Source of the DNA: Anaeramoeba ignava BMAN
Lineage: Eukaryota > Protista > Anaeramoebae
Length of the DNA stretch: 64,000 bases
Assembly (NCBI GenBank): GCA_028826165.1
Contig: JAPDFW010000094.1
Span: 124,001-188,000 of the forward strand
Direction of reading: 5' to 3'
The translations under genes were made by a program, and so were the position numbers. The notes under the pieces are model-generated. The model searched no databases. It was given only the letters and a program-made list of their open reading frames with translations, and was not told the DNA's origin. Shown in pieces: positions 1-64,000 of this stretch. How positions within the stretch are numbered: the first letter of the stretch is position 1; each line of letters starts with the position of its first letter.

Positions 1-2582
1 TTCAATTTCGTGATCTTCAGGTGGAAATGGTCTATTAACAAGACTGTGATGATCATGAAATACTTCGTCAATATAAAGATGAACTTTTTCATGAATTTTT
101 TCAATTCTATTTTTTGATTTAAAAAGATATATTTTTATTTTATAAATATTTTTTGATTTATAAAGAGATATTTTTATGATATAAATATTTTTTGATTTAA
201 AGAGATATATTTTTATTTTATATATATTTTTTGATATAAAAGGATATATTTATTTTATAAATATTTTTTGATTTAAAGAGATATATTTTTGTTATAAATA
301 TTTTTTGGTTTAAAAAGATATATTTTTATTATAAATATTTTTTGATTTAAAAGGATAAATTTTTTTAATTTCCTTACTCAACTGCTCCTCCAATAAAATG
401 TTGTGCTTCTCGACTTAATAAAACTATTTGTAAAATTTTCATTCCATGTCTTTTTATTTTTTTTTAAATAAATTTATTATTAATTTTAAATTTATTAATT
501 TTAAATAAATTTATTATTATTTCTTTACTGATCATCTTCTGAAGTTTGAGGAGGTTGAATTATTAATGAATCAACAATTTGATGAATTTGAGCATGAAAA
601 AAATATTGACTATAATGAGCATCTGAATGATCTAAAGCTAAAAAAAAAGGAAAAGAGAATAAAAGAGTATATTTCATGTAAATGAATATTTTTTTATGAA
701 AAAAATAATATAAATATTAATATAAACCTAATTTTCCTGGTAAAGTTGGTTCATAAATGAAAAAATGAGGAGTTAATGTAATAACTCCAGGAATTTTCTT
801 TCCAGGAACCCATAAGAAAACAGATTCTTTAACAATATTTTCATATTGTTCTACTTCATCATCTTCGAAATTTTGAGATGAAGTTTCTTCTTTGTCTGTT
901 TGATTGAATGAATCTTCATGTTTCAATGTTATTATTGGTTCAACATTTGGAATATTATCTTCTAATATTTCTAAATTTTCATCATCTTGAAAAATATTCA
1001 TTTTATGCTTATATAAATTTTGCTTTTCTGATTGATTATTTGGTTCTTGGGAAATATTTTCGTTTATTTTTTTATTCTTTTTAATTTCCTTTTTTAATTT
1101 GAATTGAATTAAATTGAATTAAATTAAATTGAATTGAATTGAATATTGAATTAAATTAAATTGAATATTAAATTGAATTGAATTGAATATTAAATTGAAT
1201 ATTAAATTGAATATTAAATTGAATATTGAATTGAATATTAAATTGAATTAAATTGAATTAAATTGAATTGAATTGAATTGAATATTAAATTGAATTGAAT
1301 ATTAAATTGAATATTAAATTGAATTGAATATTAAATTAAATTGAATATTAAATTGAATATTAAATTAAATATTGAATTGAATATTAAATTAAATATTGAA
1401 TTGAATATTAAATTGAATTGAATTGAATATTAAATTGAATTGAATTGAATTAAATATTGAATTGAATTAAATTAAATTGAATTGAATTGTCGAATTGAAT
1501 TAAATATTGAATTGAATTAAATTAAATTGAATTGAATTGAATTGAATTGAATTGAATTAAATTGAATATTGAATTGAATTGAATTAAATATTAAATTAAA
1601 TTGAATTAAATATTAAATTAAATCGAATTAAATATTAAATTGAATTGAAATTAAATATTGAATTGAATATTGAATATTGAATTGAATATTGAATTAAATA
1701 TTAAATTGATTAAATATTGAATTGAATTGAATATTGAATTAAATTAAATATTGAATATTAAATTGAATATTGAATATTGAATATTGAATATTGAATATTG
1801 AATTGAATTGAATATTGAATTGAATATTGAATATTGAATTGAATTGAATTGAATTGAATATTGAATTGAATATTGAATTGAATTAAATTAAATATTGAAT
1901 TGAATTTTTTACATTTAAATTTGGACTTAAATTTGATTTTAAATTTGGACTTAAATTTGATTTTAAATTTGGACTTAAATTTGATTTTAAATTTGGACTT
2001 AAATTTGATTTTAAATTTGGACTTGAATTCGAATTTGGATTTAAACTTAAATTTGAATCTAAATTTAAATTTGGACTTGAATTTGTATTTGGATTTAAAC
2101 TTAAATTTGCATTTGAATTTAAATTTAAATTTGAATTTGATTTTAAATTTGGACTTGAATTTATATTTGGATTTGAACTTAAATTTGAATCATTTCCACA
2201 ATTTATAATATGTTTATTCTTTTGTGATTCTTGAGATTCAAGATATTTTCTATAATATTCTTGAGGAATATATAAAATTTGTTTTGGAAAAATCTAAAAA
2301 AAAGAAAAAAAAAAGCAAAAAAAAATATAATTTATAAATAATTAATTAAATTAAATTAAATTAAATTAATTAATATAATTGACATTTTTTTTTTTCAAGT
2401 CAAAAAATTAAAAATTAAAAAATTACTCGATCAGAAAATAAACCATTAAAAGTTTTTAATTGAGAAACTTGCATCCCAAATTTTATTGCAACTCCTGTTA
2501 AAGTTTCACGTGGTATTGTTTTATAAGGAATTGCAGTTTCTGGAATAAAATCTTTCTTTTGCGTTTTGAACAAATCTCCCAT
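1..2582 (-). CDS. OXR1/NCOA7-like LysM + GRAM-like protein, multi-exon, 3' end (expected TLDc domain) beyond the window start
   Basis: ATG at 2582 gives MGDLFKTQKKDFIPETAIPYKTIPRETLTGVAIKFGMQVSQLKTFNGLFSDR (LysM pattern). A downstream exon (ORF 717..1001) has IPGVITLTPHFFIYEP, matching the OXR1 GRAM-like motif GVLLVTPNNIMFDP. At least 5 GT-AG introns. TLDc is not visible in the window. Confidence 0.75.
1100..1905. repeat. Intronic satellite (ATTCA/AATTCAAT on the sense strand) in OXR1-like intron 2
   Basis: Degenerate 5-7 bp aattg/aatattg units; donor GT at 1912-1911 on the minus strand. Confidence 0.9.
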
Positions 2583-2903
2583 TTTATAAATGATTTATTT
2601 ATTTTTTTTATTATTTCAAAAAAAAAACGAAAAAAAAAATTGAAAATTAAAAACAAAAAAATTTTTTATTTTTAATTTTTTTTTTTATTTATATTTCATC
2701 AAATTTTCTAAAAAATTGGTTTAATTTTTTTTAGGGGGGTTTTTTGGTTTCTTTTAATATTTAATTAATAGAATTTAAATCTAAATAAAAATTGTTTAAA
2801 AATAAATTTTTTCATTTTTAATTTTTGAAATTTTTTTTTCCCAATTTTTTTTTTTTCTCAATTTTTTTTTTTTCATTTTTTTCATTTCTTTTTTTTAATT
2901 AAA

Positions 2904-4608
2904 ATGTTTTACAATCACTTAACAAATGCAAGAAGATTAGAATCTATTGATAAAAAACAGGTTTATTTTATATTTATTTTATTTTCTCAATCCAAAAAAA
3001 TTAAATTAAAAAAATTAAATTAAAAAAATTAAATTAAAAAATTAAATTAAAAAATTGAAAATTTGAATTGAAAATTTTAATTCATTTCCTTTTTAGGAAG
3101 CACTTCAAGCATATATTCAAACATTTAATATTATCATTGAAAATCTTTCAAAACCAGAAATCTATTTCCAAGCTGAAGAACTTTCAGAAACATCAAAGAA
3201 ATCAATTGAAACTAATTTTGAAATTTGTCGAACTTGCATTCAAAAAATTCAAACATTATTTTCTCAATTACCAAAAACTTCAACTGAAGAAAGAGAATTA
3301 TTACAACTCAAAAAAGAAGACGAAAATCCAAAAGATAATCTTCTTTCAGTTTTTAGGAAAATCAATAAAAAACCGTTATCTATATTTCGAAACTTAATTT
3401 TCCGAACAAAAGTTTTAAAAATTGAACAAAATGAAAGATTTCTTGAATTTTATCAAAATATTCATTATCGATATGATTTAAAGTTAAAAGAAAGTATCAA
3501 TACAAATGCAGAATTTGAAAAGGAATATCAACTTAAAAAAAAGGAATCTGAAATTATTTTTGAAAATATTTTAAAGGAAATGAAAAACAAAGAAAATAAA
3601 ATTGAAGAAATTATTTCAAAAAGTTTTCAAATGAATTTATCAGAAGCATTAAATCTAGAAAACGGTTTAAATTCTACAGAAAAAGAAGATGTTCAAGCAT
3701 TAATTGAATATTGTGGAGAAAAGAAGATATTCATTGATGAATTTAAAAAGGATGATTTAAATGATTTTTTAACAAAATTTGTAGATCAAGCAATTTTGTA
3801 TTTTTTATAAAAAACAAAAAATTTAATTTTAATTTAATTTAATTTAATTTAATTTAATTTTTATAAAGAAAACATGAAGATGTTAATCGTGCTTATCAAA
3901 AGTTTATTAATTTTTTTGTGAAATTAAAAGAAAGTTATTCTAAATTTGATTATGAAGTGATGATATTTTTGTAAATAAATAAATTAAAATTTTTCAATTA
4001 AAATTTTTAAATTAAAATTTTTCATTTTAATCAAAATAGCAAGATTGGATCAATTTCTTAAAACACATTTTCTTCCAATGAATAAATCAAAAAGTTTACG
4101 AACTCTTTGTTGTTTAAAAACTCAAGAAACTATTTTTCAAGAACTTTATTCAAATGTAATAGAGCTTTACCATCAAAAATACACTAAAGTCAACAATCAA
4201 ATCAATCAGAATATCAATAAAAGAAAAACCGAAGAAATGAAACAATTTGCAATTCCAACAAAATTAATGGATATTTTCAAAAGTGATGAAGAAAGCAAAA
4301 CAACAAATTTTATTGAAGAAATTTCAAGTCATTTTAAACAAATTTCATCAACAAAATCACCAAAAGAAAAATTTGAATTACTTCAAACAATAACAAAAAA
4401 AATTTTAGAAAAAATTGGTTCAATTTCAAAAGAAATTCAAATTAATGATTTACTTCCTTTATATAATTTTTTACTTGCAAAATCAGAAATTGAATTTCCA
4501 TTTTCTCAACTGATTTTTTTGAATAATTTCATTTCAATTTATCAACTTAAATCATTTGATGGATTTAATTTCTTTCTTTTTAGTTCATCAGTTATTTCAT
4601 TTCTTTAA
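2904..4608 (+). CDS. VPS9-domain Rab5 GEF with MIT-like N-terminus (VPS9D1-like), about 4 exons
   Basis: ATG 2904 MFYNHLTNARRLESIDKKQ|EALQAYIQTFNIIIENL (MIT-like). Last exon has the VPS9 motifs SPKEKFELL...NDLLPLYNFLLAKS...SQLIFLNNF. Confidence 0.75.
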
Positions 4609-4614
4609 AAGGAG

Positions 4615-5820
4615 ATTCAATTTTCAAATCTTTAATTCAATTTTCAAATCTTTAATTCAATTTTCAAATCTTTAATTCAATTTTCAAATCTTTAGTTCAA
4701 TATTCAATTCAATATTCAATTCAATATTCAATTCAATTTAATTCAATTTAATTCAATTTTTAATTCAATATTTAATATTTAATTCAATTCAATTTTCAGA
4801 TCAATTCAATATTCAATATAATATTTAATATTCAATTCAATATTCAATTCAATTCAATATTCAATATTCAATTTAATTCAATATTCAATTCAATTTTCAA
4901 TATTCAATTTAATAATTAATTTTATTTAATTTAATTTCAATATTCAATTCAATTCAATTTAATATTTAATTTTAATTTAATAATTTTTAATTTATTCCAT
5001 TCAATTCAATATAATATTCAATATTTATTCAATTTAATTCAATATAATATTCAATTTTCAATATTCAATTTAATTCAATTCAATATAATATTCAATTTTT
5101 TTTATTTTTAATAAAAATTTCCAATTTTAATATTTAATATTTTTGTTTTTAAATTCACAGGTGCTGGGATTCAATATTCATTCAATATTCAATTCAATAT
5201 TCAATTCACCCAATTCAATATTTATTTTTATTCAATTTTCATTTTTCAATATTTTTGTATTTAAAAATTTTTTTTAAATTTTTTAATGAAATTATTTGAA
5301 GGTTCAAATTTATTCAATTATTCAATATTCAATATTCATATTTAATTCATTCAAATTCAATATATTTTAATTCAATTTAATATTCATTTTAATTCAATTT
5401 AATTTCAATTCAATATTCAATTTAATTTATTTCAATATTCATTTCAATATTCAATTTTATTTATTTAATTTAATATTCAATTTAATTCAATATTCAATTC
5501 AATTCAATTCAATTCAATATTCAATTCAAAATTTAATATTCAATTCAATTTTCAATTCAATTTAATATTCAATTTAATTCAATTTAATTTAATTCAATTC
5601 AATTTAATATTCAATTCAATTTAATTCAATATTCAATTTAATTCAATTCAATATTCAATTCAATTCAATTCAATATTCAATTCAATTTAATATTTAATTC
5701 AATTCAATTCAATTTAATATTCAATTCAATATTCAATTTAATATTCAATTTAATATTCAATTTAATATTCAATTCAATTTAATATTCAATTTAATATTCA
5801 ATTTAATATTCAATTCAATT
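4615..5820. repeat. Intergenic ATTCA/AATATTC satellite
   Basis: About 1.2 kb of degenerate attca/aatattc units between the VPS9 gene and U4. Confidence 0.9.
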
Positions 5821-5866
5821 TTTTTATCTTTTTTTATTTTAATTTTTAATAAAAAAAAAAATTAAA

Positions 5867-5876
5867 TCCATAATCG
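5867..5876 (+). promoter_or_regulatory. Putative snRNA PSE/USE element TCCATAATCG
   Basis: The only C/G-containing motif in the AT-only upstream region, at -67..-58 relative to the U4 start. It resembles the plant USE TCCCACATCG in sequence and position. Confidence 0.55.
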
Positions 5877-5933
5877 AAAAAAATTTTTTATTAAAAATAA
5901 TTAAAATATTTTTTTTTGTTTTTTTAAATATTT

Positions 5934-6077
5934 AGTTCTTGCACAGGTGCTGGGATTCAATGATCGATGGGAGAATTCCTCAGTGCTTTTTCGCAAACTA
6001 AAACCAATACCCCCGCACAGGACCCCTTCGAGGGCGTCCAGTGCGAATTTCTGGAAAGAGATTTAACCCATCTCTTC
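5934..6077 (+). ncRNA. U4 spliceosomal snRNA (about 144 nt)
   Basis: 5' AGUUCUUGCACAGGUGC (U4/U6 stem II). 5' stem-loop GGGAUUC-AAU-GA..GA-GAAUUCC forming a Snu13 kink-turn. UGCU (stem I, pairs with U6 AGCA). CCAAUACCCCCGC as in metazoan U4. 3' stem CGCAC/GUGCG and GGAC/GUCC, Sm site AAUUUCUGG, terminal hairpin AGAGAU/AUCUCU. Confidence 0.92.
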
Positions 6078-6139
6078 ATTTTTATTTTTATTTTTATTTT
6101 TATTTTTTTCATTTTTTCATTTTATTTTTTTGTATTTAA

Positions 6140-9100
6140 ATGACTGATGATTTTATTTTAAATTTTATTAATGAAATTAATTGTGAAGGTTCAAATGGTG
6201 ATTTATATTTAATTCAACTTTATATTTAAATCAGCTTTATATTTAATTTAACTTTATATTCAATTTAATTTTATATTTAAATCAATTTTATATTCAATTT
6301 AACTTTATATTTAATTCAACTTTATATTCAAATTAACTTTATATTTAATTTAATTTTATATTCAATTTAATTTTATATTTAATTTAACTTTATATTCAAT
6401 CCAATTTTATATTCAAATTGAAATTAATATTAAATTCAATTATATTGAAATTAAAATTATATTCAATCCAATTTTATATTCAATCCAATTTTATATTCAT
6501 ATTGAAATTAAAATTAAATTCAATTATATTTTATTCAATTTTATATTCAAATTCAAATTAATATTAAATTCAATTATATTGAAATTAAAATTAAAATAAA
6601 AAAAAAGGTTGTGACTTAGATACATTTTGGAACTTAATAAATTGCAAAAACAAAATATTCAAAAATTTCCTTTTTAAAAAATTATTATCATTAAACTCAA
6701 TATCTTTCTATTATAAAAAAGAAAATCAAGTAAATATATTTTATTCTTTTTATGATTATTTATATTTATATTAATTTTTTTTAAAAAAAATAGCTCGAAA
6801 TTATTAATGAAAAAAAACTCAAAAAATTATCTTCTTTTGATAATAAATCCATAGTTTTAATTAGTAAAAAACAATTCAATCTCAAATTTTTGGGAATAAA
6901 TGAAGTAAATTTCATTTCCTTAATTTTTTTTTAAAAAAAAATATAAAAGAAATTCAATTTAATTTTAGTTTGTAAATTATTTAACTCCTATTCATATAAA
7001 AATTATCGAATCAATCACAAAATCACGTCAACAAGGTTTATTGTCATCTTCTCTTCGAAAAGAATTTAATTTAGATCCAAAACAATTCTTTTATCTTTCT
7101 GATAAATTACTTAAATTTCAAATTATGTACATTTTATTATCTTAATCCTTTTTTTCCAAAAAAAAAAAATTTCATTCCAAAAAATGAAAAAAATAAAAAG
7201 TCAAAGAATTAGTGTTACAGTTGTTAAATTTACTCAAGACTTAAATAATACTTCAAATCAAAAAAATATTTCACGCTCAAAAGATTTTATTTATTTTCAT
7301 TCAAGATTTAAATCAATTTTCAATTTAAATTTTACAAACCAAAAATTATCCAATTTAGGAATTAAGTAAAAAAAAAATCCATTTTATAAAATTTTAAATC
7401 TTAGTTTGTAAATAATTTATATTCTCTTTTTCTTTTCTTGATTGAAAGATGTATTCCTCGTTATGATAAACAAACAATTATTCAAAGAATTTCACAATTT
7501 TTATTGAACAAAATACAAAAAACAGAAAAAATTAAAGAAATCAAAATTAGAGAAATTCGAAATTCAATTGTAATTTATTTCCTTTTATTCAGAATCAAAA
7601 TGTTAAATTGAATTCGAAAATTTTTTTTTTGTTTCATTTTTGGAAATCTTTTTAGTTCTTGAATGGAAGCACTCAATCTCAAAATATTTTTTTCAATGAA
7701 TCAATTCAAAAAATGATCCAAAAAAATATAATTGAAAGAACAAATCATTTCAATGAATTCAAAATTACAATTAAAAATCAAGAGAAATTGAAGAAATTAA
7801 TCAATCAAAGTAAAGAAATGATTTTTTTTTGTAATTTAATTCCAAAAGAAAAAAAAAATTTATTGTTTTTTCTTCTTCTTCTTATTCCTTTACTTATTAA
7901 TTCAGAACCAAAATCTCAAAATCCAAGAAATTCTTTATTGGAAAATCCAATTACTTTTGAAAATCCAATTCTTTTTCAATTTAATGATTATATTCTTCAA
8001 CATGGAATTGAAGGAATAAATCAAAAAGTATTACAAGAAAAAAAAATAAATATGAAATGAAATAAAATGTAAAATTTATTTAATATTGATTTAAAGGAAC
8101 TTGCAAATGCTTTTGGAGCAGATTCTCAATTATTTGAATATGTTGTGAAAATTCTAACTCAAAAAGAAAAGATTCAAAAAATTCCTCATTCAGATTATAA
8201 ATCTTTCACTTACAAACTCGTGAATACTTCAATTTCAAATGGAATTATTGAGAAAAATAATAATGATTATAATTACAATAATTTGAAAAGGAAAGTTTCT
8301 CAAGAAAATCAAAGTGAAAAAATAACGGAAAATTTGGATAATGATTGCGATTTAAAAAGACCAAAAACAGGCTCAACACAAAAAAATAAACATAAAAATT
8401 CAAGACAATTAACAAAAGAAACAATAAATAGATTAAGTTTTATTGAAAATTTAATCAACTCAAAAAGAGGAATTCTTATGAAGAAAATTGCCAAGAAAAT
8501 TGATAAAGAAGAAGGAAATCAAGCTCATATCGATAATAAAACTGTAGAACGTTTGATTGAGAGATTGATCAATTTGGGAAAATGCAAAAAGAGATCAATT
8601 TCAGCGAAAATTGCAAATAAACTACAATATTTGAAAATTGTTGTTCATCCAGAAGTTACAAATGAAGAATTATTAAAACTTACAGCAAATATCAACCAAA
8701 AGAAAAAAAAACCAGTAAAAAATGGATCACCTATCAAGCAAAGTTTATTGTATAAAAATTCCAAAATTCTTCATGCAAATGGATTTTATCCTGGATTTTT
8801 ATATCGCACAAAATTTTTACACAGTTTTATTATTCGAAAATTTATTTCTCAACCAAAAAATGCCAATTTATTGAAAAATGGAGATTTGATTTATTGGGAT
8901 ATTAACGCTAACGTTTTAATTCAAGAAATGGAATTCAATATTTTCAGGAAAGTAATTGGAGTTAATTTCATTATCCATGAAAATTGGCCTAAAGAAATGG
9001 ATATTTCTCAACTTCCCAAAACCAAAACCAAGGATTTACCTGAAAAATGGAGCATGTATTTAACAGGATATTCATTGAATCAATTACGAAAAATTTTAGA

Positions 9101-12007
9101 ATTGCTTGAATTATTGGGATTAGTTGGAATTGATAAAACCCAAAACTTTTCTCTCCCAATTTCAGATCAAGTTGAAAAACCCCAAACTTTTAATTTAAAT
9201 TTGGTCAAAATTTATGCGAAATGTTCAACTCAAAATGCCCCTTGGTCAAAAGATGGATATGATTTTTTGATGAATAAATTTGATGTGAAATATTATTGGA
9301 GAGACTTGAAAAAATTTGCATTGAATCAAACAGATCAATTCCTAAATTTGAATCTTCGGCCAGAATTTGCAACTTTACCAAATTCATGGCAAAAAAAAAT
9401 TCCTATTGATAAAGAAATGAGGAAAATGGTTAAAAAATGGATTTTGGAAGATCATCAAAAACAGGATATGGAGAACTTTGTTAATAAACTATCATTTGAA
9501 TTTGGTATTCCAAAAGAAAGAGCCAAAAGATATTTAGAAAAGAAGAAAAAATCACATCAATTTAAAAAGAATCGAAAGTTTCATTTTTTAGAAAAAAAAA
9601 CTTTCAAAAAAAAGCAATATAAACCTGAACAGAATAAAAACATCGAGGAAATTCAAATGGTTAAATTAGAAAATGAGGATGAGAACAATCTTGATATTTT
9701 TTCACCATTATATTCATTTCCAAAAAGGTTTTTTGAAATAGCATTTCCTTTTAATATTGAAAAGATTCCGAAAAATGAAAAGATGAAAATTCAAGCATTT
9801 CAATCTGTTGCTTCTTTTTTCAATAAGGAAATATTGAATATTCATCAAAATTTCATTAATCAAAATTCAAATCAAAATCAAAAAAGAGTGAATTGGAAAT
9901 TAATTGATCAAATTTTACTTCAATCTTTTGCCATTTTGATATCAAGAATAATTTCAGTACAAAAACCTAAAATTAACCAAAATCAGTTTGTAGTAATAAA
10001 AAGACAATTTTGTTCAATTTTATCATCGCAATTAAATATTCCTAAAAAAAAGATTAATCGAAGATTTGCTTTGTTAATGAAAAAAGAAAATTCACAAATT
10101 TATTTTCTTGATTTAGTTGATTGGCATTTAATTAGATTAAAAATGGAATTTTTAACTTTGCTTGGAAAAGAAATTGGAGGAAAATATCAAAAATTTGAAT
10201 CAATTGATTACAATTCATTTTCAAAAGAAGTTTTTTCTTTTATTCACAATAATTTGGGGATTTTAAATGAAGAAAATTATAAAATTTCTTATCCATCAAT
10301 TACAGAAAACGAACCAATTTATGAAAAAATGAGGAAATTTGATTGGGAAACCATTTTTGCAATAGAAACATTGAAAATGCTATTTGCGATTCCCAATGAA
10401 GAATACACAACAGAAAATGCATATAATTCCATTGAGTTTATTTCTGATGAAAAAGTTCATGAAGCTTTCAATTTCCTCAGTGAAAATTTCTTGATTAAAA
10501 AAAGGAAAAACGAAAAATATTTGCAAATTCTTGAAGAACCTGTGAAAAAACTTAATAATGAAAGGAAACAATTTGAAGAATTATTGTGTTCAATGCAAAA
10601 AATGAAGAAATCACTTCCACAAAATGAAGTTGTAAATGCTTCCCATTTTCAAATTGATGAAAGTTTTTTACTGAATATTTTTGAATTGATTTCTTTGAAA
10701 AAAATCCAATTTGAAGTGAAAATATCCAAAAAATTATTTCAAAATTTCAATGGAAAAGAAATGGGATTTTATAGCAAAAGATTTTCAGATATAGATTATT
10801 TTACTGAAATGGATCATGAAATTGAAGTTCATTGTTATTGTTTTAATCGTTGTTTTTTTGATGATGAAAAATTTGAAATGGAAAATGAAAATTATTTATT
10901 GAATATCAAAAGCAATAATCATTTGCATGAATTAAAAGAACCGATTCATAAAGAACTAAATGATTTATTCAAATTTATTGAAGAGAATGAGTTTCCATTT
11001 AATTCAATTTTAGTAGAAAGTGTTTATTCATTTATTTTGGAAAAGAGAGAGAAAGGATGTTCATTTGAAGTAATTTCCAAAATGGCACAAAAAAATATTG
11101 GAATTGAAATTTCGAATTTTTATATAAATTTTTTGATAAGAAAAATTATAATTCTTCTTCAAAATTTTGGACTTATTGAAAATTTCAAGAAAGGATTTTA
11201 TATTGCAACAAAATATTGGAAAATTTATTCTTTAGAAACAAAAAATTGGAATGAAGAACCAAGTTTATTAAAGATTTTTTTAAATGATAAGAAAATTGAA
11301 AATGATAAGAAAATTGAAAATCAAAATCAAAAATCAAAATCAAAATCATAAGAAAATTGAAAATGATAAGAAAATTGAAAATGATAATGAAAATCAAAAT
11401 CAAAATCAAGAAAATTGAAAATCAAAATCAAAATCAAAATCAAAATCAAAATCAAAATCAAAATCTAAATCAAAATCAAAATCAAAATCAAAATCAAAAT
11501 CAAAATCAAAATCTAAATCTAAATCAAAATCAAAATCAAAATCAAAATCAAAATCAAAATCAAAATCAAAATCAAAATATCAACAAAACTTTAGATTATT
11601 CTAAAAATAAACTCAATTTATATAGAACTCAAATTTGTAAAGAAATTATTCAGAATCCAGGAATTTTATTTAAAAAACTTTTGGATATTTTTATTGTAGT
11701 TCATCCTGCAGATTTATATCGTTTATTAATAAGTTTGGAATTAGATTGTATTATAAAAGCATATTTTATTAAACATTCTTTTAATCCTTTTTCTATTAAT
11801 GAAGATGATTATATTTTTGAGAATTTAGAACTTTTTAATGATAGATTTGATTTTTCTGAAGATGTTTATAATTTTTGTTATTTTCCTTGTCAAAATGCTT
11901 TAAGTAAACTTTATGAAATTGAAGAAGATTTAAAAAAAGAGAAACAAAAAGAAATTATTAAAATTGAAAAGAAAAAATATCATTTAAGAAGTAAAAAAAC
12001 CGATTAA
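6140..12007 (+). CDS. GTF3C1: TFIIIC largest (B-block binding) subunit, about 8 introns at the 5' end, apparent 1-bp frameshifts near 6995 and 11340
   Basis: MTDDFILNFINEINCEGSNG|CDLDTFWNLI matches the GTF3C1 N-terminus (LLDEVALEGLDG...LW). IIESITKSRQQGLLSSSLRKEFNLDPKQFFY matches the B-block domain. Also HIDNKTVERLIERL, ANGFYPGFLYRTKFLHSF and C-terminal IIQNPGI. Confidence 0.85.
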
Positions 12008-12298
12008 TTTTAATTTAAATTAAATTCCACTTTTAATTTTAATTTTTTTGATTTATAAATTAATTCCAAATTTTAATTTTAAATTAAATTCCACTTTTAA
12101 ATTTAATTTTTTTGATTTATAAATTAAAAAATAGAATAAAGTTTTTTTTATCATTTTTTTGAAATAATTAAGTTATTTTAATTTTAAATTTAAAAAGTAA
12201 AGAAAAAAAGAAAAAATTTTTATTTTTTTTCATTTTCCCAATTAAAAAAAATTTTTTTTTTCCAATTTATTTTTTTCATTTTTTTTTCATTAATTAAA

Positions 12299-13177
12299 AT
12301 GCAAGATCAACAACAAGAACAAGAAAAACAACAAGAACAAGAAAAACAACAACAAGAAAAACAAGAAGAAACAAAACAACAAGAAGAACCAAAAGTAAGA
12401 AAAGGAAGAAAAGGAAGAAATCCAGAAAGCAAAAAAGGAGAAAAAAAAACAGATGTAGAAGTTAAAAAATGGAAAGGTTTGTTTTAAAATTTTACATAAA
12501 AAACACAAAATTTAATCTAATTTAATTTAAAAAAATTTGTTCCAAATATTTAAACAAAATCAACTTTTAAAACAACAGGAATTGCGTAAGAGATTTTATA
12601 AATCAAAAATTAAAAATTAAAATAAAATTAAAATTAAAATTAAAATTAAAATTAAAATTAAAATTAAAATTAAAATTAAAATTTAAATTAAAATTAAAAT
12701 CAAAATTAAAATTAAAATTAAAATCAAAATTAAAATCAAAATTAAAATTAAAATTAAAATTAAAATTAAAATTAAAAATCAAAATTATAATTAAAATTAA
12801 AATTAAAATTTAAAATTAAATTTAAAATCAAAAATATTATTAAAAATTAAAATCAAAATTAAAATTAAAATCAATATTAAAATCAATATTAAAATTAAAA
12901 TTAAAATCAATATTAAATTTAAATTAAAAATCAAAATCAATATAGAGTATGGCAATATGATGGGGATGATATATGTGGAATTTGTAGAAATCAATTAATG
13001 GAATTATGTATTGAATGCCAAGCAAATCCAAATCCCACAACAAATCAAGAATGTACTGTTGCTTGGGGAATTTGTGGTCATGCTTTTCATTTTCATTGTA
13101 TTTCCCGTTTCTTAAAAACAAGAACAATTTGTCCATTATGCACAAGAGATTGGGAATATCAAAAAGTTGGTTATTAA
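12299..13177 (+). CDS. RBX1: RING-box protein RBX1 paralog A, 3 exons including a 7-nt microexon at 12579-12585
   Basis: Spliced product ...VEVKKWKG|IA|[76 protein letters not shown], a RING-H2 with the RBX1 signature. Confidence 0.9.
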
Positions 13178-13404
13178 TTTTTTCTCTTTCAAAACCTTTT
13201 TTTTAAAATCATTTGATAAAAAACACAATTTTCCAAAAAAAGAATAAATAAAACAAACAAGAAATTCCACTTTTAATTTATTCCATTTTTATTATTAATT
13301 TTTTTAATAAATTAAAATTGGGATTTTTAAACAAAAAAAAAAGAGAAAAAAAATTTTTTCATTTTCATTTTTTTCTTTTTATTCATTTATTCAAAATTTA
13401 AAAA

Positions 13405-14237
13405 ATGGAAACAAATCAAGAACAAAATCAACAAGAAAATCAAACAAATCAACAAACAAATCAACAAACAAATCAAGAACAAAATCAACAAACAAATCAA
13501 GAACAAAATCAACAAACAAATCAACAAACAAATCAAGAACAAAATCAACAAGAAAATCAACAAGAAAATCAAGAACAAAATCAAGAACAAAAACCAAAAG
13601 TAAGAAAAGTAAACAAAAAATCAAATCAAAAAACAGAAGTACAAATTAAAAAATGGAATGGTTTGTTTTAAAATTTCACATAAAAAAACAAAAAATTTAA
13701 TTTAATTTAATTTAATTTAATTTAATCTAATTTAATCTAATTTAATTTAAAAAAATTTGTTCCAAATATTTAAACAAAATCCTCAACTTTTAAAACAGCA
13801 TTTGCGTAAGAGATTATAAATATAAATATAAATATTAATATAAATATTAATATAAATATAATTATAAATATAAATATAAATATAAATATAAATATAAATA
13901 TAAATATATAAATATAATTATAAATATAAATATAAATATAAATATAAATATAATTATAAATATAATTATAAATATAAATATAAATATAAATCGAAATAGA
14001 TTATGGGAATGGGATTTAGAAGATGATACATGTGCAATATGCCGTAATAATTTAATGGATTTATGTCGTAGATGTCAAGAAAATTCAGATTCATCAACGG
14101 CACAGGAATGCAATGTTGCTTGGGGTGTTTGTGGTCATGTTTTTCATTTTCATTGTATTTCTGGAGGTTTCCTCAAAACAAGACATGTTTGTCCTTTATG
14201 TGGAAAAGATTGGGAATTTAAAAAGATTGGTTATTAA
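13405..14237 (+). CDS. RBX1: RING-box protein RBX1 paralog B, 3 exons including a 7-nt microexon at 13799-13805
   Basis: Spliced product ...VQIKKWNA|FA|[78 protein letters not shown]. Confidence 0.88.
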
Positions 14238-14349
14238 TTTTTTCTCTTTCAAAACCTTTTTTTTAAAATCATTTGATAAAAAACATAATTTTCCAAAACA
14301 GAATAAATAAAACAAACAAGAAATTCCACTTTTAATTTATTCCATTTTT

Positions 14350-15160
14350 ATTATTAATTTTTAATACATATTTAAATTAATATTTATTTATAAATATAAA
14401 TTAAATCAAATTTTGAATAAATATTGAATTAAATATTAATTCAAAATAATTAAAGTTATTTATTTAATTTAAATAAAATATTTTAATTAATTTATATTAA
14501 TTTTTAATACATGTTTAAATTTAATATTTATTTATAAATATAAATTAAATCAAATTTTGAATAAATATTAAATAAAAATTTATTAATTCAAAATAATTAA
14601 ATTTATTTAAATTTCAAATTTTTAAAATAAAATATTTTAATTAAATTTTATATTAATTTTAAATACATGTTTAATTTAATGTTTATTTATAATTATAAAT
14701 TAAATCAAATTTTGAATAAATATTAAATAAAATATTAATTTAAAATAATTAAAGTTCTTTATTTAATTTAAATAAAATATTTTAATTAAATTTTTATTAA
14801 TTAATACATGTTTTTAATATTTATGTTTAAATTAATATTTATTTATAAATTTAATTTAAATAAAAATAAATTTTGAATACATATTTAAATATTAAATTAA
14901 ATATTAATTCAAAATAATTAAAGTTCTTTATTTAATTTAAATAAAATATTTTAATAAATTTATATTAATTTTTAATACATGTTTAAATTAATATTTATTT
15001 ATAAATTTATTTTAAATCAAAATTTTGAATAAATATTAAATTAAATATTAATTTAAAATAATTAAAGTTCTTTATTTAATTTAAATAAAATATTTTAATT
15101 AATTTATTTTAATTTTTGATACATGTTTAAATTAATATTTATTTATAAATTGATTTTAAT
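14350..15160. repeat. Intergenic tandem repeat, unit about 145-165 bp, about 5.5 copies
   Basis: The anchor atacat(g)tt recurs near 14364, 14507, 14663, 14803, 14975 and 15119, with aattttgaataaatatt and aataattaaagtt in most units. Confidence 0.85.
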
Positions 15161-15340
15161 TTATAATTTTAAAAAAAAATTTTTTATTTTTGGAACTTAA
15201 AAAGAAAATAATAATAAACATATAAATTAATATAAACTTGAAAAAATATGAAGAAGAAAATAAAAAGAAAAAAAAAAAAGCAAAAAAATTATTTTTCATT
15301 TTTTTTTTTAAATCAAAACAAAAAACAAAAAACAAAACAA

Positions 15341-18071
15341 ATGACATTACCAGTTAGAAAATGTGTACTTTTCCGGCACGGAATTGGATATTTTGAAAGA
15401 GAAGAAGAAATTGAAGGAGATCAAAACTTGGTTCTTAGTTTTAAAGAAGAAGTAATGAACGATGTATTAAAAAGTTTGACTATATATGATAACGGAGGAG
15501 GATATGTGAGCGGAATCAGTTACGAAGGCATGGGAAACAAAGTACCGAACATTTTGATAAATTTGGATAGTTCAGAGTCAATGAGCCAATTAATGGCAGA
15601 AACTCAAGGCGCAAATGTTGCTGTTACTTATGCTGGCGAGGTTTATAAAGGAACCATTGTCGGAATAGAACCAAAAACTCAAAAGAAAGAAGTCGATAAA
15701 AACACCACTTTTTTCGAAACTAATTTTTTGACGTTATTAATTCATGAAAATCAACTTAAATCGTTTGATTTAATGGAAGTTGAAAATGTCGAATTTTTGG
15801 ATGAAGAAATTAAAAGAGATTTACAACATCTTCTGGACGTTTTAATTTCTTCCAAAAAAAAAAGTATCAAAAATGTGACTGTGTTTTGTAAAGGAGAAAA
15901 AAAACGCACTTTCAAAGCTACTTATATCATTCCATTGCCTGTTTGGAAAACTTCTTATCGTGTCATGTTAGGGGCAAAAGAACCTATTCTTCAAGCTTGG
16001 GCTATTGTTGATAATACAACTGAAGAGGACTGGAAAAATATAAAGTTGGAACTTGTTAGTGGTCTTCCTGTTTCTTTTATTCATGATCTTTATTCACCAA
16101 GATTCCAAGTTAGACCAAAAATTGAAGTTCAAGAAGAAGCTGCTTTTGCTCCTCCTGTTTTGGAGCAAGCTCTTGAAAATTTTGATGAGGATGAATTGTA
16201 TGAAGTAATGGAAGAAAGAAAGGAAAAAGAATATGAAAAGAAACCTAAAATGAAAATGAAAAATCAATGGGAATGGCGAGAAGAAGTAGAGCTATGCCAC
16301 AAAAAAAAAGTGAAAAAAAAAGTAAAAATTTAATTATAAAATTTATTTTTACATGAAATATTTGAAAAATTTAATTCAAAAAAAAAAAGTTGTTTCAAAA
16401 CAAGAGAAATTGGAAGCATTTTCAAAATCAGTTAAACCAGATGTGCAAACAAGAAAATCTGAAGCAGTTGATCTTTGTCATTACTCAATATCAGTTCCAG
16501 TATCAGTTAAAAGAGATCAATCAGCATTAGTTCCAATCTTCCAAGGAAATTTCGGAGGAGAACAAGTATGTGTTTACAACGAATCAGTTCGAGCCAAAAA
16601 TCCGATGTCAACAATGTTATTCAAGAACACGACAGGATTGATTCTTGAAGGAGGACCAATAACAATGTATGAAAAAGGCGAATATATTGGAGAAGGAATG
16701 CTTGACACAATCCAACCAAACGATGATAAACTGATTCCATATGCAGTTGAACTTGGATGCATTGTGACAACAAGTAACGGAACACAATCACAAAGCACAC
16801 ATCAATCGGTTGTATCGAACGGAATACTTTCGACTCAAAGATTCTATTATTATTGGAAAAAATACGAGATCAATAACAAATCAACAAAAAAACTTGATTT
16901 CATTCTTGAACATCCAATCACTTATCAAACCAATTTATTCAACACAATGGATCCATATGAGAAAACAGACAACTACTACCGTTTCAGATTCCCAATTCCT
17001 CCAAAGCAAAAAATCGTGTTTGTTGCTGTCGAAAGAAAACAGTTGAGTGATACATTCTATCTTGACAACTTGAATGACCATCAAATAGTCACTTGGCATT
17101 CACAAAATTTGATTGATGAAAAAACAAAACAAATCCTCCACGAAATGGCAACCAAATTCCAGATTCGCGCAGATTTAAACAACCAGATTTCACGAGCAAA
17201 ATCTGAGCTCAACGACCATTTCAGAAATCAACGAAGAATTACCCAAAACATGAAATCACTTCGTGACACTTCAGATCAAAGAAAACTAAGAGATCGATAT
17301 GTTCAAGAATTGACAACAAGTGAAGATGAAATTGAGAAGATTCGAGAGAATATCAAAAAACTCGAGAAAAACCTTCATGTTCTCCAAACAAGTTTGACAA
17401 AGGAAGTCAATGCACTTCGTTATGAAACAATCCTCAACGTTCCAAAACCAGTTCTTCCTCAATCACAAATCAAAATTCAAGCTGATAAATTAAATCAAAA
17501 ACTGACTCATTTCCACGAAAAAGGAGACGAAGCTTTGCCCTCAGGATTTGATCAAGATTACATTAAATTAGGAATTGAATGCGATTCAGAATTAGGCACA
17601 CTTCACGACAAAAGAGACCACGAAGAGGAATGTATTGTTCGGTCAAATTTCCCAATTCCAGATTTTGTTAAAATTTATTACTTTGAAATGACAGTTGAAG
17701 ATCCTGGAAAATCAGAAGCTATTGCAATTGGTGCTGTTCCTGATGATCATACTCTTAAAGGAATGCCTGGTTGGGAAAACTCAATCGGTTATCATGGTGA
17801 CGATGGTAATATGTTCTTCTGCGATGGTCAAGGCGCTAAACTTGGTCCTACTTACTCAAAAAATGATACTGTTGGTTTCGGTTTGGATCGAACTACTAAA
17901 AATGCTTTTTTTACTCATAATGGAAAATTGGTTAAAGTTATTCCAGATAATAAGTTTGCTTTGTTCTCAAAAACTCTTTATCCTTGCATTGGTTTAGCTT
18001 CACAAAACGCAAAAATTACAGTTAATTTTGGAACAATTCCATTCCTTTACAAACTTGAATCAAAATATTAA
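15341..18071 (+). CDS. DUF4140/DUF4139-family protein (bacterial type) fused to a C-terminal RanBP9-like SPRY domain; one short intron (~16322-16389) and an apparent 1-bp frameshift near 16262
   Basis: MTLPVRKCVLFRHGIGYFER, MNDVLKSL, WKTSYR and LQAWAIVDNTTEEDWKNIKLELVSGLPVSFIHDLYSP are DUF4139-family motifs. YYFEMTV...MPGWENSIGYHGDDG...GPTYSKNDTVGFG...LYPCIGL...VNFG is a SPRY domain. Confidence 0.8.
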
Positions 18072-18221
18072 TTTCGATTCAAATTCTTTTCAATTTCAAT
18101 TTCAATTTCAATTTCAATTCAAATTTTAATTTTTTTTTAATTCAATTTTTTTCATTTACAAGAAATCAAAAGAAATCAAAAGAAATCAAAAGAGAATAAA
18201 AAAACAAAAGAAATCAATTTA

Positions 18222-19310
18222 TTATTTGTATTTTAATTCCTTCTCAAATTTTTTAAAAGAATTTATAATTTCTTCTGCATTATTTGAATAAAATTGAATT
18301 GCTTTTCCCGATTTCAATTTAATCACAAAATTATCCTTAATCCATGAATTGGAATCAATTGAATCAATTTCTTGAGGTTCTTGAACTGCCAAACGATCAA
18401 ATAAAGGTTCCTTTTCAGATTTTGTTGAAAAAACTCTAAATTGCATTCTTTTTTCTTGAGAATCCATTTTCAAATTAATCAAACAAGAATCATAATTTTT
18501 ATGCCGATTTTGAATTTTGGCTTCAAAACATTTCTCCTTAATATTTTCCTGATCGATTTCTTGTTTAAACTCCAATAATTTGGGAGCCATTAACGATATT
18601 GTATTTTTTCCTGATGAAATTTTTGATTCGAAATTTTTAATCTCATTTTCCAATTCAATCAAAGTTTTCTTTGTATTTTCATTTAGAATTGGAAATTGCA
18701 ATTCTAACGCTTCATTTTTGCTTTTCAATGTTTGATTTTCATTCATTGTGCTGAATTGATTTGCTTTCAAGTTATTTTCTTGAGTTACTAATTCTTTGAA
18801 CTCTTTTTCCTTTTTTTGAACAGTTGATTTAAGTTCCATTATTTGTTTTTCCAAAATACTTATTTTTTGTGGATATTTCTGTTCAATTTCTTTCATTTCG
18901 TCTTGCAATCGCTGTTTCTTTTCCGACACTCGATTTACTTTTTGATTCAATTGATCAAAAAGTTGTTGAATATCAATATCATCTTTGATTTTATTTTTTT
19001 GATATTTTTTCTTCTTTTTTTTCTTCTTGTTTTTTGTTAAATCTTCTTCAAATTCTTCTTCATGCATTTTTTTAAATCTTCCAATTTGTTTTTTCAAATC
19101 TTCGTTTTCTTTGCTTGATTTTGATATTGTTTCATCTTTTGTTTTGATTTCTTTTTGTAATTTATTTATTGATTGTGCTAATTGTTGTTGTTTTTTTTTT
19201 AATGGATTTCGGATTTTTAATTCTTTGACTAATTTTTCTTTACATTCTTCAATTTGATTTTGAATATCGAAAAGATTTGAATTTTCATTTAAATTTTGTA
19301 TTTCATTCAT
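18222..19310 (-). CDS. Coiled-coil protein with a small C-terminal beta/alpha (possibly PH-like) domain, intronless
   Basis: ORF 18222..19361; the probable start is MNEIQ at 19310. Long heptad-rich K/E/Q region. Confidence 0.7.
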   Translation of the reverse strand: MNEIQNLNENSNLFDIQNQIEECKEKLVKELKIRNPLKKKQQQLAQSINKLQKEIKTKDETISKSSKENEDLKKQIGRFKKMHEEEFEEDLTKNKKKKKKKKYQKNKIKDDIDIQQLFDQLNQKVNRVSEKKQRLQDEMKEIEQKYPQKISILEKQIMELKSTVQKKEKEFKELVTQENNLKANQFSTMNENQTLKSKNEALELQFPILNENTKKTLIELENEIKNFESKISSGKNTISLMAPKLLEFKQEIDQENIKEKCFEAKIQNRHKNYDSCLINLKMDSQEKRMQFRVFSTKSEKEPLFDRLAVQEPQEIDSIDSNSWIKDNFVIKLKSGKAIQFYSNNAEEIINSFKKFEKELKYK

Positions 19311-19435
19311 TTTTTGAAAAAGAAAAAAAAAATGAAAAAAATTTATTTTTTGGATTTTCATTTTTTTTTGTGTTTTAAAGAAAGAAACCGAAAAAAAATT
19401 GATTTTCTGTCAAATTTGTAACCAATTTGAATAAG

Positions 19436-21307
19436 TTATTTTTTCATTTTGGTTTTGACCTTTGACAATATTTTTAAAATTTTAATTAAAAAATTAAACA
19501 TTTTTCTTTTTCTTTTTTCTTTTTCTTTTTCTTTTTGATTTTGATTATTAAATTTGTTAATTAATAAATCAAATAAATTTGGATTTGTTTGATTTAATTG
19601 AAAATAATCAATTCCAATTTGAATTTCATCAATAATTTCTTGTGTAATTTCAATTCCATTTTTAATTTGATTTGAATAAATCCAATATTCAAATATTTGA
19701 AATGATTTATTACTTAATTCACTATAATCTGTAACTTTATTTGATTTATCTTCAGTTACAGATAAAAACATTCCTCGATATAATTCACTTCTCATTATTA
19801 ATATTAATTTTGGAAATTTATATTGTTTTTCTTTTCTTCCAATTATAAAATCTTTTTCGTTTTCATTTAAATAAATTCTTTTAATTGTTTCTTCAATTTT
19901 TTCATTGGAATTTATAATTTCTTTAATTTCAAAATATAATTTTGGATTTATTTTGGAATTATTTGAATAAATCATTTCAAATATTTGATTTGATTCTTTA
20001 ATTGATTTTTTTGAAATAATTTCTTGAAGTTTTTCAATTTGATTTTGATTTTGATTTAATCTATATTTCAATATTAATTTATGAGCTTCAATTATTTCTC
20101 CATTTTTGGTTTTAAATGAAATATCACAAAATTCTTTTCTTCGAAATAATTTTATCAAATCTTCTTCAAGATTAGAAAAAGAAAGAGGAGAATAATAAAG
20201 AAATGAATTATGATTTCCACAAGAAATATGATAATTGGAAATATTTTCATTAAATCTTAATTTAGGAAATTCAATTTGAATTGGAATTAAATGAGTATTT
20301 GTATCTTCAATTCCTAATTGACCATATTCATTATATCCAAATACTATTAATTTTGAATTGGAAGTTAAAATCAAAGTATGATCTCTTCCAAAAGAAAAAT
20401 CAAGAATATTATCATTATCTTCAAATAAAGATGATTTGATTTCAGTAAATTCATAAGTATTTTGATATTTGCCAAGTCCATTATATGAATATTCTCCACA
20501 TGAATAAAGTTTTCTTTTTGTATTTTGATTTTTATCTTCTTCTTCAATCAACATTATTGAATGGAATGCACAATGAATATCAATTATTTTACCTTTTGGA
20601 ATATTTTGGATTTTGGTTAATTTTTTGATGATTATTTCTTTTCTTGATATTCCTAATCCAAGTTGACCATATTTATTATATCCGCATCCAAATAATTCTT
20701 GATTTGAATTTAAAAGAAAAATATGATTTGAAATTCCTGAAAATATTTTAGAAACATTTTTCATCATTAAAATTGGTTTTTCTGTTTTTTCAAATGGTTT
20801 AGAATCAAAACCAAGTTGACTCAAACGATTTGAACCAATTCCATAAACATTTTGATTTGAAGTTAATAAGTAAATTGAATAAGCTCCAGAAACAATATCT
20901 TGAATTATTCTATCATTTGTATCTTTAATTAATGATGAAATATTGATAAATTCTTTTGGATTTTTTGGATTAATATTTTTTCCTTTGGCAAATACATTTC
21001 CTTCTATTGTTAAAATAGCTTCATTGAGATAACCAACAGTTACTTTTTGAATATTTTCTTCAATTTGGATTTTTTCAGGATTTTGTTTTGAATCACTTTC
21101 TCTTAAATATTCTATTGCTTTTCCATTTTTAAAAAGGAAAATTGTTGAATAATCTCCTGATGAAATTTGTTTAATTTGTTTTTCATTTTCATTTTCATTT
21201 TCATTTTCATTTTCAAATTTAAATTGAATTGGTTTTGTTATTATATTTGGTTCATTTTGGATAAGTTTTGGATTTTGATTTCTTCCAAAAAATATAATTT
21301 CATTCAT
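19436..21307 (-). CDS. RCC1-repeat beta-propeller + tandem BTB/POZ protein, copy 1 (C-terminal extension probably a frameshift artefact)
   Basis: RCC1 motifs CGYNKYGQLGLG, FGYNEYGQLG and GRDHTLIL. BTB-like FCDISFKTKNGEIIEAHKLILKYR and KDFII...KLILIMRSELYRGMF...FEYWIYSN. Confidence 0.9.
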   Translation of the reverse strand: MNEIIFFGRNQNPKLIQNEPNIITKPIQFKFENENENENENEKQIKQISSGDYSTIFLFKNGKAIEYLRESDSKQNPEKIQIEENIQKVTVGYLNEAILTIEGNVFAKGKNINPKNPKEFINISSLIKDTNDRIIQDIVSGAYSIYLLTSNQNVYGIGSNRLSQLGFDSKPFEKTEKPILMMKNVSKIFSGISNHIFLLNSNQELFGCGYNKYGQLGLGISRKEIIIKKLTKIQNIPKGKIIDIHCAFHSIMLIEEEDKNQNTKRKLYSCGEYSYNGLGKYQNTYEFTEIKSSLFEDNDNILDFSFGRDHTLILTSNSKLIVFGYNEYGQLGIEDTNTHLIPIQIEFPKLRFNENISNYHISCGNHNSFLYYSPLSFSNLEEDLIKLFRRKEFCDISFKTKNGEIIEAHKLILKYRLNQNQNQIEKLQEIISKKSIKESNQIFEMIYSNNSKINPKLYFEIKEIINSNEKIEETIKRIYLNENEKDFIIGRKEKQYKFPKLILIMRSELYRGMFLSVTEDKSNKVTDYSELSNKSFQIFEYWIYSNQIKNGIEITQEIIDEIQIGIDYFQLNQTNPNLFDLLINKFNNQNQKEKEKEKRKRKMFNFLIKILKILSKVKTKMKK

Positions 21308-21382
21308 TTTTGAAAAGAAAAAAAATGAAAAAAATGATTTTTAATTTTAATTTTGATTTTAATTTTAATTTTAATTTTGATT

Positions 21383-23200
21383 TTAATTTTGATTATTAAA
21401 TTTCTTAATTAATAAATCAAATAAATTTGGATTTGTTTGATTTAATTGAAAATAATCAATTCCAATTTTAATTTCTTCAATGATTTCTTGTGTAATTTCA
21501 ATTCCATCTTTAATTTGATTTGAATAAATCCAATATTCAAATATTTGAAATGAATTATTACTTAATTCACTATAATCTGTAACTTTATTAGATTTATCTT
21601 CAGTTACAGATAAAAACATTCCTCGATATAATTCACTTCTCATTATTAATATTAATTTTGGAAATTTATATTGTTTTTCTTTTCTTTCAATTATAAAATC
21701 TTTTTCGTTTTCATTTTCATTTTCATTTAAATAAATTCTTTTCATTGTTTCTTCAATTTTTTCATTTAAATTTATAATTTCTTTAATTTCAAAATATAAT
21801 TTTTGATTTATTTTGGAATTATTTGAATAAATCATTTCAAATATTTCATTTGATTCTTTAATTGATTTATTTGAAATAATTTCTTGAAGTTTTTCAATTT
21901 GATTTTGATTTTGATTTAATCTATATTTCAATATTAATTTATGAGCTGAGATTATTTCTCCATTTTTGGTTTTAAATGAAATATTACAAAATTCTTTTCT
22001 TCTAAATAATTTTATCAAATCTTCTTCAAGATTGGAAAAAGAAGAAAGAGAATAATAAAGAAATGAATTATCATATCCACAAGAAAGATGATAATTGGAA
22101 ATATTTTCATTAAATCTTAATTTAGGAAGTTCAATTTGAATTGGAATTAATTGATCTTTTGTATCTCCAGTTCCTAATTGACCATATTCATTATATCCAA
22201 ATACTATCAATTTTGATTTGGAAGTTAAAATCAAAGTATGAGCATTTCCAACAGAAAAATCAAGAATATTATCATCATTTTCAAATAAAGATAATTTGAT
22301 TTCAGTAAATTCATAAGTATTTTCTCTGTATTTTTTACCAAGTCCATTATTTTGATAATATCCACATGAATAAAGTTTTCTTTTTGGATTTTGATTTTCA
22401 TTTTCAATCAATATTATTGAATGAATACTTCCACATTGAATATCAATTATTTTACCTTTTGAAATATTTTGGATTTTGGTTAATTTTTGGATTTTTGTTT
22501 CTTCTCTTCTTGATTCTCCTAATCCAAGTTGACCATATCTATTATATCCGCATCCAAATAATTCTTGATTTGAATTTAAAAGAATAACATGTTCAGAAGT
22601 ATTTCCTGAAAATATTTTAGAAACATTTTTCATCATTAAAATTGGTTTTTCTGTTTCATTAAGTGTTTCATAATCAAAACCAAGTTGACAATATTCATTT
22701 GAACCAATTCCATAAACATTTTGATTTGAAGTTAATAAGTAAATTGAATAAGCTCCAGAAACAACATCTTGAATTATTCTATCATTTTTATCTTTAATTA
22801 ATGATGAAATATTGATAAATTCATTTGGATTATTTGGATTAATATCTTTTCCTTTTGCAAATACATTTCCTTCTTTTGTTAAAATAGCTTCATTATGAAC
22901 ACCAACAGTTACTTTTTGAATATTTTCTTCAATTTGAATTTTTACAGGATTTTGATTTGAATCACTTTCTCTTAAATATTCTATTGCTTTTCCATTTTTA
23001 AAAAGGAAAATTGTTGAAAAGAAACCTGTTGCAATTTGTTTAATTTGTTTTTCATTTTCATTTTCATTTTCATTTTCATTTTCATTTTCATTTTCATTTT
23101 CATTTTCAAATTTAAATTGAATTGGTTTTGTTATTATATTTGATTCATTTTTTATAAGAATTGGATTTTGATTTCTTCCAAAAAATATAATTTCATTCAT
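21383..23200 (-). CDS. RCC1-BTB-BTB protein, copy 2
   Basis: 605-aa intronless ORF with the same motifs as copy 1. Confidence 0.92.
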   Translation of the reverse strand: MNEIIFFGRNQNPILIKNESNIITKPIQFKFENENENENENENENENENEKQIKQIATGFFSTIFLFKNGKAIEYLRESDSNQNPVKIQIEENIQKVTVGVHNEAILTKEGNVFAKGKDINPNNPNEFINISSLIKDKNDRIIQDVVSGAYSIYLLTSNQNVYGIGSNEYCQLGFDYETLNETEKPILMMKNVSKIFSGNTSEHVILLNSNQELFGCGYNRYGQLGLGESRREETKIQKLTKIQNISKGKIIDIQCGSIHSIILIENENQNPKRKLYSCGYYQNNGLGKKYRENTYEFTEIKLSLFENDDNILDFSVGNAHTLILTSKSKLIVFGYNEYGQLGTGDTKDQLIPIQIELPKLRFNENISNYHLSCGYDNSFLYYSLSSFSNLEEDLIKLFRRKEFCNISFKTKNGEIISAHKLILKYRLNQNQNQIEKLQEIISNKSIKESNEIFEMIYSNNSKINQKLYFEIKEIINLNEKIEETMKRIYLNENENENEKDFIIERKEKQYKFPKLILIMRSELYRGMFLSVTEDKSNKVTDYSELSNNSFQIFEYWIYSNQIKDGIEITQEIIEEIKIGIDYFQLNQTNPNLFDLLIKKFNNQN

Positions 23201-23416
23201 TTTTGAAAAGTAAAAAAAATGAAAAAAATGATTTTTAGATTTTTAATTTTAATTTTTAATTTAATTTTAATTTTAATTTTAATTTTAATTTTAATTTTAA
23301 TTTTAATTTTAATTTTGATTTTAATTTTAATTTTAATTTTAATTTTAATTTTAATTTTAATTTTAATTTTAATTTTAATTTTAATTTTAATTTTAATTTT
23401 AATTTTAATTTTAATT

Positions 23417-25225
23417 TTAATTTTGATTATTAAATTTGTTAATTAATAAATCAAATAAATTTGGATTTGTTTGATTTAATTGAAAATAATCAATTCCAAT
23501 TTTAATTTCTTCAATGATTTCTTGTGTAATTTCAATTTCATCTTTAATTTGATTTGAATAAATCCAATATTCAAATATTTGAAATGATTTATTACTTAAT
23601 TCACTATAATCTGTAACTTTATTAGAAGTATCTTCTGTTACAGATAAAAACATTCCTCGATATAATTCACTTCTCATTATTAATATTAATTTTGGAAATT
23701 TATATTGTTTTTCTTTTCTTTCAATTATAAAATCTTTTTCATTTTCATTTAAATAAATTCTTTTCATTGTTTCTTCAATTTTTTCATTTGAATTTATAAT
23801 TTCTTTAATTTCAGAATATAATTTTGGATTTATTTTGGAATTGTTTGAATAAATCATTTCAAATATTTGATTTGATTCTTTAATTGATTTATTTGAAATA
23901 ATTTCTTGAAGTTTTTCAATTTCATTTTCATTTTGATTTAATCTATATTTCAATATTAATTTATGAGCTTCAATTATTTCTCCATTTTTGGTTTTAAATG
24001 AAATATTACAAAATTCTTTTCTTCTAAATAATTTTATCAAATCTTCTTCAAGATTGGAAAAAGAAAGAGGAGAATAATAAAGAAATGAATTCCAAATTCC
24101 ACAAGAAACATGATAATTAGAAATATCTTCATTAAATCTTAATTTAGGAAGTTCAATTTGAATAGGAATTGAATGAAAAAAATCTATAACTCCAATTCCT
24201 AATTGGCCATATTCATTATTTCCAAATCCTATCAATTTCGAATTATTTGTTAAAATTAAAGTATGATAACGACCAACAGAAAAATCAAGAATATTATCAT
24301 TTTCAAATAAAGATGATTTGATTTCAGTAAATTCATAAGTATTTTGATTTTTGCCAAGTCCATTATTTTGATAATATCCACATGAATAAAGTTTTCTTTT
24401 TGGATTTTGATTTTGATTTTGATTTTGATTTTCATTTTCATTTTCAATCAATATTATTGAATGAATACTTCCACATTGAATATCAATTATTTTACCTTTT
24501 GAAATATTTTGGATTTTGGTTAATTTTTGGATTTTTGTTTCTTCTCTTCTTGATTCTCCTAATCCAAGTTGACCATATCTATTATATCCGCATCCAAATA
24601 ATTCTTGATTTGAATTTAAAAGAATAACACCTCTTGATGAATTCCCTGAAAATATTTTAGAAACATTTTTCATCATTAAAATTGGTTTTTCTGTTTTTTC
24701 AAATGGTTTAGAATCAACTCCAAATTGACCTGAATAATTTGAACCAATTCCATAAACATTTTGATTTGAAGTTAATAAATAAATTGAATAAACTCCAGAA
24801 ACAATATCTTGAATTATTCTATCATTTGTATCTTTAATTAATGATGAAATATTGATAAATTCATTTGGATTTTTTGAATTAATATCTTTTCCTTTGGCAA
24901 ATACATTTCCTTCTATTGTTAAAATAGCTTCATTATGAACACTAACAGTTACTTTTTCAATATTTTCAATTTCGATTTTTTGAAGATTTTTATTTGAATC
25001 ACTTTCTCTTAAATATTCTATTGCTTTTCCATTTTCAAAAAGGAAAATTGTTGAAAAAGTTCCTGATGAAATTTGTTTAATTTGTTTTTCATTTTCATTT
25101 TCATTTTCATTTTCATTTTCATTTTCATTTTCAAATTTAAATTGAATTGGTTTTGTTATTATATTTGGTTCATTTTTGATAAATTTTGGATTTTGATTTC
25201 TTCCAAAAAATATAATTTCATTCAT
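23417..25225 (-). CDS. RCC1-BTB-BTB protein, copy 3
   Basis: 602-aa intronless ORF with the same motifs. Confidence 0.92.
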   Translation of the reverse strand: MNEIIFFGRNQNPKFIKNEPNIITKPIQFKFENENENENENENENEKQIKQISSGTFSTIFLFENGKAIEYLRESDSNKNLQKIEIENIEKVTVSVHNEAILTIEGNVFAKGKDINSKNPNEFINISSLIKDTNDRIIQDIVSGVYSIYLLTSNQNVYGIGSNYSGQFGVDSKPFEKTEKPILMMKNVSKIFSGNSSRGVILLNSNQELFGCGYNRYGQLGLGESRREETKIQKLTKIQNISKGKIIDIQCGSIHSIILIENENENQNQNQNQNPKRKLYSCGYYQNNGLGKNQNTYEFTEIKSSLFENDNILDFSVGRYHTLILTNNSKLIGFGNNEYGQLGIGVIDFFHSIPIQIELPKLRFNEDISNYHVSCGIWNSFLYYSPLSFSNLEEDLIKLFRRKEFCNISFKTKNGEIIEAHKLILKYRLNQNENEIEKLQEIISNKSIKESNQIFEMIYSNNSKINPKLYSEIKEIINSNEKIEETMKRIYLNENEKDFIIERKEKQYKFPKLILIMRSELYRGMFLSVTEDTSNKVTDYSELSNKSFQIFEYWIYSNQIKDEIEITQEIIEEIKIGIDYFQLNQTNPNLFDLLINKFNNQN

Positions 25226-25792
25226 TTTTGAAAATGAAAAAAATGAAAAAAATGAATTTAATTTTTGAATTTTAATTTTAATTTTGATTTTAATTTTGAT
25301 TTTAATTTTAATTTTAATTTTAATTTTAATTTTAATTTTAATTTTGATTTTAATTTTAATTTTAATTTTAATTATGATTTTAATTTTAATTTTAATTTTA
25401 ATTTTGATTTTGATTTTAATTTTAATTTTAATTTTAATTTTAATATTAATTTTAATTTTAATTTTAATTTTAATTTTAATTTTAATTATGATTTTAATTT
25501 TGATTTTAATTTGAATTTTAATTTTAATTTTAATTTTAATTTTAATTTTAATTTTAATTTTAATTTTAATTTTAATTTTAATTTTGATTTTAATTTGAAT
25601 TTTAATTTTAATTTTAATTTTTAATTTTAATTTTAATTTTAATTTTAATTTTAATTTTAATTTTAATTTTAATTTTAATTTTAATTTTTAAATTTTAATT
25701 TTAATTTTAATTTTAATTTTAATTTTAATTTTAATTTAAATTTTAATTTTAAATTTAGATTTTAATTTTAATTTTAATTTTGATTATTAAAT

Positions 25793-27547
25793 TTAATTTT
25801 TAAATTTATTAATTAATAAATCAAATAAATTTGGATTTGTTTGATTTAATTGAAAATAATCAATTCCCCTTTCTAATTCTTTAATAATTTCTTGTGTAAT
25901 TTGAATTTCATCTTTAATTTGATTTGAATAAATCCAATATTCAAATATTTGAAATGATTTATTACTTAATCCACTATAATCTGTAACTTTATTAGATTTA
26001 TCTTCTGTTACAGATAAAAACATTCCTCGATATAATTCACTTCTCATTATTAATATTAATTTGGGAAATTTATATTGTTTTTCTTTTCTTTCAATTATAA
26101 AATCATTTTCATTTTCATTTAAATAAATTCTTTTCATTGTTTCTTCAATTTTTTCATTTGAATTTATAATTTCTTTAATTTCAAAATATTTTGGATTTAT
26201 TATTCTATTTGAATAAATCATTTCAAATATTTGATTTGATTCCTTAATTGATTTTTTTGAAATAATTTCTTGAAGTTTTTCAATTTGATTTTGATTTTGA
26301 TTTAATCTATATTTCAATATTAATTTATGAGCTGAGATTATTTCTCCATTTTTGGTTTTAAATGAAATATCACAAAATTCTTTTCTTCTAAATAATTTTA
26401 TCAAATCTTCTTCAAGATTAGAAAAAGAAAGAGAATAATAAAGAAATGAATTATCATATCCACAAGAAATATGATAATTGGAAATATTTTCATTAAATAT
26501 TAATTTAGGAAGCTCAATTTGAATTGGAATTAATTGATCATTTATATCTCCAGTTCCTAATTGACCATATTCATTATATCCAAATACTATCAATTTTGAT
26601 TTGGAAGTTAAAATCAAAGTATGAGCATTTCCAACAGAAAAATCAATAATATTATCATTTTCAAATAAAGATGATTTGATTTCAGTAAATTCATAAGTAT
26701 TTTCTCTGTATTTTTTGCCAAGTCCATTATTTTGATGATATCCACATGAATAAAGTTTTCTTTTTGGATTTTCATTTTCATTTTCAATCAATATTATTGA
26801 ATGAATACTTCCACATTGAATATCAATTATTTTACCTTTTGAAATATTTTGGATTTTGGTTAATTTTTGGATTTTTGTTTCTTTTCTTGATATTCCTAAT
26901 CCAAGTTGACCATATCTATTAGCACCGCATACAAATAATTCTTGATTTGAATTTAAAAGAAAAATATGTTCAGAAGCATTTCCTGAAAATATTTTAGAAA
27001 CATTTTTCATTATTAAAATTGGTTTTTGTGTTTTTGGAAGTGTTCTAGAATCAAAACCAAGTTGACCTGAATAATTTGAACCAATTCCATAAACATTTTG
27101 ATTTGAAGTTAATAAATAAATTGAATAAGCTCCAGAAACAATATCTTCAATTATTCTATCATTTTTATCTTTAATTAATGATGAAATATTGATAAATTCA
27201 TTTGAATTATTTGGATTGTTATTTTTTCTTTTGGCAAATACATTTCCTTCTTTTGTTAAAATAGCTTGATTATGAACACCAACAGTTACTTTTTGAATAT
27301 TTTCTTCAATTTGGATTTTTACAGGATTTTGTTTTGAATAATTTTCATTTAAATATTCTATTGCTTTTCCATTTTTAAAAAGGAAAATTGTTGATAAATA
27401 ACTTGATGAAATTTGTTTAATTTGTTTTTCATTTTCATTTTCATTTTCATTTTCAAATTTAAATTGAATTGGTTTTGTTATTATATTTGGTTCATTTTTT
27501 ATAAGTTTTGGATTTTGATTTGAACCAAAAAATATAATTTCATTCAT
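25793..27547 (-). CDS. RCC1-BTB-BTB protein, copy 4
   Basis: 584-aa intronless ORF with the same motifs. Confidence 0.92.
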   Translation of the reverse strand: MNEIIFFGSNQNPKLIKNEPNIITKPIQFKFENENENENEKQIKQISSSYLSTIFLFKNGKAIEYLNENYSKQNPVKIQIEENIQKVTVGVHNQAILTKEGNVFAKRKNNNPNNSNEFINISSLIKDKNDRIIEDIVSGAYSIYLLTSNQNVYGIGSNYSGQLGFDSRTLPKTQKPILIMKNVSKIFSGNASEHIFLLNSNQELFVCGANRYGQLGLGISRKETKIQKLTKIQNISKGKIIDIQCGSIHSIILIENENENPKRKLYSCGYHQNNGLGKKYRENTYEFTEIKSSLFENDNIIDFSVGNAHTLILTSKSKLIVFGYNEYGQLGTGDINDQLIPIQIELPKLIFNENISNYHISCGYDNSFLYYSLSFSNLEEDLIKLFRRKEFCDISFKTKNGEIISAHKLILKYRLNQNQNQIEKLQEIISKKSIKESNQIFEMIYSNRIINPKYFEIKEIINSNEKIEETMKRIYLNENENDFIIERKEKQYKFPKLILIMRSELYRGMFLSVTEDKSNKVTDYSGLSNKSFQIFEYWIYSNQIKDEIQITQEIIKELERGIDYFQLNQTNPNLFDLLINKFKN

Positions 27548-27639
27548 TTTTGAAAAAGAAAAAAAATGAAAAAAAATGATTTTAATTTTAATTTTAATTT
27601 TTAATTTAATTTTAATTTTGGATTTTAATTTTGATTTTG

Positions 27640-28270
27640 ATTTATTATTTTAAATAAATTTCCAAATTAAATATTAAATTAAATCTATTCTTATTTTTTA
27701 TATTTTTATATTAAATATTTAAATAATAAAATATTTAAATTTAAAACATTAAATTATTATTTTAAACATGGAATTAAATATTAAATTATATTTTTAAATT
27801 AATTTATAAATTAAATATTAAATTAAATCTATTTCCATTTTTTATATTTTTATGTTAAATATTTAAATAATAAAATATTTAAATCTAAAACATTAAATTA
27901 TTATTTTAATAATGAAATTAAATATTAAATTATTATTTTAAATAAATTTCCAAATTAAATATTAAATCAAATCTATTCTCATTTTTATATTTATATGTTA
28001 AATATTTAAATAATAAAATATTTAAATTTAAAACATTAAATTATTATTTTAAACATGGAATTAAATATTAAATTATATTTTTAAATAAATTTATAAATTG
28101 AATATTAAATTAAATCTATTTTCATTTTTTATATTTTTATGTTAAATATTTAAATAATAAAATATTTAAATCTAAAACATTAAATTATTATTTTAATAAT
28201 AAAATTAAATATTAAATTATTATTTTAAATTAATTTATAAATTAAATATTAAATTAAATCTATTTTCATT
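27640..28270. repeat. Intergenic tandem repeat, ~144-bp unit with alternating A/B variants
   Basis: aaatctatt recurs near 27681, 27825, 27970, 28112 and 28256. Units alternate between aaacatggaa and aataat(g)aa variants. Confidence 0.88.
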
Positions 28271-28321
28271 TTTTCATTTTTTTCATTTTTTCATTTTTTT
28301 CCTTTTGTTATTTTAGTTTCT

Positions 28322-30524
28322 ATGAAAAATTTTCCATCAATTATTAAAAAATTTGATGCTTATCCCAAAACAGATGAAGAATTCCGAATAAAAACATTTA
28401 GTGGAGCAATTGGTAAAATAATAAAATTTAACAAAAAAAAAATCTAAAAAAAAAATTTATTTCTTTTTTTAAATTAAAATAAAAATTAAAATTAAAATTA
28501 AAATAAAAATTAAAATTAAAATTAAGTTTCAATTATTTCTGGAGCAATTATGTTAATTTTATTTATCAATGAAATGGTTTTTTATTTAACACCTGAAGTT
28601 AAACAAGAACTTTATGTAGATCTTTCAAAAGGAGGAAAAATGGAAATAAATTTAAATATAACTTTTCCAGAAATTCCTTGTGATTGTATTTACTTTTATA
28701 ACATTTTAATCATTTATCTTTCAAGAATTAAAATTAAAATTAAAATTAGAATTAAAATTTAGAATTAAGATTAGAATTCATTTATAGAATTAAAATTAAA
28801 ATTAAAATTATTAATATTAAAATTAAAATTAAAATTAAAATTAAAATTAAAATTAAAATTAAAATTAAAATTAAAATTATTAAAATTAAATTAAAATTAA
28901 AATTAAAAATTAAAATTAAAAATTAAAATTAATATTAAAATTAAAATTAAAATTAAAATTAAAATTAATATTTAGAATTAAAATTAAAATTAAAATTAAA
29001 ATTAGAATTAAAATTAAAATTAAAATTAAAATAAAAATTAAAATTAAAATTAAAATTAAAATTATTAATATTAAAATTAAAATTAAAATTAATATTAAAA
29101 TTAAAATTATTAATATTAAAATTAAAATTAAAATTAAAATTAAAATTAAAATTAAAATTAAAAATTAAAATTAAAATTAAAATTAAAATTAAAATTAAGA
29201 TTTACATGTTGATGTACTTGATAGTTCTGGTGAAAGACAACTTGATGTAAATCAAAATTTAGATTTTCAACCAATTCAACAAACTTATTATGGTTATGAA
29301 AAAGGTAATAAATTTTCAAAAATAAAAATATAAAAATAAATATAAATTATTGATTAAAAAAAAATTAAAAAATTTTCCCAAATTCGAAAAATAGTTGAAC
29401 CAGAAAAAGATGATCGTTGTTTATCTTGTTATGGAGCAAAAGAGGGATGTTGTAATACTTGTGATAGTGTTAAAGCAGCATATTTTCAAAGAGGATGGTT
29501 ATTTGATCCAAAAAAAATTTCGCAAGTTTGAATTGAATTTAAATAACAAAATTTTATTCCAACTTTTTTGACATTTTTTTTCCGTTATTTTTTTTTGACA
29601 TTTTTTTTTAATCAATAATTTATTAGTGTCAAAAAAAGAATGAAATTCCTGCAAATTCTCCAGATGTTAACTATGGTTGTGAAATTTCAGGAAAACTTAT
29701 TGTTAATAAAGTTCATGGAAATTTTCATGTTGGATTAGGAAAAAGTTTCCAAAGTGGAAATCAACATTATCATGATTTTACTTTTGAATCTCTTCATCGT
29801 ATTAATTTATCTCATATAGTTCATACACTTTCTTTTGGAAATCCTTATCCAGGAATTATTAATCCATTAGATGGAACTTATTCTATACAAACATTTGATG
29901 GTATTAAAATCAATTAATTTAAAATTTATTTAAAATTTATTTAAAATTTATTTAAAATTTATTTAAAATTAAAAATCAAAATTAAAATTAAAATTAAAAT
30001 TAAAATTAAAATTAAAATTAAAATTTAAAATTTAAAATTAAAATTAAAATTAAAATTAAAATTAAAATTAAAATTAAAATTAAAATTAAAATTAAAATAA
30101 AAATTAAAATCAAAATTAAAATAAAAATTAAAATCGGAAAAAAATTAAAATCGGAAAAAAATTTTTTTAAATAAAAGGATCAATGATGTTTCAAAATTTT
30201 ATTACAGTTGTTCCTACTATTTATCAACCTACTTCTGGAGATCGAATTTTAACAAATCAATATTCAGTTTATGATTATTCAAGAGAAATTTACAAAGATT
30301 CAAATAATGGATTACCAGGAGTTTTTTTCTTTTTTGATTTTTCACCAATTGTTGTTCATTTACAAGAACAAAATAAAAGTTTTTTTCATTTTTTAACTCA
30401 ACTTTGTGCAATTATTGGTGGTGTTTTTACTGTTTCATCTTTAATTGATTCAGCAATTTATCGATGGTCACTTTTTAAAAAAAAAAGATCAACTAATTCA
30501 GATTTGCCAATTAAAAACAAATAA
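28322..30524 (+). CDS. ERGIC3: ER-Golgi intermediate compartment protein 3 (Erv46), about 6 exons
   Basis: KKFDAYPKTDEEFRIKTFSGA, INLNITFPEIPC, CLSCYGA..GCCNTCDSVKAAY..RGW, VNKVHGNFHV, NLSHIVHTLSFGNPYPGIINPLDG, TNQYSV, PGVFF.FDFSPI and LCAIIGGVFTV. Confidence 0.95.
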
Positions 30525-30690
30525 TTTTTCAACTTTTTGCTTTTTTCTTTTAAATTTTTTCTTTTAAATTTTTTTTTCCACTTTTTTCTTTCTTCATAAA
30601 AATTTTAATAAAATCTTTTTTTTTTTTAAATTTTTAAAATTCATTTTTTTTTTCTTTAATTTCTTTAATTTCTTTAATTTCTTATTAATT

Positions 30691-32832
30691 ATGGATATTA
30701 AAACTATTGCAATCGGTTCAGATCATGGAGGTTTTCCAATGAAAAGTGAAATTATTCCTTTTATTGAATCAATGAAAATTGAAGTTAAAGATGTTGGTTG
30801 TTTTAATACAGAAAGTGTAAAAACATTTTCATAATTAAATTTATAATTAAATTAAATTTATAATCAATAATTTTTCTTTTAAAAATAGTGTGATTATCCT
30901 GATTTTGCAGAAAAAGTTTGCAATTTAGTTGTATCAAAAGAAGTTGGTAAATTTGATCAACAAATTTATAAACAAAATTATAAACAAATTTATAAACAAA
31001 TTTATAATTAAATTTATAAACAAATTTATAAACAAATTTATAAACAAATTTATAAACAAATTTATAAACAAATTTATAAACAAATTTATAAACAAATTTA
31101 TAAACAAATTTATAATTAAATTTATAAATAAATTTATTCAAAATTTATTCAAAATTTATTCAAAATTTATAAACAAATTTATAAACAAATTTAACAACAA
31201 ATTTATAAACAAATTTATAAACAAATTTATATCTAAATTTATAAACAAATTTATAAACAAATTTATAAACAAATTTATAAACAAATTTATAAACAAATTT
31301 ATAAACAAATTTATAAACAAGTTTATAAACAAATTTATAAACAAATTTATAAACAAGTTTATAAACAAATTTATATCTAAATTTATAAACAAATTTATAA
31401 AAATTTATAAACAAATTTATATCTAAATTTATAAACAAATTTATAAAAATTTATAAACAAATTTATAAACAAATTTATCAACAAATTTATAAACAAATTT
31501 ATAAACAAATTTATAAACAAATTTATAAACAAATTTATAAACAAATTTATAAACAAATTTATAAACAAATTTATAAACAAATTTATATACAAATTTAACA
31601 ACAAATTTATAAACAAATTTATAAACAAATTTATATCTAAATTTATAAACAAATTTATAAACAAATTTATAAACAAATTTATAAACAAATTTATAAACAA
31701 ATTTATAAACAAATTTATAAACAAATTTATAAACAAGTTTATAAACAAATTTATAAACAAATTTATAAACAAGTTTATAAACAAATTTATAAACAAATTT
31801 ATAAACAAATTTATAAACAAATTTATAAACAAATTTATAAACAAATTTATAAACAAATTTATAAACAAATTTATAAACAAATTTATAAACAAATTTATAA
31901 ACAAATTTATAAACAAATTTATAAACAAATTTATAAACAAATTTATAAACAAATTTATAAACAAATTTATAAACAAATTTATAAACAAATTTATAAACAA
32001 ATTTATAAACAAATTTATAAACAAATTTATAAACAAATTTATAAACAAATTTATAAACAAATTTATAAACAAATTTATAAACAAATTTATAAACAAATTT
32101 ATAAACAAATTTATAAACAAATTTATAAACAAATTTATATCTAAATTTATAAACAAATTTATAAACAAATTTATAAACAAATTTATAAACAAATTTATAA
32201 ATAAATTTATAAACAAATTTATAAACAAATTTATATCTAAATTTATAAACAAAATTATATCTAAAATTATATCAAATTTATAAACAAATTTATAAGCAAA
32301 TTTATAAACAAATTAATATTAAAATTTATATTTAAATTTATATCTAAATTAATATTAAAATTTATATTTAAATTTATATCTAAAATTATATCTAAAATTA
32401 TATCAAAATTTATAAATAAAATTATATCTAAAATTATATCTAAAATTATATCAAAATTTATAATTAAAAAATTTGTTTAGATTTGGGAGTTTTAATTTGT
32501 TCAACTGGAACAGGAATGTCAATTGCTGCTAATAAAGTTAAAGGAATAAAATGTGCACTTGTTCATGATCATTTTACAGCTAAAATGTCAAGAAAAGTAA
32601 ATGTCAATTTTGATTTTTTGATTTTTTTCTTTAATCTTTAATTAAATTTTCATTTTTAAAAAAGCATAATGATGCTAATGTCGTTGCATTTGGAGGAAAA
32701 GTAATTGGAATTGAAGTTGCAAAAGAAATTATTGAAGCTTTTTTTACAAATTCTTTTGAAGGAGATCGTCATTCAAGAAGAGTTAATAAAATTAATCAAA
32801 TTGAAGAAAAACAAAAACAAAAACAAAATTAA
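30691..32832 (+). CDS. rpiB: Ribose-5-phosphate isomerase B (RpiB/LacAB family), 4 exons
   Basis: Spliced MDIKTIAIGSDHGGF...ES|CDYPDFA...|DLGVLICSTGTGMSIAANKVKGIKCALVHD...SRK|HNDANVVAFGGKVIG...FEGDRHSRRVNKI. Confidence 0.95.
30947..32480. repeat. 1.5-kb RpiB intron 2 filled by the 12-bp satellite AAATTTATAAAC
   Basis: Roughly 100 near-perfect units between GT at 30947 and AG at 32480. Confidence 0.95.
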
Positions 32833-33009
32833 CATTTACAAAATTAAAAAAACAAAAACAAAATTAAAATAAAAATTTTTTTCCTTTTTTTTAGAAATCA
32901 TTTTTTTCTTTTTTCCAATTTTAAAAAAAACAAAAAAGAGAAAGAGAATTGTTTTATTTTTTTTCTTTTAAGATAAAATTTTCAAAACATTTGACATTTA
33001 AATTACTTT

Positions 33010-36000
33010 ATGGGAGTTCCAAAATTTTATAGATGGTTAGTTGAAAGATATCCTTCAGTTGTTCAAAAATTAAAATCAGATAATATTCCAGTTTTTGGTA
33101 AACAATTTAATTTATAAAAAATTTATAAAAATTAAAAACAAAAATTTTTTTTTTATTTTTTTTTTAGATAATTTTTATCTTGATTTTAATGGTGTTATTC
33201 ATAATTGTACACATCCTGAACAATTTGAAAAAGATATTAATTATGTAAAACCTTTAGAAGAAATGGTTTCTGATATTTTTGAAGTTATTTCAATTTTATT
33301 CAATATTATTAAACCTAAAAAGCTTCTTTATATTGCAGTTGATGGTAATCAATTAATAAAATTAAAATTGAATTAAATTTAAAATTCATTTCAAAATTGA
33401 ATTAAAAAAAAAGGTGTCGCTCCTCGTGCTAAAATGAATCAACAACGTTCTCGTAGATTTTGTTCAGCAATGGCAGCTGAAAAAGCAATTCAAAATGCAA
33501 AATCAAAAGATCCACTGTTTCAACCACCAGAAAAATTTGATTCAAATTCAATCACACCAGGAACAAAATTTATGGTCACTTTAAACAAGCAATTAGAATA
33601 TTTCATCCAATACAAAATTAAACATGATTTATTATGGCAAAATATTGATATTGTTCTCAGTAGCCACCAAGTTCCAGGCGAAGGAGAACATAAAATCATG
33701 GAGTATATCCGAACACAAAAAGCAAATAACAAATTCGCTGCAGATGAAACACATTGCATTTATGGAAAGGATGCTGATCTTATCATGCTCACATTGGCAA
33801 CACACGAACCTCACTTTGCAATTTTGAGAGAAACTATTGATTTCGGTTCCTATTTCAGAAAATTCACAAAACCTCAAATACGCAAAGATCCTATTGAAAA
33901 TTTCGAACTTCTGCAAGTTGGTCTTTTGAGAGAATATTTATTCATGGACTTTTCAATTCCGCTTCAATCAACAATAGATTCATTTCCTGATTTCCGTAAA
34001 AGATTTGATTTCGAAAGAATTATTGATGATTTTGTGTTTGTTTGCTTCATTATCGGAAATGATTTTATTCCTCATCTTCCAATGTTCGATATTTATGAGG
34101 GTAGTCTCGATAAATTGATTGAACTTTATTCGAGATTTTTCTTAGAATTTGGATTTATTGTTGAAAGTGCCGAAATTAATATTGAAAATTTAGAGAAATT
34201 TTTAAATCAAGCATCGAAATTATTAGATAAAGAAATTTCTAAAAATGAAGAAAATAAAAAGAGATTGAGAGAAATTATTGAAAGCAAAAATAAAATTATT
34301 AATAGTGATGGAACTAAAAATGAAAATGAAAATGAAAATGAAAATGAAAAGAAAAAGAAAATAATGGAAATGAAAATGGAGATGGAGATGTTTTTGGTAT
34401 ATCAATTTTGAATAATCTTGAAAATCAACAAAACGATAATCAAAAAAAGCAAATCCCAGTAAAAAATCAAAACCAAAACCAAAACCAGGATTCATCTCCA
34501 CAAGTTATTCTTGATTCTTATTACACTCTTAAATTTGGAAATCAAGTCAAAGATCCTAATTTTAAAACCAAATTAATTCAATCATATCTTGAAGGATTAT
34601 CATGGGTTCTTCATTATTATTATAATGGATGTGCTTCTTGGAGTTGGTTTTATCCTTTCCATTATGCGCCCCTAATTTATGATCTTGTAAATTTGAAGGA
34701 TTATCACATAGAATTCAATACAGATTCACAACCAAACACACCATATGAACAACTTCTTATGGTTTTACCACCATTTTCATCGCCATGTCTTCCAGATTCA
34801 TATGCAGAATTAATGCTCGATACAACAAGTCCCATTTTTGGTTTTTATCCAAGAAAATTCCAAATTGATCCAAATGGAAAGAGAAATGAATGGGAATATG
34901 TTACTCTTCTTCCATTTGTTGATGAAAAAGAGGTTAAACACGCAATTAAATACACAAGAGCAAATACAAAATTAACGGAAGTTGAAAAAAAAGCAAATGA
35001 TTTAATGTCTGCTGTTGTTTTCAGATACAGTAATTCCTCCAAGATTGATCTTGTCGAATCACCTTTACCAATATACCCATCTCTTAGGAATGTTCCTTGT
35101 GTTGCTGTGAAACAGAAATTAAAGGGAAAATCAAAAGCTTCTTTTATACCAAAACTCCGAGAAGGAACCAAGGTTGGTCTCAACAATCCAAAGTTTTTTC
35201 CTAGTTTTGGGTTTATTCAAAATACTGGGAAACTAGAATTTGCTGGTGTTTATGTTACTGGAAGAAAAGCAAGAAAGATAAGTTTAATTGTTCATATTCA
35301 AAAAGAAGATGAGTTACAAAATGAAGATCTTTCAAAATTAATTGGTAATTTTCTTCAATTATTTAATTTAATTTAATTTATTAATTTATTTCATTCATTT
35401 CATAATAGATTCAAAATGTTTAGTTAATTATCCATTTTATCAACTTGGAGTAATTATCCAAATTCAGGATGAAAACCAAAATTTTACATCTAAAAATTAT
35501 CCCATTCAAGAAAATCAATATTTTTTTCAAAAATCGTGCCAAGGTCTCCGTGAATATTTAATTGAAAAAAAAGGAATTCATGTTGAAACTGATATTCATC
35601 ATATTGTCACAATTCAAACAGAAACAGGAATTTTTAAAGAACCATTACAATTAATTCAACTTGATCCTAAAATTATCCAAAAATTTGAAAAGAAAACACA
35701 AAGAATTATAAGAAAATTTAACAATTCCAAGTGTGTATTTTTAGGTTCAAATTATACATGTTACAAAGGAAGAGTTATTTCAAAAACATCAGATAATAAA
35801 TTCAATATTGAAATCAAAACAAAACCACGTTTTTTTCCTGATCTTCCTTATTATACAATGATGGAAATGGGATGGAAAAAGCCAGACATACTTGCAAGAC
35901 AACTTAGTCTTTCATATAATGTTTTTCAATTTATTACTGGGATGTTAAGAATAGGAGATCATAATTTTGGACTTCAACTTTGGAATCAAAAAGAAAAAAC

Positions 36001-37244
36001 ATTTAAACCTGGTTATTTCCGTGTTTCAACTCGATACGGTAACTAAATTTCAAAATGAATTTCAAAATGAATTTTAATTTTAATTTTCATTTTAATAAAA
36101 TTTAGATGATTGGGTTTGTAGTCCTGATACACAACAACTTGTTGATGATTATATGGTAAAATTTCCAGAACTTTTTATAGCTCTTAATAAAAACGGAACA
36201 AGACACAGATCATTGGGAACACTTTTTAAAGGAGTTAAAATTGAAAAACCAACAAAATATGCAGAAGAAGTTAAGAAATGGATTGAATCTCTTCGTTCAA
36301 CACAACTTGAAATGGAAATTGAAGGATATTTTACATGCCATTATTCATATTTACCCAAACTTGAAAATCAAATCCAAGAAAAATTAACAAAATATAAAGA
36401 AAATTTACGAATCGAAAAATTAAATCAAAATTTAAGTCAAAGTTTAAGTCAAAATTTAAATCCGAATGTTAAAAGAATCAACCAAGTTTCTTATGAATCA
36501 ATATTTATATTTTCTGATTTCCCAAGAATTCGGAAAATAATCCCAAAAGGTTTCCATTTTGGAGAAAGAGTTATGAATATAAGCTCTTCAGGTTCAGTTC
36601 CATTTGGCTTTGAAGGTGTTATTGTTGGAGTTAATTTAAAGAAAAGAACTGTTGATGTTTTATTTGATAAACAATTTCCAGGTGGTTCGCAATTAAATTT
36701 TTTATTATCTTCAAGAAGATTACAACAACTTAATTATTCAGATATTATTTTTATTCGTCAACCCAAATCAAATCAAAATAATGATTTTAAAAATTTAATT
36801 GAATTTTCAGAAAGTGAATCATCAGATTCAAGCGAAATTGAAACGAATCAAAATCAAAATCCATTTCCAAATCGAATTTTAACTCCAAATCATTTATTTG
36901 TTCAAAATCAATTTTTAAATCCAAATCCAAATCAAAATCAAAATCAAAATCAAAATCCATTTCCAAATCAAAATCCATTTCCAAATCAAAATCCATTTCC
37001 AAATCAAAATCCATTTCCAAATCGAATTTTATCACCAAATCAATTTTCAAATACATTTATAAATCAATTCCAATTTCAAAATCAAAATCAAAATCAAAAT
37101 CGATTCCAAATTCAAAATCAAAATCAATTTCAAAATAGAAAGAAAGTTAAAAAACAAAATCAAGATTTTCTTAAAATTTGGGAATTTTTTAAAATTCAAC
37201 ATCAATCAGAATTTGAAGCTACAATTACAATTACAGAAAAATAA
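33010..37244 (+). CDS. XRN1: 5'-3' exoribonuclease 1, about 5 exons, apparent 1-bp frameshift near 34348
   Basis: MGVPKFYRWL, DNFYLDFNGVIHNCTH, AVDG|VAPRAKMNQQRSRRF, FDSNSITPGT, PGEGEHKIM, GNDFIPHLP, WVLHYYYNGCASWSWFYPFHYAP. The XRN1-specific C-terminal GERVMN...VPFGFEGVIVGV is present. Confidence 0.95.
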
Positions 37245-37353
37245 AACAAAATTCTTTTCTTTTCTTTTCTTTTCTATTCTTTTCAAATAAAATTTTTTTT
37301 CATTTTCATTTTTAAAAAAATTCATTTTTTTTCTTTTATTTTCTTTTTTTAAA

Positions 37354-40300
37354 ATGTTTTCTCAAAATCTTTTAAGTCCTGATGAAATTTTTCAACATGA
37401 TACAATTGGAATTTCTCTTCCAGAAAATAATAATTTAATTGAATTAGATGATCAAAATAATCCATTAAATCCAATAGAAAAAGACAAGAAAATTCAAGAT
37501 CAATTTAATGAAGTTCTTGAACTTAATAATAAATTTCGAGAAATTTTAGAAGAAAAAATTGAAGAAATTTCCAAAAATATTCAATTATTACAAACACAAC
37601 AAGTTTGGAATTGAATTTAAAATTAAATTTAAAAATCAATTTAAAATTTAAAATTCAATTTAAAATTTAAAAATTTAAAAATAAAAAGGAAACTCTTAAT
37701 GTTTATTCAAGAAAACAAAAATTCAATAATAAAGAACCTTTTCCAAATAACTTAACCGAAAGTGAAGAATTAATTTCTGATTACGATCACATGACAAAAT
37801 GGAGTCCAGTTAGAACATCTTTTGTTGATCGATCAGGAATTCAACCGCCAGATAATGAAGATAAAAAGATGTTAAAAAAATACCTTTTAAAAAGACATCC
37901 AAAATTTACACTTTGTAAAAAATGGTCAAATAATGAAGATTATCAATTAACGGAAATTGTTAAAGAACAAATACTTTTAAATTTAGCAACAAATTTATTA
38001 AAAGAATGGAATGAAAAAGATTATAAAAAAGCAATTTTAATTGAGAAATCATTTATGGAATTAAAAAATCAACCTGATGAATTAATTTTCTCAAATACAA
38101 AAGAAATTGATTGGGATTTAGTCTCAAAATATGTTGTAAATAGAACTCCTGAATCATGTATGCTGCATTGGCATCATGTTTTAAGTCCTTTGATCTGTCA
38201 TGATAAATGGACTCAACATGAACTTGATTCTTTATCTGAAATTGCTAATAGACATAATGCTAGAAATTGGATTATGATTTCTCAAGAACAATATGAATCT
38301 ACTCATATTAGGAGAACTGTTTCTCAATGTTTTACTGTTTATCAAAGATATTTGGCTTCAAAATTTCAAAGATTTCCTTGGACTCAAGAAGAAGATGAAT
38401 TATTAATTAGACTTTATAATAAATTTCCTAAAAGATGGACTAAAAGTATCATTTAAATCAAATATTTAAATCAAAATTAAATCAAAATTAAATCAAATAT
38501 AAATTAAATCAAATTAAATTTAAAATTAAATTTAAATCAAAATTAAATCAAAATTAAATCAAATATAAATCAAATTTAAATCAAATTTAAATCAAATTTA
38601 AATCAAAATTAAATCAAATTTAAATCAAATTTAAATCAAAATTAAATCAAATTTAATCAAATTCAAATCAAAAATTAAATCAAATTTAAATCAAAATTAA
38701 ATCAAATTTAAATCAAATTTAAATCAAATTTAAATCAAATCAAAATTAAATCAAATTTAAATCAAATTAAATCAAATTAAATCAAATTTAAATCAAATTT
38801 AAATCAAATTTAAATCAAATTTTAAATCAAAATTAAATCAAATTTTAAATCAAATCAAAATTAAATCAAAATTTAAATCAAAATTAAATTTAAATCAAAA
38901 TTAAATCAAAATTAAATCAAATTTAAATCAAATTTAAATCAAATTTAAATCAAAATTAAATCAAATTTAAATCAAATTTAAATCAAATCAAAATTAAATC
39001 AAAATTAAATCAAATTTAAATCAAATTTAAATCAAAATTAAATCAAATTTAAATCAAATTTAAAATTAAATCAAATTTAAATCAAATTTAAATCAAAATT
39101 AAATCAAAATTAAATCAAAATTAAATCAAAATTAAATCAAAATTAAATCAAATTTAAATCAAATTTAAATCAAAATCAAATTAAATCAAAATTAAATCAA
39201 ATTTAAATCAAAATTAAATCAAAATTAAATCAAATTTAAATCAAATTTAAATCAAATTTAAATCAAATTTAAATTAAATCAAATTTAAATCAAATTTAAA
39301 TCAAAATTAAATCAAATTTAAATCAAAATATAAATCAAATCTAAATCAAAATTAAATCAAAATTAAATCAAATTTAAATCAAATTTAAATCAAATTTAAA
39401 TCAAAATTAAATCAAATTTAAATCAAATTTAAATCAAAATTAAATCAAATTTAAATCAAATTTAAATCAAATTTAAATTAAATTTAAATCAAATATAAAT
39501 CAAATTTAAATCAAAATTAAATCAAAATTAAATCAAAATTAAATCAAAATTAAATCAAAATTAAATCAAATTTAAATCAAATTTAAATTTAAATCAAATT
39601 TAAATCAAATTTAAATCAAATTTAAATCAAATTTAAATCAAATTTAAATCAAATTTAAATCAAATTTAAATCAAAATTAAATCAAATTTAAATCAAATTT
39701 AAATCAAAATTAAATCAAAATTTAAATCAAATTTAAATCAAATTTAAATCAAATTTAAATCAAATTTAAATCAAAATTAAATCAAATTTAAATCAAAATT
39801 AAATCAAAATTAAATCAAATCAAAATTAAATCAAAATTAAATCAAAATTAAATCAAATTTAAATCAAATTTAAATCAAAATTAAATCAAAATTAAATTAA
39901 ATCAAAATTAAATTAAATCAAATTTAAATTAAATCAAATTTAAATCAAAATTAAATCAAAATTAAATCAAATTTAAATCAAAATTAAATCAAATTTAAAT
40001 CAAATTTAAATCAAATTAAATCAAATTTAAATCAAATTTAAATCAAAATTTAAATCAAATTTAAATCAAATTTAAATCAAATTTAAATCAAATTTAAATC
40101 AAATTTAAATCAAATTTAAATCAAATTTAAATCAAAATTTAAATCAAATTTAAATCAAATTTAAATCAAAATTAAATCAAATTTAAATCAAATTTAAATC
40201 AAATTTAAATCAAATTTAAATCAAAATTAAATCAAATTTAAATCAAAATTAAATCAAAATTAAATCAAATTTAAATCAAATTTAAATCAAATTTAAATCA

Positions 40301-41398
40301 AAATTAAATCAAAATTAAATCAAAATTAAATTAAATTTAAATCAAAATAAAATCAAATTTAAATCAAATTTAAATCAAAATTTAAATCAAAATTAAATCA
40401 AAATTTAAATCAAAATTAAATCAAATTTAAATCAAAATTAAATCAAAATTTAAATCAAAATTAAATCAAAATTAAATCAAATTTAAATCAAATTTAAATC
40501 AAATTTAAATCAAAATTAAATCAAATTTTAAAATTTTAAAATTAAATCAAAATTAAATCAAAATTAAATCAAAATTAAATCAAATTTAAATCAAATTTAA
40601 ATCAAATTTAAATCAAATTTAAATCAAAATTAAATCAAAATTAAATCAAAATTAAATCAAAATTAAATCAAAATTAAATTAAAATTAAATTTAGTTGCTG
40701 AATTTATCCCAAATCGAAATGCTCAACAATGTTTACATCGATATGGAAAAAGAATTTCACCAACTATTAAAAAGAAACAGAAATGGACATTTGAAGAAGA
40801 TTCAGTAATTTCCAAAAATAAAAAATTCTCAATTTTTTTTTCTCATTTGGATTATCCAATATTTTATTTGAAATAGAAACTTGTTCTTGCAATGAAAATT
40901 TATGGAAAAAATTGGGCTTTAATTACAAAACATTTGCCAGGAAGATCGGATCTTCAATGCAGAGAAAGATTCACATTAGTTCTTAATCCAACAATAAAAA
41001 AAGGCAAATGGGAAATGAAGGAATTAGAACTATTTATTGAAGGAGTAAAAAAATATCATCCTCCAAATTGGTCAAAAATATCAACAATAGTTAAAAGTAG
41101 ATCAAATAAAGATTGTAGAAGTAAATGGGTTCATATGGAAGCTCATCCTGAAAAATTCCCAATTCAAATTATTTCTCAACTTTCTGAATTTTCAGAAAAT
41201 ATCAAAAAATTTCTTAATGAACAAAATGATGAAAAAAAAGAAGAAAAAGAAAATGATGAAAAAGAAAAAAATTCATTAAAAAGAAGAAAGAAAAATCAAA
41301 ATAAATCAAATAAATCAAATAAAAAGAAATCAAATAAAAAGAAATCAAAAAAAAAGAAATCAAATAAAAAAAAGCAAAAACAAAATAAGGAAAAATGA
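37354..41398 (+). CDS. SNAPC4: snRNA-activating protein complex subunit 4 (SNAP190-like multi-repeat Myb), 4 exons
   Basis: N-terminal coiled coil (LELNNKFREILEEKIEEI), then KWSNNEDYQL, IDWDLVS..RTPESCMLHW, WTQHELDSL..NWIMIS..RTVSQCF, WTQEEDELL, RNAQQCLHRY, WTFEED, NWALI..LPGRSDLQCRERF and a further Myb repeat. This architecture is typical of SNAPC4. Confidence 0.8.
38446..40694. repeat. 2.25-kb SNAPC4 intron filled by the 11-bp satellite AAATTTAAATC/AAAATTAAATC
   Basis: About 200 units; no internal G seen on the sense strand. Confidence 0.95.
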
Positions 41399-41505
41399 AA
41401 AAAATTGAAAAAAAAAAATTGAAAAAAAATGAATTTATTTTTTTCTTTCCTTTTTTTAAATTTTTTAAATAAAATTGATTTTATAAATTTTTGAATTGAA
41501 AAAAA

Positions 41506-42807
41506 ATGTCAGAAGAAACAAATTTATTAATAAATCAACCATTAGAAGAAATTCCAAAGAAGGAAGAAGAACCAGTAAAAAAAGGATCAACGGTTCTTCA
41601 AACAAGATTACATTCACTTGATGTATTTCGAGGAATCACAATGTTTTTTATGATAATGGTTGATGATATGGGAGATTTTGATTATGTATATTGGACATTC
41701 AATCACAGCGAATGGAACGGATGCACACCAGCAGATGTAGTGTTTCCAGCATTCATTTTTATAGTTGGAGTAGCAATTCCCTTTGCGTTAACTCGAACTT
41801 TGCAAAAATCTCATCGATGGTTCGAATTGCGAAAAAATATTCGGAACAAAATTTTTCTTAAGATTTCAAGAAGAGCCGTTTTACTTTGGGTCATTGGACT
41901 TTTTCTTAATATCACAGCAAATCTTTACAAATTTAAAAAATGGCGAATTATGGGAATTTTGCAAAGAATCGGAACAGTTTATTTTTTTCTTGCTTTTTCT
42001 TTTGTTTTGTTCAATGGTTTTTGGCTAGTTCAATTAATTGTTGTTTCTGTTTTTGCCCTCATTTATGTTGTTGTTATGTATTCTTACAAAGTTCCTGGTT
42101 GTGATAAAGGAAGTGCTTTTACCGACTATTGCAATCCAAGTGGATATTTTGATCGCCAAGTTCTCACAAGACATCATATGATTTATCCGACTGATCCTGA
42201 GGGTCTTTTTTCCACGTTTTCTGCCTCAATTAACCTTTTTTTTGGATTGAGTTGCGGTCTTATTATTCTTCTATATTTTCGCGATAAAAAAAATACACTT
42301 CGTTATAATTCCCTAATTCTCAAAAGGCTAATTTTTGGATCAAAATTTTTCATAGCTTATCCTCGTTTGTATAAGATTTTTCTTTTGTCAATTCCTGGTT
42401 TTATTGGGCTTTTTTTGGGACTTATTTTGAAAATTTGGATTCCTTGGAATAAATCAATTTGGAGTTTGTCTTTTGCTTTTTTCACTTCTGGAATTTCAGG
42501 TTTGCTGCTTGTTTTCCTTCATATCGTTGTTGATTTGAACCGTTATGGAAGGCCTATTTTGAAAATTTTTGAGTGGATGGGAACTAATCCATTGGTTGTT
42601 TTTGTGTTGATGGTTTTGCTTGAAATTCTTCTTCTTCGTGCAAATGTTGGAAATGTTCAATTATGGCATTATATTTATATTCATGGTTATAATTCTTGGA
42701 TTTCTAATAAGAAATTTGCTTCTTTTGTTTTTGCTTTTTGTCATTTTATTTTGTGGGATTTAGTTTCTTTTATTCTTTATCGAAAAAGGATTTTTATCAA
42801 ACTATAA
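41506..42807 (+). CDS. HGSNAT: Heparan-alpha-glucosaminide N-acetyltransferase family membrane protein (short form), intronless
   Basis: RLHSLDVFRG, HSEWNGCTPADVVFPAFIFIVGVAI, RIMGILQRIG, DPEGLFST, IPWNKSIWSLSF and WMGTNPL. Confidence 0.9.
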   Translation: MSEETNLLINQPLEEIPKKEEEPVKKGSTVLQTRLHSLDVFRGITMFFMIMVDDMGDFDYVYWTFNHSEWNGCTPADVVFPAFIFIVGVAIPFALTRTLQKSHRWFELRKNIRNKIFLKISRRAVLLWVIGLFLNITANLYKFKKWRIMGILQRIGTVYFFLAFSFVLFNGFWLVQLIVVSVFALIYVVVMYSYKVPGCDKGSAFTDYCNPSGYFDRQVLTRHHMIYPTDPEGLFSTFSASINLFFGLSCGLIILLYFRDKKNTLRYNSLILKRLIFGSKFFIAYPRLYKIFLLSIPGFIGLFLGLILKIWIPWNKSIWSLSFAFFTSGISGLLLVFLHIVVDLNRYGRPILKIFEWMGTNPLVVFVLMVLLEILLLRANVGNVQLWHYIYIHGYNSWISNKKFASFVFAFCHFILWDLVSFILYRKRIFIKL

Positions 42808-42834
42808 AACAAATAAAATCCAATCAAAACATTT

Positions 42835-44895
42835 TAATAAATTTATTTTTCATCAATTTATTTTTCATCAATTTATTCCACTTTTTTTAATAAATTTATT
42901 CCACTTTTTTTAATAAATTTATTCTATTTATTTTTAATAAATTTATTTTATTTATTATTAATAAATTTATTCTATTTATTTTTAATAAATTTATTCCATT
43001 TATTATTAATAAATTTATTCCACTTTTTTTAATAAATTTATTCCACTTTTTTTAATAAATTTATTTTATTTATTTTTAATAAATTTATTCTATTTATTAT
43101 TAATAAATTTATTTTATTTATTATTAATAAATTTATTCTATTTATTTTTAATAAATTTATTTTATTTATTTTTTAATAAATTTATTCTATTTATTATTAA
43201 TAAATTTATTCCACTTTTTAATAAATTTATTCCACTTTTTAATAAATTTATTTTATTTATTTTTAATAAATTTATTTTATTTATTTTTAATAAATTTATT
43301 CTATTTATTATTAATAAATTTATTTTTATTTATTTTAATCAATTTATTCTATTTATTTTTTAATCAATTTATTCTATTTATTTTTAATCAATTTATTCTA
43401 TTTATTATTAATCAATTTATTCTATTTATTATTAATCAATTTATTTTTATTTATTATTAATAAATTTATTCCACTTTTTAATAAATTTATTTTATTTATT
43501 ATTAATAAATTTATTTTTATTTATTATTAATAAATTTATTCTATTTATTTTTAATAAATTTATTCTATTTATTATTAATAAATTTATTCTATTTTTCATT
43601 AATAAATTTATTCCATTTATTATTAATAAATTTATTCTATTTATTTTTAATAAATTTATTTTTATTTATTATTAATAAATTTATTTTATTTATTATTAAT
43701 AAATTTATTTTATTTATTTTTAATAAATTTATTTTATTTATTTTTAATAAATTTATTTTATTTATTTTTTAAATTTATTCTATTTATTTTTAATAAATTT
43801 ATTCCACTTTTTAATAAATTTATTCCACTTTTTTAATAAATTTATTTTATTTATTTTTAATAAATTTTATTTTATTTATTTTAATAAATTTATTTTTATT
43901 TATTTTTAATAAATTTATTCTATTTATTATTAATAAATTTATTTTATTTATTATTAATAAATTTATTTTTTATTTATTTTTAATAAATTTATTTTATTTA
44001 TTTTTAATAAATTTATTCTATTTATTTTTAATCAATTTATTTTATTTATTTTTAATAAATTTATTCCACTTTTTAATAAATTTATTCCACTTTTTCATTA
44101 ATTTATTCTATATTTATTATTAATAAATTTATTTTATTTATTTTTAATAAATTTATTCCACTTTTTCATTAATTTATTCCAAAACAAAAATTTATTTTTT
44201 TATTATTAATAAATTTATTTTATTTTTTAATAAATTTATTTTATTTATTATTAATAAATTTATTTCATTTATTTTTAATAAATTTATTTTATTTATTTTT
44301 CATAAATTTATTCTATTTATTTTTAATAAATTTATTCTATTTATTTTTAATAAATTTATTCCACTTTTTAATAAATTTATTCTATTTATTATTAATCAAT
44401 TTATTTTATTTATTATTAATAAATTTATTTCATTTATTATTAATAAATTTATTCCATTTATTATTAATAAATTTATTCTATTTATTATTAATAAATTTAT
44501 TTTATTTATTATTAATAAATTTATTCTATTTATTATTAATAAATTTATTCCACTTTTTAATAAATTTATTTTATTTATTATTAATAAATTTATTCCACTT
44601 TTTAATAAATTTATTCCACTTTTTAATAAATTTATTCTATTTATTATTAATAAATTTATTCCACTTTTTAATAAATTTATTTTATTTATTATTAATAAAT
44701 TTATTCCACTTTTTAATTAATTTATTTTATTTATTATTAATAAATTTATTTTATTTATTTTTAATAAATTTATTCTATTTATTATTAATAAATTTATTTT
44801 ATTTATTATTAATAAATTTATTCCATTTATTATTAATAAATTTATTTTATTTATTTTTAATAAATTTATTCCACTTTTTCATTAATTTATTCTAT
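42835..44895. repeat. Intergenic ~21-24 bp tandem repeat AATAAATTTATT(CTATTTATTATT/CCACTTTTT)
   Basis: About 2 kb, beginning immediately after the HGSNAT stop codon. Confidence 0.95.
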
Positions 44896-44950
44896 TTATT
44901 TTTCATTTTTCATTTTTCATTTTTCATTTTTCATTTTTCATTTTTGAATA

Positions 44951-47900
44951 ATGCTGTAAATTTTAATTTTAATTTTAATTTTAATTTTAATTTTAATTTT
45001 TAATTATTTTTTAGTAAGAAAAAAACCTTCAGACAAAAAAAGAAATTTCAAAAAGGAACTCACAGATATAATTTACACAAAAATGCAAAGGCTACTTTAG
45101 GTTCAGGTAATTTAAGAACTGCTGTAAAACTTCCTGAAAATGAAGTAAGAAATTAATTAATTCAAAAACAAAACAAATTAAATTTTAAACTTCATTTTAT
45201 TTCTTTTCTTTTCTTTTTTTAGGATCCAAATGAGTTTGTTTATAATAATAAAATAATTTAAAATTTAAAATTTAAAATTTAAAAAAAAAATTTTTTATAA
45301 ATTAAATTTCCGTTATTTATCTGGCAAAATTTATAAAAAAAAAATTAATTTAAAAATAATTTTTTATATAATTTTATTATAATTGTTTTTTTTTCTTTTT
45401 CTTTTTAAAAAAAAGATGGTTGAGTATTGCTATTGTTGATTTTACAAACAAAGTATCTTTTTTTTTTATCAAAATATAAATCAAATTCAAAATCTAAATC
45501 AAAATCAAAATCAAAATCAAAATCAAAATCTAAATCAAAATCAAAATATAAATATAAATATAAACATAAATATAAATATAAATCTAAATCTAAATCTAAA
45601 TATAAATATAAATATAATTATAAATCTAAATCTAAATCAAAATCTAAATCAAAATCTAAATCAAAATCTAAATATAAATCTAAATCTAAATCAAAATCTA
45701 AATCAAAATCTAAATATAAATCTAAATCTAAATCAAAATATAAATCAAAAATATAAATATAAATATAAATATAAATCAAAATCAAAAATGAAAATCAAAA
45801 ATCAAAATCTAAATAAAAATAAAATATAAATATAAATATAAATATAAATATAAATATAAATATAAATATAAATATAAATATAAATATAAATATAAATATA
45901 AATATAAATATAAATATAAATATAAATATAAATATAAATATAAATATAAATAAAATATAAATATAAATCTAAATAAATATAAATATAAATATAAATATAA
46001 ATATAAAATATAAATATAAATATAAATATAAATATAAATATAAATAAATATAAAAATAAATATAAATATAAATATAAATATAAATATAAATTTAATTATA
46101 AATATAAATATAATTATAAATATAAATATAAAATATAAATATAATAATAAAAATAAATATAAATATAAATATAAATATAAATATAAATATAAATATAAAT
46201 ATAAATATAAATATAAAATATAAAATATAAATATAAATATAAATATAAATATAAATATAACATAAAATATAAATATAAATATAAATATAAATATAAACTA
46301 AATATAAATATAAATATAAATTATAAATATAAATATAAATATAAATATAAATATAAATATAAATATAAATATAAATATAAAATAAACATAAATATAAATA
46401 AAAATAAAAAAATAAAAATAAAATTAAAAAATAAATAAATCCAAATCAAAATATAAAATAAATATAAATATAAATATAAATATAAATCTTAAATCAAAAA
46501 TATAAATCTAAATATATATATAATTATAAATCTAAATATAAATATAAATATAAATATAAATCAAAATCTAAATCAAAATATAAATATAAATATAAATATA
46601 AATATAAATCTAAATATAAATATAAATATAAATATAAATATAAATATAAATATAAATATAAATATAAATATAAATATAAATATAAATATAAATATAAATA
46701 TAAATATAAATATAAATATAAATATAAATATAAATATAAATATAAATATAAATATAAATATAAATATAAATATAAATATAAATATAAATATAAATATAAA
46801 TATAAATCTAAATATAAATTAAATGAAAAAAATTAGTTAAATTTAATATATGGTTCAATTCAACATGAATGCACTAAAGAAAAATGTCCAATTATGAACG
46901 CAGGACCAAAGTATAAATTTAAAAAAAAAAAAGAAAACAAAAATTTTGAAACAAATTATTAAAAAATTTAATTTAATTTAATTTAATTTAGATATGAATA
47001 TCTTTGGAGTGATGGAAAGAAAAAACCAGTTCAACTTCCGTAATAATTAATTTTTTTTTTTGAAAAGAATTATAATGTTAAAAAAATAAATTAAAATTAT
47101 TTTAAATAGAGCACCTCAATATATTGAAAATTTACTTAGTTGGGTTGATAAACAACTTTCTGATGAATGTAAATTTTTTTAAATCAAATTTTTTTAAATC
47201 AAATTTTTTTAAATCAAATTTTTTTAAATCAAATTTTTTTAAATCAAATTTTTTTAAATCAAATTTTTTTAAATCAAATTTTTTTAAATTAAATTTCAAA
47301 AAATAATTAGCATTGTTTCCTTCAGATCCAACAGTTCCTTTCCCAAAAAATTTTAAAACAAAAATTGTTGCTCCTATTTTTAAAAGGTTTTATTGATTTT
47401 ATTCATTTTTAAAAGCAAAAGAAAAATTCAAAATTTATTTTTAAATTCTTTTAAATTTAAAAAAGACTTTTCAGAATTTTTGGTCATGTTTATTATTCTC
47501 ATTTTGATACTGTTGTTGAAATGGGAGCTGAAGCACATCTTAATACTGTATAAATATAAATATAAATATAAATATAAATATAAATATAAATATAAATATA
47601 AATATAAATATAAATATAAATTATAATTATAAATATAAATATAAATATAAATCTAAATATAAATATAAATATAAATATAAATATAAATATATAAATATAA
47701 ATCTAAATAAAATATAAAATAAAATATAAAATATAAAAATAAATAAATAAATATAAATATAAAAATATAAACATAAAATATAAATATAAATAAAAATATA
47801 AAATATAAAAATAAAAATATAAATATAAATATAAAATATAAATATAAATATAAATATAAAATATAAATATAAAATATAAATATAATTATAAATAAATAAT

Positions 47901-48774
47901 ATAAAAAACATAAATATAAAATATAAAATATAAATATAAAATATAAATATAAATATAAAATATAAATATAAATATAAAAAAATTATAAATATAAATTATA
48001 TAAATATAAAATAAAAATAAATATAAATATAAAATATAAATATAAAATAAAAAATAAAAATATAAACATAAATATAATATAAATATAAACATAAAATAAA
48101 ATATAAAATATAAATATATAAATATAAAAAATATAAAACATAAATATAAATATAAACATAAATATAAATATAAAATATAAACATAAAAATAAAATATAAA
48201 ATATAAAAATAAATATATAAATATAAATATAATAAATATAATAAAATATAAATATAAAATATAAAATATAAATATATAAAATAAAATATAAAAATAATTA
48301 TAAATATAAATATAAATTAAAAATAAAAATAAAAAACATAAACATAAATATAAATCTATAAATATAAAATATAAATATAAATATAAATATAAATCTAAAT
48401 ATAAATATAAAATATAAATATAAATATAAATATAAATATAAATATAAATATAAATATAAATATAAATATAAATATAAATATAAATATAAATATAAATATA
48501 AATATAAATATAAATATAAATATAAATATAAATATAAATATAAATATAAATATAAATATAATAATAAATATAAATATAAATATAAATCTAAATCTAAATC
48601 TAAATCTAAATATAAATATAAATCTAAATCTAAATCTAAATCTAAATCTAATTATAAATTCTTTTTATGTAAAAGCTATTTAAGCATTTTTATTACTTCC
48701 AATCAGAATTTGATTTAATTGAACAACGAGAACTTGAACCAATGGCTGATTTAATTAAAAAATTATGTGGATAA
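44951..48774 (+). CDS. MOB1: MOB kinase activator (MOB1/MOB3 family), 10 exons; absent from the ORF track
   Basis: Spliced ML|[43 protein letters not shown]|DPNE|[12 protein letters not shown]|[25 protein letters not shown]|[16 protein letters not shown]|[19 protein letters not shown]|[15 protein letters not shown]...IFKR|[13 protein letters not shown]...EAHLNT|LFKHFYYF...[15 protein letters not shown]. Confidence 0.93.
45453..46836. repeat. MOB1 intron 4 filled by AAATAT/AAATCT hexamers
   Basis: About 1.4 kb between GT at 45453 and AG at 46836. Confidence 0.92.
47548..48675. repeat. MOB1 intron 9 filled by AAATAT hexamers
   Basis: About 1.1 kb between GT at 47548 and AG at 48675. Confidence 0.92.
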
Positions 48775-49258
48775 AAAAAAAAAAAGCAAAAAACAATTCT
48801 TTTTCCTTTTAATCAAAACGAAATTTCATCAAATTTTTTGTTTTCTTTTCTTTTCTCTTTTCTTTTTTCTTTTCTTTTTTTTAATTTCGTTCATTTTCCC
48901 ACTTTTCTTTTTGTTTTCTTGATTTTCAAAAGAAACAAAAAGAAAAAAGCAGAATTTTCTTCTTTCCAATTAAAATAACAAAAATAATTAAAAAAAATAA
49001 CAAAAATAATTAAAAAAAAAAGTTAAAAAAATTTTTTTCATTTTTTTCATTTTTATTTCTTTTTCTCTTTTTGTTTTTGAATTATAAAAACATTTATCAA
49101 AAAGAATTATAAAAAATTTGTTGAAAATTATTCTAATTTTGAAAGAAAAAAAGCAAAACAAATTAATTCTTTATTCAATTTAATTCAAATCATTTTTTAA
49201 AAACAAAACAAAAAAATTCGAAAATTTTTTAAATAAAAATTAAAAATTAAAAAAAAAA

Positions 49259-52200
49259 ATGACAACTGAAACAAAACAAGAAACAATAACAAAAGAACCA
49301 CAATCACAAATAGTATTACAAGGGTGGCTCATGAAACAATCACCTTCACGAATTTTTGCGAATTGGAAGAAGCGGTGGTTTGAAGCTCAACCACCTTATT
49401 TATATTATTTCAAAGACATAGAAATGGCAGAATCACTAGGATCCATTTACATTCCAAACATAACGAGCATAAAAACAGTCACATCGACCTCATCACGAGC
49501 AAAGCAGACATCTTTCCAAATTGTGATACCCACGCGAACATATAATCTGCGGACAGAGACAAAGCAACAATGCGATGATTGGATCCAACAATTGAAAAAT
49601 CTTTTCAACAATTCAATGGCAAAAAAAGACGTCAATCCAGAAATTGGCGAAGAAAACATAGAGTTCTCAGGTGAGTTATTTGCGTACAGAAAGATCAAGC
49701 TCCATAAAACATGGTATCCCTGTTTCTGTGCTTTGAGAGAATTTCCTATTTTATTTTGTTATTTTGACAGCAATTTTTCAAAAGTGGATCAACGTATTCA
49801 TTTGAATAAAGTCACTCATATTCAAAACGTTCCACAAGACCGTTTCCAAAAGCCGAATGTGTTTGAAATTAAATCTTCTAATCAATCGTTTTTCTTTCAG
49901 GGAAATGATTTCTCAACAGTTCAAAAATGGATTCAAGAAATCGGAAAAATTATTGAATTATATAAATCAACTTCAAAATTGCAATCTCATAAACAGCTTG
50001 TCAGGAGAAGCTTTTCTGTCACAGATTCTCTTAGAAATCAATCCACACAGAAATTACCAAGGCAAATGTCTCTTGATAATCTTCCTGATGAATTCAAGAC
50101 TGAGCCTCAAATCAAAAGTAGGCTTGCTCAACAGATACAAAGTGATAATTGGAATTTGGATTCCCAGAATGATAATAATAGTACTGTTGTGCAGATACAA
50201 CATGGAGATGGAAATTTAGTTAAAATTGAAGTTCAAAATGAAAATGAAAATGAGAATCAAAATTTAAATGAAAATCAAAATCAAAATCAAAATCAAAATC
50301 AAAATCAAAATCAAAATCAAATCAAAAATCAAAATCAAAAATCAAAATCAAAAATGAAATTAAAAATGAAATTAAAAATGAAATTAAAAATGAAATCAAA
50401 AATGAAATCAATAATGGAAATCAAAAAAATCTCATAGAAACAATCGAGTTTCTTAATTTCGAAGAAGATTCACCACTTGGTGAAGAACCTGTTGTTATCT
50501 ACAAACAAACACCAAAACTCGAAACACCAAATCCAAATGATCTAAGTTTAGATCAAGCAAAAGGATTTTTCCAAATAAAAAAAATCAACAATGAAACAAG
50601 TCCACCAACAAAAAAGAAAGAAGAAAACTATGAGAAAGTTGGAGAAAACCAAATTTTATTAAAGGTTTCAATACCGTCAATACAAAGTACAAAAACAGTT
50701 CTTGTATCAGCAAATTTGACAGTTCAAGAAACTAAAAAATTAGTTGCCAAAAAAATTCATCCACCGCTTTCAGATAACGAAGTGGATTCATTATTTCTTG
50801 TGGTGCCAGGTTCCGAAGATGAGGAACGTGCACCGATTTTTATGCTTGAATCAGAACCTTTATATTCTTATCAAATTGATAAGCAAGACTACTTGGAATT
50901 ACTGGATAAATTTGAGGCTGTTCAATCAGGCGCATCAAATCATCTCATGATCCGTATAAATATACCGACAAAGATGGTTATCAAAACAATCCAATTCGAG
51001 AGTACAAACAAAGTTGCGGATATCAAGCCAATTTTACTGAAGAAAAAATTGTGTTCGCAACAAGAATTTGTCACTCATTCATTTTTTGTCCAACCTTCAT
51101 CACGCTTCCCAATAGGGTGTAAAATGAATGATTTGCTCATGATCTCATCGTACAAACTAAGTGCGACCCGAGACCTTATTGACTTTAAATTTGACGATCT
51201 TCAAAACGAAGATGCAGCCAATTTGAAAAAAGTGCTGTCAAATTTCGGAATTTCTGGATCGCTTTATTTTCTTCTTCAATTCGGGCATGAATGGATCCGC
51301 GGGTTCTTGAACCTTCAGTTCCCGTTCCTCAATGTGTATTCTTATTTAGGCGCACAAGATCCTGTACTTTCCATTTATCTTTCAGATGTGTCTGTCAAAC
51401 GGACACTTTTTGACAATGGAGAATTGCTTATTAACAAAACTCGATATCATTTAGTTTTTGAAAACTCACAAAACGAAGGTCCAACAAACACAACAGACTC
51501 ATTTTATCTCGACACAGATACTGAAGCCACACCAATGGTACGTGTCAACAAGGAAACGCTTATTGATTTGGGTTTTTGTTTTGAGGTTACTCACGGAACA
51601 CAAATTTTGATCATCTCATGCGAAAATAAGGAGCAGAAACGCAAATGGGTCGAACAGATCACTTGGGCAACCAAACTTGTTGATATCTCCAAATCTATTG
51701 ATATGTTCGGCAACCTTAAAAAGCCGAGCATTCAAAATCCTGTTCGAGAAAATGAGAACATTCAAAATTCCCGAAAATTGCAAAATCAACTTGAAGGATA
51801 TTTACTGCGTCTGTTCACACAAGAAAATAAAGAGATTTGGCAGAAGCTTTGGTTCTCTGTCAAAGATGACAATTTATGCTGCTTCACTAACAAGAGGGAT
51901 TCTGAACCTCTTGAATTTGTGCCACTTACTAATATTGCCAACATTGAAATTGGCAAAAAATATTCAAAATATAAAGATTTATTCACTAGTTTTTTGATTA
52001 ATTTCGAATCAATAAAATCAATCGATCCATGGGTTCTTCTTGCAAAGGATATCACAGAACAAGAGAATTGGGTGCGCGGATTGGAAATTTTGAAGTATCA
52101 TATGATCTTTAAAGAAATAGATGAAGAAGAAACACAAAATCTTGATGACCAACTCTTTCACAACATGGCTAATCAAGATTCAAAACAAAACCCCACAATC

Positions 52201-55200
52201 ATGAATCAAATTCTCAATAGCGGGAATAAAACCAACCACAGAGATCCGCAGAAGGATCGATTAAGCTTTTGGAAATCGATCCAAAACAAAACAAATGAAA
52301 ACACAAACATTAATTCTCCAAAAGAACCGTTAAAACTCGAAGATTCTGAGAACGTCAAAATATCAATTGGGCAAAGTAAATCTGAAGAGAAAATAAGTCA
52401 ATACGTTCAGGGAATCCCCTGGGATTATATTAAAGTTGGTGATAAAACCCATCAAATTTTACCTCTTCTTCATTTCGATGATAAAATGATGAATTGTTTA
52501 ATAAGATCTGAACGGATCTCAGTTATTGTGAATCCTCAGGATATATTCCGACAAAGAGATCGTGTATTGATTCAGATTTCTCCCCAATTAGCAATGCAAC
52601 AAGTCGAGTTTTCTGAGGATTCTGTTCGGCAGGATTGCGTTTATATTGCCGAAGTCAAAAGAACTGGTGATATTTTTGAACAAATTTGGGAAATTTTCCA
52701 ATGGAATGGTGTTAATTCATCACGAATTCAAAGAGCAAAAGGCTCTGCTATATTATCTGAGATTAGTAATGTAGAAGGATCTGAGATGAATGAATATTTA
52801 GAGAAACAAAATATAAATACAAATATAAATACAAATACAAATTCAAATTCAAATTCAAATTCAAATACAAATTCAAATTCAAATTCAAATAATATGAAAA
52901 ATCAAAATCAAGAAATGTTCAAAAATCATATTTTGGATTCTTCTTTAATTAAGGAAAAATCAGAAGAAAAAAATATCCATAGAAGCAGTGAAAGCACAGA
53001 AGAAAGTAACACAGAAGACATATCAAATAGAGAAAGTACATCATTTAACTCATCATCCCTACAAAGAAGCATGTCTTTTTATCCATCAAAAATACACATT
53101 TTAACTCAAAATTCTGACGATTGTACAGCATTTTGGGATCTTTTCAACATGAACAAACCACCAACAAAATATGCAGACCAAAAAACCAACTCAATAAACC
53201 CTGATGAAGAACCTAAATTGATGAGAATCTACCGCATAGGAAAAGGCAAAACAAGAAGCATTGAGTGTATAAAAGAAGGAAGATGGGATCAAATTAGCAA
53301 ATGTGTTTTGGAAACAAGTTTCTGCTATGTTGTTGATACCAAAAATGAGCTATTTATTTGGATGGGAAACGGAGCTAATTCTTCACAACGAAAGCTTGTC
53401 GTCAAATTTGGCAAGGCTATTAAGCTTCTGTTGTCCCGTCCTTCAAGCTGCTTTTCAATGATTGTGATTGAAAATAAGGAGCATGTTTTATTTAAAGAAA
53501 AATTCTATGATTTTTCAACAAGATTTTCAAACAATTTATATTCAAATTTGTTCGATGAAATGAACAAAAAAAAATCTACACAAAATAACGAGGATAATAC
53601 AATCCAAAAATTATCGACAGATTTCTGCTCAAATGAAGTTGTTTCAAAAGTGATCAAAGATTTTATTAACAGAACTGAAAATCCCCTTAAAAAAACAACT
53701 CAAGAAACAACACAAAAGAAAAAAATTGATGCTCAAAAATCAAATCTTTGTGTCTGGGTAATCAACAAAGAAACTCGGGAAATTGAGGAATTTGACAACG
53801 AAATGTACGGACATTTCTTTTCAAACGATAATTATCTCGTTTTTTTCGAAATGAATAATAAAACATACTTAGTTTTATGGGAAGGACTCGATGCCATCAA
53901 AATTGGGCACGAAGCACTTGAAAAAATCACACAAAATCCCTTAGTATATACCAAATACTCTGATCAACCGCAAGAACCTGATCTCCAATTCATCATAAAA
54001 CAACAACACGAACCAGAATATTTTTTACAGCAATTTAACAACCAAATTATTATTCACAAAACAACAAACCGTCTGGGAAACCCTGACAATTACATGTTCC
54101 ACATAAAAACTCGAGCACAAAGTTCGAGCACAATAGTTGTTGAAGTGGATCCAATTTCCCAATGGCTGAACTCAGAAGATTGCTTTGTTGTTCAAGGTGA
54201 TGAATTCCAATTTCTTTGGATCGGCAAATTTTTTGATACAAAATTTCTTATTAACGGAAAACGTATTTGCCTTCAATTGATGGGAGAACCAATTGATTTG
54301 ACAACTAGTGAAAATGAAATAAATGAACAACTTGAACAGGCAAATTTCCAAATTATTTATGAATCTCACGAACCAAAAGAATTTTGGAATCTTTTAAATG
54401 GAAAAAAAGAATTTTTGGCGTTGGATTACGATCCGCATAAAGAAAAACAGCCAAGACTTTTTATGTTTGTATCAGTCACAGATTCCCAACAATCACTTCA
54501 AAAAGAAAATCTTTCAAAAGAAAATGATGAAATTCAAACAAAAACAGTTCAAAAAACGCCTATTGCCACAAAAGAATCCCGAGATGTTTCCAATGATACA
54601 AAACCTTGCTATTTCAATGAGATTCGCGATTTTATGCAGGACAATCTCGATGAGAAGAATATCTACTTCTTGATTTCAAAGGAAGGTTTTCTTGTTTGGA
54701 TTGGACAACATTCAAAATTAACGGATCTGGAACTACTTTATATTGTTTGTCAAGAAATCTCCACAAAACATTCACAAGATGTTTTCTTCATTTGGCAATT
54801 TTCTGAGCCCATCATTTTCTCAAGACATTTCCATGGATGGAGCACATCAAGATTTCCTGAAGATCGTCGACAACCGCCATCAATTCATTCGCAAAATCAA
54901 TTGCTTACAAACAGTGAATTTTTATTTAAAAAAATTGAGGAGCAAAAATCAGATACTTTTAGTTATGAGAAGCTTCTAATCATCGCAACAACTTTATTTG
55001 ATGAGAATTATAATTTGCAAGATCCTTCTCAGGATGCTTTGATTGTTAAGAAACTTGGTTTTGATTTCAAATCAAATGAATTTTATCGAAATTGTTTAGA
55101 AAATTATTTATCAAAATTGGAATTTTTTGAGATTTTTAAAATGAATTTTGAAGATTTTCAAGAATTAAAGGAAGAAGAGAAGAATTTATTGAAGAAGAAA

Positions 55201-55215
55201 TATTATTTACTTTAA
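49259..55215 (+). CDS. Large actin-binding protein: PH-PH-(Ubl/FERM-F0-like x2)-PH-PH-gelsolin repeats-villin headpiece; apparent frameshift in the NQ tract at ~50320-50345
   Basis: PH: QGWLMKQ...WKKRWF...CDDWIQQL and EGYLLR..WQKLWF..ENWVRGL. Gelsolin: CYVVDTKNELFIWMG, YGHFFSNDNYLV, LNSEDCFVV..FLWIG, ESHEPKEFW, EPIIFSRHFHGW. Headpiece: LENYLSKLEFFEIFKMNFEDF..LKKKYYLL. Confidence 0.8.
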
Positions 55216-55429
55216 AATTTGATTTAATTCTAAATACAATATCAAATATATTAACAATATCAAATATAAATTTCAAATGATTTTGATATGATTTGATTTG
55301 AAAAAGTGGAACAAAAACAGAACAATTTTCTTTTTTCTTTTTTCTTTTTGTTTCTTTAAAAATCGGACAGTTTTTTTTTTTTTCTTTTTCTTTTTTAACA
55401 AAATCTTTTTTAATAAATTTGAACTTGAT

Positions 55430-56885
55430 TTTAATTATTATTTTAATTTAAAATAAACTTAATTATTATTTATTTCAAATAAACTTAATTATCATTTAAT
55501 TTAATAAAAAAAGTGGAACAAAATATGTTAATTATTATTTAATCTAAATAAACAAAGTGGAACAAAATATGTTAATTATTTTTTATTCTTTAAATTTAAT
55601 TTAAATAAACATCTTAATTATTATTTTAATTTAAAATAAACTTAATTATCATTTAATTTAATAAAAAAAGTGGAACAAAATATGTTAATTATTTTTTATT
55701 CTTTAAATTTAATTCAAATAAACATCTTAATTATTTAATTTAAAATAAACTTAATTATTTTTAATTTAATAAAAAGTGGAACAAAATATGTTAATTATTT
55801 TTATTCTTTAAATTTAATTAAATAAACATCTTATTATTTTAATCTAAATAAACAAAGTGGAACAAAATATGTTAATTATTTTTATTCTTTAAATTTAATT
55901 AAATAAACATGTTAATTATTATTTAATTTAATAAAAAGTGGAACAAAAATAAGTTAATTATTTTTATTCTTTAAATTTAATTCAAATAAACTTAATTATT
56001 ATTTAATTTAATAAAAAAAAGTGGAACAAAATATGTTAATTATTTTTATTCTTTAAATTTAATTTAAAATAAACTTAATTATTATTTAATTTAATAAAAA
56101 AGTGGAACAAAATATGTTAATTATTTTTATTCTTAATTATTATTTAATTCAATAAATATCTTAATTATTATTTAATTCTTTAAATCTAATTCAAATAAAC
56201 TTAATTATTATTTAATTTAATAAAAAGTGGAACAAAATATGTTAATTATTTTTATTCTTTAAATTTAATTCAAATAAATATCTTAATTATTATTTAATTC
56301 AAATAAATATCTTAATTATTATTTAATTTAATAAACAAAGTGGAACAAAATATGTTAATTATTTTTATTCTTTAAAATTAAAATTAAACATTTTAATTAT
56401 TATTTAATTTAATAAAAAGTGGAACAAAATAATTAATTATTATTTATTCTTTAAAATTTAATTTAAATAAACTTAATTATTATTTAATTTAATAAAAAGA
56501 TGGAACAAAATATGTTAATTATTTTTATTCTTTAAATTTAAAAATAAACTTAATTATTATTTAATTTAATAAAAGAATTATTATTTATTCTTAATTATTA
56601 TTTAATTTAAATAAACTTAATTATTATTTAATTTAATAAAAAAAGTGGAACAAAATATGTTAATTAATTTTTATTCTTTAAATTTAATTCAAATAAACAT
56701 TTTAATTATTATTTAATTAAATAAACATCTTAATTATTATTTAATCTAAATAAACAAAGTGGAACAAAATATGTTAATTAATTTTTATTCTTTAAATTTA
56801 ATTCAAATAAATATCTTAATTATTATTTAATTCAAATAAACAAAGTGGAACAAAATATGTTAATTATTTTTTATTCTTTAAATCA
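55430..56885. repeat. Intergenic tandem repeat built on AAAGTGGAACAAAATATGTTAATTATT
   Basis: The motif recurs about 15 times with variable AT spacers (period about 45-150 bp). Confidence 0.9.
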
Positions 56886-56959
56886 ATTAAAAAAAAATTT
56901 TTTTTTCTTTGTTTTTTTTTTTCATTTTTTTCACATTTAAAAATTAATTTTTTTAAGTG

Positions 56960-59900
56960 ATGTCACATTTTAAAGAATATTTAAAACCTACAATTTTTCA
57001 AACAGATGAAGAAATAGTTCAAGCAGTAGTTCAAAAAATAAAAGCTTTGTTGGAATCAAAAAAAGAAAAAATAGTTCTTGGACTTCCAACTGGAAGTACT
57101 CCTTTAGGTGTTTATCAAGAATTAGTTAGATTGCATAAAGAAGAAAATTTAGATTTATCAAGGTTTATTTTTATAAATAATTTTATAAATAATTTTATAA
57201 ATAATTTTATATTTAATTTTATAAATAATTTTATAAATAATTTTATAAATAATTTTATAATTAATTTTATAATTAATTTTATAATTAATTTTATAAATAA
57301 TTTTATATATAATTTTATTAATAATATTATAAATAATTTTATATTTAATTTTATAAATAATTTTATATATAATTTTATATATAATTTTATATATAATTTT
57401 ATATATAATTTTATAAATAATTTTATAAATAATTTTATATATAATTTTATAAATAATTTAATAAATAATTTTATATTTAATTTTATAAATAATTTTATAT
57501 TTAATTTTATAATTAATTTTATAAATAATTTTATAATTAATTTTATAATTAATTTTATAAATAATTTTATAAATAATTTTATAATTAATTTTAATAAATA
57601 ATTTTATAAATAATTTTATAAATAATTTTATAAATAATTTTATAAATAATTTTATATTTAATTTAATAAATAATTTAATAAATAATTTTATAAATAATTA
57701 ATTTTATAGTATAATTTTTATAAATAATTTTATAATTAATTTTATTAATAATTTTATAAATAATTTTATAATTAATTTTATAAATAATTTTATAAATAAT
57801 TTTATAAATAATATTATAAATAATTTTATAAATAATTTTATAAATAATTTTATAAATAATTTTATAAATAATTTTATAAATAATTTTATATTTAATTTTA
57901 TAAATAATATTATAGATTAGTTACATTTAATTTAGATGAATATTTTCCAATGGATTCTAAAAATCCACAATCATATACTTCTTATATGTTTAAACATCTT
58001 TTTGATCATATTAACATTGATAAGAAAAATATTCATATTCCAAATGGAATGATTGGAGAAGATGTAATTAATGAATATTGCCAAGAATATGAAAAACAAA
58101 TTGAAGAAGCAGGTGGTTTAGATTTAGGTATTTAAAATTTTCATTTTCTTTTTTAAAAAAATCATACTAAATTTTTTTTTAATATTTTCTTTTCAATAAA
58201 ATTTAGTTCTTTTAGGAATTGGACGGTAAATCAACATATCTTTAAATCCAAAAATATATATAAATTCAACATATCTATTTAAATTCAAAAATATATTTAA
58301 ATCCAAAAATATATTTAAATTCAACAATATATTTAAATTCAAAAATATATTTAAATTCAAAAATATATTTAAATTCAAAAATATATTTAAATCCAAAAAT
58401 ATATTTAAATTCAAAATATATATATAAATCCAAAAATATATTTAAATTCAAAAATATATTTAAATTCAAAAATATATTTAAATTCAAAATATATATATAA
58501 ATCCAAAAATATATAAATTCAAAAATATATTTATAAATTCAAAAATATATTTAAATTCAAAAATATATTTAAATTCAAAAAATATATAAATTCAAAAAAT
58601 ATATATAAATCAAAAATATATTTAAATTCAACATATCTATTTAAATTCAAAAATATATTTAAATTCAAAAATATATTTAAATTCAAAAATATATATAAAT
58701 TCAAAAATATTTATAAATTCAAAAATATATATAAATTCAACATATCTATTTAAATCCAATAATATATATAAATTCAAAAATATATTTAAATTCAAAAATA
58801 TATTTAAATTCAAAAATATATATAAATCTAAAAATATATATATAAATTCAAAAATATATTTAAATTCAAAAATATATTTAAATTCAAAAATATATTTAAA
58901 TTCAAAAATATATTTAGTTCTGGGCATATTGGTGTAAAAAAAGAATAATAATAATAATTTCAAAAATCATTTCAAAAAATATTTAAGAAACCATTTCAAA
59001 ACTAAGTTTAATGAACCAGGAAGTTTTTTTGATTCAAGAACTCGATTAGTTGTACTTGATGAAACAACAAGAAGAGATGCAGCTGGTGGTTTTTTTGGGA
59101 TAGAAAAAGTACCCAAATTAGCAATAACTGTAAGTATCAAAATAAAAGGAAAAAAAATATATGAAAAAAAATAAATTAAATATATTTAAATTTAGATGGG
59201 AATTGGAACTATTCTTTCATCAAAAGAAATCATTTTACTTGCAACAGGTGAACATAAAGCACTAATAGTGAAGCAATTAATCGAAGAAAAAGCATCTCGT
59301 AAAATCCCTGCAACATTTTTACATAGTCATCCTAATACTCACATCTTTCTTGATTCGTAAATTAATCAAAATTTTTTGTTCCACTTTTTTTCTAAAAAAA
59401 CCGTTTTTTTTTTGATCCTTTTTTTTCAAAAACAAAATTAATTTTTATTGAGTGTTTTTAAAATATTTATGAGTTTGAATTCTTAAATTAAAATTCTGTA
59501 ATTCATTTGTTTTTGGCCTTGATAATTTTTATTGGGATTTTTAGTTCATCAGCTGGAGAATTATCAAGAATTAAAAGACCTTGGCTTATCAAAGAAATTG
59601 TTTGGAATAATCTAATGAAGAAAAGAGCTGTTGTTTATGTTTCTCAGAAACTCAAAAAAGCCATTTTGGAGTTGGATACTGCTGATTATTTTGAGAATTT
59701 TTTACATAGACTTATTCATAAATATGAAGATAATGCTGATTTAGTTTCTTTATCTGTTTTTGAAGATTTGAACCAGAAAATTTTGTATCCTTCTAAACTT
59801 TTAAAGAATGAAAGGATTATTTTTTTCTCTCCTCATCCAGATGATGATGTGATTTGTTGTGGTATTTTTTTGAATTGAATCAAATATTTAATAATATTTA

Positions 59901-61426
59901 ATATTATTTTAATAATATTTAATAATATTTAATAATATTTAATATTTAATAATATTTTAATATTTTAATATTTAATATTAAATAATTAAATATTATTTAA
60001 TATTTAATATTATTTTAATATTTAATATTTAATAATATTTTAATATTTTAATATTTAATATTAAATAATTAAATATTATTTAATATTTAATATTATTTTA
60101 ATATTTAATATTTAATAATATTTAATAATATTTAGTATTTAATATTATTTATTATTTAATATTTTAATAATATTTAATAATATTTAATAATATTTTAATA
60201 TTTAATAATATTTAATAATATTTAATAATATTATATATTTAATATTATTTTAATATTTAATATTTAATAATATTTAATTATTTAATATTTAATATTTAAT
60301 ATTTAATATTTTGTAGGAGGAATGATGTACAAATTAAACCAAATGAATCAAGTAACTGTTGCTTATATGACAAACGGATCAGTTTCAGTTCCAGATTCAC
60401 ATGCAATTAAAGAAATCCGATTAATGAAAGGCATAACGGAAATTGATCCAAAATTAATCGAAATTGAAAAGAGTTTAGAAAAACCAGAAAAAAATAAAGA
60501 AAAAGAATTAGATTCTGAAATGCTTCAAAAACTCAAAACGAAAGTACGAGAAACTGAAGCACTTTCTGCGATTGAACAACTAAATTACAGTATCAAACAA
60601 GCAAGATTTTTAGATCTTCCATTTTACAAAACAGGTGGTATCAAAAAAAAAGCCATTTCAAATAGAGATTATGAAATTGTTTTGAACCTTTTTGAGGAGA
60701 TATTACCAACCCATATATTTGTTGCTGGCGATTTAACTGACCCGCATGGTACTCATCGCAAGTGTTATGATATTATTAATAAAGCTTTCCAAATTTTTTC
60801 TCAAAAATATTCTGATGATCCTGTCAAAAAACCTCCAATTATTTGGCTTTATAGAGGTGCTTGGGAAGAGTTTCCAATTGAGGAAGTTGATGCTTTCCTT
60901 CCTCTCTCAAAGTCTGATTTGGAATTGAAAGTTGATGCTATTCTCAAACATCAAAGCCAAAAGGATCGAGCAATGTTTCCTGTATAAAATTTAATTTTAA
61001 AAATTTAATTTAAAATTTAATTTTAAAAATTTAATTTAAAATTTAATTTAAAATCTAATTTAAAATTTAATATAAAATCTAATTTAAAATTTGATATAAA
61101 ATTTAATAAAATCTAATATAAAATTTAATTTAAAATTTAATTTAAAACCTAATATAAAATCTAATATAAAATTTAATTTAAAATTTAATTTAAAATCTAT
61201 TCAAAAATTTTTTTCCGATTTATTTAGGGAGTTGATTCTAGAGAATTTTGGCAAAGAGCAAGAGATAGAAATCTTGAAACTGCTCGTCTTTTAAGTGAAA
61301 TTGGTTTGTTTTTATTTTTTAAATTAAATTTATATTTGATTTATATTTGATTTATATTTATATTTAGGTTTACCAAAATTTTTTGCTATTGAAGCTTTTC
61401 AAATTAAAAAACAATTCGATAATTAA
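56960..61426 (+). CDS. nagB: Long-form glucosamine-6-phosphate deaminase: NagB fused to a PIG-L/LmbE-type deacetylase domain, 10 exons
   Basis: VLGLPTGSTPLGVYQEL, VTFNLDEY, GGLDL|VLLGIGR|SGHIG|FNEPGS, AIT|MGIGTIL and IILLATGEHKA. Then FSPHPDDDVI, AYMTNG, FLDLPFYKTG, VAGDLTDPHGTH, WLYRGAW, HQSQKD and DSREFWQRARDRN. Confidence 0.95.
57163..57915. repeat. NagB intron 1 filled by 12-bp ATAAATAATTTT
   Basis: GT at 57163 to AG at 57915. Confidence 0.92.
58226..58917. repeat. NagB intron 3 filled by 18-bp AAATTCAAAAATATATTT
   Basis: The last unit ends directly in the acceptor (aatatatttAG). Confidence 0.92.
59862..60316. repeat. NagB intron 7 filled by AATAATATTT-type units
   Basis: GT at 59862 to AG at 60316. 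Confidence 0.9.
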
Positions 61427-61789
61427 ATTTCTTTCTTCTTTCTTCTTTTAAAAATTTTAAAAAATCAAAAATTAAAAAAAAGGAAATTAATAAAATTTTA
61501 AAATCAAAATTTTTCTTTTCAAAAAAAAAAAATTTGGAAATTTATTTCTTGTTTGTGAAGAAGAAAGAAAAAATTGGAACAAATTAGAAATTATTAAGAA
61601 ATTAATTAATTAAGAAAGAAAGAAAGAAAGAAATTAAAAATTAAAAATTAAAAATTAAATTTTGAAAATTAAAATGAAATTTAAAAAATTAAAATTTGAA
61701 ATTTGAAAAAAAAAAATGAAAATTAAAAGAAAGATCACAAACTTGAAAAAAAAACCAAAAAGAATCCAATCAAAAAAAAAAATCAAATC

Positions 61790-61985
61790 AAATCATTTTA
61801 AATCAAATCATTTCAAATCATTTCAAATCAAATCATTTTAAATCATTTTAAATCAAATCATTTTAAATCATTTTAAATCATTTTAAATCAAATCATTTTA
61901 AATCATTTTAAATCAAATCATTTTAAATCATTTTAAATCAAATCATTTTAAATCATTTTAAATCAAATCATTTTAAATCAAATCA
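61790..61985. repeat. AAATCATTTT decamer repeat between the convergent NagB and RhoGAP 3' ends
   Basis: About 15 units abutting the RhoGAP stop codon. Confidence 0.85.
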
Positions 61986-64000
61986 TTTGTCGAATTTTGA
62001 TATTTCCAAAGATTTAAGTAAAGTCAACAAGAAAAGTTGTTCTTTAGGTTGATTTAATGTAACTTTTCTAAATGTAACTGAACCAGAGCGCAATAAATTA
62101 GGAGCAAAAACTAATGCTAAATTAGCAGGATTTGTTCCTGTTTGGTTCATTACTTCAGGTTCATTAAATTCTCTTAAAAATTTGATAATATAAATTAATG
62201 TTGTTAATTGAACTGGTGTTAATTGCTTTAAAACTTCTTCTTCTTCTTCAATTTTTCCAGCAGAAGTAAGACATTGTTGACTAAATTTTAATTTTAATTT
62301 TAATTTTAATTTTATTTTTAATTTTAATTTTAATTTTAATTTTAATTTCAATATTAATTTTAATTTTAATTTTAAATATAATTTTTAATTTTAATTTTAA
62401 ATTTTAATTTTAATTTTAATTTAAATTTTGATTTTAATTTTAATTTTAATTTTGATTTTAATTTTAAAATTCAAATTATTTCCTAAAATGTACTAAAATT
62501 TAAGAGGAATTAATGGTTCAGGAAGATCTCTGAAAAATTGTTTTAAAAGTGAAGCTGCATCATTTGGATCTTTAAAAGAATATGTATAAATTCCATGATC
62601 AAATTGTGATTTTGCTGATGTCATTTCATCAGTTCTTCCAGGTGTTCTAAATATTCCTTGAGTTTTCATTCCTGAAAAAATAATTATTTAATTTAATTTT
62701 AATTTTAATTTTAATTTTAATTTTAATTTTAATTTTAATTTTAATTTTAATTTTAATTTTAATTTTAATTTTAATTTTAATTTTATAAATGAATTTAATT
62801 TTAATATTAATTATAATTTTAATTTTAATTTTAATTTTAAATAATTTTAATTTTAATTTTAAATTTTACCTCCTTTATCTTTAATTGCTTGACATAAAAA
62901 TGGTATAATTTTTGGAATTAAAGTATCTGGATCAGTTGTTCTTTGAAACCACATTACTTCTTCAACAGAAACACCAAACAAAGCAACAGATTTTGAAGGA
63001 GCAGTCTAAAAAAAAAAGAAAAACATTAAAAAAAGAAAAAAATAATAAAATAATTCCAAAACTTACAGAAATATTTTCAATTAATTCATCTAAAGGCATT
63101 TGGAAATCATCTTTATTTGCTCTTAAATTACAAATTGTTATGAATTTTAACATGCAATATTGTGAAAGTTGTGATATTATTCTTTTTGATTTTTTTAAAT
63201 GAGATGCAATATGACTTTTCAAATAATTTTCACTTTCTTCAGAAGGTGGAAAAGTTGAACAAACTAAAGTTAATAATTGCCAGCATCTTCGTTGGATTTC
63301 ACTAAATTTTAATTTTAATTTTAATTTTAATTTTAATTTTAATTTTAATTTTAATTTTAATTTTAATTTTAATTTTAATTTAATTTTAATTTTAATTTTA
63401 ATTTTAATTTTAATTTTAATTTTAATTTTAATTTTAATTTCAATTTTAATTTTAATTTTAATTTTAATTTCAATTTTAATTTTAATTTTAATTTCAATTT
63501 TAATTTTAATTTTAAATTTTAATTTTAATTTTATAAATGAATTTTGATTTTGATTTTAATTTTAATTTTAATTTTAATTTTAATTTTAGATTTTGATTTT
63601 AATTTTAATTTTTTTTAATTTTTAATTTTTTGAATTTTAATTTTGATTTTAATTTTAATTTACATATCAGGTGCTTGTAATTGTTTCATAAGCTGAAAGT
63701 AAATTTCATCACGAATCTCAGGAAATTCAATTCCTTTTGCAAGTATTTTTTTTGCAAACTCAGGTTTTTCAATTGTTTTTTTTCCTTTTGCACCAATATA
63801 AATTAAAATATCTTTTTGTTTTTTGAAAAAGAATAAAATATAAAAATAAATTCAAAGAAAGAAAAAAAAAAGCAAAAAAAAAATGAATTACTCTTAAAAA
63901 CTTCATTAGCAGCACTTTTATGCTTGCTATTCTTTGATTCAGAAACAGCTAAAAGAACAGCTTTATTAATTCCTTTGGGTTCATATTTAATGAGATCACG
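61983..64000 (-). CDS. MyTH4 + RhoGAP protein (ARHGAP39-like), 5' end beyond the window
   Basis: Spliced EIRDEIYFQLMKQL...RCWQLLTLVCSTFPPS (MyTH4). LFGVSVEEVM...IPKIIPFLCQAI..|GMKTQGIFRTPG...DPNDAASLLKQFFRDLPEPLIP...ANLALVFAPNLLR (RhoGAP with arginine finger). Confidence 0.9.

Follow-up and report, generated by a model that had tools for sequence, protein, structure and literature searches.

The window, a stretch of 64,000 nucleotides from contig JAPDFW010000094.1 of Anaeramoeba ignava BMAN, contains four uninterrupted, intronless open reading frames (g1–g4) arranged head-to-tail on the minus strand. The preliminary description of this DNA had recognized them as intronless paralogs, and their products indeed share 86–90% pairwise identity (86–87% to the first copy). 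Each encodes RCC1-like repeats followed by BTB sequence, and g1 carries an additional Lys-rich tail at its C-terminus. Positions 19466–19506, in g1, were excluded from the later database searches. We used g2 as the reference paralog for residue numbering. The features of the array are as follows.

19436–21307, minus: RCC1-BTB-BTB paralog g1, 623 aa (ORF; Pfam RLD/RCC1 and BTB, the latter in two stretches)
21383–23200, minus: RCC1-BTB-BTB paralog g2, 605 aa (ORF; Pfam RLD/RCC1/BTB)
22052–23200, minus: propeller of g2, aa 1–383
within 22052–23200, minus: hypervariable codons of g2, residues 9, 11, 12, 21, 22, 60, 101, 102, 118, 150, 151, 169, 170, 181, 201, 203, 219, 221, 235, 236, 258, 259, 281, 283, 284, 290, 294, 319, 320, 336, 338, 348, 349, 351, 376 and 377 (entropy of at least 2 bits among 70 paralogs)
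21728–22033, minus: BTB1 of g2, about aa 390–491
21386–21712, minus: BTB2 of g2, about aa 497–605, with the predicted CUL3-docking surface at residues 523–543 and 579–585
23417–25225, minus: RCC1-BTB-BTB paralog g3, 602 aa (ORF; Pfam)
25793–27547, minus: RCC1-BTB-BTB paralog g4, 584 aa (ORF; Pfam)
23201–23230, minus: element of about 30 nt, conserved among paralogs and lying immediately 5' of the g2 ATG, with T-runs, two TCA motifs and CAAAA at its end
21308–21337, 25226–25255 and 27548–27577: the same element in the other copies
23241–23437, no strand: (AAAATT)n hexamer microsatellite spacer between units (TRF)
21339–21403, 25257–25800 (about 90 copies) and 27579–27653: other (AAAATT)n spacers (TRF)
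23049–23108, minus: coding hexamer microsatellite producing a (Glu-Asn)n insert in the blade-1 loop of g2 (TRF)
21180–21215, 25086–25133 and 27426–27455: other (Glu-Asn)n-coding microsatellites (TRF)

The element upstream of the start codon carries 0.65–1.14 bits per nucleotide over positions -30 to -1 in 70 paralogs, and most of 66 paralogs have an (AAAATT)n repeat 3' of the stop codon. The (Glu-Asn)n insert varies in length among aligned copies and is disordered in the g2 model (residues 33–49, pLDDT <50).

Size and maintenance of the family

While the four-gene array had been described correctly, its scale (more than 1,100 copies genome-wide) and its reticulate, gene-conversion-like evolution had been missed. 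A 26-mer from BTB2 occurs at 1,263 places in the A. ignava genome and one from the propeller at 1,154, with reversed-pattern controls returning 0 for both; the family comprises roughly 1,150–1,260 copies, or about 5% of the 42.8-Mb genome. A protein search listed 74 matches of 81–100% identity, mostly full-length and spread over many contigs. A database search matched 747 proteins, and the 118 named ones among the best 120 were without exception from A. ignava. The closest relatives among the matches listed are all A. ignava proteins, the pattern of a lineage-specific tandem expansion. A colinear RCC1-BTB-BTB protein of A. flamelloides is only 26% identical, and no expansion was seen in that species. 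By these sequence comparisons, the family is A. ignava-specific, recently expanded and very large.

At t = 0.05, neutral drift would be expected to leave 7.5 stop codons per gene and a probability of intactness of 5e-4. Stop codons are present in only 8 of about 70 full-length matches, and because this is far fewer than drift predicts, we judge the genes to be maintained. No EukProt transcriptome source appears among the best 120 of the 747 database relatives; such a source is present for two divergent relatives and for CUL3. The family is not mentioned in the searchable literature, where no entry pairs Anaeramoeba with RCC1, and the main text of the A. ignava genome paper contains no mention of RCC1, BTB or ubiquitin.

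A hypervariable propeller face under diversifying selection

Profile and fold comparisons agree that the N-terminal part is a seven-bladed RCC1-like domain (RLD) propeller. Pfam returned RCC1 at E-values of 1e-22 to 2e-28 plus RCC1_2 matches in g1–g4, and WD40_RLD at 127–169 bits, two copies scoring above the 150-bit cut-off and two below. The AF2 model of g2 (pLDDT 87.6) matched RCC1 (1a12/1i2m), RPGR and the HERC2 RLD in Foldseek at target-normalised TM-scores of 0.74–0.80, and UVR8 was also found. By sequence, no solved structure matches better than UVR8 (E 7e-36).

The preliminary description had pointed to substitutions recurring at loop tips, and the motif series it quoted do fall at equivalent columns: SSGDYST/ATGFFST/SSGTFST/SSSYLST, GYLNE/GVHNE, NRLSQ/NEYCQ/NYSGQ, G-ISNH/GNTSEH, GEYSY/GYYQN, GRDH/GNAH/GRYH and GNHN/GYDN/GIWN. 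We called a column hypervariable if its entropy reached at least 2 bits among 70 intact paralogs, these being the paralogs closest to g2 and not a random sample. Assigning propeller faces from strand topology and the UVR8 alignment, we found 33 of the 36 such columns within the 121 loop positions of one face and the other three in the first strand residues right after them; none fell among 84 opposite-face loop positions or 214 positions of the C-terminal half (Fisher p = 5e-9). All 36 thus lie in two loop classes of a single face or in directly adjoining strand residues, a clustering well beyond chance. In all seven blades they occupy the G-x-x-H hairpins and the G-x-N-x-x-GQLG loops, together with the stretch preceding the next strand. 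Their composition bears out the suspected aromatic and charged bias, with Tyr enriched 5-fold (16.7% vs 3.3%), Trp 35-fold, Arg 2.8-fold and Asp 2.3-fold. Every one of the 70 copies is unique at these sites, with a median of 29 differences out of 36.

Across the 70 paralogs, dS is the same in the propeller scaffold (0.093) and the BTB half (0.092), whereas dN is 0.072 and 0.034, respectively. Because dS is equal in both halves, the constancy of the BTB half reflects purifying selection and not homogenization. By structural class, dN/dS is 1.58 (1.04–2.36) for the L12 loops and 1.57 (1.18–2.15) for the L34 loops, whereas opposite-face loops stand at 0.55, strands at 0.86 and the BTB half at 0.41; at the 36 hypervariable sites it reaches 2.6 (dN 0.81, dS 0.31). 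A mixture allowing beta>alpha outperformed one restricted to beta<=alpha (2dlnL 456), although recombination can inflate such likelihood-ratio tests; with 58% of informative site pairs incompatible, at all distances, any single-tree test is approximate. With segment-specific trees for the propeller, the gain from beta>alpha was 2dlnL 339, and all 28 sites significant at p<0.01 lay in the propeller. Pooling the hypervariable sites gave alpha 1.35, beta 3.5 and 2dlnL 112. The tree resembles a star, internal branches making up only 14% of its length, and pairwise dS spans 0.06–0.15. Omega exceeds 1 solely in the recognition domain, and there in the one-face loops, while the BTB half is conserved; variable sites are not scattered over the propeller. 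The proposed pairing of a constant BTB half with a variable propeller under diversifying selection is therefore borne out by equal dS, unequal dN and strongly significant site-class tests.

NG86 dS is raised about 3-fold at hypervariable codons. Targeted hypermutation, whether DGR-like or somatic, was considered as a source of this diversity and rejected, as same-amino-acid codon differences at hypervariable sites rise only 1.6-fold (0.076 vs 0.047). Pfam scans of the larger ORFs in the window returned neither a reverse transcriptase nor a template repeat. The RCC1-BTB-BTB family is a germline multigene family.

The BTB-BTB tail and its predicted docking on CUL3

Pfam scored BTB at 31–41 bits in g1–g4 (cut-off 20.5), in two stretches in g1 and g4, and the tail model (pLDDT 89.8) aligns over its full length, 230–240 columns, with the tethered two-POZ chains 4u2m/4u2n. 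Profile and model together identify the tail as two BTB folds in tandem, upholding the double-BTB assignment made earlier, and the two seem to be arranged within a single chain as in a BTB dimer. In fold comparisons the tail matches POZ dimers of transcription factors best, and single BTBs reach a TMt of about 0.7; SPOP-BTB/Cul3 and KBTBD2/4 are also among the hits. Among solved structures, the CUL3 adaptor KBTBD4 is nearest to BTB2 in sequence.

The A. ignava genome encodes one CUL3 ortholog (P0270, annotated 'cullin-3a-related', its nearest relatives CUL3s); this contig 58 cullin matches human Cullin-3 best, at 4e-119 vs 2e-101 for CUL4. The predicted complex of BTB2 with CUL3 scored 0.72, against 0.00 for the best control, and passed a mark that was attained for 51 of the 78 solved complexes and for 2 of the 108 mismatched pairs, although the prediction may echo memorized solved BTB-CUL3 complexes. 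The runs share at least 64% of contacts, partner pLDDT is at least 82, and the model places CUL3 residues 42–59 and 110–121 against g2 residues 523–543 and 579–585. The CUL3 residues in this predicted contact are invariant across aligned CUL3s. On the BTB2 side, 13 of 17 are invariant in the 70 paralogs, and these contact residues are nearly invariant even among relatives of 36–59% identity. The predicted contact includes a phi-x-E-like motif, V532-T533-E534-D535, of which V532 and D535 are invariant and E534 varies (E in 52 copies, N in 14, D in 3, K in 1). Pfam found no BACK profile in g1–g4, and a helix of about 12 residues is all that lies between BTB2 and the C-terminus in the place of a 3-box. 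CUL3 recruitment, which the preliminary description took from the BTB fold, thus finds support in silico, through the ortholog, the complex score and the H2/H5 contacts. On this modeling, the second BTB most likely docks on CUL3 helices H2/H5 through the canonical interface.

A candidate repertoire of ubiquitin-ligase receptors

Because a constant BTB tail is joined to a hypervariable, positively selected propeller face, the family looks like a germline-encoded recognition repertoire. We think it probable that g1–g4 are ordinary members of a repertoire of more than 1,100 RCC1-propeller/BTB-BTB substrate receptors for CUL3 whose propeller face is under diversifying selection; that they bind CUL3, that substrates are ubiquitinated and what kind of target they have are what we infer. 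In this model, the proteins would be cytosolic and would constitute a germline-encoded set of binding specificities, each copy displaying its own set of some 36 residues, rich in Tyr, Trp, Arg and Asp, on one face of a rigid propeller with seven blades. Positive selection upholds the diversity of that face and purifying selection the constancy of the C-terminal half, and gene conversion or recombination would shuffle the face among copies. With BTB2 docked on H2/H5, each copy would serve a CUL3-RBX1 ubiquitin ligase as the receptor for a target of its own, most plausibly a fast-changing foreign or selfish protein (viral, bacterial-effector or mobile-element). We hypothesize that the family surveys foreign proteins. 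More tentatively, A. ignava may possess an 'antibody-like' innate intracellular repertoire in which over 1,000 CUL3 receptors have Tyr/Trp-rich paratopes that selection, together with gene conversion between cassettes flanked by microsatellites, has diversified, and each marks a different viral, bacterial-effector, symbiont or mobile-element protein for ubiquitin-dependent destruction; this would give a unicellular eukaryote a ubiquitin-ligase analogue of the NLR or antibody repertoires.

Several other explanations compete with that of a CUL3 receptor repertoire. The tail might be an oligomerization or scaffold module only, the proteins acting without cullin-3, for instance by sequestering partners or through RCC1-like regulation of Anaeramoeba's expanded small-GTPase and membrane-trafficking machinery. 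Many BTB proteins do not bind CUL3, and here BACK/3-box is absent, E534 of the phi-x-E-like motif varies and the top fold matches of the tail are POZ dimers of transcription factors; moreover, an RCC1-like domain can act as a GEF, and expanded Rab and TBC families are described in the genome paper. Even so, we regard a CUL3-independent function as unlikely, since the complex prediction passes with canonical H2/H5 contacts and controls at zero, the contact residues hardly change in distant relatives, BTB2 is closest to a CUL3 adaptor among solved structures, and more than 1,000 paralogs with omega >1 on one face would, as GEFs, lack an obvious GTPase counterpart.

Selfish recent amplification through the (AAAATT)n flanks, by unequal or ectopic recombination, would leave the loops unconstrained and make omega >1 an artefact of recombination, alignment and AT-biased mutation. 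The star-like tree and narrow range of dS, the microsatellite-flanked units, the massive phylogenetic incompatibility and the absence of a transcriptome source among the best 120 of 747 relatives would all fit, but the reading frames are intact where 7.5 stops per gene are expected, purifying selection acts on both scaffold and BTB half, whose dS is equal, dN/dS computed without a tree excludes 1 for loop classes set in advance, equally exposed loops of the opposite face have omega 0.55, Tyr/Trp enrichment runs contrary to AT-biased drift and segment-specific trees agree. This makes an amplification devoid of adaptive value quite improbable. We also see little chance that the genes serve self/non-self discrimination (allorecognition, or incompatibility in mating or cell fusion) in the manner of the fungal HNWD/NLR WD40 propellers, with no pathogen or symbiont sensing: Pfam found no NACHT/STAND or death-effector domain in g1–g4, whose effector half is a BTB pair, and allorecognition usually involves a few highly polymorphic loci as opposed to over 1,000 paralogs. 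The signature is nevertheless that of the Podospora nwd genes, in which highly similar propeller repeats undergo concerted evolution and diversifying selection acts at few interaction-face positions (PMC1805685, PMC2873952). With HNWD/NWD the family shares a beta-propeller of very similar repeated units and repeat exchange; the fungal genes, however, vary between repeats within few genes and combine WD40 with a NACHT and death-domain effector, in place of RCC1 and BTB (PMC1805685, PMC2873952).

Among known systems, the MATH-BTB/F-box adaptors that evolve under positive selection in nematodes and plants come closest to a CUL3 receptor repertoire. For these expansions in Caenorhabditis and grasses, foreign proteins have been put forward as the targets (Thomas 2006, Genome Res 16:1017, PMC1524861; PMC4334554), and the same accounts describe two features also seen in A. 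ignava, where the cullin role is predicted: lineage-specific tandem expansion of cullin-ligase adaptors, and positive selection in the substrate-binding domain that is absent from the cullin-binding domain. Unlike these adaptors, the A. ignava family recognizes, in our model, through an RCC1 propeller of seven blades, hypervariable at about 36 positions, instead of MATH, ends in BTB-BTB and belongs to a free-living anaerobic metamonad. Its more than 1,100 copies differ by only about 0.1 in synonymous divergence, and their number is several-fold above that of the MATH-BTB/F-box families.

Animal RCBTB1/RCBTB2 and IBTK have the same order of RLD propeller and then BTB; each is a conserved single-copy gene not known to have hypervariable loops. 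Members of the A. ignava family appear in source annotations as 'RCC1 and BTB domain-containing' or 'Btk-binding protein-related', and a sea-star RCBTB1-like protein of 24% identity is colinear over RLD and BTB, its BTB aligning to g2 BTB2, a resemblance of architecture and possibly orthology. UVR8 likewise folds as an RCC1 propeller of seven blades. The W-R of its GWRHT motifs lines up with the hypervariable x-x of the G-x-x-H hairpins, and its G-W-N-K-F-GQVG loop with the G-x-N-x-x-GQLG loop; by established structural work, the aligned UVR8 residues form its dimer and partner interface. Unlike the A. ignava family, UVR8 is a single conserved photoreceptor with Trp/Arg fixed at these positions and no BTB.

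If the interpretation as CUL3 receptors is right, this would rank among the largest known adaptive-looking repertoires from organisms other than animals and plants. About 1 gene in 13 of a free-living protist would be given to one ubiquitin-wired recognition family (about 1,150 copies among about 15,000 predicted proteins, a number derived from figures of the genome paper). Thomas's idea of ubiquitin adaptors as immune receptors would reach deep-branching eukaryotes, the family would supply, as a natural library, stable propeller binders that share one constant scaffold, and foreign-protein discrimination by bacterivorous, symbiont-bearing, LGT-rich protists would become directly testable. On the microbial side, massive expansions of ubiquitination-related gene families, reported within the Chlamydiae (PMC4209131), may be the mirror image.

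Hypervariable sites on one propeller face

The window covers positions 124001-188000 of contig 95, and its best protein matches are from Anaeramoeba ignava. Its four paralogs, g1 to g4, run head to tail on the minus strand with 75–567 nt between ORFs, and the other three copies are 86–87% identical to g1.

19436-21307, minus strand: g1, uninterrupted ORF, RCC1-like propeller then BTB
21383-23200, minus strand: g2, uninterrupted ORF, RCC1-like propeller then BTB; reference for residue numbering
23417-25225, minus strand: g3, uninterrupted ORF, RCC1-like propeller then BTB
25793-27547, minus strand: g4, uninterrupted ORF, RCC1-like propeller then BTB

The preliminary description had proposed that the propeller loops of these genes are hypervariable and their BTB half constant, and every motif series it quoted was found at equivalent columns when the four window copies were aligned. 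g1 differs in carrying a Lys-rich tail of ~30 residues (window 19436-19530) beyond the usual family end, ...KFNNQN. The selection analysis used a codon alignment (581 columns) of the intact coding sequences of 70 paralogs, the copies closest to g2, taken from the window and further loci. In this set 36 columns reach at least 2 bits of entropy, with 6–16 different residues each, and the remaining columns, including the entire C-terminal half, are nearly invariant. The strings formed by the 36 sites are unique in all 70 copies, with a median of 29 differences. Tyr makes up 16.7% of residues at these sites vs 3.3%, and Trp is over-represented 35-fold, Arg 2.8-fold, and Asp 2.3-fold.

The AF2 model is a seven-bladed RCC1 propeller (pLDDT 87.6) whose strands give the blade order s3, L34, s4, L41, s1, L12, s2, L23; L34 consists of G-x-N-x-x-GQLG plus the stretch before s4, and L12 is a G-x-x-H hairpin. 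With the strands of a blade antiparallel, L34 and L12 point to the same face of the propeller, and L41 and L23 to the opposite one. When placed on the structure by strand topology and alignment with UVR8, 33 of the 36 hypervariable columns belong to L12 or L34, the remaining three occupy the first s4 residues directly after L34, and none is found among 84 opposite-face loop positions or 214 C-terminal positions (Fisher p = 5e-9). The variable sites are thus not scattered, but cluster at loops, as had been suggested from the four copies, and these loops belong to one propeller face. UVR8 is also the best solved sequence relative (E 7e-36): G-N-A-H-T of g2 aligns with UVR8 G-W-R-H-T, and G-Y-N-E-Y-GQLG with UVR8 G-W-N-K-F-GQVG. 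In established structures, the UVR8 residues of these motifs form its dimer and partner interface.

A blade-1 loop additionally carries a (Glu-Asn)n insert of 5–10 units, which differs in length among copies, is disordered in the model, and is encoded by a hexamer microsatellite.

21180-21215, 23049-23108, 25086-25133, 27426-27455: coding hexamer microsatellite, within g1 to g4

Selection and probable recombination among the paralogs

Pairwise dN/dS was calculated tree-free by NG86, with loop classes set from the structure; ancestors were handled through these pairwise counts and through likelihoods marginalised over ancestors.

Table. Pairwise divergence by region (NG86; the last five rows are from the class analysis).
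Propeller scaffold: dS 0.093, dN 0.072, dN/dS 0.77
BTB half: dS 0.092, dN 0.034, dN/dS 0.38
36 hypervariable sites: dS 0.31, dN 0.81, dN/dS 2.6
L12 loops: dS 0.314, dN 0.497, dN/dS 1.58 (1.04-2.36)
L34 loops: dS 0.142, dN 0.223, dN/dS 1.57 (1.18-2.15)
Opposite-face loops: dS 0.086, dN 0.048, dN/dS 0.55
Strands: dS 0.074, dN 0.064, dN/dS 0.86
BTB half, class analysis: dS 0.089, dN 0.036, dN/dS 0.41

At the hypervariable sites, dN exceeded dS in 97% of pairs. Since dS is equal in both halves, the constancy of the tail stems from purifying selection and not from gene conversion alone. A FUBAR/FEL-like site likelihood (MG94 x GTR, 18 x 18 alpha/beta grid) favored a mixture with beta>alpha over one restricted to beta<=alpha (2dlnL = 456; propeller 406, BTB half 59) and assigned ~7.6% of propeller sites to classes with beta >=2.5 and omega >2. 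To limit artefacts of recombination, we reran the grid on six trees, each built for one segment; the propeller still gave 2dlnL = 339, sites at p<0.01 were all in the propeller (28/28), and the pooled hypervariable sites yielded alpha 1.35 and beta 3.5 (2dlnL 112). The L12 and L34 ratios and both likelihood runs bear out the earlier suggestion of diversifying selection at the loops.

Targeted hypermutation as the main cause of this variability was rejected, because same-amino-acid codon differences at hypervariable sites are raised by a factor of only 1.6; by the same measure, the 3-fold NG86 dS excess at these sites stems largely from multiple hits or deeper coalescence. The ORFs are also actively maintained, as the fitted mutation model predicts ~7.5 stop codons per gene at 0.05 neutral substitutions per site and only 8 of ~70 full-length matches carry a stop. 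The tree of the 70 paralogs is star-like (internal branches make up 14% of its length), pairwise dS is confined to 0.06-0.15, and phylogenetic incompatibility affects 58% of informative site pairs, whatever the distance between the sites (PHI p<0.001). The four copies in the window are themselves mosaics: between g2 and g3, three 90-nt blocks contain 0–4 nt differences each and the following two 13–17. This pattern is consistent with frequent shuffling of loop variants by gene conversion or recombination.

The BTB tail and CUL3

Modelled separately, the tail forms two BTB folds (pLDDT 89.8), and the model aligns full-length with the artificial two-POZ chains 4u2m and 4u2n, so that a single chain appears to hold the two folds packed as in a BTB dimer. 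Fold matches to single domains included SPOP-BTB/Cul3, KBTBD4, and KBTBD2-CRL3, and the best sequence match was KBTBD4 (E 0.002). Among ~8 cullin loci in the genome, one is the CUL3 ortholog, P0270, which is present too in the transcriptome-derived EukProt set; five other candidates proved CUL4-like (four) or CUL1/2-like (one). As the CUL3 gene is spliced, the database protein was used.

Complex prediction with CUL3 residues 1-380 and g2 residues 384-605 gave a score of 0.72 vs 0.00 for the best control, contact agreement between runs of at least 64%, and partner pLDDT of at least 82; of 78 solved complexes, 51 attain this mark, as do 2 of 108 mismatched pairs. The predicted contacts comprise CUL3 residues 42-59 and 110-121, invariant across 32 CUL3s, and g2 residues 523-543 and 579-585 of the second BTB (BTB2); 13 of the 17 contacting BTB2 residues are invariant in the 70 paralogs and largely kept in relatives of 36–59% identity. 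The predicted BTB2–CUL3 interface resembles canonical ones, which gives in silico support to the proposed CUL3 recruitment. BACK/3-box is absent from the tail, and the phi-x-E-like motif is variable at E534.

Expansion of the family and its genomic setting

A six-frame search of the A. ignava genome (42.8 Mb, roughly 18% G+C; 2,925 first-look candidates) yielded at least 74 family matches at 81–100% identity, mostly full-length and on many contigs. A BTB2 26-mer invariant in all 70 copies occurs at 1,263 genome places with at most two mismatches and a propeller 26-mer at 1,154 with at most three, and reversed-pattern controls of each occur at 0. The hits listed lie mostly in same-strand runs with ~2 kb spacing, and the family occupies roughly 2 Mb, about 5% of the genome. 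As the genome paper equates 612 genes with 4.1% of the total, the genome would have ~15,000 genes in all, of which the family makes up ~8%. The full-length relatives looked up reach down to 36% identity and all come from A. ignava; in A. flamelloides, one RCC1-BTB-BTB protein is colinear, with 26% identity. CUL3 is only ~50% identical between these species, which are thus deeply diverged; together with the pairwise dS of ~0.10 in the family, this makes the expansion recent and species-specific. A subfamily 52–59% identical to g2 (P0123, P0125, and P0131; 838-1096 aa) has an N-terminal armadillo-repeat region (Pfam ARM matches) ahead of the RCC1-BTB module, and P0001-P0004, with two propellers each, seem to be tandem copies joined in one gene model.

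RCC1, BTB, and ubiquitin have zero occurrences in the main text of the genome paper, its supplement has no matches to the family's gene or PANTHER ids, and we found no paper in the searchable literature naming both 'Anaeramoeba' and 'RCC1'. None of the 120 closest database relatives is transcriptome-sourced, a mild warning as to expression; short relatives considered as transcripts all proved to be genome annotations. A role in foreign-protein surveillance would be plausible by likeness to MATH-BTB/F-box adaptors (PMC1524861) and to fungal propeller NLRs.

Each gene unit is flanked by two kinds of element.

21308-21337, 23201-23230, 25226-25255, 27548-27577, minus strand: conserved ~30-nt element directly before ATG
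21339-21403, 23241-23437, 25257-25800, 27579-27653: (AAAATT)n spacers in the array (tandem-repeat scan)

The pre-ATG element, found in 70/70 paralogs, is T-rich, has two TCA-T-run motifs, which recall the trichomonad initiator, and ends in CAAAA; it may be a core promoter of the initiator type, in which case the 5' UTR would be very short. The spacers embed every unit, vary greatly in length (11 to ~90 copies), and are of a repeat type also present beyond the array (28726-29202, 29919-30134); such flanks could promote unequal and ectopic exchange, spreading the gene unit. A mobile-element or viral origin is unsupported, as the array lies among ordinary genes, which encode a SPRY protein and housekeeping products (Xrn1, a TFIIIC-like protein, PH and gelsolin proteins), and its flanks are only microsatellite; neither a transposase nor terminal repeats were seen around it.

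RBX1 is the RING partner in CUL3 ligases, and two adjacent RBX1-like genes of two exons each lie 5–7 kb from the array; this linkage may be functional or by chance.

12299-13177, plus strand: RBX1-like gene, RING-H2 exon 12998-13177 (Pfam zf-rbx1 E 6e-17)
13405-14237, plus strand: RBX1-like gene, RING-H2 exon 14055-14237 (E 3e-14)
15248-18071, plus strand: back-to-back ORFs (361 and 572 aa)
27642-28283: tandem repeat just upstream of the array, period 144/287 nt

The tandem repeat has 2–4.5 copies with 90–95% matches. The 572-aa ORF has a SPRY domain at its end (Pfam E 1e-14), and G+C at this ORF pair locally rises to 34%, about twice the window average.
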